Shown piece after piece: positions 1 to 64,000 of a DNA stretch of 64,000 nucleotides. Where the stretch lies: NCBI GenBank assembly GCA_002269645.1, contig NIVC01002279.1:62001-126000 (forward strand), written 5' to 3'. The position numbers and the translations under genes were made by a program. Source of the DNA: Macrostomum lignano. Lineage: Eukaryota. The notes beneath the pieces were generated by a model. That model saw only the letters and a list, made by a program, of their open reading frames with translations. It had not been told where the DNA came from and ran no database searches. How positions within the stretch are numbered: the stretch's first letter is position 1; each line of letters opens with the position of its first letter.

Positions 1-509
1 GAATTTAAAGTCAATGTCAAAGATACCTACTTTAGTTCCTAATCCTTCTTATAAGATTCTATAGATGCTTTAGCTACAGCTTCACTTACTTTTGCTACTA
101 TTACTATTTCAATGTCTTTAAAAAAGAAAAATCCATTTGATATCTTAATGAGAAAGGCCAAAAGGGGCTATCCAAGATGGCCAAGAATAGAATAGTAGCA
201 AAGAGAAATACCAAGACCAATGTGTGTCAGTGACTGCAACTGCAACTATCACTAATAGCCAGATAGCAATGCAAGACTGCCCAAAGTATTCACTTCTGTG
301 AGCCATATCTAGGCACAAATAAAAAATTAAAACATTGTTCAATTGTATAAAATGATGACTATCATAAAAAATGTCACTTAGAAAAGTAAATAAAAATATT
401 TGTTTACATTCTCAATCTGTAAGAAGTATGAAAATAAATGTGAAAAAAAAACTTCTTAGGCTCATTTTTTCTTTTACAATGCTAACTACAAGTACTAAAA
501 TATTCCCAC

Positions 510-855
510 TGCAGCTTTCTATGGTGCTTTCTGACTAGCAGCCACAGTAGCATTCTGTGGTACCTTTTGACCAGCAGCTAGAAAAGCTCTGTGGTACTTT
601 CTAACTAGCAGGCATAATAACTTTCTGTGGTACCTTCTGACAAGTAGCCATAAGAGCTCTCTATTATACTTTCTGACTAGCAACTGTAGTAGCCCTCTAT
701 GGTACTTTCTGACTAGCAGCTACAAAAGCATTCTGTGCTGCTTTCTGACTAGCAACTGCAGCAGCCCTCCATTGTGCTTCTTGACCAGCAGCTGCTGCAA
801 TACTCAGTGATATCTTAGGACTAGCAGCACTTGTCACTTTTTGTAGACTAGCAGC
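510..855. repeat. Degenerate tandem repeat (about 30-bp unit, core ttctgactagcagc)
   Basis: About ten decayed recurrences of (c/t)tt(c/t)tgac(t/c)agca; it accounts for the S/A/Q-rich ORF 697-882(-). Boundaries approximate. Confidence 0.6.
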
Positions 856-3800
856 CATATGATAGTATAATATTAGTTCCAAGAGTGCAACAACATTTGC
901 ATGTTTTCATAGGTAGCTTCAAAGTTTCATAAGCTTCAAAGCTCCAATGTTGACTCCTATTGTCCTATGTGATAAGCCCCTTCACACTTCAAAATTTAAT
1001 TTTGAAGACAAATGCAAACAAAAACTAAACAATGCAGTGAAATTGTTTTCCAAGTTGGTATTAACAAAGACAAAGGTGAATTCTGACTCTTGGCAAGCCA
1101 ATTATCAATGCCAAAAATTTGGTGTCGAACTAATAGCCTGTGAGTTTAATATGGCTATACCTAATAGTGAAGACACTATTCTGTGCTGCGAGCTCTATTT
1201 GCACCCAAAAGTGGTAAAGCAACTTAACTAGCTCCCACTAAATTATACATTGTGCAAGCTCACAGCATCATGTAATTATTGTTTTATATCATTTTATTGC
1301 ACTTAATTAAGAAGTTTAAAAACTTTTGAACTATTTTATTGTTTTAACAATTAGCAGATCTTATACTTATAGACATTATAACCCATAGACAAATAAGCAA
1401 TACTTTTTATACTATTTCTGCCTTGTCCCTATCTTTAGGAATCATAATTCTATTTGCAGCATCTTGATTAGCTATTGGATCACACTTGAAAAGATAAACA
1501 AACTACTTGCTGATGGCCCAAAATTTTCACAACTCTATTACACTATAGCACAACATCCCATCAATAGTAAAGAGACAAATCAGGCTGCTATAGACAAGCT
1601 CAATACAAAGAAAAGTCTGCTCTAGCACAAGTTAGCCATTGTTTGCAATTTATTAATATGTACTATAGAAAACATGGAAATTGCTTTTGGTGGGTGTCAC
1701 TATGAGACTCTAATGTCATTACTCACCACATATAGTGCTAACATTAGTAATATCTGTCATGGTTGGGTTTTAATGCTAAGTATTCTAGCTCAATAAAAAT
1801 GGTACATATTTAGTTTGAGTTATTGCTATCTATATTAACATTAATATAATTTATAATATTGTACTAAAACTATGCCAACCTTTTCTATCTATCAGTTTGC
1901 CACCAAATTTCTGTTTTATTTGTGATAAGAACACTGCAAGTAAGGCAGAAAATGGTTTTACTTTTAGAGTGATATAGTTAACTTACTAGTAAGTAGCAAC
2001 TAATTCCCCTTCCAATTTCTCATGTTATGCTTTTAATATCTACTATTATACTGCTAAGATGTTTTTATTGGGTATGAGACATTTGATATTCCTGATAGAT
2101 ACAACTCTGGATATTCATTTAGGTTGTATTGGAGTCAAATGTGCAAGTCATCACAACCTTTATAGCCTAGCAGTTTCTCATCTTAGCAATGAACCAATGG
2201 GATATAATTGAAAAATCCTATAGTGCATTCCATGTAGCCTTTCAAGCTGAAAATCCTTAGGGCAAGATTTATGAGCAGTTACGGTGCCAGACATTTAGAA
2301 ACAATTTTGTTTTCAATCTCCTATGCCTTTTCAATCTTCTGGCACCAGTGCAAGTATTGATGACTCTTGTCTCTTATATAGGACACCTAGTAACTACACT
2401 GGAAGGTGGTCACCCTCTAGGAAGAAGTTGCTAAGCTTTTCACATGTGGTCCAAGGGTTTTTGCAAATATTACCCATAGTATGATCATTGTGTTAATGAC
2501 ATTGAACTTGGTGGCCAGTTCAAAGGTGCACCTTTGCTTAAAGGTTGGCTAATTGAGTTGATATAGTCTAATGGTGTCAGTGCAACTTAATAGACTGATA
2601 ATGAAGCCTATCAGTATTTTCAAAAGCTACTACTAGTCAATTGGGTAATATGCAAGCAAGAAGCAAGAAATGAATCCAATGGTCCTTATAATAAAATACT
2701 TTTTTATTTTTTCTATAATAGAAATTTAATGCCATTTGAATTTTATTTTCCAATGTGCAATTTCTAAGATACCAAAGTAGCCAGAATTTTAAATGCATAT
2801 AAAAAATGTATACTTATATTTCTTTTAGAGGTGATTGTTAAATTGTTCTATTCAACCATGCACTCTTAGCAATAGCAGGATGACTGAAAAATAGCATATT
2901 GGAGCTATAAACAAAGATTTAATATATTTTGCTACTAGTTAATAATGATTTATGCAAAAAGTTCCTAGACAAAGCCACCCCAATCTATCTATTTTGCTAG
3001 AGATCTGCCATAGGGAGTCTAGCCATATTAGAATTCTTTTGTCAAAGACAGATGGCTTAATATTGTACAATGTCAATAAAGTTGTTGATAGGCAAAATCC
3101 CTTGAAATTGCACTTTTTTATAATGGTTGGTCTACAACTGTTAACATAAAATAAAAGTATATTATAAACAAAAATTATTAATGATTTTTACATTATTATT
3201 GATTGATAAACTTATATATATATTGATTGATTCTAGCTAGTCTTTAGGCCTTGTTCTGTCACTAATTTTTATTGGTTTAGAGCTTTTGCATAAGATATTA
3301 TATATTATATAATATTATTATACTATATAGCAATGGCATATATTGGTATATACAAAAAATGTGTTATTTTTTCTAGGGTATATATATAAATAGTGTTTCA
3401 AACTATAATATTGTTTTAGTAGATAAAATTAGGCTTTTCTCTATCTATTATTGTGGATTTAATTTTATCTTATTATCCTATTAATTAAAGGTATTAATTG
3501 CAGAACTATCTTTGGTTCTTGGTAGGGCAAGAAGCCAATAGGGTAAGATCTTATCAACCAAACAAGGGATCTTCAAAACCCAAGTGACTTTTGTTTTTAC
3601 TGTCTTATGGGGAATATATTTCAAGAGTCTATAAAAGTGACATATCATTTGAAAGAAGACATTCTCATCTAAAAAATGAGATAAAGTTTAGAGAATCTAC
3701 TTGATAGATACTTAAGAAAATTAGCATTTTTGATAGAAATTATTAAAGAAATACGCATTTCAGAGTTTTTTCTTGATTTGGGATGTCTGCAGAAGAATTG

Positions 3801-4324
3801 GTCTACAGACGACAATTTTTAACTTACATTCAAAACAAAACACTTTTTAAATTCAGTGTTAAATTTTCTACAAAGTAATATAACACACATACCAATCTGA
3901 TATATAGTTAAGCAGAAAACGCCAGTGTTTGGTTGATGATACCAAATTGCATGTTTGGTTTGGTTTTCAGATTTCAGAATCATCAACCTAACAGAAGAAT
4001 CTTTAAAACTGAACGAACAAAAATTGTCCAAAAAAACTTATTTCTTGCTTGCTTCTTCTAGGCCTAGCCTAATAGTTATTAATAGTCATTGATAGCTATT
4101 TTTAGCAATCATATATAGATTGATAAATCTATAGATCCAAATAAAGTAAAAAAATTATACTAAAGCTGTTTAACTTTAAAAATATTTGCTTAAGAGAGCT
4201 TTTTTTAATTTTAACTAGACTAGGCCTATAATAGATTAATATATAGCTATAGGGTTATGTTTAAGACAATATCTTATTTTAAAGCAATAAAGCCATAGGC
4301 CTACCCAAAAAGGTGTATATTATA

Positions 4325-7300
4325 CCTGGATGGAATTCTTGCAGAAAAATCACAACGCGTTATGCGATTGGGCGAAAAAAATGCGATTTTGTGTAAAAAA
4401 AATCAGGAAAAAATGTCTCGCAGAATTTCAGACAAAATTGCTAATTCTTAATATATGCAAAAGTGCGCTTGAGATATTGGATTTTGCTAAAGATAATCCT
4501 ACTAGCTAAGATCACGAAGAAAAAAGAATAAAAAGTAAAAACTAAATAAGGCACAAAAGTAAAAATTCGAAAAAATTCTATAAAAAGTAGAAACTCGTAA
4601 CATTCTCTAACATACGTATTTGGACGAAAATTCAAATCACTACATTTTCTTAGAATGCATTTTTCATTATTGTCTTATTGATTACTTTTTTAGATGAACA
4701 TACACATTACACTACACTGTTACATGTAGTTGTGGAATTTTGCTTCACGTTTTTAAACTTTATTGCTATACATTATAATACAAACAATTTCAAACAATGA
4801 ACATTGACAAGTCAATGTGTCGATGACATGAAGGAACTTTGTCAAATAAATATCCATACAAATACAATTATGCGACTATTCCATTCCATATGCGATGTGT
4901 CCCGTCTTAGCTCTCATTGGAGTCATTGCTCATCCCTAGAATATATTGTCACTGAGATATTGACTCTATGGACTATGCTGCGCTGCACTACTAGGTCTTA
5001 ACCACTTTTCTATCCCTTATGGCTATATTATATAAAATTTTCATATATACAATAGTCAATACAAAATAAAATATGTTACATTTATAATAGGTGTACTTGA
5101 AACCTGAAGCTTGAACACAATAGCTAGTTTCAATGAAAGAATCAAATCCAATGTTTATTGTTTGTTATGATTACAACTCAATTTTTTTATCAGTGACCAT
5201 ATCCATATGATTATTTGAAGTCTGATCTAGTCTTCTAGTTTAGTCTAGAAAAGTCTAGTAAAAAATTAATAATGTAATGTATTGTTGGTTTTTGGATAGG
5301 CATTAGAAGTAGATAAGATAATTACTACTGTGATACCAGATATAGTTTGTAATGCAAGTTTAAATATTTTTTCAGTGTCACTAAAATTTCATTCTGTTAG
5401 CTTTTCAGATATTCAATGAAACTATAGTTGTGACTATCAGCCTTAATAAAATGTCTGATTTGACACCAAGTCCACAACAAGACAATGCTCTTATGAGTGT
5501 AAGGCAAGAGTCTAATTCTGAAGACTCTGATGACTTGACTGTTATTGAACAAACTGCACAAACAAGTAAGACTGCTACTACTGGCAATGCTTCAGCCCAA
5601 TTTAGTTTTAGTAAGTGTTTTATTGCTATTACAGTGTTTTTTATATATTAATGTACTGTTTTGTGGAATAATTATATTGTCATAAAAAGTGAAAATTTTT
5701 TATAGATAGCTGGAGAACTTCTGCTTCTACTACAACTAGTTCTAGTACTAGTACAAGGCCAAGTGCTAGTACTTCTGGCTTAGCCTCAGCTGTACAAAAT
5801 CTACCAGAGCAAGAGGTAGAAAGCACTCTTGCAGATCCAGAAGCAAAAGCTGGTGCTTTTATTTGCAAAGAGTGCTACCAGATGAAAAAGGTAAGAATTA
5901 TTTTGTTAAAATAGTAGTATAGCTTACTGTTTTGATATACTGGTCATCCTCATTCTAAGGGTCTGGTTATAGTTTTCCCTCTAAAGTATTAACAAAGTAA
6001 CTATATTGCTTTAGAAACATTTGCCTCTTTTCTACCCATTAAACAGTACCACTGGGTCAGCAAAGAGGCCGATCGAAAGTGCCATATTCAGTCTTGAAGC
6101 CACACTGCCCCAACTTGCACTTTGCTGCAAAACTCTTCTGCTGCTGCTAGAAAGTTTGTGACAGGTTTGTTTTGATACTACTATGCATTCATTTCAATAC
6201 TTGTAACTAAATTGGTATCATTATACCAGTATCAGTCCTTGGGCCTTCTCACATCTGTAGAGCAAAAGCAGCGGGCCAGTGCTACTCTTTCTAAGCGGAA
6301 GTTGACTGCCCATGGCGACGAGGCTGAGCCAATCACGAAGAAGCTATCTCAAGTAGAAGTGGAATCGCAACGGCCAGAACCAGCAGTTGAGCAAGTTGGC
6401 AACTATGAGTCAGGGGGAATCAGCGAGAACATTGCCCGATCGCCCTCTGTCTTGGCCGTACAAGCTGGGACTGGGACTGAGTCAGCACAGGCACTGGATG
6501 AGCTTGCACCCAATTTAAAGAAGCTTTTATCCGATCTACTGAGTCTTGTAGCTGACGAGGTGCAAAAGCGAATGCTAGCAGTTAATGAGTCACAGTCACC
6601 AAGAAATGCCAATATCGCTGGTGCAAGTGACAACGTCACTAATACTGAGAGGTGGACTGCACTCAGTAACATCACCGAGCTGTGCAGAGCAGTCCCTGAT
6701 GTTGAGTTTTTCTTCGACGAGAAATCTGGCGAGTCTGTGCTCAGGTGCAAAACCTGTTGGTCCGATATGCATACCTAGCGGCTTAATAAGATGACCGTCT
6801 TTGAGTGCTGCCATCATTTTAACTTGTAAGTTAGTTTTCTTTGCAAAACTAGCAAAGTATGCACACCAATGCCAAAGTTCTCATTATTGCAACTACAGTA
6901 TCATACTGACCATCCATAATTTAGAAACGGAAACAGCACCTTTGGTACTGGTTGGTGGTACAACAAGAAAAAAACTGAGCTTCTATTAGCTGGTTTTTCA
7001 TCGGCAGATACAAGTTTTTGGCGCTCAGAAAAAGCGAAAATTCGGTCTCATCTACTAGGCTCCTCTGCGAGTGTGAATGGTGAAGAGCACACCAAAGCAT
7101 CAAATAAAGCTCGAGAAAAAGCAGAGCTAAACAGTCGCTGTATGGAAATCGCTAAGCGATTTGTTCGCTCTATGATTAAAATCGTACGAGCTAAGTCTGC
7201 TGCTGTACATTACGAAGACGAAATCACTGTCATGCGGCTTCAAGGATGTGACATAGGCAACCGAGGCCACGGAAGAAAGCAATTTAATATTCTGCTGGAA

Positions 7301-10300
7301 GCCGCTAATGAGTGGATCAATGAGGAAAACAGAAAACTTCTTTTAACCCCATTGCCATGCACAAATCTGCCGCCCCATTTTATGGGGATTCTGGATAAAG
7401 CTACCCAGACTCGTTGCACTAATCAGGCTGTGCTCATTGCAGTAATGATTAATGAAGAGAGAGTTGCACTGCCGATCGGTGCACCAGATGTTTATCGCCT
7501 TGATGTTGATGACAGCACTATGACTACAACCGACGATGCCCTCCAGTTGGATAGTGCCAGTGGCAGTGAAGGATATCCTGACGAAAGTGATGATGACAGC
7601 GAGTTGGACCAAGTGTTAAACTCAGATTATTCACAGCCTGAATCAGCTTACAATGTGACTGATACAGGCGGCTCCTTAGATCAGCTTGCTGAGCTTAAGT
7701 TTGAAACGTTCACCGAGGAGCTTAAACTGCCAAAGGAAGCGCTGGCACAATATCGTGGAACTAGTGCAGATGGCCAGTATCAGCATCCGAATTTTTCTAA
7801 AAGAATTATTGCATTGTCAGGTTGCCTCGAAATTGCGGACAGCACCTTGTTCCAGCCTGTGATTTGGGATGCTTCTCACCTATTGAATTTGGCAGTACTT
7901 GCCATTCGAGATGGAAAGTTTGGTTCCGTTCCTTCAACCTTTTTGACCAATTTTATTGCTCGCGCCAACAAGTTTCACAAAATCATGTCAAGAGGAAAAA
8001 ATTGTGCGCTTCTAAAAGTTGTCGCCAAAGCAATGGATGTAGCTCCCACAGCAACTATTGCATTTGCTACGCAACGCTTTGCCAGCTCTGCGAATCAGCA
8101 GTGGATTAAAATTGAGGTATCATTTCCACTGTTTGCAGCAACTTTTCGCCAAATCTATAGCAGCTCCCTTGCAGACGAAGACTTTGCTCTGCAGTACGAG
8201 CTTCTAGGCGCTGACTTCATCACTGATGTGTGCGGATTGCTGGATTTGTTCCGTCCACTTGTTCTCGTAAGTAAAAAATACTGTGTACATGTATTTGCTG
8301 TAATTTTTGGTGATGTAAATAATATTAATATAATACTGACCTTTATGTACTTAACTTTATATTTACATGTATCTCATATTTTTAGTTGATGGAGCTTTCT
8401 CAGAGCCTCTAGTTCTTCCACTGGAAGATTGTTTTTTGGGGTGAGAACCTTAAAAAGTGCCTGGCCAAAGCTGAAAAAGCAAAACCATTGTTGGACAAGC
8501 ATCTGGCTGATCTGCAATCATTCAAGTTCAAAGGCACAAACCTGGTGGTAGGGTGGTCTTGTGGTGCAGCCAAGCAAGAAATCGTGAATGGACAGCGGAA
8601 AACAGTCTATCACTGGACTGAAAGAACAGTTGACGAAGCCATTGCAGAAATCGCACCTGTTGCTGACGCTTTGCAGTCTAGTGTTCAAGACTGGCTAGAA
8701 CGCAGAACATCTCCTTGCTCAAGGATTCTATCCACATTCATGGACTTCGAAAGACTTGTAATCTGTCTGTGTGGTTCTAGAAGTCTACCGGCTGTTGAAG
8801 CTGCTGATGTTGATGCAAGCACTGTCAGCAAAGCAAAAGTGCATCAGCGCCAATGCTTTGACTTTCACACATTTGTAAAATCTGGTGAAAGCGAATTTTG
8901 CCGCTTATTTGAGTTTGTTGCTTCACTCCCACATATCCGGGAGGCAGCTGGCAAAGACTCGGAACTAGACGATTTAGTTCCTGGAATGCATGGCGTCATT
9001 CATGCTAAGTTTAAGGTAATTTGTTTGAAATATTTTTGTTAAGACAAGGCAGCACTAGTTAGCTTCATGTTAGAATCGAAACACTTAGAGCCCAAAGCTC
9101 AGAATAGTCGATATATTTATACAAGCATACACAAAGTACATATTAGGTAAGGTACATTGCTAGCAGGCCTAGCCTGATTGGCTGGAGAGAAAAGCACAAG
9201 CGCATAGGGTAAAGAGAATGCGAGAGCAAAGGAAAATATAGCCAGCGCAGACAAACCCAAACATAACCATTTTTCTTACATATACATGCAAATGCACACT
9301 TTTTTATCATTATTTCTATTTTCAGGGCCTCTTTGAGGAGCTCTTCTGGGGCAAGCTGGCGTCCTATGGAATTTCATGTTTTAGAGCAGCAAATACATCT
9401 GCTACTGCTGGAACCAACTCCAACAAGACAAATGCCTCACTGGTCAAGGGCCAGCTCCTCCTGTCTCTTTCGCTGGAGACAAATTCGTCCACCACAATTC
9501 GACCATATTTTCGTGTCGAAACTGATAAAGGGGAGTTTTTGAACTGCCTACTCGATGAGCAAAAATTGGTCCGCCTTATCTACACAGTACCAGAAGTGTA
9601 CAACACTGCCGGACGAGTGTGCTGTACCATCATCGACGTTGCTCTGAGCACTGGGGGCAGTGAGGCCATTGCAGAATCATTTTATGGCGTTATGCGAAGC
9701 CAACGCAAGCTTGGTCGCCAAGAAAATCGCAGCCTCGTTCTTCGAACAAAAGTTGACTGGTCACTGCCTCCATTGAATGATCAAGGAGAACGAGCAGTTT
9801 CTGGTATTGCTGCCAAGTACCTTCAGCGAGCTGTAGCTCCCGTTGCCTCCGAACAGCGCACCATTGAGGGCTATTTGCAAATGGGAGCTCCTAGTGTTGT
9901 TCAACAGCGAAAGAACAATGAGAAAGCCTGGTTGCCTCATTTGATTTAACAGTCATATTTCAATTTTTACTCTAGCTACAATTTTTATTTATTATTCATT
10001 GACCATTGATGAAGCTTTTATAGGTTCAGGCAGTAGCTAAGCCATTAAAAAACTTGTTTTTACCATTTTGCGACGTGCTAAGTACCAAAATAAAAAATGC
10101 GACCAATAAAAAATATTTTGCGCGCCATAAAAAAATCAAAGAGCTTGCGTGCATGGCCGCCGTTCACGTAAGCTCAGAATTGCGTGCACGGCAGAGCTAT
10201 ATCTTATAGGCTTATACAGTAAGTCATATACTATTCGAATTAATATTCAAGTTAACAAAAAAAACAATGAATTAAGATTACATTTGCAGTCCATGGTGTA

Positions 10301-10587
10301 CGGGGGATAAAACATTATAAAACAATATAGTAAAAATATATTTTTTAATTAGGTTTGCCAATGCCAATGCGTGGATTTAAGGGCCCCAGTCCCGGCCAAT
10401 TGCCGGCTGCCGTGCACGCAATTACAACACTAGGTGTACGGCTGCATACATGCAAATAAAGCACTAGGTAGATAGCCGCCGTGCACGCAATTCTGAGCTT
10501 ACGTGAACGGCTGCCGTGCACGCAAGCTCTTCGTAAAAAAATCGCATAATTCTGTTTGACTTAAGAAATACAAGAATTCCATCCTGG
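4325..10587 (+). mobile_element. hAT-like DNA transposon, 6263 bp, full length
   Basis: Perfect 8-bp TSD ATATTATA at 4317-4324 and 10588-10595. 17-bp TIRs CCTGGATGGAATTCTTG (4325-4341) and CAAGAATTCCATCCTGG (10571-10587), one mismatch. Subterminal inverted TTATGCGATT (4360-4369) / AATCGCATAA (10540-10549). Contains a DDE transposase gene. Confidence 0.9.
5451..9949 (+). pseudogene. hAT-like DDE transposase, 7 exons, about 1207 codons, three in-frame stops
   Basis: Exons 5451-5610, 5706-5890, 6047-6164, 6261-6825, 6925-8266, 8386-9015, 9326-9949; all GT-AG, phases match, total 3624 nt. Motifs ILDKAT (D1), SADGQY (D2), WDASHLLNL (C/DxxH), ATQRF, GSEAIAESFYGVM (E). Stops TGA 6095-6097, TAG 6776-6778, TAG 8410-8412. 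The 5' exons are less certain than the catalytic core. Confidence 0.8.
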
Positions 10588-11315
10588 ATATTATAGCAGA
10601 AAATTGTAGTATATAAGCTTATAAACGTGCATACAGTGCCACACATGGTGTACAACAAGAGCCCAATTGATTTTTAGTGAACAGATAAAGTAGAATAGCA
10701 AATAGCAAAAGCTGATTAATAAGGCCTAGCTTATAATAGGTCACCCAAAATAAATAATCTATTATATAAAATATGCCCTATATAAAATATGATTTTAAAC
10801 ATATTTTTAAGCATAATTGTTTTTGAAGTAAGCCTATGTCAATTAGATAATTGTTTCTTGGTAAATAAAAAGCACAAATAAAATTAAAAATGGCATTTTA
10901 CTATAATAAAGTTTCAGTTAACTGATTTTTTTGATAATTTTTTAATGTAAACTAAAATAAAACATGGAGTTACTTTTAAATCTAAAAGAGCCTAATGCCC
11001 ATGGCTAAAGATCTATAAAAATTGATCCATTACTTTACAATTTGTTTTCAGCATGCATTTGTAATTAGGCCCTATTCAATTTTTGTTTGGGCATGCAGGT
11101 GCACCTAGCATGATCCAGACTATGGATTCTACCAAGTAAGCTTTTAGGCCCTACTAACACTTACTTAAAAATTAAATGCAGTGCACAATGCTTAAAAGGT
11201 AAAAAATATGTTAAGGCTTAAGCTTAAGCAAGGGTGGGGTAGGCTGGAGGCCCTTGACTGACAACCACCTCATAACCTAAGGTCAATTGATTGGTCAAAA
11301 TGGGAGGGAACCAAT

Positions 11316-11420
11316 CAAAAGGGCGACAGTCAAAAGGGCGATAGTCAAAAGGGCGACAGTCAAAAGGGCGATAGTCAAAAGGGCGACACGCGACAGTCAA
11401 AAGGGCGTCAGGGCGACAGT
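11316..11420. repeat. 15-bp tandem repeat CAAAAGGGCGA(C/T)AGT, about 6 copies
   Basis: Directly visible. May be one arm of a foldback or MITE; no inverted partner found in the window. Confidence 0.8.
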
Positions 11421-12110
11421 TACTGTGTTACTGTGTATTTATTGACATGCATTAGAAGCTTGTATTGGTTAAAATTTACAAGTAGTTAGATGCACCAAGA
11501 TCAAAATTTAGCAAGAATATTGTAAGAGTAGGCCTAGTAGGATGTAGTAAGAGTAGTAAGATCAAAATAATATAAAACCTCACGTCCTCACGAGACACGA
11601 GTCACCAGTGGAAAGTGGGAATATTGAATTTTAATCTGTAAAATATTTCAAACAATTAAGTTGCGCTTAAATTTGGCAATGCATTGTTTTGTGTTTTCTA
11701 CTGAAAAACTAGCGAGTAACATAACTTCTATCACTTCTTTTTTGTTATAACTTTTGTTCAAAACCCGCACGAAGCTTGATTGATCGACTGACTGATGTTC
11801 CTTCAAATTTGACAACAAATCTTTTGTGATAGATAAATTGGCTTAAATTAATTTTGGGATATATATCGATCGTTTCTAAATAAACAAAACGAAAGCTTTC
11901 ACGCGACGTTCCAAGAATAAAAGTACAGTAGTAGTAGTTGGAAGGTGTGTGGGTAACCTGCCTAAACTTGTTCAGATAGCCTAAGCCAAATAGGGCTTAG
12001 GTCTACTGCCTACTTGGCCCTGGCCACCTAGCAATTTTTTCTTTCGTTTTTTTAACTTCTATGCTTAATCCTAACTCTAGCCTATTGTAGTTTTGACCCA
12101 GGCTTAAAAC

Positions 12111-15100
12111 ATGTCTGAAAGTGTAAGGCTTTTATTGCCTTCCATTCTTTTAGCTGTTTTGCTTCTTTTTAAGGATATATCCATTCCTTTAAATGTTGAA
12201 ACAAATACTCATGAAAAGTCAATGATGCCCGAGGAAAAATCATTGCCAAAGCCTAAGCTTTCAATTCCAACATTAAAGGTTCTTTATTGGTAAGTAGGCG
12301 TAGTCTATAACTATAGTCAATTGTCTTGTTTAATTATTATTTTGCCATAATTATTTTTGGGCAATCTTCTAGTTTTGCACATTTAATTCAAACTGTTTTT
12401 AAAATGACAGTTAACAACAGTTTTGTTTTATGTTTTATGCCTCAGACGGCATAATAGTGCGCCACCCAGAAAAGGATGTTCCCAAAGGTGTTGCGTGGGT
12501 GGCAGCGTCGCCAGAGAAATTCCTCCAAATGGGTGTCGAACAGGGCCTTGGATATGCCATGCATGGCCCTAAAACGGGCCTTAGCGTGGGCCCATGTGCC
12601 CTCCACTGTGTTCGTGTGGACTTCTGGGTGGTTAGGGTCCACAAAGTTTAGCTAGTGGTTCACTGTCAAATGATTGGGCACATGGCGCCTAGCCATGATT
12701 ATTTTGCTAAAAGTAATTAAAAATGCTTTAAAATAATTAAACGTGCAAAACTAGAAGATTGCCATTTTTTGTATTAACCAAAACCTTAAGTTGTTAAGAG
12801 CAATTTTTTTCAAATAAATCAATTGCAATTTTTTTTTATATATTTAATTCTAAAGGTTTTTAAGTTTTAAACTTGCTTTGGGTCTTGACTTAAAAAGTAA
12901 TAATTCCTACCTGTCTTTTAAAATTTGTTATTGTTAGGCCTAAATAGTTTTTTTAATATATAATAAAATTCTAATTTGCTATGATTAAGGGCTAGACAAG
13001 TATGCAACTCATCAAGTTTTAAGTCAAACTACTTGGGTACCCAGTAAAATGCGGAATCCGCAACGGAATCGGAATGGAATAGTACGGTAAAACGCAGAAT
13101 CCGCAACGGAATGGTAAACTGCGGAACGAAGTGTGGATTCCGCATATTAAAGTAAAACGCGGAATGTGAAAATGAAAAAAGTAAAATGCGGAATGAAAAC
13201 TAACTGAATTATACTTTTATTCATCACCTTATATTTAAAAAACATCTGAAATTTATGTACATTTTTGCTGAACAAATTGTTTTTCATTGTCACTATGACA
13301 CTCAAATCAAATCTGTTGATCTTCCCTTAGCAAAATCCTCAGCAGAATGGTTAAGATACAGTAATTTTCGGAATGAAGATAGAGCTTTGGCAACTTATTT
13401 AAGGTAAATTCATACTCTGGAAGCGAAAGTGCATACTACGTACAATTTTTATATTTAATGTATTTTATTTCAAAAGTGCCCGCTGACATGTGGCGAGAAG
13501 TCATCCTACATCCTATTGCTGTCAAAAAAAATCGTAGCATTAAATGTGCATTTCTAAAAAAAAAATTATATCCAAAACTTTAGGACAAGATAGATTTTAG
13601 CGAAGCTAAAATTACGATTTGCAAGACACTTTTACATTTTTAGTGTCAAGAAAGGCAATAAATAGTACAAGGAAGCATGGAAAGTCAGATCAGTCAGATC
13701 AGTATGGAAGGTCAGTACCCTCTGGGAAAATCGCCGGCGAATCGCAAGCGAATTGTCAGCGAGACAGCAAAGTAGTGGCGACATTTTTTTTTCTTCATTT
13801 CCCATATAGAACGTTTCAAAAAGCTGTGTTTGTCTGGAACTTTTCTTCCTGCAGCATAAAACATAGTTTTTCCACCTCGGTCGCATTGGCAAATCGTCAG
13901 CGGAACACTAGCGAAGTTTCGCCAGCGACTTTTCGCCAGCGACGGGACAGCAAATCGCTAACAAATAAGTGCTTGATTATTTATTATTGGGGCTCTATTT
14001 TGCTAGTAAATATAAGAAAATGTATAAAATTATTTGATTTCTCACTTGCATAACAATCCCTTCATTCTATTCTATCGAATTAACCACTGCTTGGGGGTAT
14101 GAATCAGATAAATCATATATAGTGACTTCTCTAGGCAATAGAAAGTTAGGTATAACGAGTGGAACTCCTCCACTGAAGGACAAACCCAAGAAATTCGACT
14201 CCCCGAATTGTAATGTTGATGCAGTGTTTGAATCGCGAAGTCAAGTCATAGTATGGAAATTATCAATCTGGGCATATGTTTATATTTATAGTTGCACATC
14301 GGGTTCCGGAGTAACTATTACAAAAATGGGCATTGTTTTTATCGCAACCTTTTTGTTAACTTTATTAATCTATGCCTGCAAATAGTGCTTACTTCTAAGG
14401 ACACAAATCAACTGCTGGGCTGTTGTTTTGGGTCATAGTCACATAGAGGCTCTACCCGCACACCCGTAAAGCAGGTTGTTGTCGCCTGTAAACCCTCTTC
14501 GGAACTTAATCTCGTGGGCTTTGTCCACAGAAAAGTTAATGCATAGATTCAATCAAACAGTACATTTAGAAAATTAGCTGTTAATAGTTGGTCGCATCAA
14601 AAAGGATGTCCAGGAAAGGGTTTTGCTTGTACGTTAGGTTCCCTTGTAGCACATTTTGGCACTTGGAAATCAGGCCAGGTCCATGCATAAGCACTTTTTA
14701 ATATCATGATATATTGTGATAAACTGGCGCGGAAGCCTAGCACAAGTGAGCATCATGGTAACACTTCCGAATGCATTTGCAAGATAGGCAAATGGAATAT
14801 TTAAACCTTTCTTGCAAAGAAATTTATTTCTGTATTTTTAGCGGATACTTATTTCCGAAAACTGCACAATATGTTGTTAATATACATTCCGATGATAGAA
14901 ACTTTATTTGACACTACTAAAAATCAGCTTCTAAATAAATTAAGCTATATATACATGTAGCTAGATAGCTATTTGTAGTCTTTAGTACATGTTGATGTTG
15001 ATGAATAAAAGTATGATTCAGTTAGTTTTCATTCCGCATTTTACTTTTTTCATTTTCGCATTCCGCATTTTACTTTAATATGCAGAATCCGCACTTCGTT

Positions 15101-18100
15101 CCGCAGTTTACCATTCCGCTGCGGATTCTGCGTTTTACCGTACTATTCCATTCCGATTCTGTTGCGGATTCCGCATTTTACCGGGTACCAACTACTTGAG
15201 GCTTTTTGGTTTGTAAAAAATTCAAACTTTGCCAAATAGGCCTAAGGGGGGGCCATAGCCCAGCGATAGGCCTAGCGCAGCTGCTCTGGTGTGCCAGCAA
15301 CCCAGGCTCAATTCCAAGTGCAGTCACATTAATTTGGGGCTGAATTGGAATCTCGGCTTGGCTCTGCTTGTGCAATTTATAGCCTTGAAAGCCAACCTCC
15401 CAAGGTGCAGTGAAGTGTACATGCCTAATGATAAAATAAAGTTAGGGCCGCTGCACACTCCTATGTGAGTGTGTGCCTATGCATATGACTGCGTATGTAT
15501 CCGCGCGCTTGTATGCCTGCTCAAGGGAGTTGACAGAATGGGTAGTAATGCTTCTTGCCAGTTGTGTGCCTATGTCCCTTAAAGTGTGTTAGGGTGCACA
15601 TACCCCCCCTGCCTCTAATAAAAAAATGTTTTTAGGCTTAAGTTAGAAAAAGTATAAGCAGTTGTTGCATTTTACATTCTAGTGTCTATTGTAAAATTGC
15701 AAATCTGCAAATATAATAGAATTATTTCTGGAACAAGCTCCCACTCAATAAAAATTTTATCTAGAATGCTTATCTTTTTTAAACCTGAGAAGTGACGAAA
15801 AGTATAAAATATTATTGGCTCTATCAATTTTCTTTCACCAATTTTTAGCTCATTGTAACATTTTTTCAATAATAACAGGGAAATAAAGAGTAATGTGTTG
15901 ACTCTAATTGGGAAAATGAAGGTTGCTCTTTGCTATTAATGTTGGGGTCATTTCTATCTTCTAGAATACTTCCACTAATGCCATCAAAAGCTGTCCTAAG
16001 GCCAATTTCTATTTTCTAACATGCTTGGATGCAGTAGCGCAACCAGAAATTTTTCAAGGGGGGGCGGATTCTGAGGGTAAAGTCCCGGGAGGGGGGGCGG
16101 CGGAGGGGTGGCTCTGTTTTTGGCAAAAATTCGCTTGGTCCCCCCTTTGATTTTTTTTCAGGCCCCCGCCTAAGGGGGGGCGACTGCCCCCCCTGCCCCC
16201 CCCTGGTTGCGCCACTGCTTGGATACAACCTTAGGATTTACTTGGCCGTTTCTATTGGCAACATGCACATCATGTAAGTTGCTATTAGATGGAATAGTAG
16301 TCACGTGACTGCTCTCAGCCAATAGTGACTTACATGTATAGGTTGCCAATAGAAACAGCCAGGTGATTCCCAAGGTTGCGCATGTATGTCTTCTAAGATG
16401 ATCTTGTTGCTGTTACCAAAGTTGTCAAAAGACTAAACTTTTTTCTTTAAATATTATTTGCTTCTATCAAAGGTTGCTCTATTAGTTTATAATGCTTTTG
16501 GGTATCTGAGAAGAATATGTGCAAATTTTTATTGTCTTCTAAGTGAAGCTTCAACAATTGGTGAAATTTTTTAAAATTTATCATTGAGTCATTATAAGGT
16601 GTCTGCCCATAAACTTTATTGTTAAAATGATCAGATCAAGAGCTTCTTGATTGACTTGATGATTGGCTTGAACTTGCTTGCTTAGCTAGGCTATCATGGA
16701 TTCTCCCTTGCTATACTATAATCATTTTTGAATATATTCTCAATGGCTTACTGACACTACGCTTTTTGAACACTATTTACACTTTTTGCCAGATTGACTT
16801 GAGACTCTTTTGTTAAGGCCACCCCACTCCTTTTGTCAGTGGCTAAGCCACCTTGAGCTAGCACCTAAATTGTATAGGTCAATATATGATGTATATTAGG
16901 ATTGGGCTAGGGAAGAAGCTGAATTAGAGCAACTTAAAAAAGGACAAGGGCAATGGTAGGGTTAAAGAAAAGAGAAGGTAGGAGATTATTGCAATGCAAT
17001 GTCACAATTGCTATGGGATTCATTTCATTAGCTTCTTAGTAAAATAAGGGCTTCTAAGTTATTGCTAATAGTTGATTCATTGCACCTAAGCTTGATAATG
17101 ATATTGCATATGAGTTAGTTAGGCTAGCTATAATTAGGTCATTGTTTAGTCATCTATAATGAGTAAATAGCCATTGTATTTATTGTTAAAATGGTATTTG
17201 TTGCTGTTCTTAAATCATTTAAACAAAAATGAATGGTTTTATTGCTTATATAACTTTGTCTAGATACCTTGGAAATGCACCAAGTAGCAGTTATGTTCAA
17301 GGTACCAAACTTATAATAAAAAAGTAAAAAAGAATACTGATTTGATTTGAATTTTAGTTAGTTTATATTTGTATCTAAAATTTGGCAATCAAGTTTGAGA
17401 ACATAAAAGGGCTAGCATCTTTTATGTCTAACTCCAAGTATGCCCAACTGCTAGCTGCTAACTTAGCTTTCCATGTTAGGGCAAATCTGAAGAACACAGT
17501 TTTTCTATACCTATAATTATGTTAAAATCTAATAATAAAAATGTTAATTCAAAATGCATTAATTGGCAAAGCTGCCAAAGCTGCCCTGATATTGACACAT
17601 TAAATTATATATGTAAAATTGTTATATATGTTATATGAACCAAAAGTAGATAGCTGGTTTTGCTAAGTATTATGTCTGAGTGGCCCATCTAGTTATTTTA
17701 GTATATTAGAATGACTAGATGGGCCACTTAGGCATATTTACTTAGTGAAACAGCTTTCTACTGTCAGTTCAGTAGCAATGAGGAATACATAAGCTATTCA
17801 TGAAAATAAAGGCAGCTGAAATTACTTTGATAAGTTTAGAAGCCCAAGCTTGCAGGCGTAAACAACTTGCTAATTGGTTCAGCAATAATGTACATCAGCC
17901 AGTCCACTGAAATGTACAGGCAACTTTAGGCTGGAATTCCAAGAAAGGCAATAAAAATTGGGTTGATGCAGGGCCAGGGGTAGTCTGAAAAGGCGCGGTT
18001 GGAGAGTTCAAGCTGTTATAAATGAGCCTTGTCTTGTAAACTGCATTAAAATGCTTCAGTTTAGCTTACTACTGAACTGAAAGTAGTTTGCACGCAAATG

Positions 18101-19150
18101 TGCTGAGTGGCCCATCTAGTTACTCTAGTGTCTGTGGTCACAGGTAATAAATATATTTTTTATAGCAATGCTAAATGCTTTTAATGCCAGCACTGAATTC
18201 ATCCCATTAACAGTTACTCCTGAGGCTACCGCCGGGTGTTTGAGGAATTCTCCCAAGCTCTGTCGCAGAAGTATCCAGCTCTGCAGATAGAAGGGGATAA
18301 TTATCCTCCACCCGCATGGCGACAACTATTGTGTACCGTACTATCGTGGACTAAGCTCGGTTTAATTATGGCCATAGTCATGGGCGTCGATCCGTTTCCA
18401 TATTTGGGCCTGCAAACGCCGCAGATGTATCAGTGGGCCAGTCAGAACCGCATGTACGCCTGCATGATGCTGTTCTTTATCTCCAATGTTGTTGAGGGCC
18501 AGCTCATCTCTACTGGCGCATTCGAGGTTACATTTAACGGTGAGTGAGGGAAGGGGCTCAGGGGGGGGGGTAGACTTGCCTAGACCTGAAGCTGAAGAGT
18601 ATTAAAATCATCAAAGCCTGAAGGAACCGAGGTTAGAACCAATTAGTTAAGAGGCAGTGGGCTGTGTGCATTCCAGCGCACTTGACTCCCCTGAGCAGGC
18701 ACACACTCACACAGGAGTGTACAGCGGCCCTAACTTTAATTATCGTTAGACTGTTAGACATGTACACTTTACTGTGCCTTGGGGGTTGGTGTTAATTGCA
18801 CGAGCAGAGCCAAGCCAAGATTCCAATTCAGCCCCAAATTAAAGTGACTGCACTTGGAATCGAGCCTGGGCCGCTGGCACACCAGAGCACCACGCCAGAC
18901 CACTGGGCTACGGCTGCCCGTTTAGGCCTGAAGTATTTCACTTTTGGACCCTGATGCAGACAGTATTAAGAAGCCAGAATAGGAATCGCCTCATCCCAAC
19001 TGAACTCTACACTTCCCCTGTTCTCTTCAAGGCATGTCCGTTTGGTCCAAGCTTCAGAACGGCCGCGTGCCGTCCATCGGTGAACTGATGGGCATCATCG
19101 ATAGCCACATGATGTCAGTGAACACCGCGACCGATCCGCCACAGCTTTAG
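12111..19150 (+). CDS. SELENOT: Selenoprotein T (thioredoxin-like, CxxU), 207 aa
   Basis: Exons 12111-12289 (signal peptide ...IPTLKVLY-TG|GTAAGT), 18214-18539 (T TAC TCC TGA GGC TAC CGC CGG GTG = C-Y-S-U-GYRRVFEEF...YACMMLFFISNVVEGQLISTGAFEVTFN) and 19032-19150 (GMSVWSKLQNGRVPS...PQL*). 624 nt, phases 2 and 1 consistent. UGA at 18221-18223 read as Sec; matches the SelT family pattern CxSUGYRRVF. Confidence 0.95.
12360..12763 (-). mobile_element. Non-autonomous Merlin (IS1595/ISXO2-like) element retaining the transposase C-terminus
   Basis: 29-bp TIRs GGCAATCTTCTAGTTTTGCAC(A/G)TTTAATT at 12360-12388 and 12735-12763, one mismatch. Flanks ATTTTTG and ATTTTTTG (8-bp TSD with one-T slippage). 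Minus strand encodes HLTVNH*LNFVDP..HTNTVEGTWAHAK..EFLWRR (12442-12672), typical of DDE_Tnp_IS1595. Confidence 0.85.
13036..15189. mobile_element. Non-autonomous Mutator-like element (MULE) with about 191-bp TIRs
   Basis: Perfect 9-bp TSD AACTACTTG (13027-13035, 15190-15198). TIRs 13036-13226 and 14999-15189, G...C termini, built of (AT)GCGGAAT motifs. No transposase ORF recognised inside. Confidence 0.9.
15250..15605 (+). mobile_element. tRNA-derived SINE, copy A
   Basis: A-box-like TAGCCCAGCGA (15256-15266) and B-box-like GGCTCAATTCC (15305-15315), then a body shared with copies at 18655-18915, 32115-32315 and 56105-56462. Confidence 0.75.
16032..16217. mobile_element. hAT-type MITE, 186 bp
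   Basis: 15-bp TIRs CAGTAGCGCAACCAG / CTGGTTGCGCCACTG (one mismatch). 8-bp TSD CTTGGATG / CTTGGATA (one mismatch). Confidence 0.85.
17714..18120. mobile_element. MITE-like element with ACTAGATGGGCCACT termini
   Basis: Inverted ends at 17714-17739 and 18096-18120; a third end lies head-to-head at about 17679-17693. No TSD identified. Confidence 0.5.
18655..18915 (-). mobile_element. tRNA-derived SINE, copy B (internally deleted), in SelT intron 2
   Basis: Minus strand reads GTAGCCCAGTGG...GGCTCGATTCC (A and B boxes) followed by the shared body; lacks about 90 bp present in copies A and D. Confidence 0.75.
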
Positions 19151-19457
19151 TGTGCCAGGCTGGCTTGCTTAAGCATTATTTTTACTCTCTAATGTATTAA
19201 TTCAGTTTTATTTTATTGTACATCGTATATTTTTATTTCAAGTTTTCAATTAACTTGCTATTATTGGTCCCGATTAAAATTAATTGTCTCATGTCCCAAA
19301 TTTACAAGCTCGAATTTTCACATCATCAAATTCGTATTAGATTGTGTCCTAGCGGTATTGACTGGCGAGAGTTTTCGATGGTATGAAATTTTTTGAGCTG
19401 ATGAAACGCCCTTAAAAACCTCTATGAATCTGATTGGCTGACAATTTTTATTTACAG

Positions 19458-20093
19458 CAGGGGTCGCAAAACTTTTTATCCCAAGGGTTAGATAGAGCCT
19501 AGCGTATGATTGTAGGCTAGAGGAGGGGCGAGAGAGGAGAGGAGAGAGAAGAGAGATAGGAGACGTGAGAGACGAGGGAATAGATGAAATAGGAGAGAGG
19601 AGATTCGAAAAGGCAGCTGAGAAGAGACAAACTCTGAGCAGGTCGGATTGCTATTGTGAAGTCTCAAACAACTCGAGGGCCGTATAGAGAGGATAAAACA
19701 GGAGAAAGGAGATATGAGAGACCAGAGACCAGAGCGAAAAGAGGAGAAGAGAGAGAAAAGAATAGAGGGGAGAGGGAAGAGACGAGAGAAGAGACGAGAG
19801 AGAGAAGTGAGAAAACAGAAAAGAAGATGGAAGTTTCAAAGGATGCAAAAGACATAGGGAGAGGCAGAGGTACGTAGAGGCCAGAGTTTGCCTGACATTC
19901 TGCGCAGCACCCCAGCCAACAATATCAATGTTTGCCTCAAATCCTAATTTTACATGAATGTACACTATTTTATGTTTAACTCTATCCTAACTATTAACAA
20001 GGGAACAAGTTTTTGTTTGAGTTTTACCTCAGATTTTAGAATACATGCAAAAATAATTCCGGGGAATGGAGTTCCCCGGGTTCAAAATCCGCG
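19458..20093 (+). mobile_element. Dispersed repeat with GA-rich core and hAT-like left end (CAGGGGTCGCAAAC), copy 1
   Basis: About 19740-20093 is the reverse complement of about 62337-62720. No right TIR or TSD found, so probably truncated. Confidence 0.7.
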
Positions 20094-20402
20094 TCCCATT
20101 ATAGCAAGACAATTATAGAGAGGCTTGGCGGGCTGGAGATTTAGACTTGCTGTAACTTGCTGTAACTCTATCCTGTCTACGTATTTTAACCTTTAAAAAA
20201 TCGAATTCTTAACCTAATACGATGCGTTAAACATGTATGTACTTGTATCTTATGGCGAATTGATTTTTTGAATCGCACAACTTACACTACTACGACTAGC
20301 GTGTAATAACACGAGTAATAACTTACCTCGACCTTGACATAATTCTTACGCCTTCAGTTATTAATGCATTCTCAATGCCTCAATTATTATTGGCTTGCGT
20401 AT

Positions 20403-20463
20403 ATGACGCCCTTCTATCGAAGCCCTAAACTCCGTTAAATTACCGGAGCGGGTGTTGGGCCGA
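20403..20463 (+). promoter_or_regulatory. Candidate SECIS element (form II) for SelT
   Basis: AUGAC (20403-20407), GCCC...GCCCU, apical AAA (20427-20429), mini-stem CUCCG/CGGAG, GGGU-GUU-GGGC, CGAU (20460-20463). Helix II carries an extra 7 nt on the 5' arm. Folded by eye only. Confidence 0.7.
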
Positions 20464-20648
20464 TCTCGTTGCTGCAATTGTGCGCAACAATCTGCATGCC
20501 AATGCAATATGCGAGCAGTTAAATTTGAGAAAGCTGACTAAATATAAATCTCTTTATCTACAACAACTGTGAGAACCGACTCTTTGCGTTGCTACTTTAT
20601 ATGCTGAATTGATACAGTAGGCCTCTTTAACTAGCACATTTGTAATCG

Positions 20649-21906
20649 CATCTATCCATGGGCTGAGTAAGCTATCCTTCTGATCTATCCATGGGCTGGG
20701 TAAGCTATCCTACTGATCTATCCATGGGCTGGGTAAGCTATCCTACTGATCTATCCATGGACTGGGTAAGCTATCCTACTGATCTATCCATGGGCTGAGT
20801 AAGCTATCCTACTGATCTATCCATGGGCTGAGTAAGCTATCCTACTGATCTATCCATGGGCTGGGTAAGCTATCCTACTGATCTATCCATGGGCTGAGTA
20901 AGCTATCCTACTGATCTATCCATGGGCTGAGTAAGCTATCCTACTGATCTATCCATGGGCTGAGTAAGCTATCCTACTGATCTATCCATGGGCTGGGTAA
21001 GCTATCCTACTGATCTATCCATGGGCTGAGTAAGCTATCCTACTGATCTATCCATGGGCTGAGTAAGCTATCCTACTGATCTATCCATGGGCTGGGTAAG
21101 CTATCCTACTGATCTATCCATGGGCTGGGTAAGCTGGTACTGATCTATCCATGGGCTGGGTAAGCTATCCTACTGATCTATCCATGGGCTGAGTAAGCTA
21201 TCCTACTGATCTATCCATGGGCTGAGTAAGCTATCCTACTGATCTATCCATGGGCTGGGTAAGCTATCCTACTGATCTATCCATGGGCTGGGTAAGCTAT
21301 CCTACTGATCTATCCATGGGCTGGGTAAGCTATCCTACTGATCTATCCATGGGCTGGGTAAGCTATCCTACTGATCTATCCATGGGCTGGGTAAGCTATC
21401 CTACTGATCTATCCATGGGCTGAGTAAGCTATCCTACTGATCTATCCATGGGCTGAGTAAGCTATCCTACTGATCTATCCATGGGCTGGGTAAGCTATCC
21501 TACTGATCTATCCATGGGCTGGGTAAAGCTATCCTACTGATCTATCCATGGGCTGAGTAAGCTATCCTACTGATCTATCCATGGACTGGGTAAGCTATCC
21601 TACTGATCTATCCATGGGCTGGGTAAGCTATCCTACTGATCTATCCATGGGCTGGGTAAGCTATCCTACTGATCTATCCATGGGCTGGGTAAGCTATCCT
21701 ACTGATCTATCCATGGCTGGGTAAGCTATCCTACTGATCTATCCATGGGCTGGGTAAGCTATCCTACTGATCTATCCATGGGCTGAGTAAGCTATCCTAC
21801 TGATCTATCCATGGGCTGGGTAAGCTGGTACTGATCTATCCATGGGCTGAGTAAGCTATCCTACTGATCTATCCATGGGCTGGGTAAGCTATCCTACTGA
21901 TCTATT
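20649..21906. repeat. 33-bp minisatellite TGATCTATCCATGGGCTG(A/G)GTAAGCTATCCTAC, about 38 copies
   Basis: Near-identical tandem units, no spacers. Confidence 0.97.
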
Positions 21907-22054
21907 GACTTAGATATTCTTTTTTGTGACCAACAATGTACTGTAATCTCTATATTACTTTCGAGGCAAAATGTTTCGTTAATTTCGTTATAGAGTTTAT
22001 GCAAAATAGAACTGCCTAATTTCATGCATCCCCTAATAGAAAGTCAATCCTAAA

Positions 22055-23318
22055 ATGCTTTTGAGAACACTATGCTCAGACTTTGCCCGACGCTGCCTAC
22101 TCAATCCAGCCTGCTCTGTGCTGAATAGATCGCTCAGTAGCAGCGGCACCGGAGGAGGCGGCGCAGGTTCGAGCCCTCCCACTCATTGGGATCGCAGCAC
22201 GGATAGCGGTGTGACCTCAGACGAATCCAGTTCATCCGCTCTAACACCTGAATCGGCAGCAGCGCCAAAGGGTGTAGCCCTGGCTACCCACATGCTACTA
22301 AACCAGCCAACCTACAATGTAATGGGAGATATTGTCCCCGTGAACGAGTACCACCTGACTGAGGAGACTCCAGCTGGCGTGCCCTATCACACTTTGCCAA
22401 TTGTTTACTTTGGCGCCAGGCGCAATAATTGCATAGTAACAATCACGGATTGTTTGGGACGCCCATTGGCTGTTACCTCTACGGGAATTGAAGGCTTTCA
22501 TAATGCTAAGAAGTCTACGACTGTTGCTGCTCAGGTAAATTTTGTATAAAAATATTGAGTGTTTATTGTATTTTATGAGTGCTTCTAGTGCTGGTGCTGC
22601 GGTGCCGCGCATCGAGATCCGGTGGTACCGGTGTCCGTAGCGCTGTCGCCCCCCCCCCGAGAGTCCAGGAGGTGGATGGTCACTCGTCCGGTAGCCCTTA
22701 GGTAGCGGATGAGCTGGCAGAGATTCTCGGGCCTGAAAACGTCGGAGAGGTCCGGGTTTGGGCCGAGCTAGGTGAGCCTGTCCTGAGTAAAGGCGGGGCA
22801 TTCCCAGATAAAGTGCTCCGCTTTCTCGACATGCTTGACTAAACAGCGATGGTCACCATGATTTCCCTGCGGTTTGAGTCCAAGCAGGGCCCTGCGCATG
22901 GCGGAGGAAGGACTTTGAAGCCACCCACTGGTTGATCCGAGTGGTGGCAACGGCGGTGAGGGTGGGGCCACGGGCAAGGAACCGTGGAGTAAAAGAACCG
23001 GCCGGAGCCAGGCGATCGGCCAACTCGTTCCCGGGGTGGCCCTACTACTGTAGCCGATTTCAGTACTTCTACTAAATTCTGCGAGCATCAAAGAATTCAT
23101 TACAATTCTGTTTCCAGGTAGTTGGCGTTTCAACCGCGCTGAAGGCTAAGAAGCTGGGCATCAGCCACGCTCGGGTGGTGATCCGCGGCATGAACCAGCT
23201 CCGTCTGGCCTGTCTGAAGGGCATGTCAAGCGGCGGACTGCAGATCGTGTCGCTAACTGACAATACCAAGATTCACTATGGCAAGGGTAGACGGCCAAGG
23301 AAACCGCCTAGAAAATAG
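22055..23318 (+). CDS. MRPS11: Mitochondrial ribosomal protein uS11m, 226 aa
   Basis: Exons 22055-22534 (CAG|GT) and 23118-23318 (CAG|), phase 0. Presequence-like N-terminus; [19 protein letters not shown]...[19 protein letters not shown]|[24 protein letters not shown]...[10 protein letters not shown] matches uS11. Confidence 0.92.
22588..23061 (-). mobile_element. 3' fragment of a non-LTR retrotransposon in the MRPS11 intron
   Basis: Minus strand [14 protein letters not shown]...R..*LG...DVF....[10 protein letters not shown] resembles the C-terminal zinc knuckle and tail of RNase-H-bearing LINE ORF2. Possible TSD AGT(G/A)CTTCTA at 22578-22587 and 23062-23071. Confidence 0.65.
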
Positions 23319-23639
23319 TCGACTAATAACTCATAGCCTATATAGTAGTTATAAATCTGTAGGTAAAAGTATTGTATGATGGTCAATGAAGTGTCACTCG
23401 ATACTACTGCTATTAGTAGGACTGTAAATTCTACTCATATGTTAGCTAAATTTTAAAAAATAAATTTATAGGCGCGATGACCATTTTGATTGGTCGCATT
23501 TGAATGGAATTCAGTTGCTGCAACATCTATTTTTGTCTGTCATTTGTCTGCTTTATGTTTATTTCTTTCGCTAAATTCATAGTATCGACGATAGATAAGA
23601 AACAAATTGAAAGGTTTTATAAAATACAGACAATACAAG

Positions 23640-23900
23640 CCTGCAGAACAAATTAGAGCACAGCTCTCAGCAACTCGCAGAGCAGAAATCTGTGCATGGT
23701 CTGACCGGAAACCCTGTGGTGCAGTGGTGTCGCAGTTAGTGACGCGGCTGCGCTCGCTAAGTCCGACCAGCGTGTGATCGAATTTCGGTAGTCGCTTAAT
23801 TTGTGGCAGCGAAAGTCCAGCCGGCCAAGTAGGTCCTCCATACCATCCGTGTTGGCGTTCTCGCGTCCGGTGACAAAGGGCGAGAGCTCAGACCTCCGGA
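23640..23900 (-). pseudogene. Decayed LINE APE-endonuclease fragment
   Basis: An unlisted minus frame reads PTWPAG...FDHTLVGLSERSRVTNC...GFRSDHAQI, similar to the IDHILV...SDH end of APE domains. Confidence 0.5.
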
Positions 23901-24380
23901 ACTGTCTTCAAGCACCAATCATCCAGTGTGTTCCAGTTTGGCAGTTCCTCCAGCTGCCCATCTAGGAGTACTGTGGTTGTTTGTCGACTTGTTTAGGAGG
24001 CTCCACCCGACTTCAAGATTCTAAGAATAGAGACCTAGCTGGTTCAGCCACTTTAGCAACTTCTAGCTGTACATGTAGGTCGTAAGCAGCTGGGCTAGAA
24101 TGGTGCAACGCCAGGGAGCCTTCAGCTGGAGCCCGATGCTGCTGGGCCTTATAGTGCCGGCGGATCCACGATCTTGACGGCAGGGGTCTCAGTGTGTGCT
24201 CTGCAAATGTACTTCTTCAGCCTTGAAATTGGCCTTTATAGGCGTGAATCGCTCGACTACCCCTGGCCAATTTTTGCGCACAAGCCCCTAATGAATGCGG
24301 CCGCGCATGGAAGCGAACCATAGGTGGTGGCGCGAGAGTCTGGCGTGTTAACTGTGGTAGTGGCTGCTAGCTAGAGCTAG

Positions 24381-24700
24381 TGTTGTTGCACTTTACCCAA
24401 TCATATCCTTGTTATGTCTATGGTAGCAACCAGCTTTACGTTCTTAAGCTTTCGTTCTCAGCCTCCCACTTATAATTTTCTATGCTTAAATAAACGCTGC
24501 CGACAGCTTCGTTCAAACTACTACAATGGCGTCGCGGCTTGGCAATCTGGATCTTACTGACACGTTTCATGCATTAACCTGGATTAAGGCATTCAAAGCC
24601 TTGGCTCGAACCAAGAAGTGGGAAGATAAAGAAACAGATCGACAAATCACGGACAACTTTTTAGCGCTCTGTGGACTAGCAGCTGGACGTCAAAAATGAT
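24381..24700 (+). mobile_element. Truncated Gypsy-like LTR retrotransposon (5' LTR, PBS, gag start)
   Basis: TG...CA segment 24381-24525 with AATAAA near its end, then A-TGGCG (PBS-like) overlapping ATG 24526. ORF MASRLGNLD...WIKAFKALARTKKW...ITDNFLALCG resembles Gypsy gag N-termini. No second LTR in the window. Confidence 0.6.
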
Positions 24701-24812
24701 ATTACAGCATGTCAAAAATGATATTACAGCATGTCAAAAATGATGTTACAGCATGTCAAAAATGATATTACAGCATGTCAAAAGTGATATTACAGCATGT
24801 CAAAAATGATAC
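24687..24812. repeat. 22-bp tandem repeat TGTCAAAAATGATATTACAGCA, 5-6 copies
   Basis: Directly visible; it truncates the gag ORF. Confidence 0.9.
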
Positions 24813-26275
24813 GCCTTGGTAGAGGCGACTTTGCTACGGTGAGGTCATCTACTTCAACCAATTATAGCGAATCATTGAGTCATGTTCTCCGAAGCTTCCG
24901 AATGACCAGGCGAATGAACTGTTCAGCCGTGGTGTTCTCGTGAACCGCAGGTGGTGCTGAATCCACAACCTTCACCGGTAACACTTCGCAGGTCGCGCTT
25001 GATTTCTTCTGGGAAGTTAAACTGCATGTCGGTGAACTGTTTCTGCTTACCAAATCGCTTCAAATATCGGGCCCAGATTGTGTACGCATCATGTCTGCCA
25101 GCCTTGCTGTTGCAATTTCTGTAGCGCTCGCACCAGGAAATGAAGCCTTTGGCGTCGTTGTCTGTGACTCCATTTTCTGTGAGATATCTGTGCAACATCT
25201 GTGCAAAAGCATTGTATAATACGCAGACATGCCTGGTTTGGTGCCTTAATAGAAAAAGCACGATGTTGGCGGTGTCAGCTCGTCGGGGCCGCGTGGTGGC
25301 ACTCCGTTGAAGGTCCAGAAGGTATGTCTACAGGTCAGCCTAGAGGGTCGCCATCGTCCATTTTATTCACTGATTATGTTTACAGATTGAATGCTGCATG
25401 CAGAAGAGGATTCTTCAGAGGATTTCAGAGGAAATCAGAGGATTTCAGTTTTGGGAACGCAGCCGTCTCTGAGATGCCAATTGGGTGCTTTTATTGAAGG
25501 TATTGTCCTACTGTCCTACTGTCCGACTGTACAGCAAATTAAGTTCAATCAGACAGGTGTTTAAATGTAAGCACCGGATCCACCAGGAGCGGGGGGGTAG
25601 GTTCTGAGAATAATTTAGTCCGACTCCTTAATTAATGCCGGGACTAAAAGCAACAGGTGGAATATGTGCTTTTCGCGTAGCTAACCTGCTCAAAAAATCG
25701 CCTTACTATGTCCAAAGCCGTCTTCAATTAAGTAAGCTCGATTTTAGAGAACGTCGAAATCAGTAGGAGCGCGTATGTAAGTTTCTGTCTTAAATTTCGT
25801 AGATTTTACTGCATTTGATCAAATCAGATCGAAGTCCAATGTCTGCTCAATTGGCTCCCAAGCCTCAATAAGGGTAGAACTACCAAGGGTGAACTTATTT
25901 GCTGCGCCGGAACGAAGTGACGTAGGCACACGAAATTCAAGAACACCAGGCTATAAAATTTTGTTGCGCATCTTCTCAAACAAGAATCAACTAGTCGCCA
26001 GCCCTCAGGACCGTCGAGATATTCGACGATTCTGCTAGAAGGTCGGATTTTCCAATAAGCGCCAGTTATTCAATACGGCCTTTAGATACGCAAGCTAGGG
26101 TTCTAGGTTATACTCGGCACGATAGATGCTGGTTTTAAGGCTCCTGACTTTACCTTGAGCCTTGTTTTCAGGTGAATGCAGGCCTGGTCTTTGTTTGCAT
26201 ACAGGTCTCTTTGTATTAATGAAACTCCAAGATGTTTGCGTTCCCACAACACAGACTTTTCTGTTCTCCGACGCG

Positions 26276-28749
26276 ATGCCGCAGCTGTCAGTAGCAGCAG
26301 CAGTTGTCAGCTGTCTTCCTGTGCGAAGCCTTCAACGCGCTTTGCTTCAGCCAGCTTGCCTGCTGACCCTGCTGCTGCTCGGGCTGATGCCGCTGCTGAT
26401 TGGCCTGCTCAGCCGGTTGAGCCCGATCGCATCGTTGTCTGCTCAGCCAAGTCCCGTACACGAAGCTCCCACGGCCGTGCTGATCATGGCAGCCAGCCGA
26501 CCAGAGGTGCAGCTGCTCATCCGCCAGGTGGCCGCCTACCGGCCCAGCGCCGCCCAATTTCCAATCATCGTCTCGCAAGACTCGGACGACCCGATGACTT
26601 CGGCGGCGTTGGAGCCGCTGGCGGCGACTGGCGAAATCGAGTGGCAGCGGGGTCTGGCGCGGTTGACTGGCAGCGATAAGAACAGGGTGAGGAGAATCAC
26701 CCGACACTACCTGGATGCGCTGGATTACGTACTGATCCATCGGCAGTTCAATCGGGTCATCGTGCTGGAAGACGACCTGCTGATTGCCGCCGATTTCTTT
26801 CGCTACTTTCAGGTAATAGCGCGCATTCACCTGGCATGTGGACTCGAACGGGCCTCAATGACCCTGATCAATCTTCTGAAAATGAAAATACTACCTGAAA
26901 CAGCGTCAAGTATCTGAAATACAGTTTCAACTACCTGAAACACAGCGTCAACTACCTGAAACATAGTTCAACCACCTGAAACATAGTTCAACCACCTGAA
27001 ACACAGTTCAACCACCTGAAACATAGTTCAACCACCTGAAACATAGTTCAACCACCTGAAACACAGTTCAACCACCTGAAACACAGTTCAACCACCTGAA
27101 ACACAGTTTAAACTACCTGAAACACAGTGTCAACTACCTGAAACACAGTTCAACCACCTGAAACACAGTTTAAACTACCTGAAACACAGTGTCAACTACC
27201 TGAAACAGTGTCAACTACCTGAAACACAGTTCAGCCACCTGAAACACAATTCAGCCACCTGAAACACAATTCAGCCACCTGAAACACAGTTCAGCCACCT
27301 GAAACACAGTTCAACCACCTGAAACACAGTTCAGCCACCTGAAATACAGTTCAGCCACCTGAAATACAGTTAAGCCACCTGAAACACATATCAACTACCT
27401 GAAACACAGTTCAGCCACCTGAAACAAAGTTCAGCCACCTGAAACACAGTTCAGCCACCTGAAACACAGTTCAGCCACCTGAAACACAGTTCAGCCACCT
27501 GAAACACAGTTCAGCCACCTGAAACACAGTTCAGCCACCTGAAACACATATCAACTACCTGAAACACAGTTCAGTCTCAAGCCTAATCCAAAGCCACCCG
27601 AAACCCACCCGGACTCTCCTGAAGTCGCTGGCCCCCGTCTTAGACCGCGATCCCAGCGTATTCTGCGTCTCCGCCTGGCACGACAACGCCATCCTGGGCC
27701 TCGTCGACGTCGGCATCCGCGGTGCCGTCGCCGTCCACCGAACCGACTTCTTCCCTGGCCTCGGCTGGATGATTCGCCACGAGGCCTGGCCCGACGCCCG
27801 AGCCCAATGGCCCGAGCGCGAGTTTGACAGCTACCTGCGGCGGTACATGCTGCGGTCCGGCCTAGTCTGCCTGCGGCCCGAGCTGCCGAGGGTCTTCAAC
27901 ACGGGCCAGACTGGGGGCAACCTGATGGCCGGCTGGTGAGCTGCAGCGACTGCTGTCCACCCATCCCGACGCTGCCCATCCATCCCGACGCTGCCCATCC
28001 ATCCCGACGCCACTCATTCCAAACTATATGTACATCCAAAGGGTACTAAATACTTATACTCAAGTACGCAAGTACTTAGGTACGCAAGTACTCAAGTCTC
28101 GTACGCAAGTACTCAACACTCGTACGCAAGTACTCAAGTCTCGTGCGCAAGTACTCAAGTACGCAAATACTCAAGTCTCGTGCGCAAGTACTCAAGTACG
28201 CAATACTCAAGTACACAAGTACTCTAGTAGACAAGTACTCTAGTACGCAAGTACTCGCATACGCCTCTATTGCCCTTCAGGTACGGCCGCACTTTCCATC
28301 GCCGCTTTCTAAGCCGCATGGCCTTCAACCTGCTGCCCGACGTTCGCATCCCAACGACTGTCGCTCATCGCCTCGCCGCCGGTCCCGCAAGCGACATCGC
28401 CTTTGCCAAACGCGTCGCTCTACTGCCGTCGATCTCCCGGCGTCGACTGCTCACTCTGGTGAGCGCTACAGACGAAAACGACGATCTGCCAGCCGAGGTG
28501 CAGTTCGTCTACCGGACCTACCAGGAGTACACGGATGTAGCACTGAACCTGGGCATCATCCCGGATTTCTGGTATGGCGTGCCTCGCTGCTCACGGCAAG
28601 GCATTGTCGGCTTGCGGCTCAGCCGGCAGCGAGTTCGCGTCTTCCTCCGGCCAGCCGAACCGCCAGAATACTCGGCGCTGGTGCACATGGACAGGAGGAC
28701 GCCTCCGCCTGCGCTGCTGCCGCTGCCACTGCCGCCTCCAGAATACTGA
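26276..28749 (+). CDS. MGAT1: GT13 alpha-1,3-mannosyl-glycoprotein beta-1,2-GlcNAc-transferase (GnT-I/MGAT1-like), about 438 aa
   Basis: Exons 26276-26812, 27625-27935, 28281-28749, phases 0 and 2. N-terminal membrane anchor; RPSAAQFPIIVSQD, LEDDL (DxD), CVSAWHDN, RTDFFPGLGW, C-terminal GVPRCSRQGIV. Family is secure; orthology versus paralogy is not. Confidence 0.85.
26895..27575. repeat. About 20-bp minisatellite CCACCTGAAACACAGTTCAG in MGAT1-like intron 1
   Basis: More than 30 slightly variable tandem units. Confidence 0.95.
27958..28262. repeat. Two short arrays in MGAT1-like intron 2 (19-bp x3; degenerate GTACGCAAGTACTCAAGT)
   Basis: Directly visible. Confidence 0.85.
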
Positions 28750-28876
28750 GTCCGATAGCAAACTCCCAGCTCAGCGCCATTTGATGTGGACCTGAAACCT
28801 GAAACGATTAAGCATGTTCTTTGATTGCTTCTAAACATAACTTTTTGTGTTTCTGCAGCCCCACTATAATCCCCCT

Positions 28877-29272
28877 ACAATATCCCTGCAATCTCCCTGC
28901 AATCTCTCTGCGATCTCTCTGCAATCTCTCTGCAATCTCTCTGCCGTCTCCCTACTATCTCTCTATAATCTCTCTGCAATCTCTCTGCAATCTCTCTAGA
29001 ATCTCTCTATAATCTCTCTGCAATCTCTCTGCAATCTCTCTGCAATCTCTCTGCAATCTCTCTGCAATCTCTCTGCAATCTCTCTGCAATCTCTCTGCAA
29101 TCTCTCTGCAATCTCTCTGCAATCTCTCTGCAATCTCTCTGCAATCTCTCTGCAATCTCTCTGCAATCTCTCTGCAATCTCTCTGCAATCTCTCTGCAAT
29201 CTCTCTGCAATCTCTCTGCAATCTCTCTGCAATCTCTCTGCAATCTCTCTGCAATCTCTCTGCAATCTCTCT
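28877..29272. repeat. 11-bp tandem repeat GCAATCTCTCT
   Basis: About 35 copies; source of the QRDCREIAERL ORFs. Confidence 0.97.
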
Positions 29273-29602
29273 GAAATTTCCCTACAAATCTCTCTCCAAC
29301 TTCCTTACAATCGTTATACAGTTTTTCAAATCCAACAGTACCACGGCCAGCTCCGATACGAGTTTTATTTGCCAAGAGATATTTGTCAGGGGATCAGGGG
29401 ATTCGATTGTGCTTACGATAGAATTAAATTCTGTCTTGCAAATAAGAGACAAATGTCTTGCGCTGCAACGGATCTCGCAGCTAGTCTTTTCGCCTTTGCA
29501 ACTTTGAGTCAACAAATGATTTTCACAGTCGAGTCTGATGGGTGCTGCTTGATTGCATGTTTGCTTACTGGCTGCAACTGCTCTGAGGCTCTGGATTACT
29601 AC

Positions 29603-31382
<1,780 letters not shown>

Positions 31383-31830
31383 ATCCATTCTATCGACTGG
31401 AGGCAACAGAGGAGAGAGTATCAGCTAGACTATTTCAATGGCATCTCTCGTCAGCTACCTAGTGCTAGACTTGGGCGTTTCTCAGACTTATTCTTGACCA
31501 CGGAAAGCTGACTGCCTCGGGTAACTCATGCACAGAGTGCGGCCAGGGAAGAGACGACCAGACCGTAAACGTATTACAGTTCTGTGCGACAGCTGGAGCG
31601 CTGCATCAAATAAACAAGTCCATCTCTGATTAATAATTCACACTATAGCTGAAGGTGCCATCTTCACTGGGCTTTGAGGGTTGAGGGAGTCAGATTTATA
31701 CTATGAGACAGAGTTGCCACCAATCGACTGACTTCATCTTGAACTGGCTACGACGCTCAGCAACCGCTCTGTCAGCTGTTGGTCTCGGAAAAGAGACTTT
31801 TTAAAGGATTTATCTTGACAACTGTCACAG

Positions 31831-33476
31831 GAAATCAAAGCAAAACGGCTTCGTCCCTGTCGGCTGCTGAGATCGCGCTGATTGCGGTCTCGGTATGGAT
31901 TGTCCTGCTGGTTGTTGGTGAGATTGTCTGGAATGTGCTGCTTGCTTTGCTAGGTCTTGATGCGAGCTGGATATTTACAGGAAAGTTGAGGGCATTTTGC
32001 CTGCGGTGGCATCCTTTTACAATTCTTTACAATTCTTTACAATTCTTTACAATTCTTTACAATTCTTTACAATTCTTTACAATTCTTTACAATTCTTTAC
32101 AATTGTCAGGATTCTCAGGCACGCACTCATACACACGCTCACACAGGGTGTACATCCGCCCTGACTGTCTAATCGTCAGGCATGTACACTCTCTGTTCCT
32201 TGGGGGCTGGCCCTCGGGGATGTCATGTGAATCGCACGACAAATGAATTGGGCCGCGCACGGATCGAACCAAGGGTCGTAACGAGAGATGAGTCAGACGC
32301 GGCTACTCTGTCCCCGGTCGCTGTTTTCTTATTGATTTTTGTTGGCTAGGAGCTACAGTTAATCATGAATTAGCATTCTCACCAGCTATTAGTTCGAACC
32401 CAAAATCTCTAAACTGAGAATCCCTGATCCCCATCAACCTCAACTGCGTCGCTCCAGGCGCCGCTCTCGGCCTGTTTGTCTACTTGGAAAAACGTCGGCG
32501 TCGGCGACAAAACGACGACGATAGCGACAACGACGGCGTGAGTCGCCGTCACCGACGCCACCAACGACACCATCGACATCGTCACGGCAGCGAGCCCCCC
32601 GACGGACCCACGTCTGCCCCGCCAATGACATCATTTGACAACATCGGCGGCGACTTCTCAGCGTCCAACATCAGCGGCTTTGGAGGCGGCTCGGCTCAGT
32701 TCGACACTATTTCGAATGCACCGAGTGACCCCGGCTCGGCCCAGGCGGTCCTGGCCCAGCTGGACCTTCTCAAGCCGCATCTGCTGTCCTTCAAGGCCAT
32801 GCTCTGGGATCTGGAGAAGTGGATCGACGCTCGTTCGGGCGCGAGTCCCGGCCCGATGGTAACGGAGTACCTGGAAGCCAGAAGCCGGCTCAAGCAGGTG
32901 CTGTTGCTGCTTGAAGATCAAGCCGACTGTCCGCCTGAGCAGTGCTCAAAAATTGCCCAAATGCTAGACTGGAGCGAGCGCTGTCTGAAACGATTTTTAG
33001 TCAGCAACAAAACCTACGACCCGGCGGCGCCATCGTTCAAGCAGACAAAGACTGCAAAGACAAAGAGCGGTCGGCGAGGTGCAGCAGGCGGAGGAGGTGG
33101 CGGCGGCAGCGGCGGCGGGTCGGTGAATCGCCGAGTTGCGGCGGTGAAGCGGTCGCACTCGGCCCCAAGGCCGACTCTCAGCCACGTGTCGGGCCGCGAG
33201 CCGGGCTTCGTTCTGGTTGGCTTCAAGTCCGCGCTAGGCGGCGGCGCGGAAAATGGCGCTGGAGGAGGTGGCGGCGGCGGCAGCGGAGCGCGCAGAAGGC
33301 TGCCGCAGCGGGGTGCCATGTTTCTGCCTGACGGTGGCGGCGGCGGAAGCAGCGGAAGCGGCGGTCCCAGCCGGTTCACCATCAACCGACGCCTGGCGCC
33401 GATTTCCGAGTATCCGCCTCGTAGGTCAACGTCGCTTTCCGGCCTGTTCGACCGCGAGATTTCAACGCCATTGTGA
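31831..33476 (+). CDS. Uncharacterised single-pass membrane protein (last two exons)
   Basis: Exons 31831-31917 and 32458-33476 join in phase 1 to give a continuous TM helix IALIAVSVWIVLLVVGAALGLFVYL followed by EKRRRRR. GC-rich coding-like tail of about 330 aa. Upstream exons unresolved. Confidence 0.7.
32014..32103. repeat. 10-bp tandem repeat TTCTTTACAA, about 9 copies
   Basis: Directly visible, intronic. Confidence 0.95.
32115..32315 (-). mobile_element. tRNA-derived SINE, copy C
   Basis: Shares the CTCACACAGG.GTGTACA..CGCCCT and CATGTACACT...TTGGGGG.TGGCC body; minus-strand head contains GGTTCGATCC. Confidence 0.6.
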
Positions 33477-33749
33477 ATCGTTAGATGGGTTCATGATTAG
33501 ATGCGTTTCGGTTGGAGTGAGATCGAGAAGCTTTGTTTAAATTAATCTGTTTGTTTAACTCATAAACTAGGTAAAGTTTTATCATGAACCCAAGCTCAGT
33601 TGACATTTAAATAAGTCGATTTTTATTCATTTACTGGATTAGTGGACGAAATCTTAATAACCAAATGCTTTTTATGTTCACTATTCTGTTAAGGTAATAG
33701 AATTACAGCACGCTAACTATGATAAGCCATTAGTTACTGGACGGAATGT

Positions 33750-34065
33750 GGCACGTGACTACTGAGTCAATCACGATTTAGTTAGTAGTAATTAGTAGAA
33801 ACGGTGGGGCCTTTCCAAGGTCACTTCTATACCGACGTTGTTATTGGAGTAAACATTTGTCACGTGACTGATCTGAGCCTATATAACGATTCAACTATTA
33901 GAAACAAACGGTCGGGAGATTCCCAAGGTCACTTCTGCGCTCGTTAGTACGACGTTGTCATTGGATAGAACAATTGCCATGTGACTTATCTGAGCCGGTA
34001 GCTAGTAGAAACAAACGGCCTTGGTAATTTTCAAGGTCACTTTTAATACAACGTTGTGATTGGTT
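33750..34065. repeat. Degenerate 105-120-bp tandem units carrying CACGTGAC and TAGAAAC...CAAGGTCAC motifs
   Basis: About three units; motif order is shared with 16296-16376. A lone hAT-MITE-like right end (CCCTATTTCCGCCACTG) follows at about 34100-34117. Confidence 0.6.
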
Positions 34066-34755
34066 CATCAAAATGGGGTGGTATATCCCCATATCCCCCC
34101 CCCTATTTCCGCCACTGAATAGCCAATCCTGTTGCCTGTTTATATTTGACTTTTATTTTAATTAGTTGTAATTTCCTCATCCAAGTAGTGCATGGCCATT
34201 ACATTTTTACTATTCTGTGTTAATAATCTAGAATACTACTCTCTTTGCTACAGAGATCAGTATAATGCGTGCGAATTGCACATCGCATCAAGCTGACTTA
34301 CAGTAGAATTTTAATATTTTTTGTAATTGTCAATAGGCTTACTACTTTATTATATTTGGCGCATATCCACTGCGGAATTGTTTGTGGTAGGCTCTGGTAG
34401 TCTTGATACATATTAAATTCATATTTTCATTTGCATGCTTCATAGTTCGATTAAATATTTTTCGTCTTTGTTAATATCAATGACTATTTTCATTTTGTAG
34501 ACTTGATTTATAATAATAAATTAGAGTGTGTTATTTTACTTCAAACGTTTTGTTTCGGGTGGATATCTTTGACAGAAAAATTGAATAGCGAATTCCTATT
34601 GGTCTGTACGGACTAGAAATATTACTCTGCTTGCAATTGGATGATTCTAAGAATAAGATTTCAGAAATTTACAGCATGGATAAAAATAACATGGCCAATC
34701 AAAAATGCAAAATGATTTGAGTCTTCAGTAAATTTCATCGAATTCCATAATTTCA

Positions 34756-35064
34756 ATGAGCGCTCGGGCCTACCGCATCGCTGCGTCCTTATTTGAACTG
34801 TGCAGCCTGCCGATTGTTGCTACCAGAGCCGACAGTCAGACTACTGGCGGTAAAGGCGTCGGAGGCGCCGCGGTGCGTCTTCAATGGTGGCACTACCTGG
34901 TGATCAGCTGCTCTGTGGCGGTGCTGGCTGCCGCGGTGGCCCTGACCTGCTACTGCACTCGGTGCCGCAAGGGGGCCGCCGCCGCTGCTGCCAAGGAGGC
35001 GAAGACGGCACCACCGCAGCGCAGAGGCATGCGGTTCGGCAATACTGTTGGCAGACTGAACTGA
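34756..35064 (+). CDS. Small putative single-pass membrane protein (102-aa ORF or terminal exon)
   Basis: GC-rich island in AT-rich DNA; TM segment WWHYLVISCSVAVLAAAVALT followed by CYCTRCRK. Confidence 0.5.
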   Translation: MSARAYRIAASLFELCSLPIVATRADSQTTGGKGVGGAAVRLQWWHYLVISCSVAVLAAAVALTCYCTRCRKGAAAAAAKEAKTAPPQRRGMRFGNTVGRLN

Positions 35065-35171
35065 CCCGACTGGCTGATTGATTTCAGCAGACTTTTATGC
35101 GTACTGCTTGAAAACTGCTCTCTTCTCTGGCTGGTGGGATGGCCAGTGCATAGCTGTGCTTTGCAGAGAAT

Positions 35172-36643
35172 TTAAGCGGAGATCTACTCTGCAGAGGATG
35201 GAGGGTTTAGCGGAGATCTACTCTGCAGAGGATGGAGGGTATAGCGGAGATCTACTCTGCAGAGGATGGAGGGTTTAGCGGAGATCTACTCTGCAGAGGA
35301 TGGAGGGTTTAGCGGAGATCTACTCTGCAGAGGATGGAGGGTCTAGCGGAGATCTACTCTTCAGAGGATGGAGGGTTTAGCGGAGATCTACTCTGCAGAG
35401 GATGGAGGGTTTAGCGGAGATCTACTCTGCAGAGGATGGAGGGTTTAGCGGAGATCTACTCTGCAGAGGATGGAGGGTTTAGCGGAGATCTACTCTGCAG
35501 AGGATGGAGGGTTTAGCGGAGATCTACTCTGCAGAGGATGGAGGGTATAGCGGAGATCTACTCTGCAGAGGATGGAGGGTTTAGCGGAGATCTACTCTGC
35601 AGAGGATGGAGGGTTTAGCGGAGATCTACTCTGCAGAGGATGGAGGGTCTAGCGGAGATCTACTCTTCAGAGGATGGAGGGTTTAGCGGAGATCTACTCT
35701 GCAGAGGATGGAGGGTTTAGCGGAGATCTACTCTGCAGAGGATGGAGGGTTTAGCGGAGATCTACTCTGCAGAGGATGGAGGGTTTAGCGGAGATCTACT
35801 CTGCAGAGGATGGAGGGTTTAGCGGAGATCTACTCTGCAGAGGATGGAGGGTTTAGCGGAGATCTACTCTGCAGAGGATGGAGGGTATAGCGGAGATCTA
35901 CTCTGCAGAGGATGGAGGGTTTAGCGGAGATCTACTCTGCAGAGGATGGAGGGCTTAGCGGAGATCTACTCTTCAGAGGATGGAGGGTCTAGCGGAGATC
36001 TACTCTGCAGAGGATGGAGGGTTTAGCGGAGATCTACTCTTCAGAGGATGGAGTGTTTAGCGGAGATCTACTCTTCAGAGGATGGAGGGCTTAGCGGAGA
36101 TCTACTCTTCAGAGGATGGAGGGTTTAGCGGAGATCTACTCTTCAGAGGATGGAGTGTTTAGCGGAGATCTACTCTGCAGAGGATGGAGTGTTTAGCGGA
36201 GATCTACTCTTCAGAGGATGGAGTGTTTAGCGGAGATCTACTCTTCAGAGGATGGAGGGTTTAGCGGAGACCTACTCTTCAGAGGATGGAGTGTTTAGCG
36301 GAGATCTACTCTGCAGAGGATGGAGTGTTTAGCGGAGATCTACTCTGCAGCGGATGGAGGTTTTAGCGGAGATCTACTCTGCAGAGGATGAAGGTTTTAG
36401 CGGAGATCTACTCTGCAGAGGATGGAGGTTTTAGCGGAGATCTACTCTGCAGAGGATGGAGTGTTTAGCAGAGATCTACTCTGCAGAGGATGGAGTGTTT
36501 AGCGGAGATTTACTCTGCAGAGGATGGAGTGTTTAGCGGAGATCTACTATTCTGCAGAGGATGGAGGGTTTAGCGGAGATTTACTCTGCAGAGGATGGAG
36601 TGTTTAGCGGAGATCTACTATTCTGCAGAGGATGGAGGGTTTA
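35172..36643. repeat. 34-bp minisatellite AGCGGAGATCTACTCTGCAGAGGATGGAGGGTTT, about 43 copies
   Basis: Tandem units with variant clusters toward the 3' end. Confidence 0.97.
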
Positions 36644-37050
36644 CACTGCGATTTGAGAACACTTGAGCTTGGCATTTCCATAAAAAACCGAGTGTCATCA
36701 CAAAAATAAATCTAAATGAGAATGTTGTTGATTTCCTCAAGCCAGTCACCCATACTCTGATACTTGATCTCTTGAACATCTATAACATCAAATTTTTGGC
36801 TGAATGTATTTTTAAAAAATACAATCCATAAAATATCGCATGAATATTTATCACCATATAGTACTTAGTTCAGATTTGAGTAGTAGTGTAGTAGTGTAAT
36901 TTTCGTTGTGTGGATAAAGTGCACGGCGTGGACAACTTTTTTAATGTTCCTGATGTGGATTCTCTATTTGGCCAGCTGTTCGAAACCCTTCTTCTCCATC
37001 AGGCCGGACTCTTCCAGGTTGGCCAGGGCTTCCAGAGCCGATCCTGTCTA

Positions 37051-37303
37051 GCTGATGAAGCTGAGAGTCTGCTGTGGGTGTCTACTGATGAAGCTGAGAG
37101 TCTGCTGTGGGTGTCTATCTCCTGATGAAGCTGAGAGTCTGCTGTGGGTGTCTATCTCCTGATGAAGCTGAGAGTCTGCTGTGGGTGTCTACTGCTGAAG
37201 CTGAGAGTCTGCTGTGGGTGTCTACTGCTGAAGCTGAGAGTCTGCTGTGGGTGTCTACTGCTGAAGCTGAGAGTCTGCTGTGGGTGTCTACTGATGAAGC
37301 TCA
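37051..37303. repeat. 33-bp minisatellite GAAGCTGAGAGTCTGCTGTGGGTGTCTACTG(C/A)T, about 7 copies
   Basis: Directly visible; two units carry a short insertion. Confidence 0.95.
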
Positions 37304-37767
37304 GATGCATCTCTATGATTTTCCCCTGGCACAGTCGGAAGGTCTGCGTTTATAATCGAAACCGGGGAAAGAAATTCTGGACGGGAGAATCTCGGTGAAG
37401 AATTCTTGCAAGAAAATTCTTACTGAATGCTTCTACACGATACTACTGGTAGTAACTATTAAAGTATGTCAATAGCGAATAAAGCTAGCCATGATGCCTT
37501 CGATTTGGATTTGCTTGAGCTTCCTACTTCTTGTTTTACGCAGGAGCAAGAGAGGCGACGTTGTATATTTTTATTTAGTTCACTGATACGCACTTGTCGT
37601 TAATTCTTTATACTTGATGAAACTTAAAAAGGGAACAATTAATATTTTATGATTTAGCAGCAGAGAATTGTACATCATTGACGCTGGATCAGGAAATAAA
37701 AGAGTCAATATAATAAAATTCCAATCTCATATAAAACGCGAATTCGTTGTGACGTTCAGATAGAGCT

Positions 37768-38323
37768 TTAGACAGCGTCGTCAACAACAAGGAGCGGCAC
37801 GTACTCTTTGTAGATTACGGTGCCCTTTTCTGGATCAATGGCTGCCGAGAGCATCTCCTCCAGCTCCTCGGTGGAAAATGGCTCGCCTGAAAGTTTTTGT
37901 AATCGATATATGTAAAAAAGGCCATTTGGAGCTAAATCAGCTTTAACGAAATTAAAGTTATGGTAGTCGTACCTTCCTCCACCATGTACTTCTCGATTTC
38001 TTCTTTTGTCAGATAGCCGTTGTTCTCAATGTCTAACACCTGAAATGCCTTTAGTAGCTGATCTTCTAGTGCAGGCTTGTAGCGTTTCTCTTGCAAAATC
38101 TTCATCGCAACACCAAGGAATGCATCGAAAGTGACGTACGGCAGTGGCTCTTCTTCTTCCATTTCTTTGAGAATGTCATGGAGTTCACCTTCTGTAGGAC
38201 AGCAGCCAAGAGAACGAATAATCGTTCCGACTTCTCTGACGTCGACGGTTTGATTTGCTTCGTGGTCGAATATCTCAAAAGCGTCAGCGATTCTCTTTTT
38301 CAATTCCTGCACGGCGGTATCCT
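37768..38323 (-). CDS. EFCAB2: EF-hand protein, dynein regulatory complex subunit 8
   Basis: Exons 38323-37973 and 37886-37768, phase 1. AFEIFDHEANQTVDVREVGTIIRSLGCCPTEGELHD...YMVEE|GEPFSTEELEEMLSAAIDPEKG..YKEYV matches EFCAB2/DRC8. The short first exon is unresolved. Confidence 0.93.
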
Positions 38324-40502
38324 CTGAAAATTAAAAAAGGAAATAATTAGGCTCACTAGGATTTACTTTCAAGTTCATCCTGACCATTTTTTATACAAAT
38401 ATTGTGTCACGTTTTACTACAATACATTGTAGTGACTACAATCTATAGTCTAGCATCGATAACTGCATGTTCTTAAGTAGATCTTATAAGCCTTGTCGTT
38501 GCATTAAAAATACCTGGGTTTTCCGGAGGAAGTGCTTCTTCAGTGGCCATTCCCTTGGAATATATTATGTAGAAGCGGTCCACTCAATTGATAATGATAT
38601 ATTTGCGATTGCGATATCTGTTCCAGAAATTTCTCGTAAAACTTTAAAGTTAAAATATGCTGTCTTAGATGCAAACAATTAAACAAATAAGCATTAAATG
38701 TGTTATTTAGTTAAAGAGAGAGTCATTTAAAGAATGCGTAATTTAGTAAAAGTTACTTTTAACTTACTTATTCGCCTAATTCTATGCAAACTATAGAGTT
38801 TTAAACGGAGAACATTAATTTAAATTCTTAGTTGAATTCAAGATTCCAGGAATCTATTTTGTTACCACTGCTTATTTAATAGTAAAATTGTAATTCGTGC
38901 ATTCTTGGATGCACCTGCAACACCAAATGACCCCAGCACTTCAATGGAACTTCAGCTGCCTGATGCTGTGTGCTGGTTAAATAAACGTTTGTATTCTGAG
39001 TAGCTTTCCTTAGTATTCAGATTCAGAATAGTTTTCCTGGACCTGGCAATCTTTTACTTTACTGCATTCCATTGTGTAACGCTTAACGGTATAGAGAAGT
39101 TGTGTTTAAGTTATTTGAGTAAAATGCAGCAGTGCCAAACAGCCAATCAACTTTTTTGCTAATATGCCTTCATAATGAATTATGAAATGAATACTATTGC
39201 CACTAGCATTGCTATTATTAGCCCCTAGTAACTTTAGTTACTTTTAGTTTAGTTACTATTAGCACTAGTAAATTTTGAATTAGAAATCAGAACTAAATCA
39301 CAAAATTCAAAATGAAACTGTAGTTTTTTAACTTAGCTATTCCTCATTCTATCCTATATTTTTTCTAAATTCTATACTAGAATTTATTTTTTCTATACTA
39401 GGCCTATATTTTTTATATTATACTTTCTATTTAGTAATAATACTAGCAATCTACGCCCCCCTGAATTGATTGATCAACTGGCCAGGTTTAATACGTATCT
39501 TCTCCTAGACGCTGCCAACTCAAATGTGGGACTTATATATATCAATGCAGAATTTTCCTATGCAACAAATATACTATTTTAATGTTGAAATTTTTAAAAT
39601 TAAGTCTGTGAAAAAAGCAGAAAATTGAGTGATTTTGAATGATTATGCCACAACTTTTTGCTATCTTAGCAGTGTATTTTCTCTCCAGTGGGGGGATAGG
39701 ACTGTTCTAATTAAGTGACTGTGTGTATACACTTGGACCCTTGCTAATTGGTGGACAATAAAATTCAATGCATAAACTTGCCAAGCCTCTCACTGTAACA
39801 GGCAATGAATGTAGACTAAAAAATTCAATGCTTTAAACTGGGAGATTTCAAACATTAACTGTTCCTTGAGTTTTGAACTTTGCGAGAAGAGACTTATATT
39901 GCTGGAAAGATCTTTCAATGCTAAGTTTGGAGATATAAGTTTTTTGTTTTAAGTATAAAAACTAAAAGCACAGCATTTAAAAAACAATTTCTATAATTTT
40001 TTAACTTTCTGCAAAGATTGTACTTTTTTTGCAAGACGCAATAAATAAATTTGGAGGCTTCAACTTCTAAATGCAGCTATGTATTGGAGAGTTGATATAG
40101 ATTGTGCAATCATTTTGTTAACTTTAACTGAGACTGATACTGACTGACTAAGAAATCAATTTTGCAATTAATTGATTCAATTGGTTAATTTTTTATTATT
40201 GATGCCTTTTAACAGGCAGCATTGTGCAGCTCTAACCCTAACCCTAGGCCTAACCCTAACCACTGAATCCTTTTCTTTGCACATATTTAAGCCAAACAAT
40301 TAGAGGCATTTTCAATACACTCCCATTTAATAGTCTAATGATTAAATTGATAGATTTCTGCTTAAAGGAGATAATATTGATAGATATTTGTTTAACAGAG
40401 TGAATTTTGGTGAATATCGGTTTCATGGAAAGGATTTTAATGGATTAAAGTTTCATGGAAAGGATTTTGATGGAGTTCTGTTTCAGGGAGAGAATTTTGA
40501 TG

Positions 40503-41177
40503 GGGGCATTACAAACCCTTAAAAATCACAACTCTGAAAAGTGCTTTCCATCATAAACCCAAAATATCACAAACCCAAAATATCATAAACCCAAAATATC
40601 ATAACTCCAAAATTGATAGCAACATACATCATAAACCCAAAATATCATAAACCTCAAAAAATCACAACTCTGAAAAACAAAATAGCAACCCGCATCATAA
40701 AACCTAAAGTATCATAAACCCAAAATATCATAACTCCAAAATTGCTAGCAACGCATATCATAAACCTAAAAAATCACAAACCTGAAATATCATATCTCCG
40801 AAAACAAAAATAGCATTGCCTATCATAAACCCGAAATATCAAAAACCCAAAATATCATAACTCTGGAAGTTCTATCAATGTCCAACACTATTTTGGTTTT
40901 TGGAATTATGATATTTTGGGTTTATGATGGGCATTGCTAACACTTTTGGAGTTATGATATTTTGGGTTTGTGGTATTTTGGGTTTTTGATGGGCAATGCT
41001 ATTTTGCCATTTTTGGTTTTTTTGGAGTTGTGATTTTTTGGGTTTCTGATATTTTGGGTTCATGATAGGCATTGCTATTTTGTTTTTCAGAGATGATATT
41101 TCGGGTTTGTGATATTTTGGGTTTATGATAGGAAGTGCTTTTGGAGTTGTGATTTTTCAGGTTTATGATAGTGACCC
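40503..41177. mobile_element. Foldback (Mutator-type) element with minisatellite arms
   Basis: Perfect 9-bp TSD ATTTTGATG (40494-40502, 41178-41186). Left arm is (TATCATAAACCCAAAA)-type repeats, right arm the reverse complement. Inserted in an older degenerate 30-bp array (about 40380-40500 and 41180-41345). Confidence 0.85.
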
Positions 41178-43570
41178 ATTTTGATGAGTGTCTGTTTTAC
41201 AGAGAGAATTTTGATGAATATCTGTTTCATGGAAAGAATTTTTATGAATATCTGTTACTGTTTCATAGAGAGGATTTTTAGGCATTTTATTTCATGGAGA
41301 AGACTTTGAGGGATTTCTGTTTCATAGAAAGGATTTTGATGGATTTTGGAAAGCACTTGGATGATGGGATTTGGGTCATCGGATTTAGCTGATGGATTTG
41401 AGGCATAGGATTCCAGTGATGGGAGTTCTTTCCCTTTTTCTTCCAACAGAAGAGTTGGCCTTGATGTGGCTGTAGCCTTCTGCTGCAAGCATAGGGCCAC
41501 AGTCACATCTTAGGCACTTCTGTCCACTGCTAGTATCTGGAATAGAAACTGTTCTGGTGCCTCCATGCACTCTAAGCAGCCTTCCTTGGTGCTAAAAAGT
41601 TGCACAATATGGCACAATTGAGTCATCATAATGAGGCCCATTAACATAGGAAATTAGGAAGTTTTTCTAGCCTAGGGTTAGTTAGTGGAAGCCACCAAAT
41701 TTGATGCTTGCCTGTACTATTGTTGCCTAGCCTGCTATGTACAATTGCTCAGTGTATGCAAGTCTAGTTAGTTGCACTCCTCCTCTTGCGTGCTTGCTGG
41801 ACCTTCTCCTCTTTGCTTTCTTGTTCCTCCGCTATCCAAGCCTCTCCCTATGCATCATTCTATTTTTAGACTGAGGGTTTTGCAGACCCCATGTCCCAAG
41901 CCAAACCCTTTCTTTGTGTAGCCTTGTGCGCACAAGCCCAAATTTGGCATGCTATTTTCACTGGTGGCTTGAAGCTCTGTTGGCACTTCATACAAGCTAC
42001 TCTCCCCCCATGTTTAATCAATATCTGTTGTGCATCATTATCTGCACTTTTTGGGCTGCCATTCTATGGTCAGTCCATGAAATGCCCAAACACTCCATCC
42101 ACATTCTATATCAATGCATGTAGGCCATTTGTCTGAATTTCTCCTCAGAACTGCCTCGTGAGGACTTGTCGAGAGCTTTCTCCAAGTTCAGCGCTCTAGT
42201 GCCGGTTAACAGCGAAGCAAAGCTCCTGAGCAGGTCTTGGTAGAGCAAAGCATCACTAGAAGCAGATACAAGCTCCTGAGCAGGTCTTGGTAGAGCATTG
42301 CAGCGCTCAAGCAGAAAGCAAGCTCCTAAGCAGGTCTTGATAGAGCATTGCTAGTGCTATAGCTCTGGTTTTCCAGCCTACCCTATTGGCAGGAAATCAG
42401 TTGGCTGAAGCCATTCTGCTGTTTGTCTATTTGCGACACAGGTGGAAATATAAGAGTAAGAGTGAGTGTGTAGTCGCAGCACTCATGAGCAATTCTAAGA
42501 AATAGCTGTTAGCTTTAGGTAAGCCTAGAGTCTATTGCTGCTTGCAGGCACATAGACCTATTTCCTTGCCACCCATCTGTGCAAGACTAGTTAGTGCAAG
42601 TCTATTGCTGCTTCAGGCGCATAGACCTATTTCTTGCTGCCCATTTGCACAAGATGTAGCTATTAGGTTAGTTGGAGTTAGGGTCCTCTGAGATCTAAAC
42701 TCAGACACGCCCGAGTGCAGACATTTGTCAGTGCCAGGACTGCGCCACTTAGGCCATTTGCTACCATTGAGTCCTGTCATTTGGACATTGAAATATCTGA
42801 GACTAGTTGTTCAAGAGTTATTTATTTGCATGGAACCCAAACAGACCCCTTCATTTCAGATCCTATGGTCCCCACGCTAGTGGCAGCAGTACCCTTGATC
42901 TTAGATTTCTCCCCAGTCTTAGCCCCCACAAGTATACTCAGCAAGGTTGCCTCAGACAATAGCAGTCCACCCTACCACAGAAGCCAGGAAGCCAAGTATA
43001 TCACTGGTGATAGCAGTGGGACTCTCAGTAATAACACCACAGCCCAGAGCAACCAGAAAACTGAGACACATCAGCCTCGTATATATATATATATTGTCAT
43101 TATATTTTATTACTTTCTATGGCAAAAATCTGTATGCATTTTATTTTATATTATTAAAATATCTATGAAGAAAAAGAAATATCTTTGCCACATTTTCATT
43201 TGTACTTTAAATACTTTAGTCTTGTTTTTATATTTTATTTATCATTTAAATTTTATACTGTTATATATAGTATGAAAACAAAATGTTATCGAAAAACAAA
43301 ACAAAATTATGACATAATTTAACATAATATTAATATATCTTGACTTTTTTGAGACCTCAAAACTGAGATCAAAATTGAGAAAAGTGCCAAGATCTTGAGA
43401 TCAAGATAAAGATCTTGTCCCACCCCTAGTTAAGGACCTGCTAACTATTGTCTATTGTAATTTGTATTAAATATCAATAACTTCAAATAGTTAAAATTAA
43501 CCCTAAAATTTTCAGAGTTTGGACTAATTAAGACAAATAAAAACTGTCACAGACAGTTGTCTAGACGAGC

Positions 43571-46500
43571 ATGCTGTCAGCTGATGATGCTGCTTGGAAT
43601 CAGTGGCTAGCCTCGCCAGATGGTCAGGCCTATCTTCGGCTGCGTCAAAACAGCTCTGGCAATGCTGATGACAGCTTTGGTATCGGGGGAGCTCATATTG
43701 AACAGCTTTTGACTAGAGAGTTGCTAGTCGATGAAGCTGATGCTAAACAGGGTAGCGCTGGTATAGCTGCATTGGCTCAATGCCAGGATGCTGGACTGGC
43801 CCTGCCTCATCCAGCCGCGCTGTGGTCGATTGGTCGGCCAGAACGAAATGCTCAGTTTTGCAGGCGCCGGGCGGACGAGCTTCGCCAAGTGGTTGGGCGA
43901 ATCGGGCATCGGTGAGCGAATTTATGGCGCAAATCAAACAGATTAGGGTGTACGAGCTAAAAGGTGTAACTGAAAGAATCTCACTAAATCAAATGAAAGA
44001 ATCTCCCATCAGTCAGTCAGAGAATCTCCCATCAGTCAGTTAGAGAATCTCCCATCAGTCAGTTAGAGAATCTCCCATCAGTCAGTTAGAGAATCTCCCA
44101 TCAGTCAGTCAGAGAATCTCCAATCAGTCAGAGAATCTCCCATCAGTCAGCCAGAGAATCTCCCATCAGTCAGTTAGAGAATCTCCCATCAGTCAGCCAG
44201 AGAATCTCCCATCAGTCAGTTAGAGAATCTCCCATCAGTCAGTTAGAGAATCTCCCATCAGTCAGCCAGAGAATCTCCCATCAGTCAGTTAGAGAATCTC
44301 CCATCAGTCAGTTAGAGAATCTCCCATCAGTCAGCCAGAGAATCTCCAATCAGTCAGAGAATCTCCCATCAGTCAGCCAGAGAATCTCCCATCAGTCAGT
44401 TAGAGAATCTCCCATCAGTCAGTTATAGAATCTCCCATCAGTCAGTTAGAGAATCTCCCATCAGTCAGTCAGAGAATCTCCCATCAATCAGTCAGAGAAT
44501 CTCCCATCAGTCAGCCAGAGAATCTCCCATCAGTCAGTTAGAGAATCTCCCATCAGTCAGCCAGAGAATCTCCCATCAGTCAGTTAGAGAATCTCCCATC
44601 AGTCAGTCAGAGAATCTCCCATCAGTCAGTCAGAGAATCTCCCATCAGTCAGTCAGAGAATCTCCAATCAGTCAGAGAATCTCCCATCAGTCAGCCAGAG
44701 AATCTCCCATCAGTCAGTTAGAGAATCTCCCATCAGTCAGCCAGAGAATCTCCCATCAGTCAGTTAGAGAATCTCCCATCAGTCAGTTAGAGAATCTCCC
44801 ATCAGTCAGTTAGAGAATCTCCCATCAGTCAGTTAGAGAATCTCCCATCAGTCAGCCAGAGAATCTCCAATCAGTCAGAGAATCTCCCATCAGTCAGCCA
44901 GAGAATCTCCCATCAGTCAGTTAGAGAATCTCCCATCAGTCAGCCAGAGAATCTCCCATCAGTCAGTTAGAGAATCTCCCATCAGTCAGTCAGAGAATCT
45001 CCCATCAGTCAGTCAGAGAATCTCCCATCAGTCAGTCAGAGAATCTCCAATCAGTCAGAGAATCTCCCATCAGTCAGCCAGAGAATCTCCCATCAGTCAG
45101 TTAGAGAATCTCCCATCAGTCAGCCAGAGAATCTCCCATCAGTCAGTTAGAGAATCTCCCATCAGTCAGTCAGAGAATCTCCCATCAGTCAGTCAGAGAA
45201 TCTCCCATCAGTCAGTCAGAGAATCTCCCATCAGTCAGTCAGAGCATCTCCCATCAGTCAGCCAGAGAATCTCCCATCAGTCAGTCAGAGAATCTCCCAT
45301 CAGTCAGTTAGAGAATCTCCCATCAGTCAGCCAGAGAATCTCCCATCAGTCAGTTAGAGAATCTCCCATCAGTCAGTTAGAGAATCTCCCATCAGTCAGC
45401 CAGAGAATCTCCCATCAGTCAGCCAGAGAATCTCCCATCAGTCAGTTAGAGAATCTCCCATCAGTCAGCCAGAGAATCTCCCATCAGTCAGCCAGAGAAT
45501 CTCCCATCAGTCAGTTAGAGAATCTCCCATCAGTCAGTTAGAGAATCTCCCATCAGTCAGTCAGAGAATCTCCCATCAGTCAGCCAGAGAATCTCCCATC
45601 AGTCAGTCAGAGAATCTCCCATCAGTCAGTTAGAGAATCTCCCATCAGTCAGCCAGAGAATCTCCCATCAGTCAGCCAGAGAATCTCCCATCAGTCAGTC
45701 AGAGAATCTCCCATCAGTCAGCCAGAGAATCTCCCATCAGTCAGTTAGAGAATCTCCCATCAGTCAGCCAGAGAATCTCCCATCAGTCAGCCAGAGAATC
45801 TCCCATCAGTCAGTTAGAGAATCTCCCATCAGTCAGTTAGAGAATCTCCCATCAGTCAGTCAGAGAATCTCCCATCAGTCAGTTAGAGAATCTCCCATCA
45901 GTCAGCCAGAGAATCTCCCATCAGTCAGCCAGAGAATCTCCCATCAGTCAGTCAGAGAATCTCCCATCAGTCAGTTAGAGAATCTCCCATCAGTCAGCCA
46001 GAGAATCTCCCATCAGTCAGTTAGAGAATCTCCCATCAGTCAGTTAGAGAATCTCCCATCAGTCAGCCAGAGAATCTCCCATCAGTCAGTTAGAGAATCT
46101 CCCATCAGTCAGCCAGAGAATCTCCCATCAGTCAGCCAGAGAATCTCCCATCAGTCAGCCAGAGAATCTCCCATCAGTCAGCCAGAGAATCTCCCATCAG
46201 TCAGTCAGAGAATCTCCAATCAGTCAGAGAATCTCCAATCAGTCAGAGAATCTCCCATCAGTCAGCCAGAGAATCTCCCATCAGTCAGTCAGAGAATCTC
46301 CAATCAGTCAGAGAATCTCCCATCAGTCAGCCAGAGAATCTCCCATCAGTCAGCCAGAGAATCTCCCATCAGTCAGTCAGAGAATCTCCCATCAGTCAGT
46401 TAGAGAATCTCCCATCAGTCAGCCAGAGAATCTCCCATCAGTCAGTCAGAGAATCTCCCATCAGTCAGTTATAGTGTAATAAGTTCGCAGAAATTGCTGC

Positions 46501-49500
46501 ATCAATTCCGCACCAGCATCGGCGCCTCGAGCACCTACTGCGACCGCCTGCTGCGCCAGCTGCTGCCTCGACACGCCGAAATCCTCGCCTGCTGCGACGG
46601 CCATCCCGTAGCTGACGACTCCGCCACGACCGGCGCCATCGACGGAAGAGGCGTTGACGAAGAAGCCTGCAACGGCATCGGCGACAATTCGTCGGCATTC
46701 GTCGACCTGCTACCGGCGGAGCTGCCTTCGTCCGTGTCGTCCGCTCCGGCCCTGCCGCCCGCGCAGCCGCCGGCGCGCTCTCTAGGCGAAGTGTTCGCCA
46801 ACTGCGGCGCCTCGTTCGCATTCGCTTTTCTTCGCCGCGCCTGGCGCTCCTCCGGCCCGGCTGCTGGCCACGAAGATTCTGGCGCCGATTTGGCGATGTG
46901 CCAGGAGCTGCTAGACGACATGCTGCGCCAAGTTGAACAGCTGCCCCTGGGCAGAGGCCTCGCCTCAATTGGCGGCTCGCCTGCCGACCAATCGCAGTCG
47001 CCCTGGATTTGTATTTTCGAACGCGGCGCCGCTTTCCTGCGCGACACCGCCTGCGCCGGGGAGGCGCCGATCGGGGTGCGCCGAGTCTGCCTGGCGCTAT
47101 TGGTGCATCTGCACTTTCAGGTGAGAGATGACCTTTTTATAGTCTAATAATCATTTTGTTTTGTGCACCGAATGAATTGAGTTTTGTTTGCACTGATTGA
47201 CCTGTTTATGCTCATCGCAATGACCTATTTTTGTGTGCACTGAATAACCTTTGTGTAACTCTGGATGACCTTTAATCCCGTTGAAAGCGTTACCGTGACA
47301 AAAATCGCTAAAGAGTCATTGCAAACAACTCTGCATTGCTTCAGTTCACCCAGCTGTAAAATGGGTGCCAGCTTTAGCTGGGGCAATTGAGGGTGTGTGG
47401 CGACCCCCCAGTCCTTGGACTGAACAGCCGTACGCAGCCTTCGGATGCTCCGCCCAATGCGGTTGCACATCTGCCCATTGGGGCAGCTGTAATAAATTAT
47501 ATTTTTTTATTATTATGAGTCACGAACGCATCACTTGAGCTGTAAAATCTCATCGTTTTTATCTCATCGTTTTAGAATCGTCTATAGTCACTTGTTTCCT
47601 ATTTTACCTGTGTTATCTGGAACGACTATGGGGCGACGCAAGTGACCCAGGGACGCTTATTGGCCTGTGTACCGTTTTCATCGCTTATACTTGAAGGTTC
47701 ATTGTCTTTCTTTATTAGTGGATTAAAATTAGTGTATGCTCATTCTCATGGAGAGAAGAATCGAGGCAATAGAGTTTTGCTTTTTCGAGGCGCATCCTGA
47801 GAGTGAGCTGGACCAGTCACACAGCGAATGAAGGTGTTTCGCTAAGAGCTGGTTGTTGTAGAGAGAAGTTGGAGTTCGTTGGCCATATTGTGAGGAAAGG
47901 AGGAATCGAGCAGTTGTCAGTGCCTGGGAAGATTAAATGAAGAAGAGATCGTGAAAGACAGCCAGTAACCTTTCTGAAGAACCTGTCTGAAGTGGACTTC
48001 GTTCCCGCCATACATGCCCAACTTCAAAATTTTACCCGGACGTGCAACTTACTTTTTGACCAAAAATGCGCCTTACCTATAAAAAACAGAAAAAACTAAC
48101 GTAATTTTGGGTAAACGGCAGGAGTAACTATGACTGTATTATTAAGGCTAAATATCTCGTCAGCTAATTAGTACTACGTCTGTATTTTTCGGGTCGGCGT
48201 TTTTGCGACTTACCCCAATCGAACGGGTCGGCCGGGTGTTGGGCATGTATAATTCACGCGAACCCTCCAATCGAACTCCCCTCCACCCGGGCGATTTCCG
48301 CTTCCAGGAGGGCCGCCTGTCCGCCCTGCTGGACCTGGTGCAGACCCTGGCCGATTTGCGGCGAGCGGGCAAGCCGGCCAGACTGACCCGGGCTCCGCTG
48401 CTCGGCCTGCTCCGCCGGCTGCAGGAATCTCAACGGGACGCGCTGCCCCGCTCGCCAGCCTGGCAGCCAATTCAGCACTGGTGCCTGCCCGGCACCTCAA
48501 ATGTGGACCTTCGCCAGGTGGCCTGTCACATCATGTGCTTTCTGGACTGTCTGGCCGTCAGGCGTCTCGGCTTGTCTTCATCGAATTCGTCGACATCGTC
48601 GTTGCGCCGCGTCCAGCCGGACGCTATCGGGGACGAATCGGCCGGGCCCGGCTCAGCTTCTGGCCTCGATATTATACCGGAGAATTTCGTGGACTCGGCG
48701 GATAGCGGAGGCGAAGGCGAGGACCGGCTAACCCTTATGCAGTACGCGGCTACTGGTCGACTTATTCGCCGATTGCAAGCGCCAACGCCGCGCATCTCCA
48801 AAGTGGTTGCCGGGTCAGATTTTGTGGCACTGCTGCAGCCGGGAGTAGGCGTGCTAGTGTACACCAGCTTGGACTCGCCGGCTAAGCGCATCGCCGAGCC
48901 AGATGTAGTCGACATTGCGGCGTACGAGAGAGGCCACCGGCTGGTGCTGGCTTGCCGGGGCGGCCGCCGGCTTCTGGTCCTGGATGCCAGCTCCGGGCGC
49001 AACGCCGAGGCCGTCAGAATTGATGGCTGGCCGCCGGTGGCTGCTGGTGGACTCGGCGTTGGTGCCGCCGTCTCCGGGCTGGTGTGCGGCTCCAGGCACG
49101 CCGCCTTCGTGTTGAAGAGCGCCACCGCCGAGCCCTGCAAAGTGACGCTGCCGCTGACGCCGGAGTCAAGGGTGAGCTGCCAGAGCTTCGGGTCACACTG
49201 AGAGCGGTAGCTAAGCCATCAGGTCACACTGAGAGCGGTAGCTAAGCCATCAGGTCACACTGAGAGCGGTAGCTAAGCCATCAGGTCACACTGAGAGCGG
49301 TAGCTAAGCCATCAGGTCACACTGAGAGCGGTAGCTAAGCCATCAGGTCACACTGAGAGTGGTAGCTAAGCCAGCAGGTCACACTGAGAGCGGTAGCTAA
49401 GCCATCAGGTCACACTGAGAGCGGTAGCAAAGCCATCAGGTCACACTGAGAGCGGTAGCAAAGCCAGCAGGTCACACTGAGAGCGGTAGCAAAGCCATCA

Positions 49501-52500
49501 GGTCACACTGAGAGCGGTAGCAAAGCCATCAGGTCACACTGAGAGCGGTAGCAAAGCCAGCAGGTCACACTGAGAGCGGTAGCTAAGCCAGCAGGTCACA
49601 CCGAGAGTAACTCACCAAAATTCCAGCTGACACCAGATATGACGCTGCTACCCCGCGAGATCCGGCCAGGCGACCAGCTGGCCTGCGGCGACTCGGATCG
49701 CACAGTCCGGTACAGCGCCGCTAGCGTCAGCGTGTGGCATTTCAACCACGCCGAATCGTGTCGGCATCGGCTACGATTGAAAACCAGCAGCGGAAGCGGC
49801 GGGTCCAGCCTGTTGGCCCTGACCCTAGCCGCGCCGGAGGGTGAGCAGATCACCCGCCTAGTGGTCAGCGATGCCAGCTATTTTGCATTGACTCGCAGTC
49901 GTAGAGTGTATTCCTATAATGAGAATTGTCGAGCCGGAGCAACTTGCTGCTCTAATGGAGGACCGCAACAGCAGCACCAGCAGGTCTTTGTTCGTGTGTA
50001 CACAACTGCCCAAGTGTCCGGTCTGTATTTAGGCTGCGACGGACCAGTGTACGCCTTCTGCAGCGACGATAGCGGCGCCATTGATAACAGCGGGATGGAC
50101 TTGAATGCAAATGGCTCCATTACTTGGAATAGGTTCGATTTTTTGTAATTTGACTGAATGCTGGATGCAACCTCTTTCTCTCTGGTCTCTTTCGCCTTCT
50201 CTCTGGTATCTTTCGCCTTCTCTCTGGTCTCTTTCGCCTTCTCTCTGGTCTCTTTCGCCTTCTCTCTGGTATCTTTCGCCTTCTCTCTGGTCTCTTTCGC
50301 CTTCTCTCTGGTATCTTTCGCCTTCTCTCTGGTATCTTTCGCCTTCTCTCTGGTATCTTTCGCCTTCTCTCTGGTATCTTTCGCCTTCTCTCTGGTATCT
50401 TTCGCCTTCTCTCTGGTATCTTTCGCCTTCTCTCTGGTATCTTTCGCCTTCTCTCTGGTATCTTTCGCCTTCTCTCTGGTATCTTTCGCCTTCTCTCTGG
50501 TATCTTTCGCCTTCTTTATCTGCCTTCTTTCGTCTTCCGTCTGTCGTATTCTTTCTCGCCATTGTTCATCCGCCCTCTTTCAGCGGCATATCACAAATCA
50601 AGGTTCACTTATTTTTTTTTCTTTACTCTCGCCTGTAAGATTTACGCACGTGAATGCTGGTGCTAGTACTCCTCTTCCATTATTTTATTTAGGTTTATCC
50701 ATTTCTCTCTATTGCAGCTACTTGGAGAACTGGGCAGTCATTGGCGACAAGACTCAGGCTCAAACGTCGATTGAGGCTGGCAGCGGCGGCCAGTCTCAGC
50801 AATCTCAACAACAACAGCAACAGAAGCAGAAACCAGCTGCAATGCCCGACTGGCGTCTGGCAATCGGCGAATTCGCCGGACTAGCTTTGCTGAGCCCCGG
50901 CGCGACTCTTATCTGTTGGCGATATTGCCGGCCCCGTAGTCTGGCTGCGCCGTATTGCGTTGAACTGACTGACCGATGCCTGCGCCAGCTGTACAGCCTG
51001 TTGGCTCAGCTAACAGCGGACTCGGCGCCAATCAATCAGGATAGAGAGTGCTCGGCCATCGCCTGTCTGGATTTGCTAACTTTGCAATTGTCGCTCTGTG
51101 TTGCTAATAAGTTTAGGTGACTATATATCAAAAGTGTAGTATATTTAATACTGTTGTTGAATAGGATGGATGGGGAGAGAGATGGAGTGGGTGGGTGCGG
51201 AGTGACGTGGGTGCGGAATGAGGTGGGTGCGAAGTGAGGTGTGCGCGAAGTGAGGTGGGTGTGGAGTGAGGTGGTTGCGGAGTGAGGTGGGTGCGGAGTG
51301 AGGTGGGTGCGGAGTGAGGTGTTTGCGGAGTGAGGTGGGTGCGGAGTGAGGTGGGTGCGGAGTGAGGTGTTTGCGGAGTGAGGTGGGTGCGGAGTGAGGT
51401 GGGTGCAATGTGAGGTGGGTGCAATGTGAGGTGGGTACGGAGTGAAGACCAGAATCAGCGGATTTCTCATTTCTAACATTTTTTTTCTGTCGCTTCCCCT
51501 TTCCAGACTGTCGGCAGAAACGGCCGCCCAGCTGAAATCGGCTATAGTGCACCTGGCCACAGGCGGCCTGGCTGGCTACGGCGGCATTCAACGCAGCGCT
51601 CAGGCCTGCCTGGAGAAGGCCTGGCGTCTCCTTCTGCCGACATCGACTGAACGAGCGGCGGCCCTGCACGACATCATGGAGCAGCCGAACACCCGCTACA
51701 AATTCCTTGTTAATCTCTTAGTTGATTCGCTAATCTGCGATCGTCGGCTATTGGCTTCGCTTGAAGCGCCGTCTAGTCGAGTTGATGCGGACAGGTTTCT
51801 GCGTTGCCTACTGTTAGTAGTGTGCAAAGAGGAGGCCGAAATGCTGGCCGATCCGGCAATGCAGCCGAGGTAGGCGATGCGGCATACTCTATTGGATTCT
51901 TTCAAAGTCTTAAAAGATAGCGTAAAACCCTATTCACACTACTAATGGTGAATTGAAGCACAATAGTTTTCTGCCGCAGTTTTGTCTGCGGGAGATTTTT
52001 TTACACCTAAATATGTTCTTCTCTGTCCCCCCTGGTTCCCCCTCTGTAGATGGTGCCCCCTCTGTAGCTGGCGCCCTATGTAGCTGGTGTCTTCTCCCTG
52101 TAGTTGGCGCCCCCTCTGTAGCTAGCGCCTCCTCTGTAGCTGGCGCCCCCTCTCTGTATCTGGCGGCTCCTCTGTAGCTGGCGCCCCCTCTGTAGCTGGC
52201 GCCCCCTCTCTGTATCTGGCGCCTCCTCTGTAGCTGGCGCCCCCTCTCTGTATCTGGCGCCCCCTCTGTAGCTGGCGCCTTCTCCCTGTAGTTGGCGCCC
52301 CCTCTCTGTATCTGGCGCCTCCTCTGTAGCTGCCGCGCCCTCTCTGTATCTCGCGCCCCCTCTCTGTATCTGGTGCCTCCTCTGTAGCTGGCGCCCCCTC
52401 CCTGTAGTTGGCGCCCCTCTCTGTATCTGGCGCCTCCTCTGTAGCTGGCGCCCCCTCCCTGTAGTTGGCGCCCCTCTCTGTATCTGGCGCCTCCTCTGTA

Positions 52501-55500
52501 GCTGGCGCCCCCTCTCTGTATCTGGCGCCTCCTCTGTAGCTGGCGCCTTCTCCCTGTAGTTGGCGCCCCCTCTGTATCTGGCGCCTCCTCTGTAGCTGCC
52601 GCGCCCTCTCTGTATCTCGCGCCCCCTCTCTGTATCTGGTGCCTCCTCTGTAGCTGGCGCCCCCTCCCTGTAGTTGGCGCCCCTCTCTGTATCTGGCGCC
52701 TCCTCTGTAGCTGGCGCCCCCTCTCTGTATCTGGCGCCTCCTCTGTAGCTGGCGCCTTCTCCCTGTAGTTGGCGCCCCCTCTGTATCTGGCGCCTCCTCT
52801 GTAGCTAGCGCCTTCTCCCTGTATCTGGCGCCTCCTCTGTATCTGGCGCCTCCTCTGTAGCTGGCACCTTCTCCCTGTAGTTGGCGCCCCCTCTCTGTAT
52901 CTGGCGCTTCCTCTGTAGCTAGCGCCTTCTCCCTGTATCTGGCGCCTCCTCTGTAGCTGGCGCCTTCTCCCTGTAGTTGGCGCCCCCTCTCTGTATCTGG
53001 CGCCTCCTCTGTAGCTAGCGCCTTCTCCCTGTATCTGGCGCCTCCTCTGTAGCTGGCGCCTCCTCTGTAGCTGGCGCCCCCTCTCTGTAGTTGGCGCTCC
53101 TTCTGTTATTCTGTAGCTGGCACCGTAGACCCATAGTAAGTATCGAATATTCGCATATTTTAATAATTTAAAAAGAAATACTGCGTAAAATTGATCAAAA
53201 GATGCTATTGAGTCTACTTATAGTAGCTGTCATCATGCAAACAATGATCTCTACAAATAAAAACAGATGGAGCCGCCTGCTAGACCTGCTATCCGAGCTT
53301 CAGCGCTGCCTAATCCGCAAGGTGTCCCGTTCGCCAGCGGATTCGATTCGAGTGCAACAATTATCGGCTTATACAACTGTGTTAGTGCAGCAGCAGTGCA
53401 ATTTATTAATTGCGGCTAATCGCGATGCTCGCGCATTTGGCCTGCTACGACTGCGCTACGCTGTCGGCCTACTGGAACGGAGCAGTTGCGGCGTTCTGCT
53501 GTCCGACCTGCTGCTAAGCCTGGCCAGCCTGGTTGCGGAGAATCGCGGGCAGCAGTTCGCCGGCCTGTACGAAATCGGCCTGCTGGTTGAGCCGCTGCTG
53601 GCCTGCTTGGACTCGCTGAACCGGCGCTGCGCCAATCTGCTGCGCGAGGACGCCGAAGATGCCGCTTTGCCCAGCTTTGGCGATAGCGGCGCCGCCGCCG
53701 GCGCGACAGCCTACGGGCGCTATCTGGAGGAATGCGTGGCGCCGCAGCCGGTGATCAGGCCGGTGGATGTGCATAATCATAACCTGCTTGGAGGCTGCTG
53801 GGTGAGCGATCTTTTATTGCTGCACTTTTGTTTGTACTTTTAGGTCAGCCTTCCTATGTACTTTTTGTTATACTTTTAGGTCAACTTTTCTGTTACTTTT
53901 CGATGTACATTTAGGTTGAATGTGTGTGTACTTTTATTTGTACTTTTAGGCCGCACAGCTTTCCTGTGTAGTTTTCGTTGTACTTCTAGGTTAACTTTAT
54001 ATGTTTACTTTTTGTCGTATTTTTTGGTCAGCTTTTCTGTGTAGTTTCTGGTGTACTTTTAGGTATGCTTTTTAGTTTCTACTCAATTTAGGAGTAACTT
54101 TTTGGTATTGTAATTTCTGAGTCTATTTAGGTCAGTTTTTAATGTGCCTTTCTTTGGCGTTGATGGTGTACTTTTAGATGGCCTTTTCGTGAAGTTTTTG
54201 ATGTACTCTTTGCTTAACTAGCTTTCTTGTATTTCTATTGTACTTTTAGATAGACTTTAGTGATTTACTATTGGTCAGATTTTCCAGCAGTTTCTGCCGT
54301 TTCTTTGGATCTGGTAAAAATTGTCTACAAAATGAAGCAATAAAAGTACATTTTCGCATATTAACTAAACAATCGTCTATCACAATCACCCGCCACAATT
54401 CCCACAGGTGATCATCAACGGCCGAGTCTACGACCTGCTGCTCATACCCGACCTGGCCCAGTCGGCCTATCGCGGCCTATTGCGTCACAAAGGTCGCGAC
54501 GCTACTGAGGCTTTTCACCTGTTAGCCGCCGCATCGCCGGGCGGCCCAGCCGACTCTCTGGAGGCCCTGCGTGCCTGCTACATTGGCGAGTATTTGAACT
54601 CCGATCCCGCCCTAGGCGAAGTCGAATCGCCGCTATTGCACGTCGAACGCTGCGTTGCTATGCTGTTCTCAGTTAGTTTGGCCGCGCTGTTTCGCGAGAC
54701 TGGAAACTGCCAGACAGCGGCGGCTGGAGGCACTGGCGGCATATTCGACAGTCTGCCAGAATGCGTCCTACGCTGCGCTCGAACCGAGCCTCGCCGCCTG
54801 GTGGACACGGAAAAAGAGGAAGCTGCGGAATCGGCTTCATCAACCCTGATGACAGACGACTCGGCCGGCTCTGTTGTTGTAGATTTGGATAAAAGCATTG
54901 CCGGTTGGCATGGCGATAATCGATTGTTGAAATTGCTGATAGCCAATCGGCATCGCTCCGCTTTGCTGACCAGTTTCAGCCGCCTGGTGGACTCCTGCAG
55001 TCGGGCCGCCGGCTGTCACGTGCCTGTCGATCTGCCGCCTGACCATCCGGTGCTGGCGGCTTGCCGGCTGGCTATGGCTGCCATGCTGCAGCTGTTGGAC
55101 TTGGGATTCTATGCAGAGTGAGTTCTTTGTTTTGTTGTATGAGCTGATCGGGGAGAGGGTGGCAGCTGAAGGATCGGGGAGAGGGTGGCAATTGAGGTAT
55201 CGGGGAGAGGGTGGCAGCTGAAGGATCGGGGAGAGGGTGGCAGCTGAGGTATCGGGGAGGGTGGCAACTGAAGGATCGGGGAAGGGGTGGCAGCTGAGGG
55301 ATCGGGGAGGTTGGCAGCTAAAGGATCGGGGAGGGGTGGCAGCTGAAGGATCGGGGGGTGGCAGCTGAGGGATCGGGGAGGGTGGCAGCTGAAGGATCGG
55401 GGAGGGAGGGGGTGGCAGCTGAAGGATCGGGGAGGGGTGGCAGCTGAAGGATCGGGGAGGGAGGGGTGGCAGCTGAAGGATCGGGGAGGGAGGGGTGGCA

Positions 55501-58500
55501 GCTGAAGGATCGGAGAGGGTGGCAGCTGAAGGATCGGAGAGGGTAGCAGCTGAAGAATCGGGGAAGGGTGGCAGCTGAAGGATCGGGGAGGGAGGGGTGG
55601 CAGCTGAAGGATCGGGGAGGGGTGGCAGCTGAAGGATCGGGGAGGGTGGCAGCTGAGGGATCGGGGAGGGGTGGCAGCTGAAGGATCGGGGAGGGTGGCA
55701 GCTGAAGGATTGGGGAGGGAGGGGTGGCAGCTGAAGGATCGGGGGAGGGAGGGGGTGGCAGCTGAAGGATCGGGGAGGGAGGGGTGGCAGCTGAAGGATC
55801 GGGGAGGGAGGGGTGGCAGCTGAAGGATCGGGGAGGGAGGGGTGGCAGCTGAAGGATCGGGAGGGAGGGGGTGGCAGCTGCAGGATCGGGGAGGGGTGGC
55901 AGCTGAAGGATCGGGGAGGGAGGGGTGGCAGCTGAAGGATCGGGGAGGGAGGGGGTGGCAGCTGAAGGATCGGGGAGGGAGGGGGTGGCAGCTGAAGGAT
56001 CGGGGAGGGTGGCACTAGCTGAGACACTGGACACTCGATAATAGACAAGGCCGGAATTACAGACACTAGATAAGAGAGATTAGAAACACTTTAATATTAG
56101 TGTTAGAGTCAGGGAGGCTGTGTGCACCCTGGCGCACTTTAAGCGACATTGTCACACAACCGGCGAGAGGCATTGCTGCCCATTTCGCCGAATCCCCTGA
56201 GCAGACACACAAACGCGCGGATACGTACACAGTCATACGCACAGGCACACACTCACACAGGAGTGTACAGCGGCCCTAACTTTATTTATCGTTAGGCATG
56301 TACACTTCACTGTGCATTGGGGGTTGGCCTTCGTTGTAAATCGCACGACAAGCACGAAAACCAAAGTTCGTACACAACAGCCCCAAATTAATGTGGCTGG
56401 TAACGGTATCAAACGCATGGATTTTGGCGCGAGAGTCAGATGCGATAACCGCTGAGTTGCTCTTAGACCCATGAATCCATCATGGATTAAAACAACCCAA
56501 GCAGTCAAACCCGAGTGCAGAGAAATTGGGTAGACTTTAAGAAAATCGATTGATTCCTAAAAAATGAGTAGATTCCAAGAAAATGAAAAAGATTTCTAAA
56601 ATGGTTGAATTCCTAGAAAATAGGTAAATTCCTAGAAAATGGTTGGATTCCTAGACAATGCGTGGATTCATAGAAAATGGGTTAGATTCCAAGAAAGCGG
56701 CTAGATCCTAGAAAATGAGTAGATTCCTAGCTAGAAGATAAGTAGACTCCTCTAAAATGGAAAGATTCCTAGAAAATCTTTATATCCCTACGAGTAGAAT
56801 ATCTTTGGATTCTTAAAAACTTCTAGATTCCTAGGAAATGGCGCAATATTCCTGGAAAATGGCAATATTCCAAGAAAGTGTTTAGATTCCTTAAAAATAG
56901 GTAAATTACTAGAAAACAAGCAGATTCCTAGAAAATGGGTGGATTCCTGGGAAATTTTACTTTCACACTGGGAAAAGAAGCAATTTTTAATGTGCTTTCA
57001 GCTCGAAGGACTTCAAAAGAAACTTACCGACATCATTTTTGTTCTCCTGTTTTTCTCCATATTATTTTTTTTCAATTTTCAGGCAACTCGCCACAGACTG
57101 GCACCAGGCCTCAAAAACTGACGACACCGAGCTGCCGCCGCCTGCGCCAGACGTTTCCGTGCCGTTCCAGCACCTGTGCCGCCTGCAGACCCGACTGAAA
57201 CAGGAGCTGCTGCGCCGGGCCCAGCACCAACAGGCCGGCAAGGAGGCCGCCTCCTCTGTGCGCCGCCGCTGCCTTTTCCTGTTGGAGAATTTCGATTGCG
57301 CCGTCGACTTTCTATCCCGGGATTCGACAACATCGACGTCTGCGTCGAATCGTTGGCGACGGGCGGCCGACGGTGTTCTGAAAGATTCGGCTTTGTTGAC
57401 TGCTCGCACGAAAACCGCGGCGTCCGCCACTTCGTCCGCTGCTACAAAGTCGGAGGCCGCGTCGGCGCGCTGGTCGACGGTCTACTCGGCGTTGCGCGAT
57501 TCCGCATCAATGGCGCGACTTCGCCGGCGTCTGCAAGGCGTTGGCGTTGATCGCCAACTGATGGACAAGCTTCAGGTTGGTGCCCTTGTTTGTTGATGGC
57601 ATCGACTGCGTCAGTGCCAGTATCTGACATTGGGGTCTGACGGTCAGGGAGTGCCAGTATCTGACATTGGGGTCTGACGGTCAGGGAGTGCCAGTATCTG
57701 ACATTGGGGTCTGACGGTCCGGGAGTGCCAGTATCTGACACTGGGGTGTGACGCGGAGTGCCAGTATCTGACACTTTCAGATATTATTATCTAGTTGGCA
57801 AGCAGAAAGTGTTTTTGATAGCTAAAATCAGTAATTATCTGAATGCCAGATAGTGCCAGTGTCCGAGTATTAGAAATTGCCATTATCTGACTTTTAGAAA
57901 TTGTCCTTTTTTGAGTGTCGAAAAGTGTTGTTAAATGCCACTTTCTGGTGCAGAAGAGCCGCTCTAGCCGCTATCTGCAACAACCAGCATTCAGACGCTT
58001 GAAGCAGCAGTTTAACCTTTAAAAAAATTGTAATCTTTTTTCTGCACCCACCTTGCAGGCCTTCATCCTAGGCCAGGAGCCGTTCGACACGGCCGACGCT
58101 CGAACTAGACTAACCCAGGCAGCCAACGTCTGCCTAGTCCGCGTTGGTGTGCTGCGCCGACTCCGACTCGCTCTGGTGCCCTGCTCAGCTGCCGATTCAG
58201 ATGAGACAGCTCAGGCTGATGCGGCTGGCCCCGGCTCTACTCCGCTGCTGGCTTCGGTGCGTGTTCACGGCGGGGTTTAACAGTGAATCGGGTCTCAGTC
58301 CCCTGCTTAAGAATCGGGTCTTTTTCCCCGTTTAAGAATCGGGTCTTAGTCCCCCGTTTAAGAACCGGGTCTTAGTCCCCCGTTAAAGAACCGGGTCTTA
58401 GTCCCCCGTTTAAGAACCGGGTCTTTGTCCCCGTTTAAGAATCGGGTCTTAGTCCCCCGTTTAAGAACCGGGTCTTAGTCCCCCGTTTAAGAACCGGGTC

Positions 58501-59166
58501 TTTGTCCCCGTTTAAGAATCGGGTCTTAGTCCCCCGTTTAAGAACCGGGTCTTTGTCCCCGTTTAAGAATCGGGTCTTAGTCCCCCGTTTAAGAACCGGG
58601 TCTTTGTCCCCGTTTCAGAGTCGGGTCTCAGTCCCCCGTTTCAGAGTCGGGGTCTTTGTCCCCGGTTTAAGAACCAGGTCTTAGTCCCCCGTTTAATAAT
58701 TGGGTCTTAGTCCCCCGTTTAATAACTGGGTCTTAGTCCCCCGTTTAATAACTGGGTCTTAATCGCCCAAAAATGCGTCTCGAGCTGTTGACTAATATTC
58801 CAGGTGCGCTGCTTCCTGCTGCATTGCTGGCTGGCCTCTCACGGCGGCCCGGACCTGAGCCTCGGCCGCCTGACCCCCAGCCTGGCCGGCCGCACCGTCA
58901 GCGTTCAGCTTTCGGACGAGTTTCGCTGCTTTGTAGCGGCACTAGGAAACGAACTTCGGCGCCAACTGTTTGACGCCGATTGGGAACTGGCGCTGATCAA
59001 TGGCGCCGGCGCCAACAGGACCGTGCACTTTGGCCAGCTGCCCAGCGCCGGCTGGGTGGCCCTGCTGCTTAATGCACTCATGCAGACTGATGCCCTCAAT
59101 CAGCTGGTGGACTCCGGCTTCTTGGCTCTGCTGCAGACTGTTGCTAGGCTGGTTGACGCGTGAGTA

Positions 59167-59197
<31 letters not shown>

Positions 59198-59540
59198 TTC
59201 TGTCTGTCTGTCTGCCTGTCTGTCTGTCTGCCTGTCTGTCTGTCTGTCTGCCTGTCTGGCTGGCTGTCTGTCTTAGTGTCTATCTGTCTGTCTGTCTCTC
59301 TGTCTGCCTGTCTGTCTTAGTGTCTGTCTGCCTGTCTTTCTGTCTGCCTGTCTGTCTGTCTGCCTTTCTGTCTGTCTGTCTGTCTGCCTGTCTGGCTGTC
59401 TGTCTGTCTGCCTGTCTGCCTGTCTGCCTGTCTGTCTGTCTGCCTGTCTGTCTGTCTGTCTGTCTGTCTGCCTGTCTGCCTGTTTGTCTGTCTGCCTGTC
59501 TGGCTGTCTGTCTGTCTGGCTGTCTGTCTGTCTGTCTGCC

Positions 59541-59585
<45 letters not shown>

Positions 59586-61260
59586 GCCTGTCTGTCTGTC
59601 TGCCTGTCTGGCTGGCTGTCTGTCTTAGTGTCTATCTGTCTGTCTGTCTACCGAGCACAAGCCACTCGCCATATCCCATTGCTCGCGCCTGCCACCGCAG
59701 AGACGATCCAGTTCGATCGCTGCCCACATCAGCCCCGGCCATGGGCCCCGTTGTGGAATCGAGCCGCAGTCGCCGCCATGTGCCCTACTCGCCACTTCAC
59801 GGCCCCGAACTGGTGGCCCTAATGAAAATCGGCACCCGGGTTGTGCGCGGCCAGGACTGGAAGTGGGGCCATCAGGTGAGCTTGGCGTCTTGCTTTAGTT
59901 CACTTAAGCACAGTTAGGAAGGCTGGAAGGGCGTACGGTTCACTGAAGGGTCAAGAATCCAACGGAACCTTTGCGTATCAATCAAATGAACACTAACAAT
60001 CCAGCGGCCCTCATTTGGGAATCCAATATCCCTATGACCGAATGACTCAATTAAAATCCAGCTTCCGTATGACCGAATGACTCAATTAAAATCCAAATTT
60101 CCTATGGCCAAATGACAATTAAAATCCAGCTTCCCTATGACCGAATGACTCAATTTGAATCCAGCTTCCCTATGACGGAATGACTCAGTGGGAATCCAGC
60201 TTCCCTATGACCGAATGACTCAATTTGAATCCAGCTTCCCTTTGACCGAATGACTCAGTGGGAATCCAGCTTCCCTATGACCGAATGACTCAATTTGAAT
60301 CCAACTTCCCTATGACCGAATGACTCAATTTGAATCCAGCTTCCCTATGACGGAATGACTCAGTGGGAATCCAGCTTCCCTATGACCGAATGACTCAATT
60401 TGAATCCAGCTTCCCTTTGACCGAATGACTCAGTGGGAATCCAGCTTCCCTATGCTATCCTATAACCATGACGGAAATCCCTTAGACTAAGCGAACACCC
60501 ATAAATCCCCCGATAAACCCGGCCGCAGGACGATGGCAACAGCGTTGGCACAATTGTCGGCGAACTAGGCGACGACGGCTGGATCCGGGTGAACTGGGAC
60601 AGCGGCGGCACCAACTCCTACAGGATGGGCCGGGAAGGCAAATACGATTTGAAGCTGGCCGAGCCCCCCATGATCTCCGTGGAGGACGATGACGATGACG
60701 AAGATTTTGACGACGACATTGGCGAATTTGACGACAGTGTCGATTTCAGCGACAATGATATTGACTACGAGGTCGACGGCGAGGTCTCGAACGTCGTCGC
60801 TGTTGTCGACGGCGCCGACCAGCGGCAACAGAAACTGGACGACGACGCCAGCAACGTCGCCGATAGGCGACATCGTCGACACCAAAACTATCGACGTCGT
60901 CGCCTATCAAAGTCGAAATTGTCGACCGACGCGCGTCGTCGACTTCAACAGGAGCGTCGGCGTCGTGCCGTGGAGAGTGAGGCCAGACATCCGGACTGCG
61001 GCCTGCGGCGGATCTGCTCGGCGTGGCGCGTCGGCCTGCTGCACCGGGTGGCCAGCCAGCCCGACTGCTTGGACCAGCGCTGCTGGGACCGTCTGGCTGC
61101 GTTCGTCTACGACGCTCTGGCCTCGTGTCTCGAAGGCGGCGATGCCGGCGGCAACGGCGGCTGGTTCAGCTTGAAGCTGATCCTCCGACTATGCTGTTGC
61201 AAGGCCTTTGTTCGTAGGCTGGTGACCGATAAATGGGTCGGCCTGCTGGTGCGTTGGAAG
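43571..61260 (+). CDS. HERC2: HERC2-like E3 ubiquitin ligase, N-terminal part (gene continues past the window)
   Basis: Exons about 43571-43911, 46475-47120, 48308-49171, 49627-50132, 50718-51116, 51507-51869, 53267-53801, 54408-55117, 57083-57575, 58059-58256, 58804-59159, 59656/59662-59875, 60529-61260; phases match. Diagnostic segments: [57 protein letters not shown], cytochrome-b5-like NHN..GGCW|[16 protein letters not shown]2 domain [52 protein letters not shown]. Start codon and last donor uncertain. Confidence 0.9.
43995..46470. repeat. 23-bp minisatellite AGAGAATCTCCCATCAGTCAG(TT/CC/TC), over 100 copies, HERC2 intron 1
   Basis: Tandem units with interspersed 19-bp variants. Confidence 0.98.
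47255..47495 (+). mobile_element. Probable 5'-truncated CORE-type SINE
   Basis: Contains CAGTTCACCCAGCTGTAAAATGGG, resembling the CORE domain, and an A/T-rich tail. No Pol III boxes seen. Confidence 0.45.
48013..48247. mobile_element. MITE-like unit (TA-flanked, CATGCCCAAC inverted ends) carrying a 28S rRNA fragment
   Basis: TA|CATGCCCAAC at 48011-48022 and GTTGGGCATG|TA at 48238-48249. Confidence 0.55.
48109..48172 (+). other. Degenerate 28S rRNA fragment (R2 / I-PpoI target region)
   Basis: GGGTAAACGGCAGGAGTAACTATGACTGTATTATTAAGGCTAAATATCTCGTCAGCTAATTAGT versus conserved 28S GGGTAAACGGCGGGAGTAACTATGACTCTCTTAAGGTAGCCAAATGCCTCGTCATCTAATTAGT (28S sequence recalled from memory). Confidence 0.8.
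49190..49605. repeat. 31-bp minisatellite GTCACACTGAGAGCGGTAGCTAAGCCATCAG, about 13 copies
   Basis: HERC2 intron 3. Confidence 0.96.
50172..50516. repeat. 21-bp minisatellite CTCTCTGGTATCTTTCGCCTT, about 16 copies
   Basis: HERC2 intron 4. Confidence 0.96.
51185..51445. repeat. 16-bp minisatellite GCGGAGTGAGGTGGGT
   Basis: HERC2 intron 5. Confidence 0.93.
52025..53120. repeat. 18-20-bp variable minisatellite CTGGCGCC(C/T)C..CTGTA(G/T)
   Basis: HERC2 intron 6. Confidence 0.95.
55146..56012. repeat. G-rich 24-30-bp minisatellite GGCAGCTGAAGGATCGGGGAGGG(AGGG)GT
   Basis: HERC2 intron 8. Confidence 0.96.
56105..56462 (-). mobile_element. tRNA-derived SINE, copy D
   Basis: Body and tail closely match copy A in reverse; minus-strand head AACTCAGCGGTTATCGCATCTGACTC...GTTTGATACC differs from copies A and B. 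Confidence 0.7.
57612..57775. repeat. 37-bp tandem repeat, about 4 copies
   Basis: AGTGCCAGTATCTGACATTGGGGTCTGACGGTCAGGG, HERC2 intron 9. Confidence 0.9.
58285..58760. repeat. 25-26-bp minisatellite TTTAAGAA(C/T)CGGGTCTT(A/T)GTCCCCCG
   Basis: HERC2 intron 10. Confidence 0.95.
59167..59650. repeat. Interrupted (TCTG)n microsatellite
   Basis: Fills HERC2 intron 11 almost from donor to acceptor. Confidence 0.96.
60030..60455. repeat. 35-bp minisatellite ATCCAGCTTCCCTATGACCGAATGACTCA(ATTTGA/GTGGGA)
   Basis: HERC2 intron 12; two alternating variants. Confidence 0.95.
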
Positions 61261-61384
61261 GTTAAAGTATTGAAAATTAGAGTACCTTTAATACTCTGAG
61301 ATCTCTTTCGACCTTTAACTCCAGGAGTGCATTTCTGTAGTTTCTTTAAATTTGGGCTGATATTCTTTCATATCTGAATTAAGT

Positions 61385-62197
61385 GGTATCTGGGGTGAGA
61401 TTCTATGGTATCTGGGTTGAGATTCTGTGGTATCTGGGATGAGATTCTGTGGTATCTGGGTTGAGATTCTGTGGTATCTGGGTTGAGATTCTGTGGTATC
61501 TGGGTTGAGATTCTGTGGTATCTGGGTTGAGATTCTGTGGTATCTGGGGTGACATTATATGGTATCTGGGGTGACATTATATGGTATCTGGGGTGAGATT
61601 CTGTGGTATCTGGGGTGACATTATATGGTATCTGGGGTGAGATTCTATGGTTTCTGGGGTGAGATTCTTTGGTTTCTGGGGTGATATTCTATGGTATCTG
61701 GGGTGAGATTCTTTGGCATCTGGGGTGAGATTCTGTGGCATCTGGGGTGAGATTCTATGGTATCTGGGTTGAGATTCTGTGGTATCTGGGGTGAGATTCT
61801 GTGGTATCTGGGGTGACATTATATGGTATCTGGGGTGAGATTCTATGGTATCTGGGGTGAGATTCTGTGGTATCTGGGTTGAGATTCTGTGGTATCTGGG
61901 GTGACATTATATGGTATCTGGGTTGAGATTCTGTGGTATCTGGGGTGACAGTATATGGTATCTGGGGTGAGATTCTATGGCATCTGGGTGAGATTATGTG
62001 GTATCTGGGGTGAGATTCTGTGGCATCTGGGTGAGATTATGTGGTATCTGGGGTGAGATTCGGTGGCATCTGGGTGAGATTATGTGGTATCTGGGTGAGA
62101 TTATGTGGTATCTGGGTGAGATTCTGTGGCATCTGGGTGAGATTATGTGGTATCTGGGGTGAGATTCTGTGGCATCTGGGTGAGATTATGTGGTATT
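61385..62197. repeat. 21-22-bp minisatellite TGGTATCTGGGGTGAGATTCTG
   Basis: HERC2 intron 13. Confidence 0.95.
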
Positions 62198-62336
62198 TGT
62201 GTTAATGTTGTCTTAGATGTGATCCTCAGGATGTAATTCGGAGGTACTCGGTGTGAGATAGTCCGTGGGATTTCTCGAGTAACTGGAACTGCCGCCCAGT
62301 TTTTTCATTATTATTATGGAACAAGCTGTTGAAACC

Positions 62337-64000
62337 CGCGGATTTTGAACCCGGGGAACTCCATTCCCCGGAATTATTTTTGCATGTATTCTAAAATCTG
62401 AGGTAAAACTCAAACAAAAACTTGTTCCCTTGTTAATAGTTAGGATAGAGTTAGGATAGAGTTAGGATCATGTAAAATTAGGATTTGAGGCAAACATTGA
62501 TATTGTTGGCTGGGGTGCTGCGCAGAATGTCAGGAAAACTCTGGCCTCTACCTCTGCCTCTCCCTATGTCCTTTGCATCCTTTGAAACTTCCATCTTCTT
62601 TTCTGTTTCCTATCTTCTCTCTCGTCTCTTCTCTCTCTCCCCTCTTATCTTTTCTTTCTTCTCTCCTCTCTCGTCTCTTCTCTCGTCTCTTCCCTCTCCC
62701 CTCTATTATTTTCTCTCTCTTCTCCTCTCTTCGCTCTGGTCTCTGGTCTCTCATATCTCCTTTCTCCTGTTTTATCTTTTCTCATTTCTCTCTGCTCTCT
62801 ACTCTGTCTTCCCTCTGCTCTCTACTCTCTCTTCCCTCACTCTTCTCACTCCTTACTCTACCCTCTCTCAACACTTTCCTTATCTCTACTCTCTCCTTTT
62901 TCCTCTCTTCTCTCAACTCTTTCCTCTCCTCTGTCCACTCTCTCCTCTCATCTCTCTGCTCTCTCCTATCCTATCTCTCTTCTCTCCCCTCTTTCCTCTC
63001 CTCCCTCGTCCTTTTCACCAATTTCCCCTGTCCTCTCGATTCTCTCCCTTCCCCTCCTCTCTCCTCACTCACTTCTCATCTCTCCCTTGTCTACACCTCT
63101 CATCCCTTATTTCTTATCTCTCCTCTTTTCTCTCTACTCTCCCATCTCTCGTCTGTTCTGATCTCTCATCTCCCCTCTCTGATCTGTCATCTTTACTCTC
63201 ATATGTTCTCTCACCTCTCTCCCCTTGTAATCCTCTCTTTCCCCTTTTTGACTCAGGAGGACTCGATCCTTTCTTCTTTCTTCTCGTCTCTTCTCTTCTC
63301 TCTTCTATACTCTCTCCCTCTCTTGTCTTCTCTCTTCTCTCTCACTCTCGTCTCTCCTCTCTTATATCGTCTGTTCACTCTCATCTTTGCTCTCTCATTC
63401 CCCTCTCTCTTCTGTCATCTCTACTCTCCTCTCTACTGTGTACTCTTCTCTTTCCCCTCTTCTGACTCCTCTCTTTCCTTACTCCTCTCTTCTCTTCCCT
63501 CTTCTATACTCTCTCCCCTCTATTCTCTTTTCTCGTCTCTCCGCACTCTGCTCTCTCTTCCTTCATCTCTCATCTCTACTCTACTCTCTCATATTTCCTT
63601 TCATCTCACTTATCTCTACAATCTCATCTCTTTCCTCTCTCCTCCTCTTCCCTTTACTCTATCATCTCTCCTTTGTCCTCTCTTCTTTCTCAACTCTCTC
63701 TCTCATCTCTATCTTCTCTCTTCTCACTCGTCTCTCCCCCTCTTATCTCCTCCCCTCTATCCTTTCTAATCCCCCTCTCGATACTCTCATCTCCTCTTTG
63801 TTCTCTCATCTCACTCTTCTCTACTCTCCTCTCTCATCGATCCTCTGTCTTATCTCTCCCCTCTTCTCTCTCCATCTTCTCACCTCTACTATTTCCTCTC
63901 CCTTCTCTCTCCCCTCCTCTCGCTTCTTCGTCCCATATTCTCTGCTTTCTCCTCACCTCCTCGTACGTCTCTCCTGTTATCTTCTATCTTTTCTTTTATC
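62337..64000 (-). mobile_element. Dispersed repeat with CT-rich core, copy 2 (inverted relative to 19458-20093)
   Basis: Unique part 62337-62560 is the reverse complement of about 19870-20093; low-complexity CT core runs to the window end. Confidence 0.8.

What the first reader, a model, noticed from the sequence alone, without database searches (positions are those of the whole stretch)
20390..20475. Candidate SECIS with a 7-nt insertion in helix II
Seen: AUGAC GCCC [UUCUAUC] GAA GCCC U AAA CUCCG-UUAAAUAC-CGGAG C GGGU GUU GGGC CGAU. Without the bracketed 7 nt this has 12-nt arms, the GA quartet, apical AAA and a form-II mini-stem. The extra bases must bulge out or form a UUC/GAA side hairpin. 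Established: canonical SECIS helix II is about 11-12 bp, and its length fixes the distance from the SBP2 core to the apical As. Inference: this is the SelT SECIS, and it either tolerates a branch or bulge (a non-canonical class that standard scanners could miss) or is a weakened allele. It is the only SECIS-like structure I found downstream of the UGA.
Basis: partly seen in the sequence, partly recalled or inferred. Interest (0 to 1): 0.72.

Follow-up and report, generated by a model that had tools for sequence, protein, structure and literature searches.

The report
Flatworm SelT SECIS with lopsided stem
Downstream of a selenoprotein T gene of the flatworm Macrostomum lignano lies the only hairpin that could tell the ribosome to read UGA as selenocysteine, but one strand of its main stem carries 7-8 extra bases, so standard models do not recognise it and its activity is unproven.

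Summary
The window is Macrostomum lignano contig NIVC01002279.1. It carries an intact three-exon SelT gene with Sec-UGA at 18221-18223 and stop at 19148-19150.

At 20403-20464 there is AUGAC/CGAU, two 4-bp GC-rich stems, UAAA and a 5-bp mini-stem. The 3' arm is 12 nt, which is canonical. The 5' arm is 19 nt, against 11 nt in all five outgroup SelT SECIS I retrieved.

Support:
- It is the only such hairpin between the UGA and the next gene, and the only match to a relaxed SECIS descriptor in 128 kb. About 0.02 matches are expected by chance in the 2.9-kb 3' region.
- It is identical in all three genomic copies of the locus, so it is not a weakened allele. Their coding sequence is under constraint.
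- The M. lignano SelT paralog has a similar hairpin with a smaller 5'-strand excess (14 nt).

Against:
- Rfam SECIS_1 and two custom covariance models give it no significant score.
- I could get no transcript or activity data.

Verdict: probably the real SelT SECIS, a form-2 variant with a large asymmetric loop in helix II. Confidence is about 0.55.

The parts
12111..12289 (+). SelT exon 1 (signal/N-terminal part, ends ...LKVLY-TG|gtaagt)
   Evidence: The spliced CDS is 624 nt, in frame, and gives 207 codons.
18214..18539 (+). SelT exon 2. It holds the CYSU redox motif, with the Sec codon TGA at 18221-18223.
   Evidence: It is 99% identical to M. lignano PAA58730.1/PAA55977.1, Pfam Rdx PF10262.
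19032..19150 (+). SelT exon 3, with stop TAG at 19148-19150
   Evidence: No variable site among the three copies.
19693..20113 (.). 421-bp repeat insertion between the stop codon and the hairpin, flanked by a 10-bp target-site duplication TATAGAGAGG. It is absent from copy L001.
   Evidence: L001 shows the empty site. A 75%-identical copy lies elsewhere in L005.
20394..20398 (+). Possible helix I, 5' strand (UUGCG), pairing with UGCAA at 20474-20478
   Evidence: By inspection. It is ambiguous: the constrained fold prefers a different, branched closing.
20403..20407 (+). SECIS core, 5' side: AUGA + C
   Evidence: The AUGAC...CGAU core is the same as in outgroup SelT SECIS L007 and L010.
20408..20411 (+). 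Helix II lower stem, 5' strand GCCC, pairing with GGGC at 20457-20460
   Evidence: Present in the MFE and in the 15 lowest-energy suboptimal folds listed.
20412..20421 (+). Extra 5'-strand bases UUCUAUC (20412-20418) plus GAA (20419-20421), opposite GUU at 20454-20456. This is a 10x3 asymmetric internal loop, or a 7-nt bulge with two weak pairs.
   Evidence: -15.2 kcal/mol (open loop), -14.4 (bulge plus G.U/A-U), -11.7 to -14.3 (side hairpin).
20422..20425 (+). Helix II upper stem, 5' strand GCCC, pairing with GGGU at 20450-20453
20426..20429 (+). Unpaired U + AAA (candidate AAR motif) directly 5' of the mini-stem
   Evidence: The A-run holds the same place in the paralog and in the five outgroups with an AUGA core (L004, L007, L008, L010, L011).
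20430..20448 (+). Form-2 mini-stem CUCCG (20430-20434) / CGGAG (20444-20448) with the 9-nt loop UUAAAUUAC
20449..20464 (+). 3' arm C GGGU GUU GGGC (12 nt, 20449-20460), followed by the 3' core C GA U (20461-20464)
   Evidence: The 12-nt 3' arm matches the 11-12 nt of the five outgroups with an AUGA core and of the paralog.
20541..20548 (+). AAUAUAAA, the only poly(A)-signal-like string shortly after the hairpin. This is inference only.
   Evidence: There is no AAUAAA between 19151 and 23000, and the single AUUAAA is at 19273.

Best explanation
This is the SECIS element of one Macrostomum lignano selenoprotein T gene. It is a form-2 SECIS whose helix II is split into two 4-bp G+C-rich stems by a large asymmetric internal loop.

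Proposed working (inferred): AUGA (20403-20406) and GA (20462-20463) form the kink-turn quartet that SBP2 binds. The 3' strand of helix II keeps the canonical 12 nt. The 7-8 surplus bases on the 5' strand are looped out. The number of stacked steps between the quartet and the unpaired AAA (20427-20429) below the 5-bp mini-stem therefore stays close to canonical. The element can then recode UGA 18221-18223 as selenocysteine, possibly with reduced efficiency.

Shown: the gene, the in-frame UGA, the hairpin and its geometry, its uniqueness in the region, and its fixation in all three copies of the locus.

Inferred: that it lies in the mRNA, that the extra bases are extruded, and that it is active.
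For: 1. SelT is intact, with the CYSU motif. TGA and the reading frame are kept in all three copies. Coding sites vary less than non-coding sites (3/445 against 43/1591, Fisher p=0.010). The gene is therefore under constraint and needs a SECIS.
2. No canonical SECIS exists in the 64-kb window. Rfam at gathering threshold finds nothing. A model built from outgroup SelT SECIS, run with filters off, finds nothing above 11.7 bits. That model does recover a held-out outgroup SECIS at 24.2 bits.
3. The candidate is the only unbranched NUGA...GA hairpin in the 3' flank between the stop codon and the next gene. The three others found downstream of the UGA straddle the exon 2-intron 2 boundary. It is also the only hit of a relaxed descriptor in 128 kb, with about 0.017 expected by chance in the 3' region.
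4. Its core AUGAC...CGAU is identical to that of two outgroup SelT SECIS. Its 12-nt 3' arm, A-run and mini-stem match all of them.
5. The second M. lignano SelT gene (L002/L003) also has a single such hairpin, again with an over-long 5' arm (14 nt, UU bulge four pairs below the A-run) and a 12-nt 3' arm. About 0.009 chance hits are expected in its 1.5-kb flank.
6. The region is single-copy, not part of a repeat.
7. It is identical in the three copies (0/89 variable sites).
Against: 1. Rfam SECIS_1 gives no match at E<=10 even on a 111-nt search. The same model scores four outgroup SelT SECIS at 24-37 bits.
2. The outgroup SelT SECIS model R1 scores the region at 4.6 bits, and in a different register.
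3. A model of the paralog's hairpin (R2) does not find it. Homology of the two M. lignano elements is therefore not shown.
4. The fold is no more stable than shuffles (z=0.36).
5. The 5' spacing of 19 nt is far outside the 11 nt seen in every outgroup. The literature treats helix 2 length as fixing the AUGA-AAA distance (PMC2761289, PMC2647825).
6. Zero variation over 89 nt is not significant (about 2.4 variable sites expected).
7. There is no transcript evidence. The only AUUAAA lies at 19273, upstream of the hairpin.
8. The descriptors were written post hoc.
Confidence: 0.55

Rival explanations
1. It is the same element in a different register. The functional AA is A20420-A20421, exactly 12 nt after AUGAC. 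The two arms are ungapped 12-mers (GCCCUUCUAUCG / CGGGUGUUGGGC, 8 of 12 pairs). The surplus bases (GCCCUAAA) sit in an enlarged apical internal loop below the mini-stem, so the core-to-AA spacing is canonical on both strands.
For: The spacing of 12 nt falls in the canonical range and is close to the 11 nt of all outgroups. This fold costs only 1.9 kcal/mol more than the MFE (-13.7 against -15.6).
Against: It gives up the 4-bp GCCC/GGGU stem and has four mismatches in 12 steps. In the paralog and the five outgroups with an AUGA core, the A-run lies directly 5' of the mini-stem, as AAA 20427-20429 does here. No covariance model supports this register either.
Confidence: 0.12
2. It is a crippled SECIS. 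An insertion in the 5' strand has weakened or killed it, and this SelT copy is kept mostly non-productive or is decaying. The paralogous SelT (P0003) supplies the function.
For: Removing the 7 nt improves the fold by 5.3 kcal/mol. The helix 2 spacer is described as length-constrained (PMC2761289). A second SelT gene with a less deviant hairpin exists.
Against: All three copies keep the TGA, the frame and the splice sites, with reduced coding variation and only one amino-acid change. The same 5' excess is fixed in copies that differ by about 2.7% elsewhere, so it is old relative to their divergence. The paralog's own hairpin is also over-long on the 5' strand.
Confidence: 0.15
3. It is a chance hairpin. 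The real SECIS is something none of my scans recognise, or lies outside the region examined.
For: Three covariance models give no significant score. The fold energy is ordinary. The descriptors are post hoc. There is no significant conservation signal.
Against: About 0.017 such hits are expected by chance in the 3' region, and none occurs elsewhere in 128 kb. The paralog independently shows the same kind of hairpin in its 3' flank. The core is identical to outgroup SelT cores. No alternative was found from the UGA to the next gene or anywhere in the window.
Confidence: 0.18

Closest known systems
Canonical eukaryotic form-2 (type II) SECIS, Rfam RF00031 SECIS_1; here the SelT SECIS of other invertebrates (L004, L007, L008, L010, L011)
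   Same: It lies downstream of a SelT stop codon. It has an AUGA...GA quartet, with AUGAC/CGAU identical to L007 and L010. It has a 12-nt 3' arm, an unpaired A-run directly 5' of a mini-stem, and a small apical loop.
   Different: The 5' arm is 19 nt instead of 11, so helix II carries a 10x3 asymmetric loop. There is no score with SECIS_1 or with a SelT-specific model, against 24-37 bits for four of the outgroups. It sits 1253 nt after the stop in the genome (about 830 nt in the copy without the repeat insertion), against about 50-320 nt in the outgroup transcripts.
SECIS-like hairpin of the second M. lignano SelT gene (P0003; L002 5430-5485, L003 5524-5579)
   Same: AUGAC core, 12-nt 3' arm, a 4-bp G+C stem just below the A-run, and a mini-stem starting CUC. 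The surplus bases are on the 5' strand at the same place, four pairs below the A-run. It is also invisible to Rfam.
   Different: The surplus is only 2-3 nt (UU bulge, 14-nt arm) against 7-8 nt. The lower stem sequence is unrelated. A covariance model of it does not retrieve the window element, so common descent is unproven.
Kink-turn RNAs bound by L7Ae-family proteins (the SBP2 target)
   Same: Tandem sheared G.A/A.G pairs are possible between UGA 20404-20406 and GA 20462-20463, flanked by a G+C-rich helix. SBP2 binds such motifs (PMC1874613, abstract).
   Different: Nothing here tests K-turn formation or protein binding.

Membership tests
Eukaryotic SECIS element (RF00031 SECIS_1) | Lies in the 3' UTR of an mRNA with an in-frame Sec-UGA | tested here: inconclusive
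   In the genome it lies 1253 nt after the SelT stop and 1.6 kb before the next gene, on the same strand. Inclusion in the mRNA could not be tested, because no M. lignano transcripts are in the searchable collections.
Eukaryotic SECIS element (RF00031 SECIS_1) | Quartet core: A/G-UGA-N on the 5' side and N-GA-N on the 3' side at the base of helix II | tested here: met
   AUGAC at 20403-20407 and CGAU at 20461-20464, followed directly by G-C pairs. The core is identical to those of L007 and L010.
Eukaryotic SECIS element (RF00031 SECIS_1) | Fixed helix II length: about 10-13 nt between AUGAN and the unpaired AA (helix 2 of 11-16 bp including the quartet; PMC2647825, PMC2761289) | tested here: not met
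   The 5' strand has 19 nt against 11 nt in all five outgroup SelT SECIS. The 3' strand has 12 nt, which is canonical. An alternative AA at 12 nt exists, but in a weaker fold.
Eukaryotic SECIS element (RF00031 SECIS_1) | Unpaired AA(R) in the apical loop or internal loop 2 | tested here: met
   UAAA at 20426-20429 is unpaired in the MFE and in nearly all of the listed near-optimal folds; two pair U20426-A20427.
Eukaryotic SECIS element (RF00031 SECIS_1) | Form-2 additional helix (mini-stem) above the A-run | tested here: met
   CUCCG/CGGAG, 5 bp, 9-nt loop.
Eukaryotic SECIS element (RF00031 SECIS_1) | Helix I closing an internal loop below the quartet | tested here: inconclusive
   UUGCG (20394-20398) / UGCAA (20474-20478) is possible. 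The constrained fold prefers another, branched closing.
Eukaryotic SECIS element (RF00031 SECIS_1) | Score at or above the family's covariance-model threshold (35 bits) | tested here: not met
   No SECIS_1 hit at E<=10 in searches of 64 kb, 3.6 kb, 501 nt or 111 nt. The custom SelT SECIS model gives 4.6 bits.
Eukaryotic SECIS element (RF00031 SECIS_1) | Conserved, with compensatory changes, in orthologous genes | tested here: inconclusive
   It is identical in three copies that differ at about 2.7% of sites, which is uninformative (0/89). The only more distant comparison is the paralog, and that alignment is not statistically supported.
Eukaryotic SECIS element (RF00031 SECIS_1) | Binds SBP2 and directs Sec insertion at UGA | not testable with these tools
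   Needs a reporter, 75Se labelling or a binding assay.

The most novel reading that the evidence does not exclude
Macrostomum lignano, and perhaps macrostomid flatworms generally, use SECIS elements whose helix II tolerates a variable surplus of looped-out bases on the 5' strand while the 3' strand keeps its canonical length. The surplus is 2-3 nt in one SelT gene and 7-8 nt in the other. The ruler between the SBP2-bound kink-turn and the AAR motif would then be read along the 3' strand, or as stacked steps, not as 5'-strand spacing. Selenoproteomes predicted with current scanners, which discard bent helix 2, would be incomplete in such lineages.
Probability: 0.3. Interest if true: 0.55.

Novelty: new variant of a known kind. 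Interest (0 to 1): 0.4.

Why it matters
SECIS prediction drives selenoprotein annotation. The core-to-AAR spacing is treated as a hard rule, both in search patterns and in mechanistic models. A natural, selected SECIS with 7-8 unpaired surplus bases in one strand of helix II would show how much asymmetry the SBP2/eEFSec/ribosome complex tolerates. It would also show that scanners which filter on helix-2 'bending' (PMC3753652) miss real elements. M. lignano supports transgenesis, so the question can be tested directly. If the element proves inactive or weak, the locus instead documents a selenoprotein gene kept under constraint with an impaired recoding signal, which is also informative.

Tried and rejected
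- **Rfam cmscan**, at gathering and at E<=10, on 64 kb, 3.6 kb, 501 nt and 111 nt: no SECIS hit.
- **Custom model R1**, built from four outgroup SelT SECIS. It validated on held-out L010, but neither M. lignano element scores.
- **Custom model R2**, built from the paralog's element. It does not find the window element, so I dropped the claim that the two are demonstrably homologous.
- **MAFFT and R1 alternative register.** Both suggested UAUcGAA (20415-20421) as a degenerate second 'AUGA'. I rejected this. It scores 4.6 bits, has UCGA instead of UGA, and leaves only 5 nt to the A-run. The internal 8-mer repeat GA[C/A]GCCCU is at chance level by my estimate.
- **Side-hairpin or three-way-junction reading** (CUUC/GAAG): 1-4 kcal/mol worse than an open loop.
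- **The ATGA at 19401** (gcugAUGAaacgccc): no helix II is possible.
- **Conservation test across the three copies**: the 104-nt variant-free stretch is not significant.
- **Transcript evidence**: the protein collection holds no M. lignano transcript-derived SelT, so the mRNA 3' end could not be checked.
- **Other M. lignano selenoprotein genes**: they could not be reached, because homology searches list only the best 120 hits and carry no organism filter.
- **Literature**: nothing on M. lignano SECIS or its selenoproteome.

Full report
**What is there**

The window is Macrostomum lignano. Positions 19000-20660 are 100% identical to contig NIVC01002279.1 (L006). The + strand carries a three-exon selenoprotein T gene:
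- exon 1 at 12111-12289
- exon 2 at 18214-18539
- exon 3 at 19032-19150, with stop TAG at 19148-19150

The spliced reading frame has 207 codons with the redox motif C-Y-S-U. The Sec codon TGA is at 18221-18223. The translated product is 99-100% identical to M. lignano PAA58730.1 and PAA55977.1, Pfam Rdx. The next gene, mitochondrial ribosomal protein S11, starts near 22055.

**The observation**

At 20403-20464 the sequence reads AUGAC GCCC UUCUAUC GAA GCCC U AAA CUCCG UUAAAUUAC CGGAG C GGGU GUU GGGC CGAU.

- The two GCCC/GGG(C/U) stems and the 5-bp mini-stem appear in the MFE and in the 15 lowest-energy suboptimal folds listed.
- The middle part is best described as a 10x3 asymmetric internal loop (-15.2 to -15.6 kcal/mol).
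- The side hairpin is 1-4 kcal/mol worse.
- Deleting the 7 nt gives -20.9 kcal/mol and 12-nt arms on both sides.

**Is it more than chance?**

Stability alone says no. The z-score is 0.36, and 8 of 139 ATGA sites in the window fold as well.

The architecture says yes. I wrote a relaxed descriptor requiring:
- ATGA...GA
- an unbranched fold with at least 8 pairs in helix II
- a 3' arm of 10-13 nt and a 5' arm of 10-20 nt
- an AA before a mini-stem of at least 3 bp

It hits only this site in both strands of the 64-kb window. Composition-preserving shuffles give 0.73 hits per 128 kb, or about 0.017 in the 2.9-kb 3' region. A tighter descriptor gives 0.175 per 128 kb. Both were written after seeing the element, so they overstate significance somewhat. 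The surrounding 537 nt are single-copy.

**Does the gene need a SECIS, and is there another one?**

The assembly holds three copies of the locus: the window (= L006), L001 and L005.
- All three keep the TGA, the frame and the splice sites.
- Coding sites vary less than intron and UTR sites (3/445 against 43/1591, Fisher p=0.010), with one amino-acid change. The gene is under constraint.
- No canonical SECIS exists. Rfam finds nothing at gathering threshold in 64 kb.
- A covariance model I built from four outgroup SelT SECIS (R1) finds nothing above 11.7 bits in the whole window with filters off. The same model recovers a held-out outgroup SECIS at 24.2 bits.
- A scan for any NUGA...GA hairpin from the UGA to the next gene leaves only this candidate in the 3' flank.

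**Comparison with relatives**

I fetched six SelT transcripts from other invertebrates (Logan and JGI contigs L004, L007-L011).
- Five have an AUGA-core form-2 SECIS. In all five, exactly 11 nt separate AUGAN from the A-run, and the 3' arm is 11-12 nt.
- Rfam scores four of them at 24-37 bits.
- The window element shares their core (AUGAC...CGAU as in L007 and L010), the 12-nt 3' arm, the A-run and the mini-stem. Its 5' arm is 19 nt.

M. lignano has a second SelT gene (P0003, 61-65% identical, loci L002 and L003). Its 3' flank also holds a single such hairpin: AUGAC GAACAGUUUGGCCG AAAA ... UGGCCACUGGUC UGA. The 5' arm is 14 nt, with a UU bulge four pairs below the A-run, and the 3' arm is 12 nt. 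Rfam does not see it either. Two independent SelT loci of one species thus both show a 5'-strand surplus at the same place.

A model of the paralog's hairpin (R2) does not retrieve the window element. I cannot claim common descent, only shared architecture.

**Evidence against**

- All three covariance models give no significant score.
- The element's identity across the three copies (0/89 variable sites, about 2.4 expected) is not significant.
- The literature treats helix 2 as a spacer of fixed length: 14-15 bp in PMC2761289, and 11-16 bp in PMC2647825.
- No transcript data were reachable.
- The only canonical poly(A) hexamer after the stop, AUUAAA at 19273, lies upstream of the hairpin. An AAUAUAAA follows the hairpin at 20541.

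**Interpretation**

The most likely reading (about 0.55) is that this is the working SelT SECIS, a form-2 element with a large asymmetric loop in helix II. The surplus 5' bases would be looped out, so the quartet-to-AAA distance, counted along the 3' strand or as stacked steps, stays canonical.

The 'weakened allele' alternative is not supported. The surplus is fixed in all three copies.

The rivals are:
- the same hairpin read in the ungapped register, with AA 20420-20421 at the canonical 12-nt spacing (0.12)
- a crippled element in a gene backed up by its paralog (0.15)
- a chance hairpin (0.18)

SECISearch3 is described as discarding candidates with 'too much bending' of helix 2 (PMC3753652).

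**Novelty**

I found no paper on M. lignano SECIS elements or its selenoproteome. If active, this is a new variant of a known kind, not a new kind. It is of moderate interest, because it bears on the spacing rule of SECIS recognition and on the sensitivity of selenoprotein annotation.

Noticed in passing
window 19693-20113: A 421-bp repeat insertion sits in the SelT 3' flank, with a 10-bp target-site duplication (TATAGAGAGG). It is present in the window and in L005. Copy L001 shows the empty site. A 75%-identical copy lies at L005 873-1296. The insertion starts with a purine-rich GA tract.
   Followed up: partly
window 20650-21905: A 33-nt minisatellite (ATCTATCCATGGGCTGGGTAAGCTATCCTACTG, about 38 copies, 96% matches) lies between the hairpin and the S11 gene. 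The spacing from SelT to S11 differs among the three copies.
   Followed up: partly
L002 5430-5485 and L003 5524-5579: The second M. lignano SelT gene has its own SECIS-like hairpin with a 14-nt 5' arm, also invisible to Rfam. It sits about 820 nt after the stop, behind a block of tandem repeats (L002 about 4760-5290). An AUUAAA follows about 135 nt later. L003 differs by one base at the top of the mini-stem.
   Followed up: partly
L009 805-857: One outgroup SelT transcript seems to carry a SECIS with UUGA instead of AUGA at the core (GUUUGAC...CUGAU). It scores 15.1 bits with my model and gets no Rfam hit at E<=1.
   Followed up: no
window 19151-19152 and 20356-20357: A GU directly follows the stop codon (UAG|GUGUGC), and a pyrimidine-rich AG (cuuacgccuucag|) lies 45 nt before AUGA. 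If used as a 3'-UTR intron, this would bring the hairpin to the 46-77 nt stop-to-SECIS distance seen in four of the outgroups. This is pure speculation without transcripts.
   Followed up: no
window 19273-19278: This is the only AAUAAA/AUUAAA hexamer between the SelT stop and position 23000. It lies 123 nt after the stop and upstream of the hairpin. Use of this site would give an mRNA without the candidate SECIS.
   Followed up: no
window 29400-31400: Long simple repeats (CTGT/CTAT-type, read as LSVC/LSIY in ORF lists), with strong strand skew, lie further downstream.
   Followed up: no
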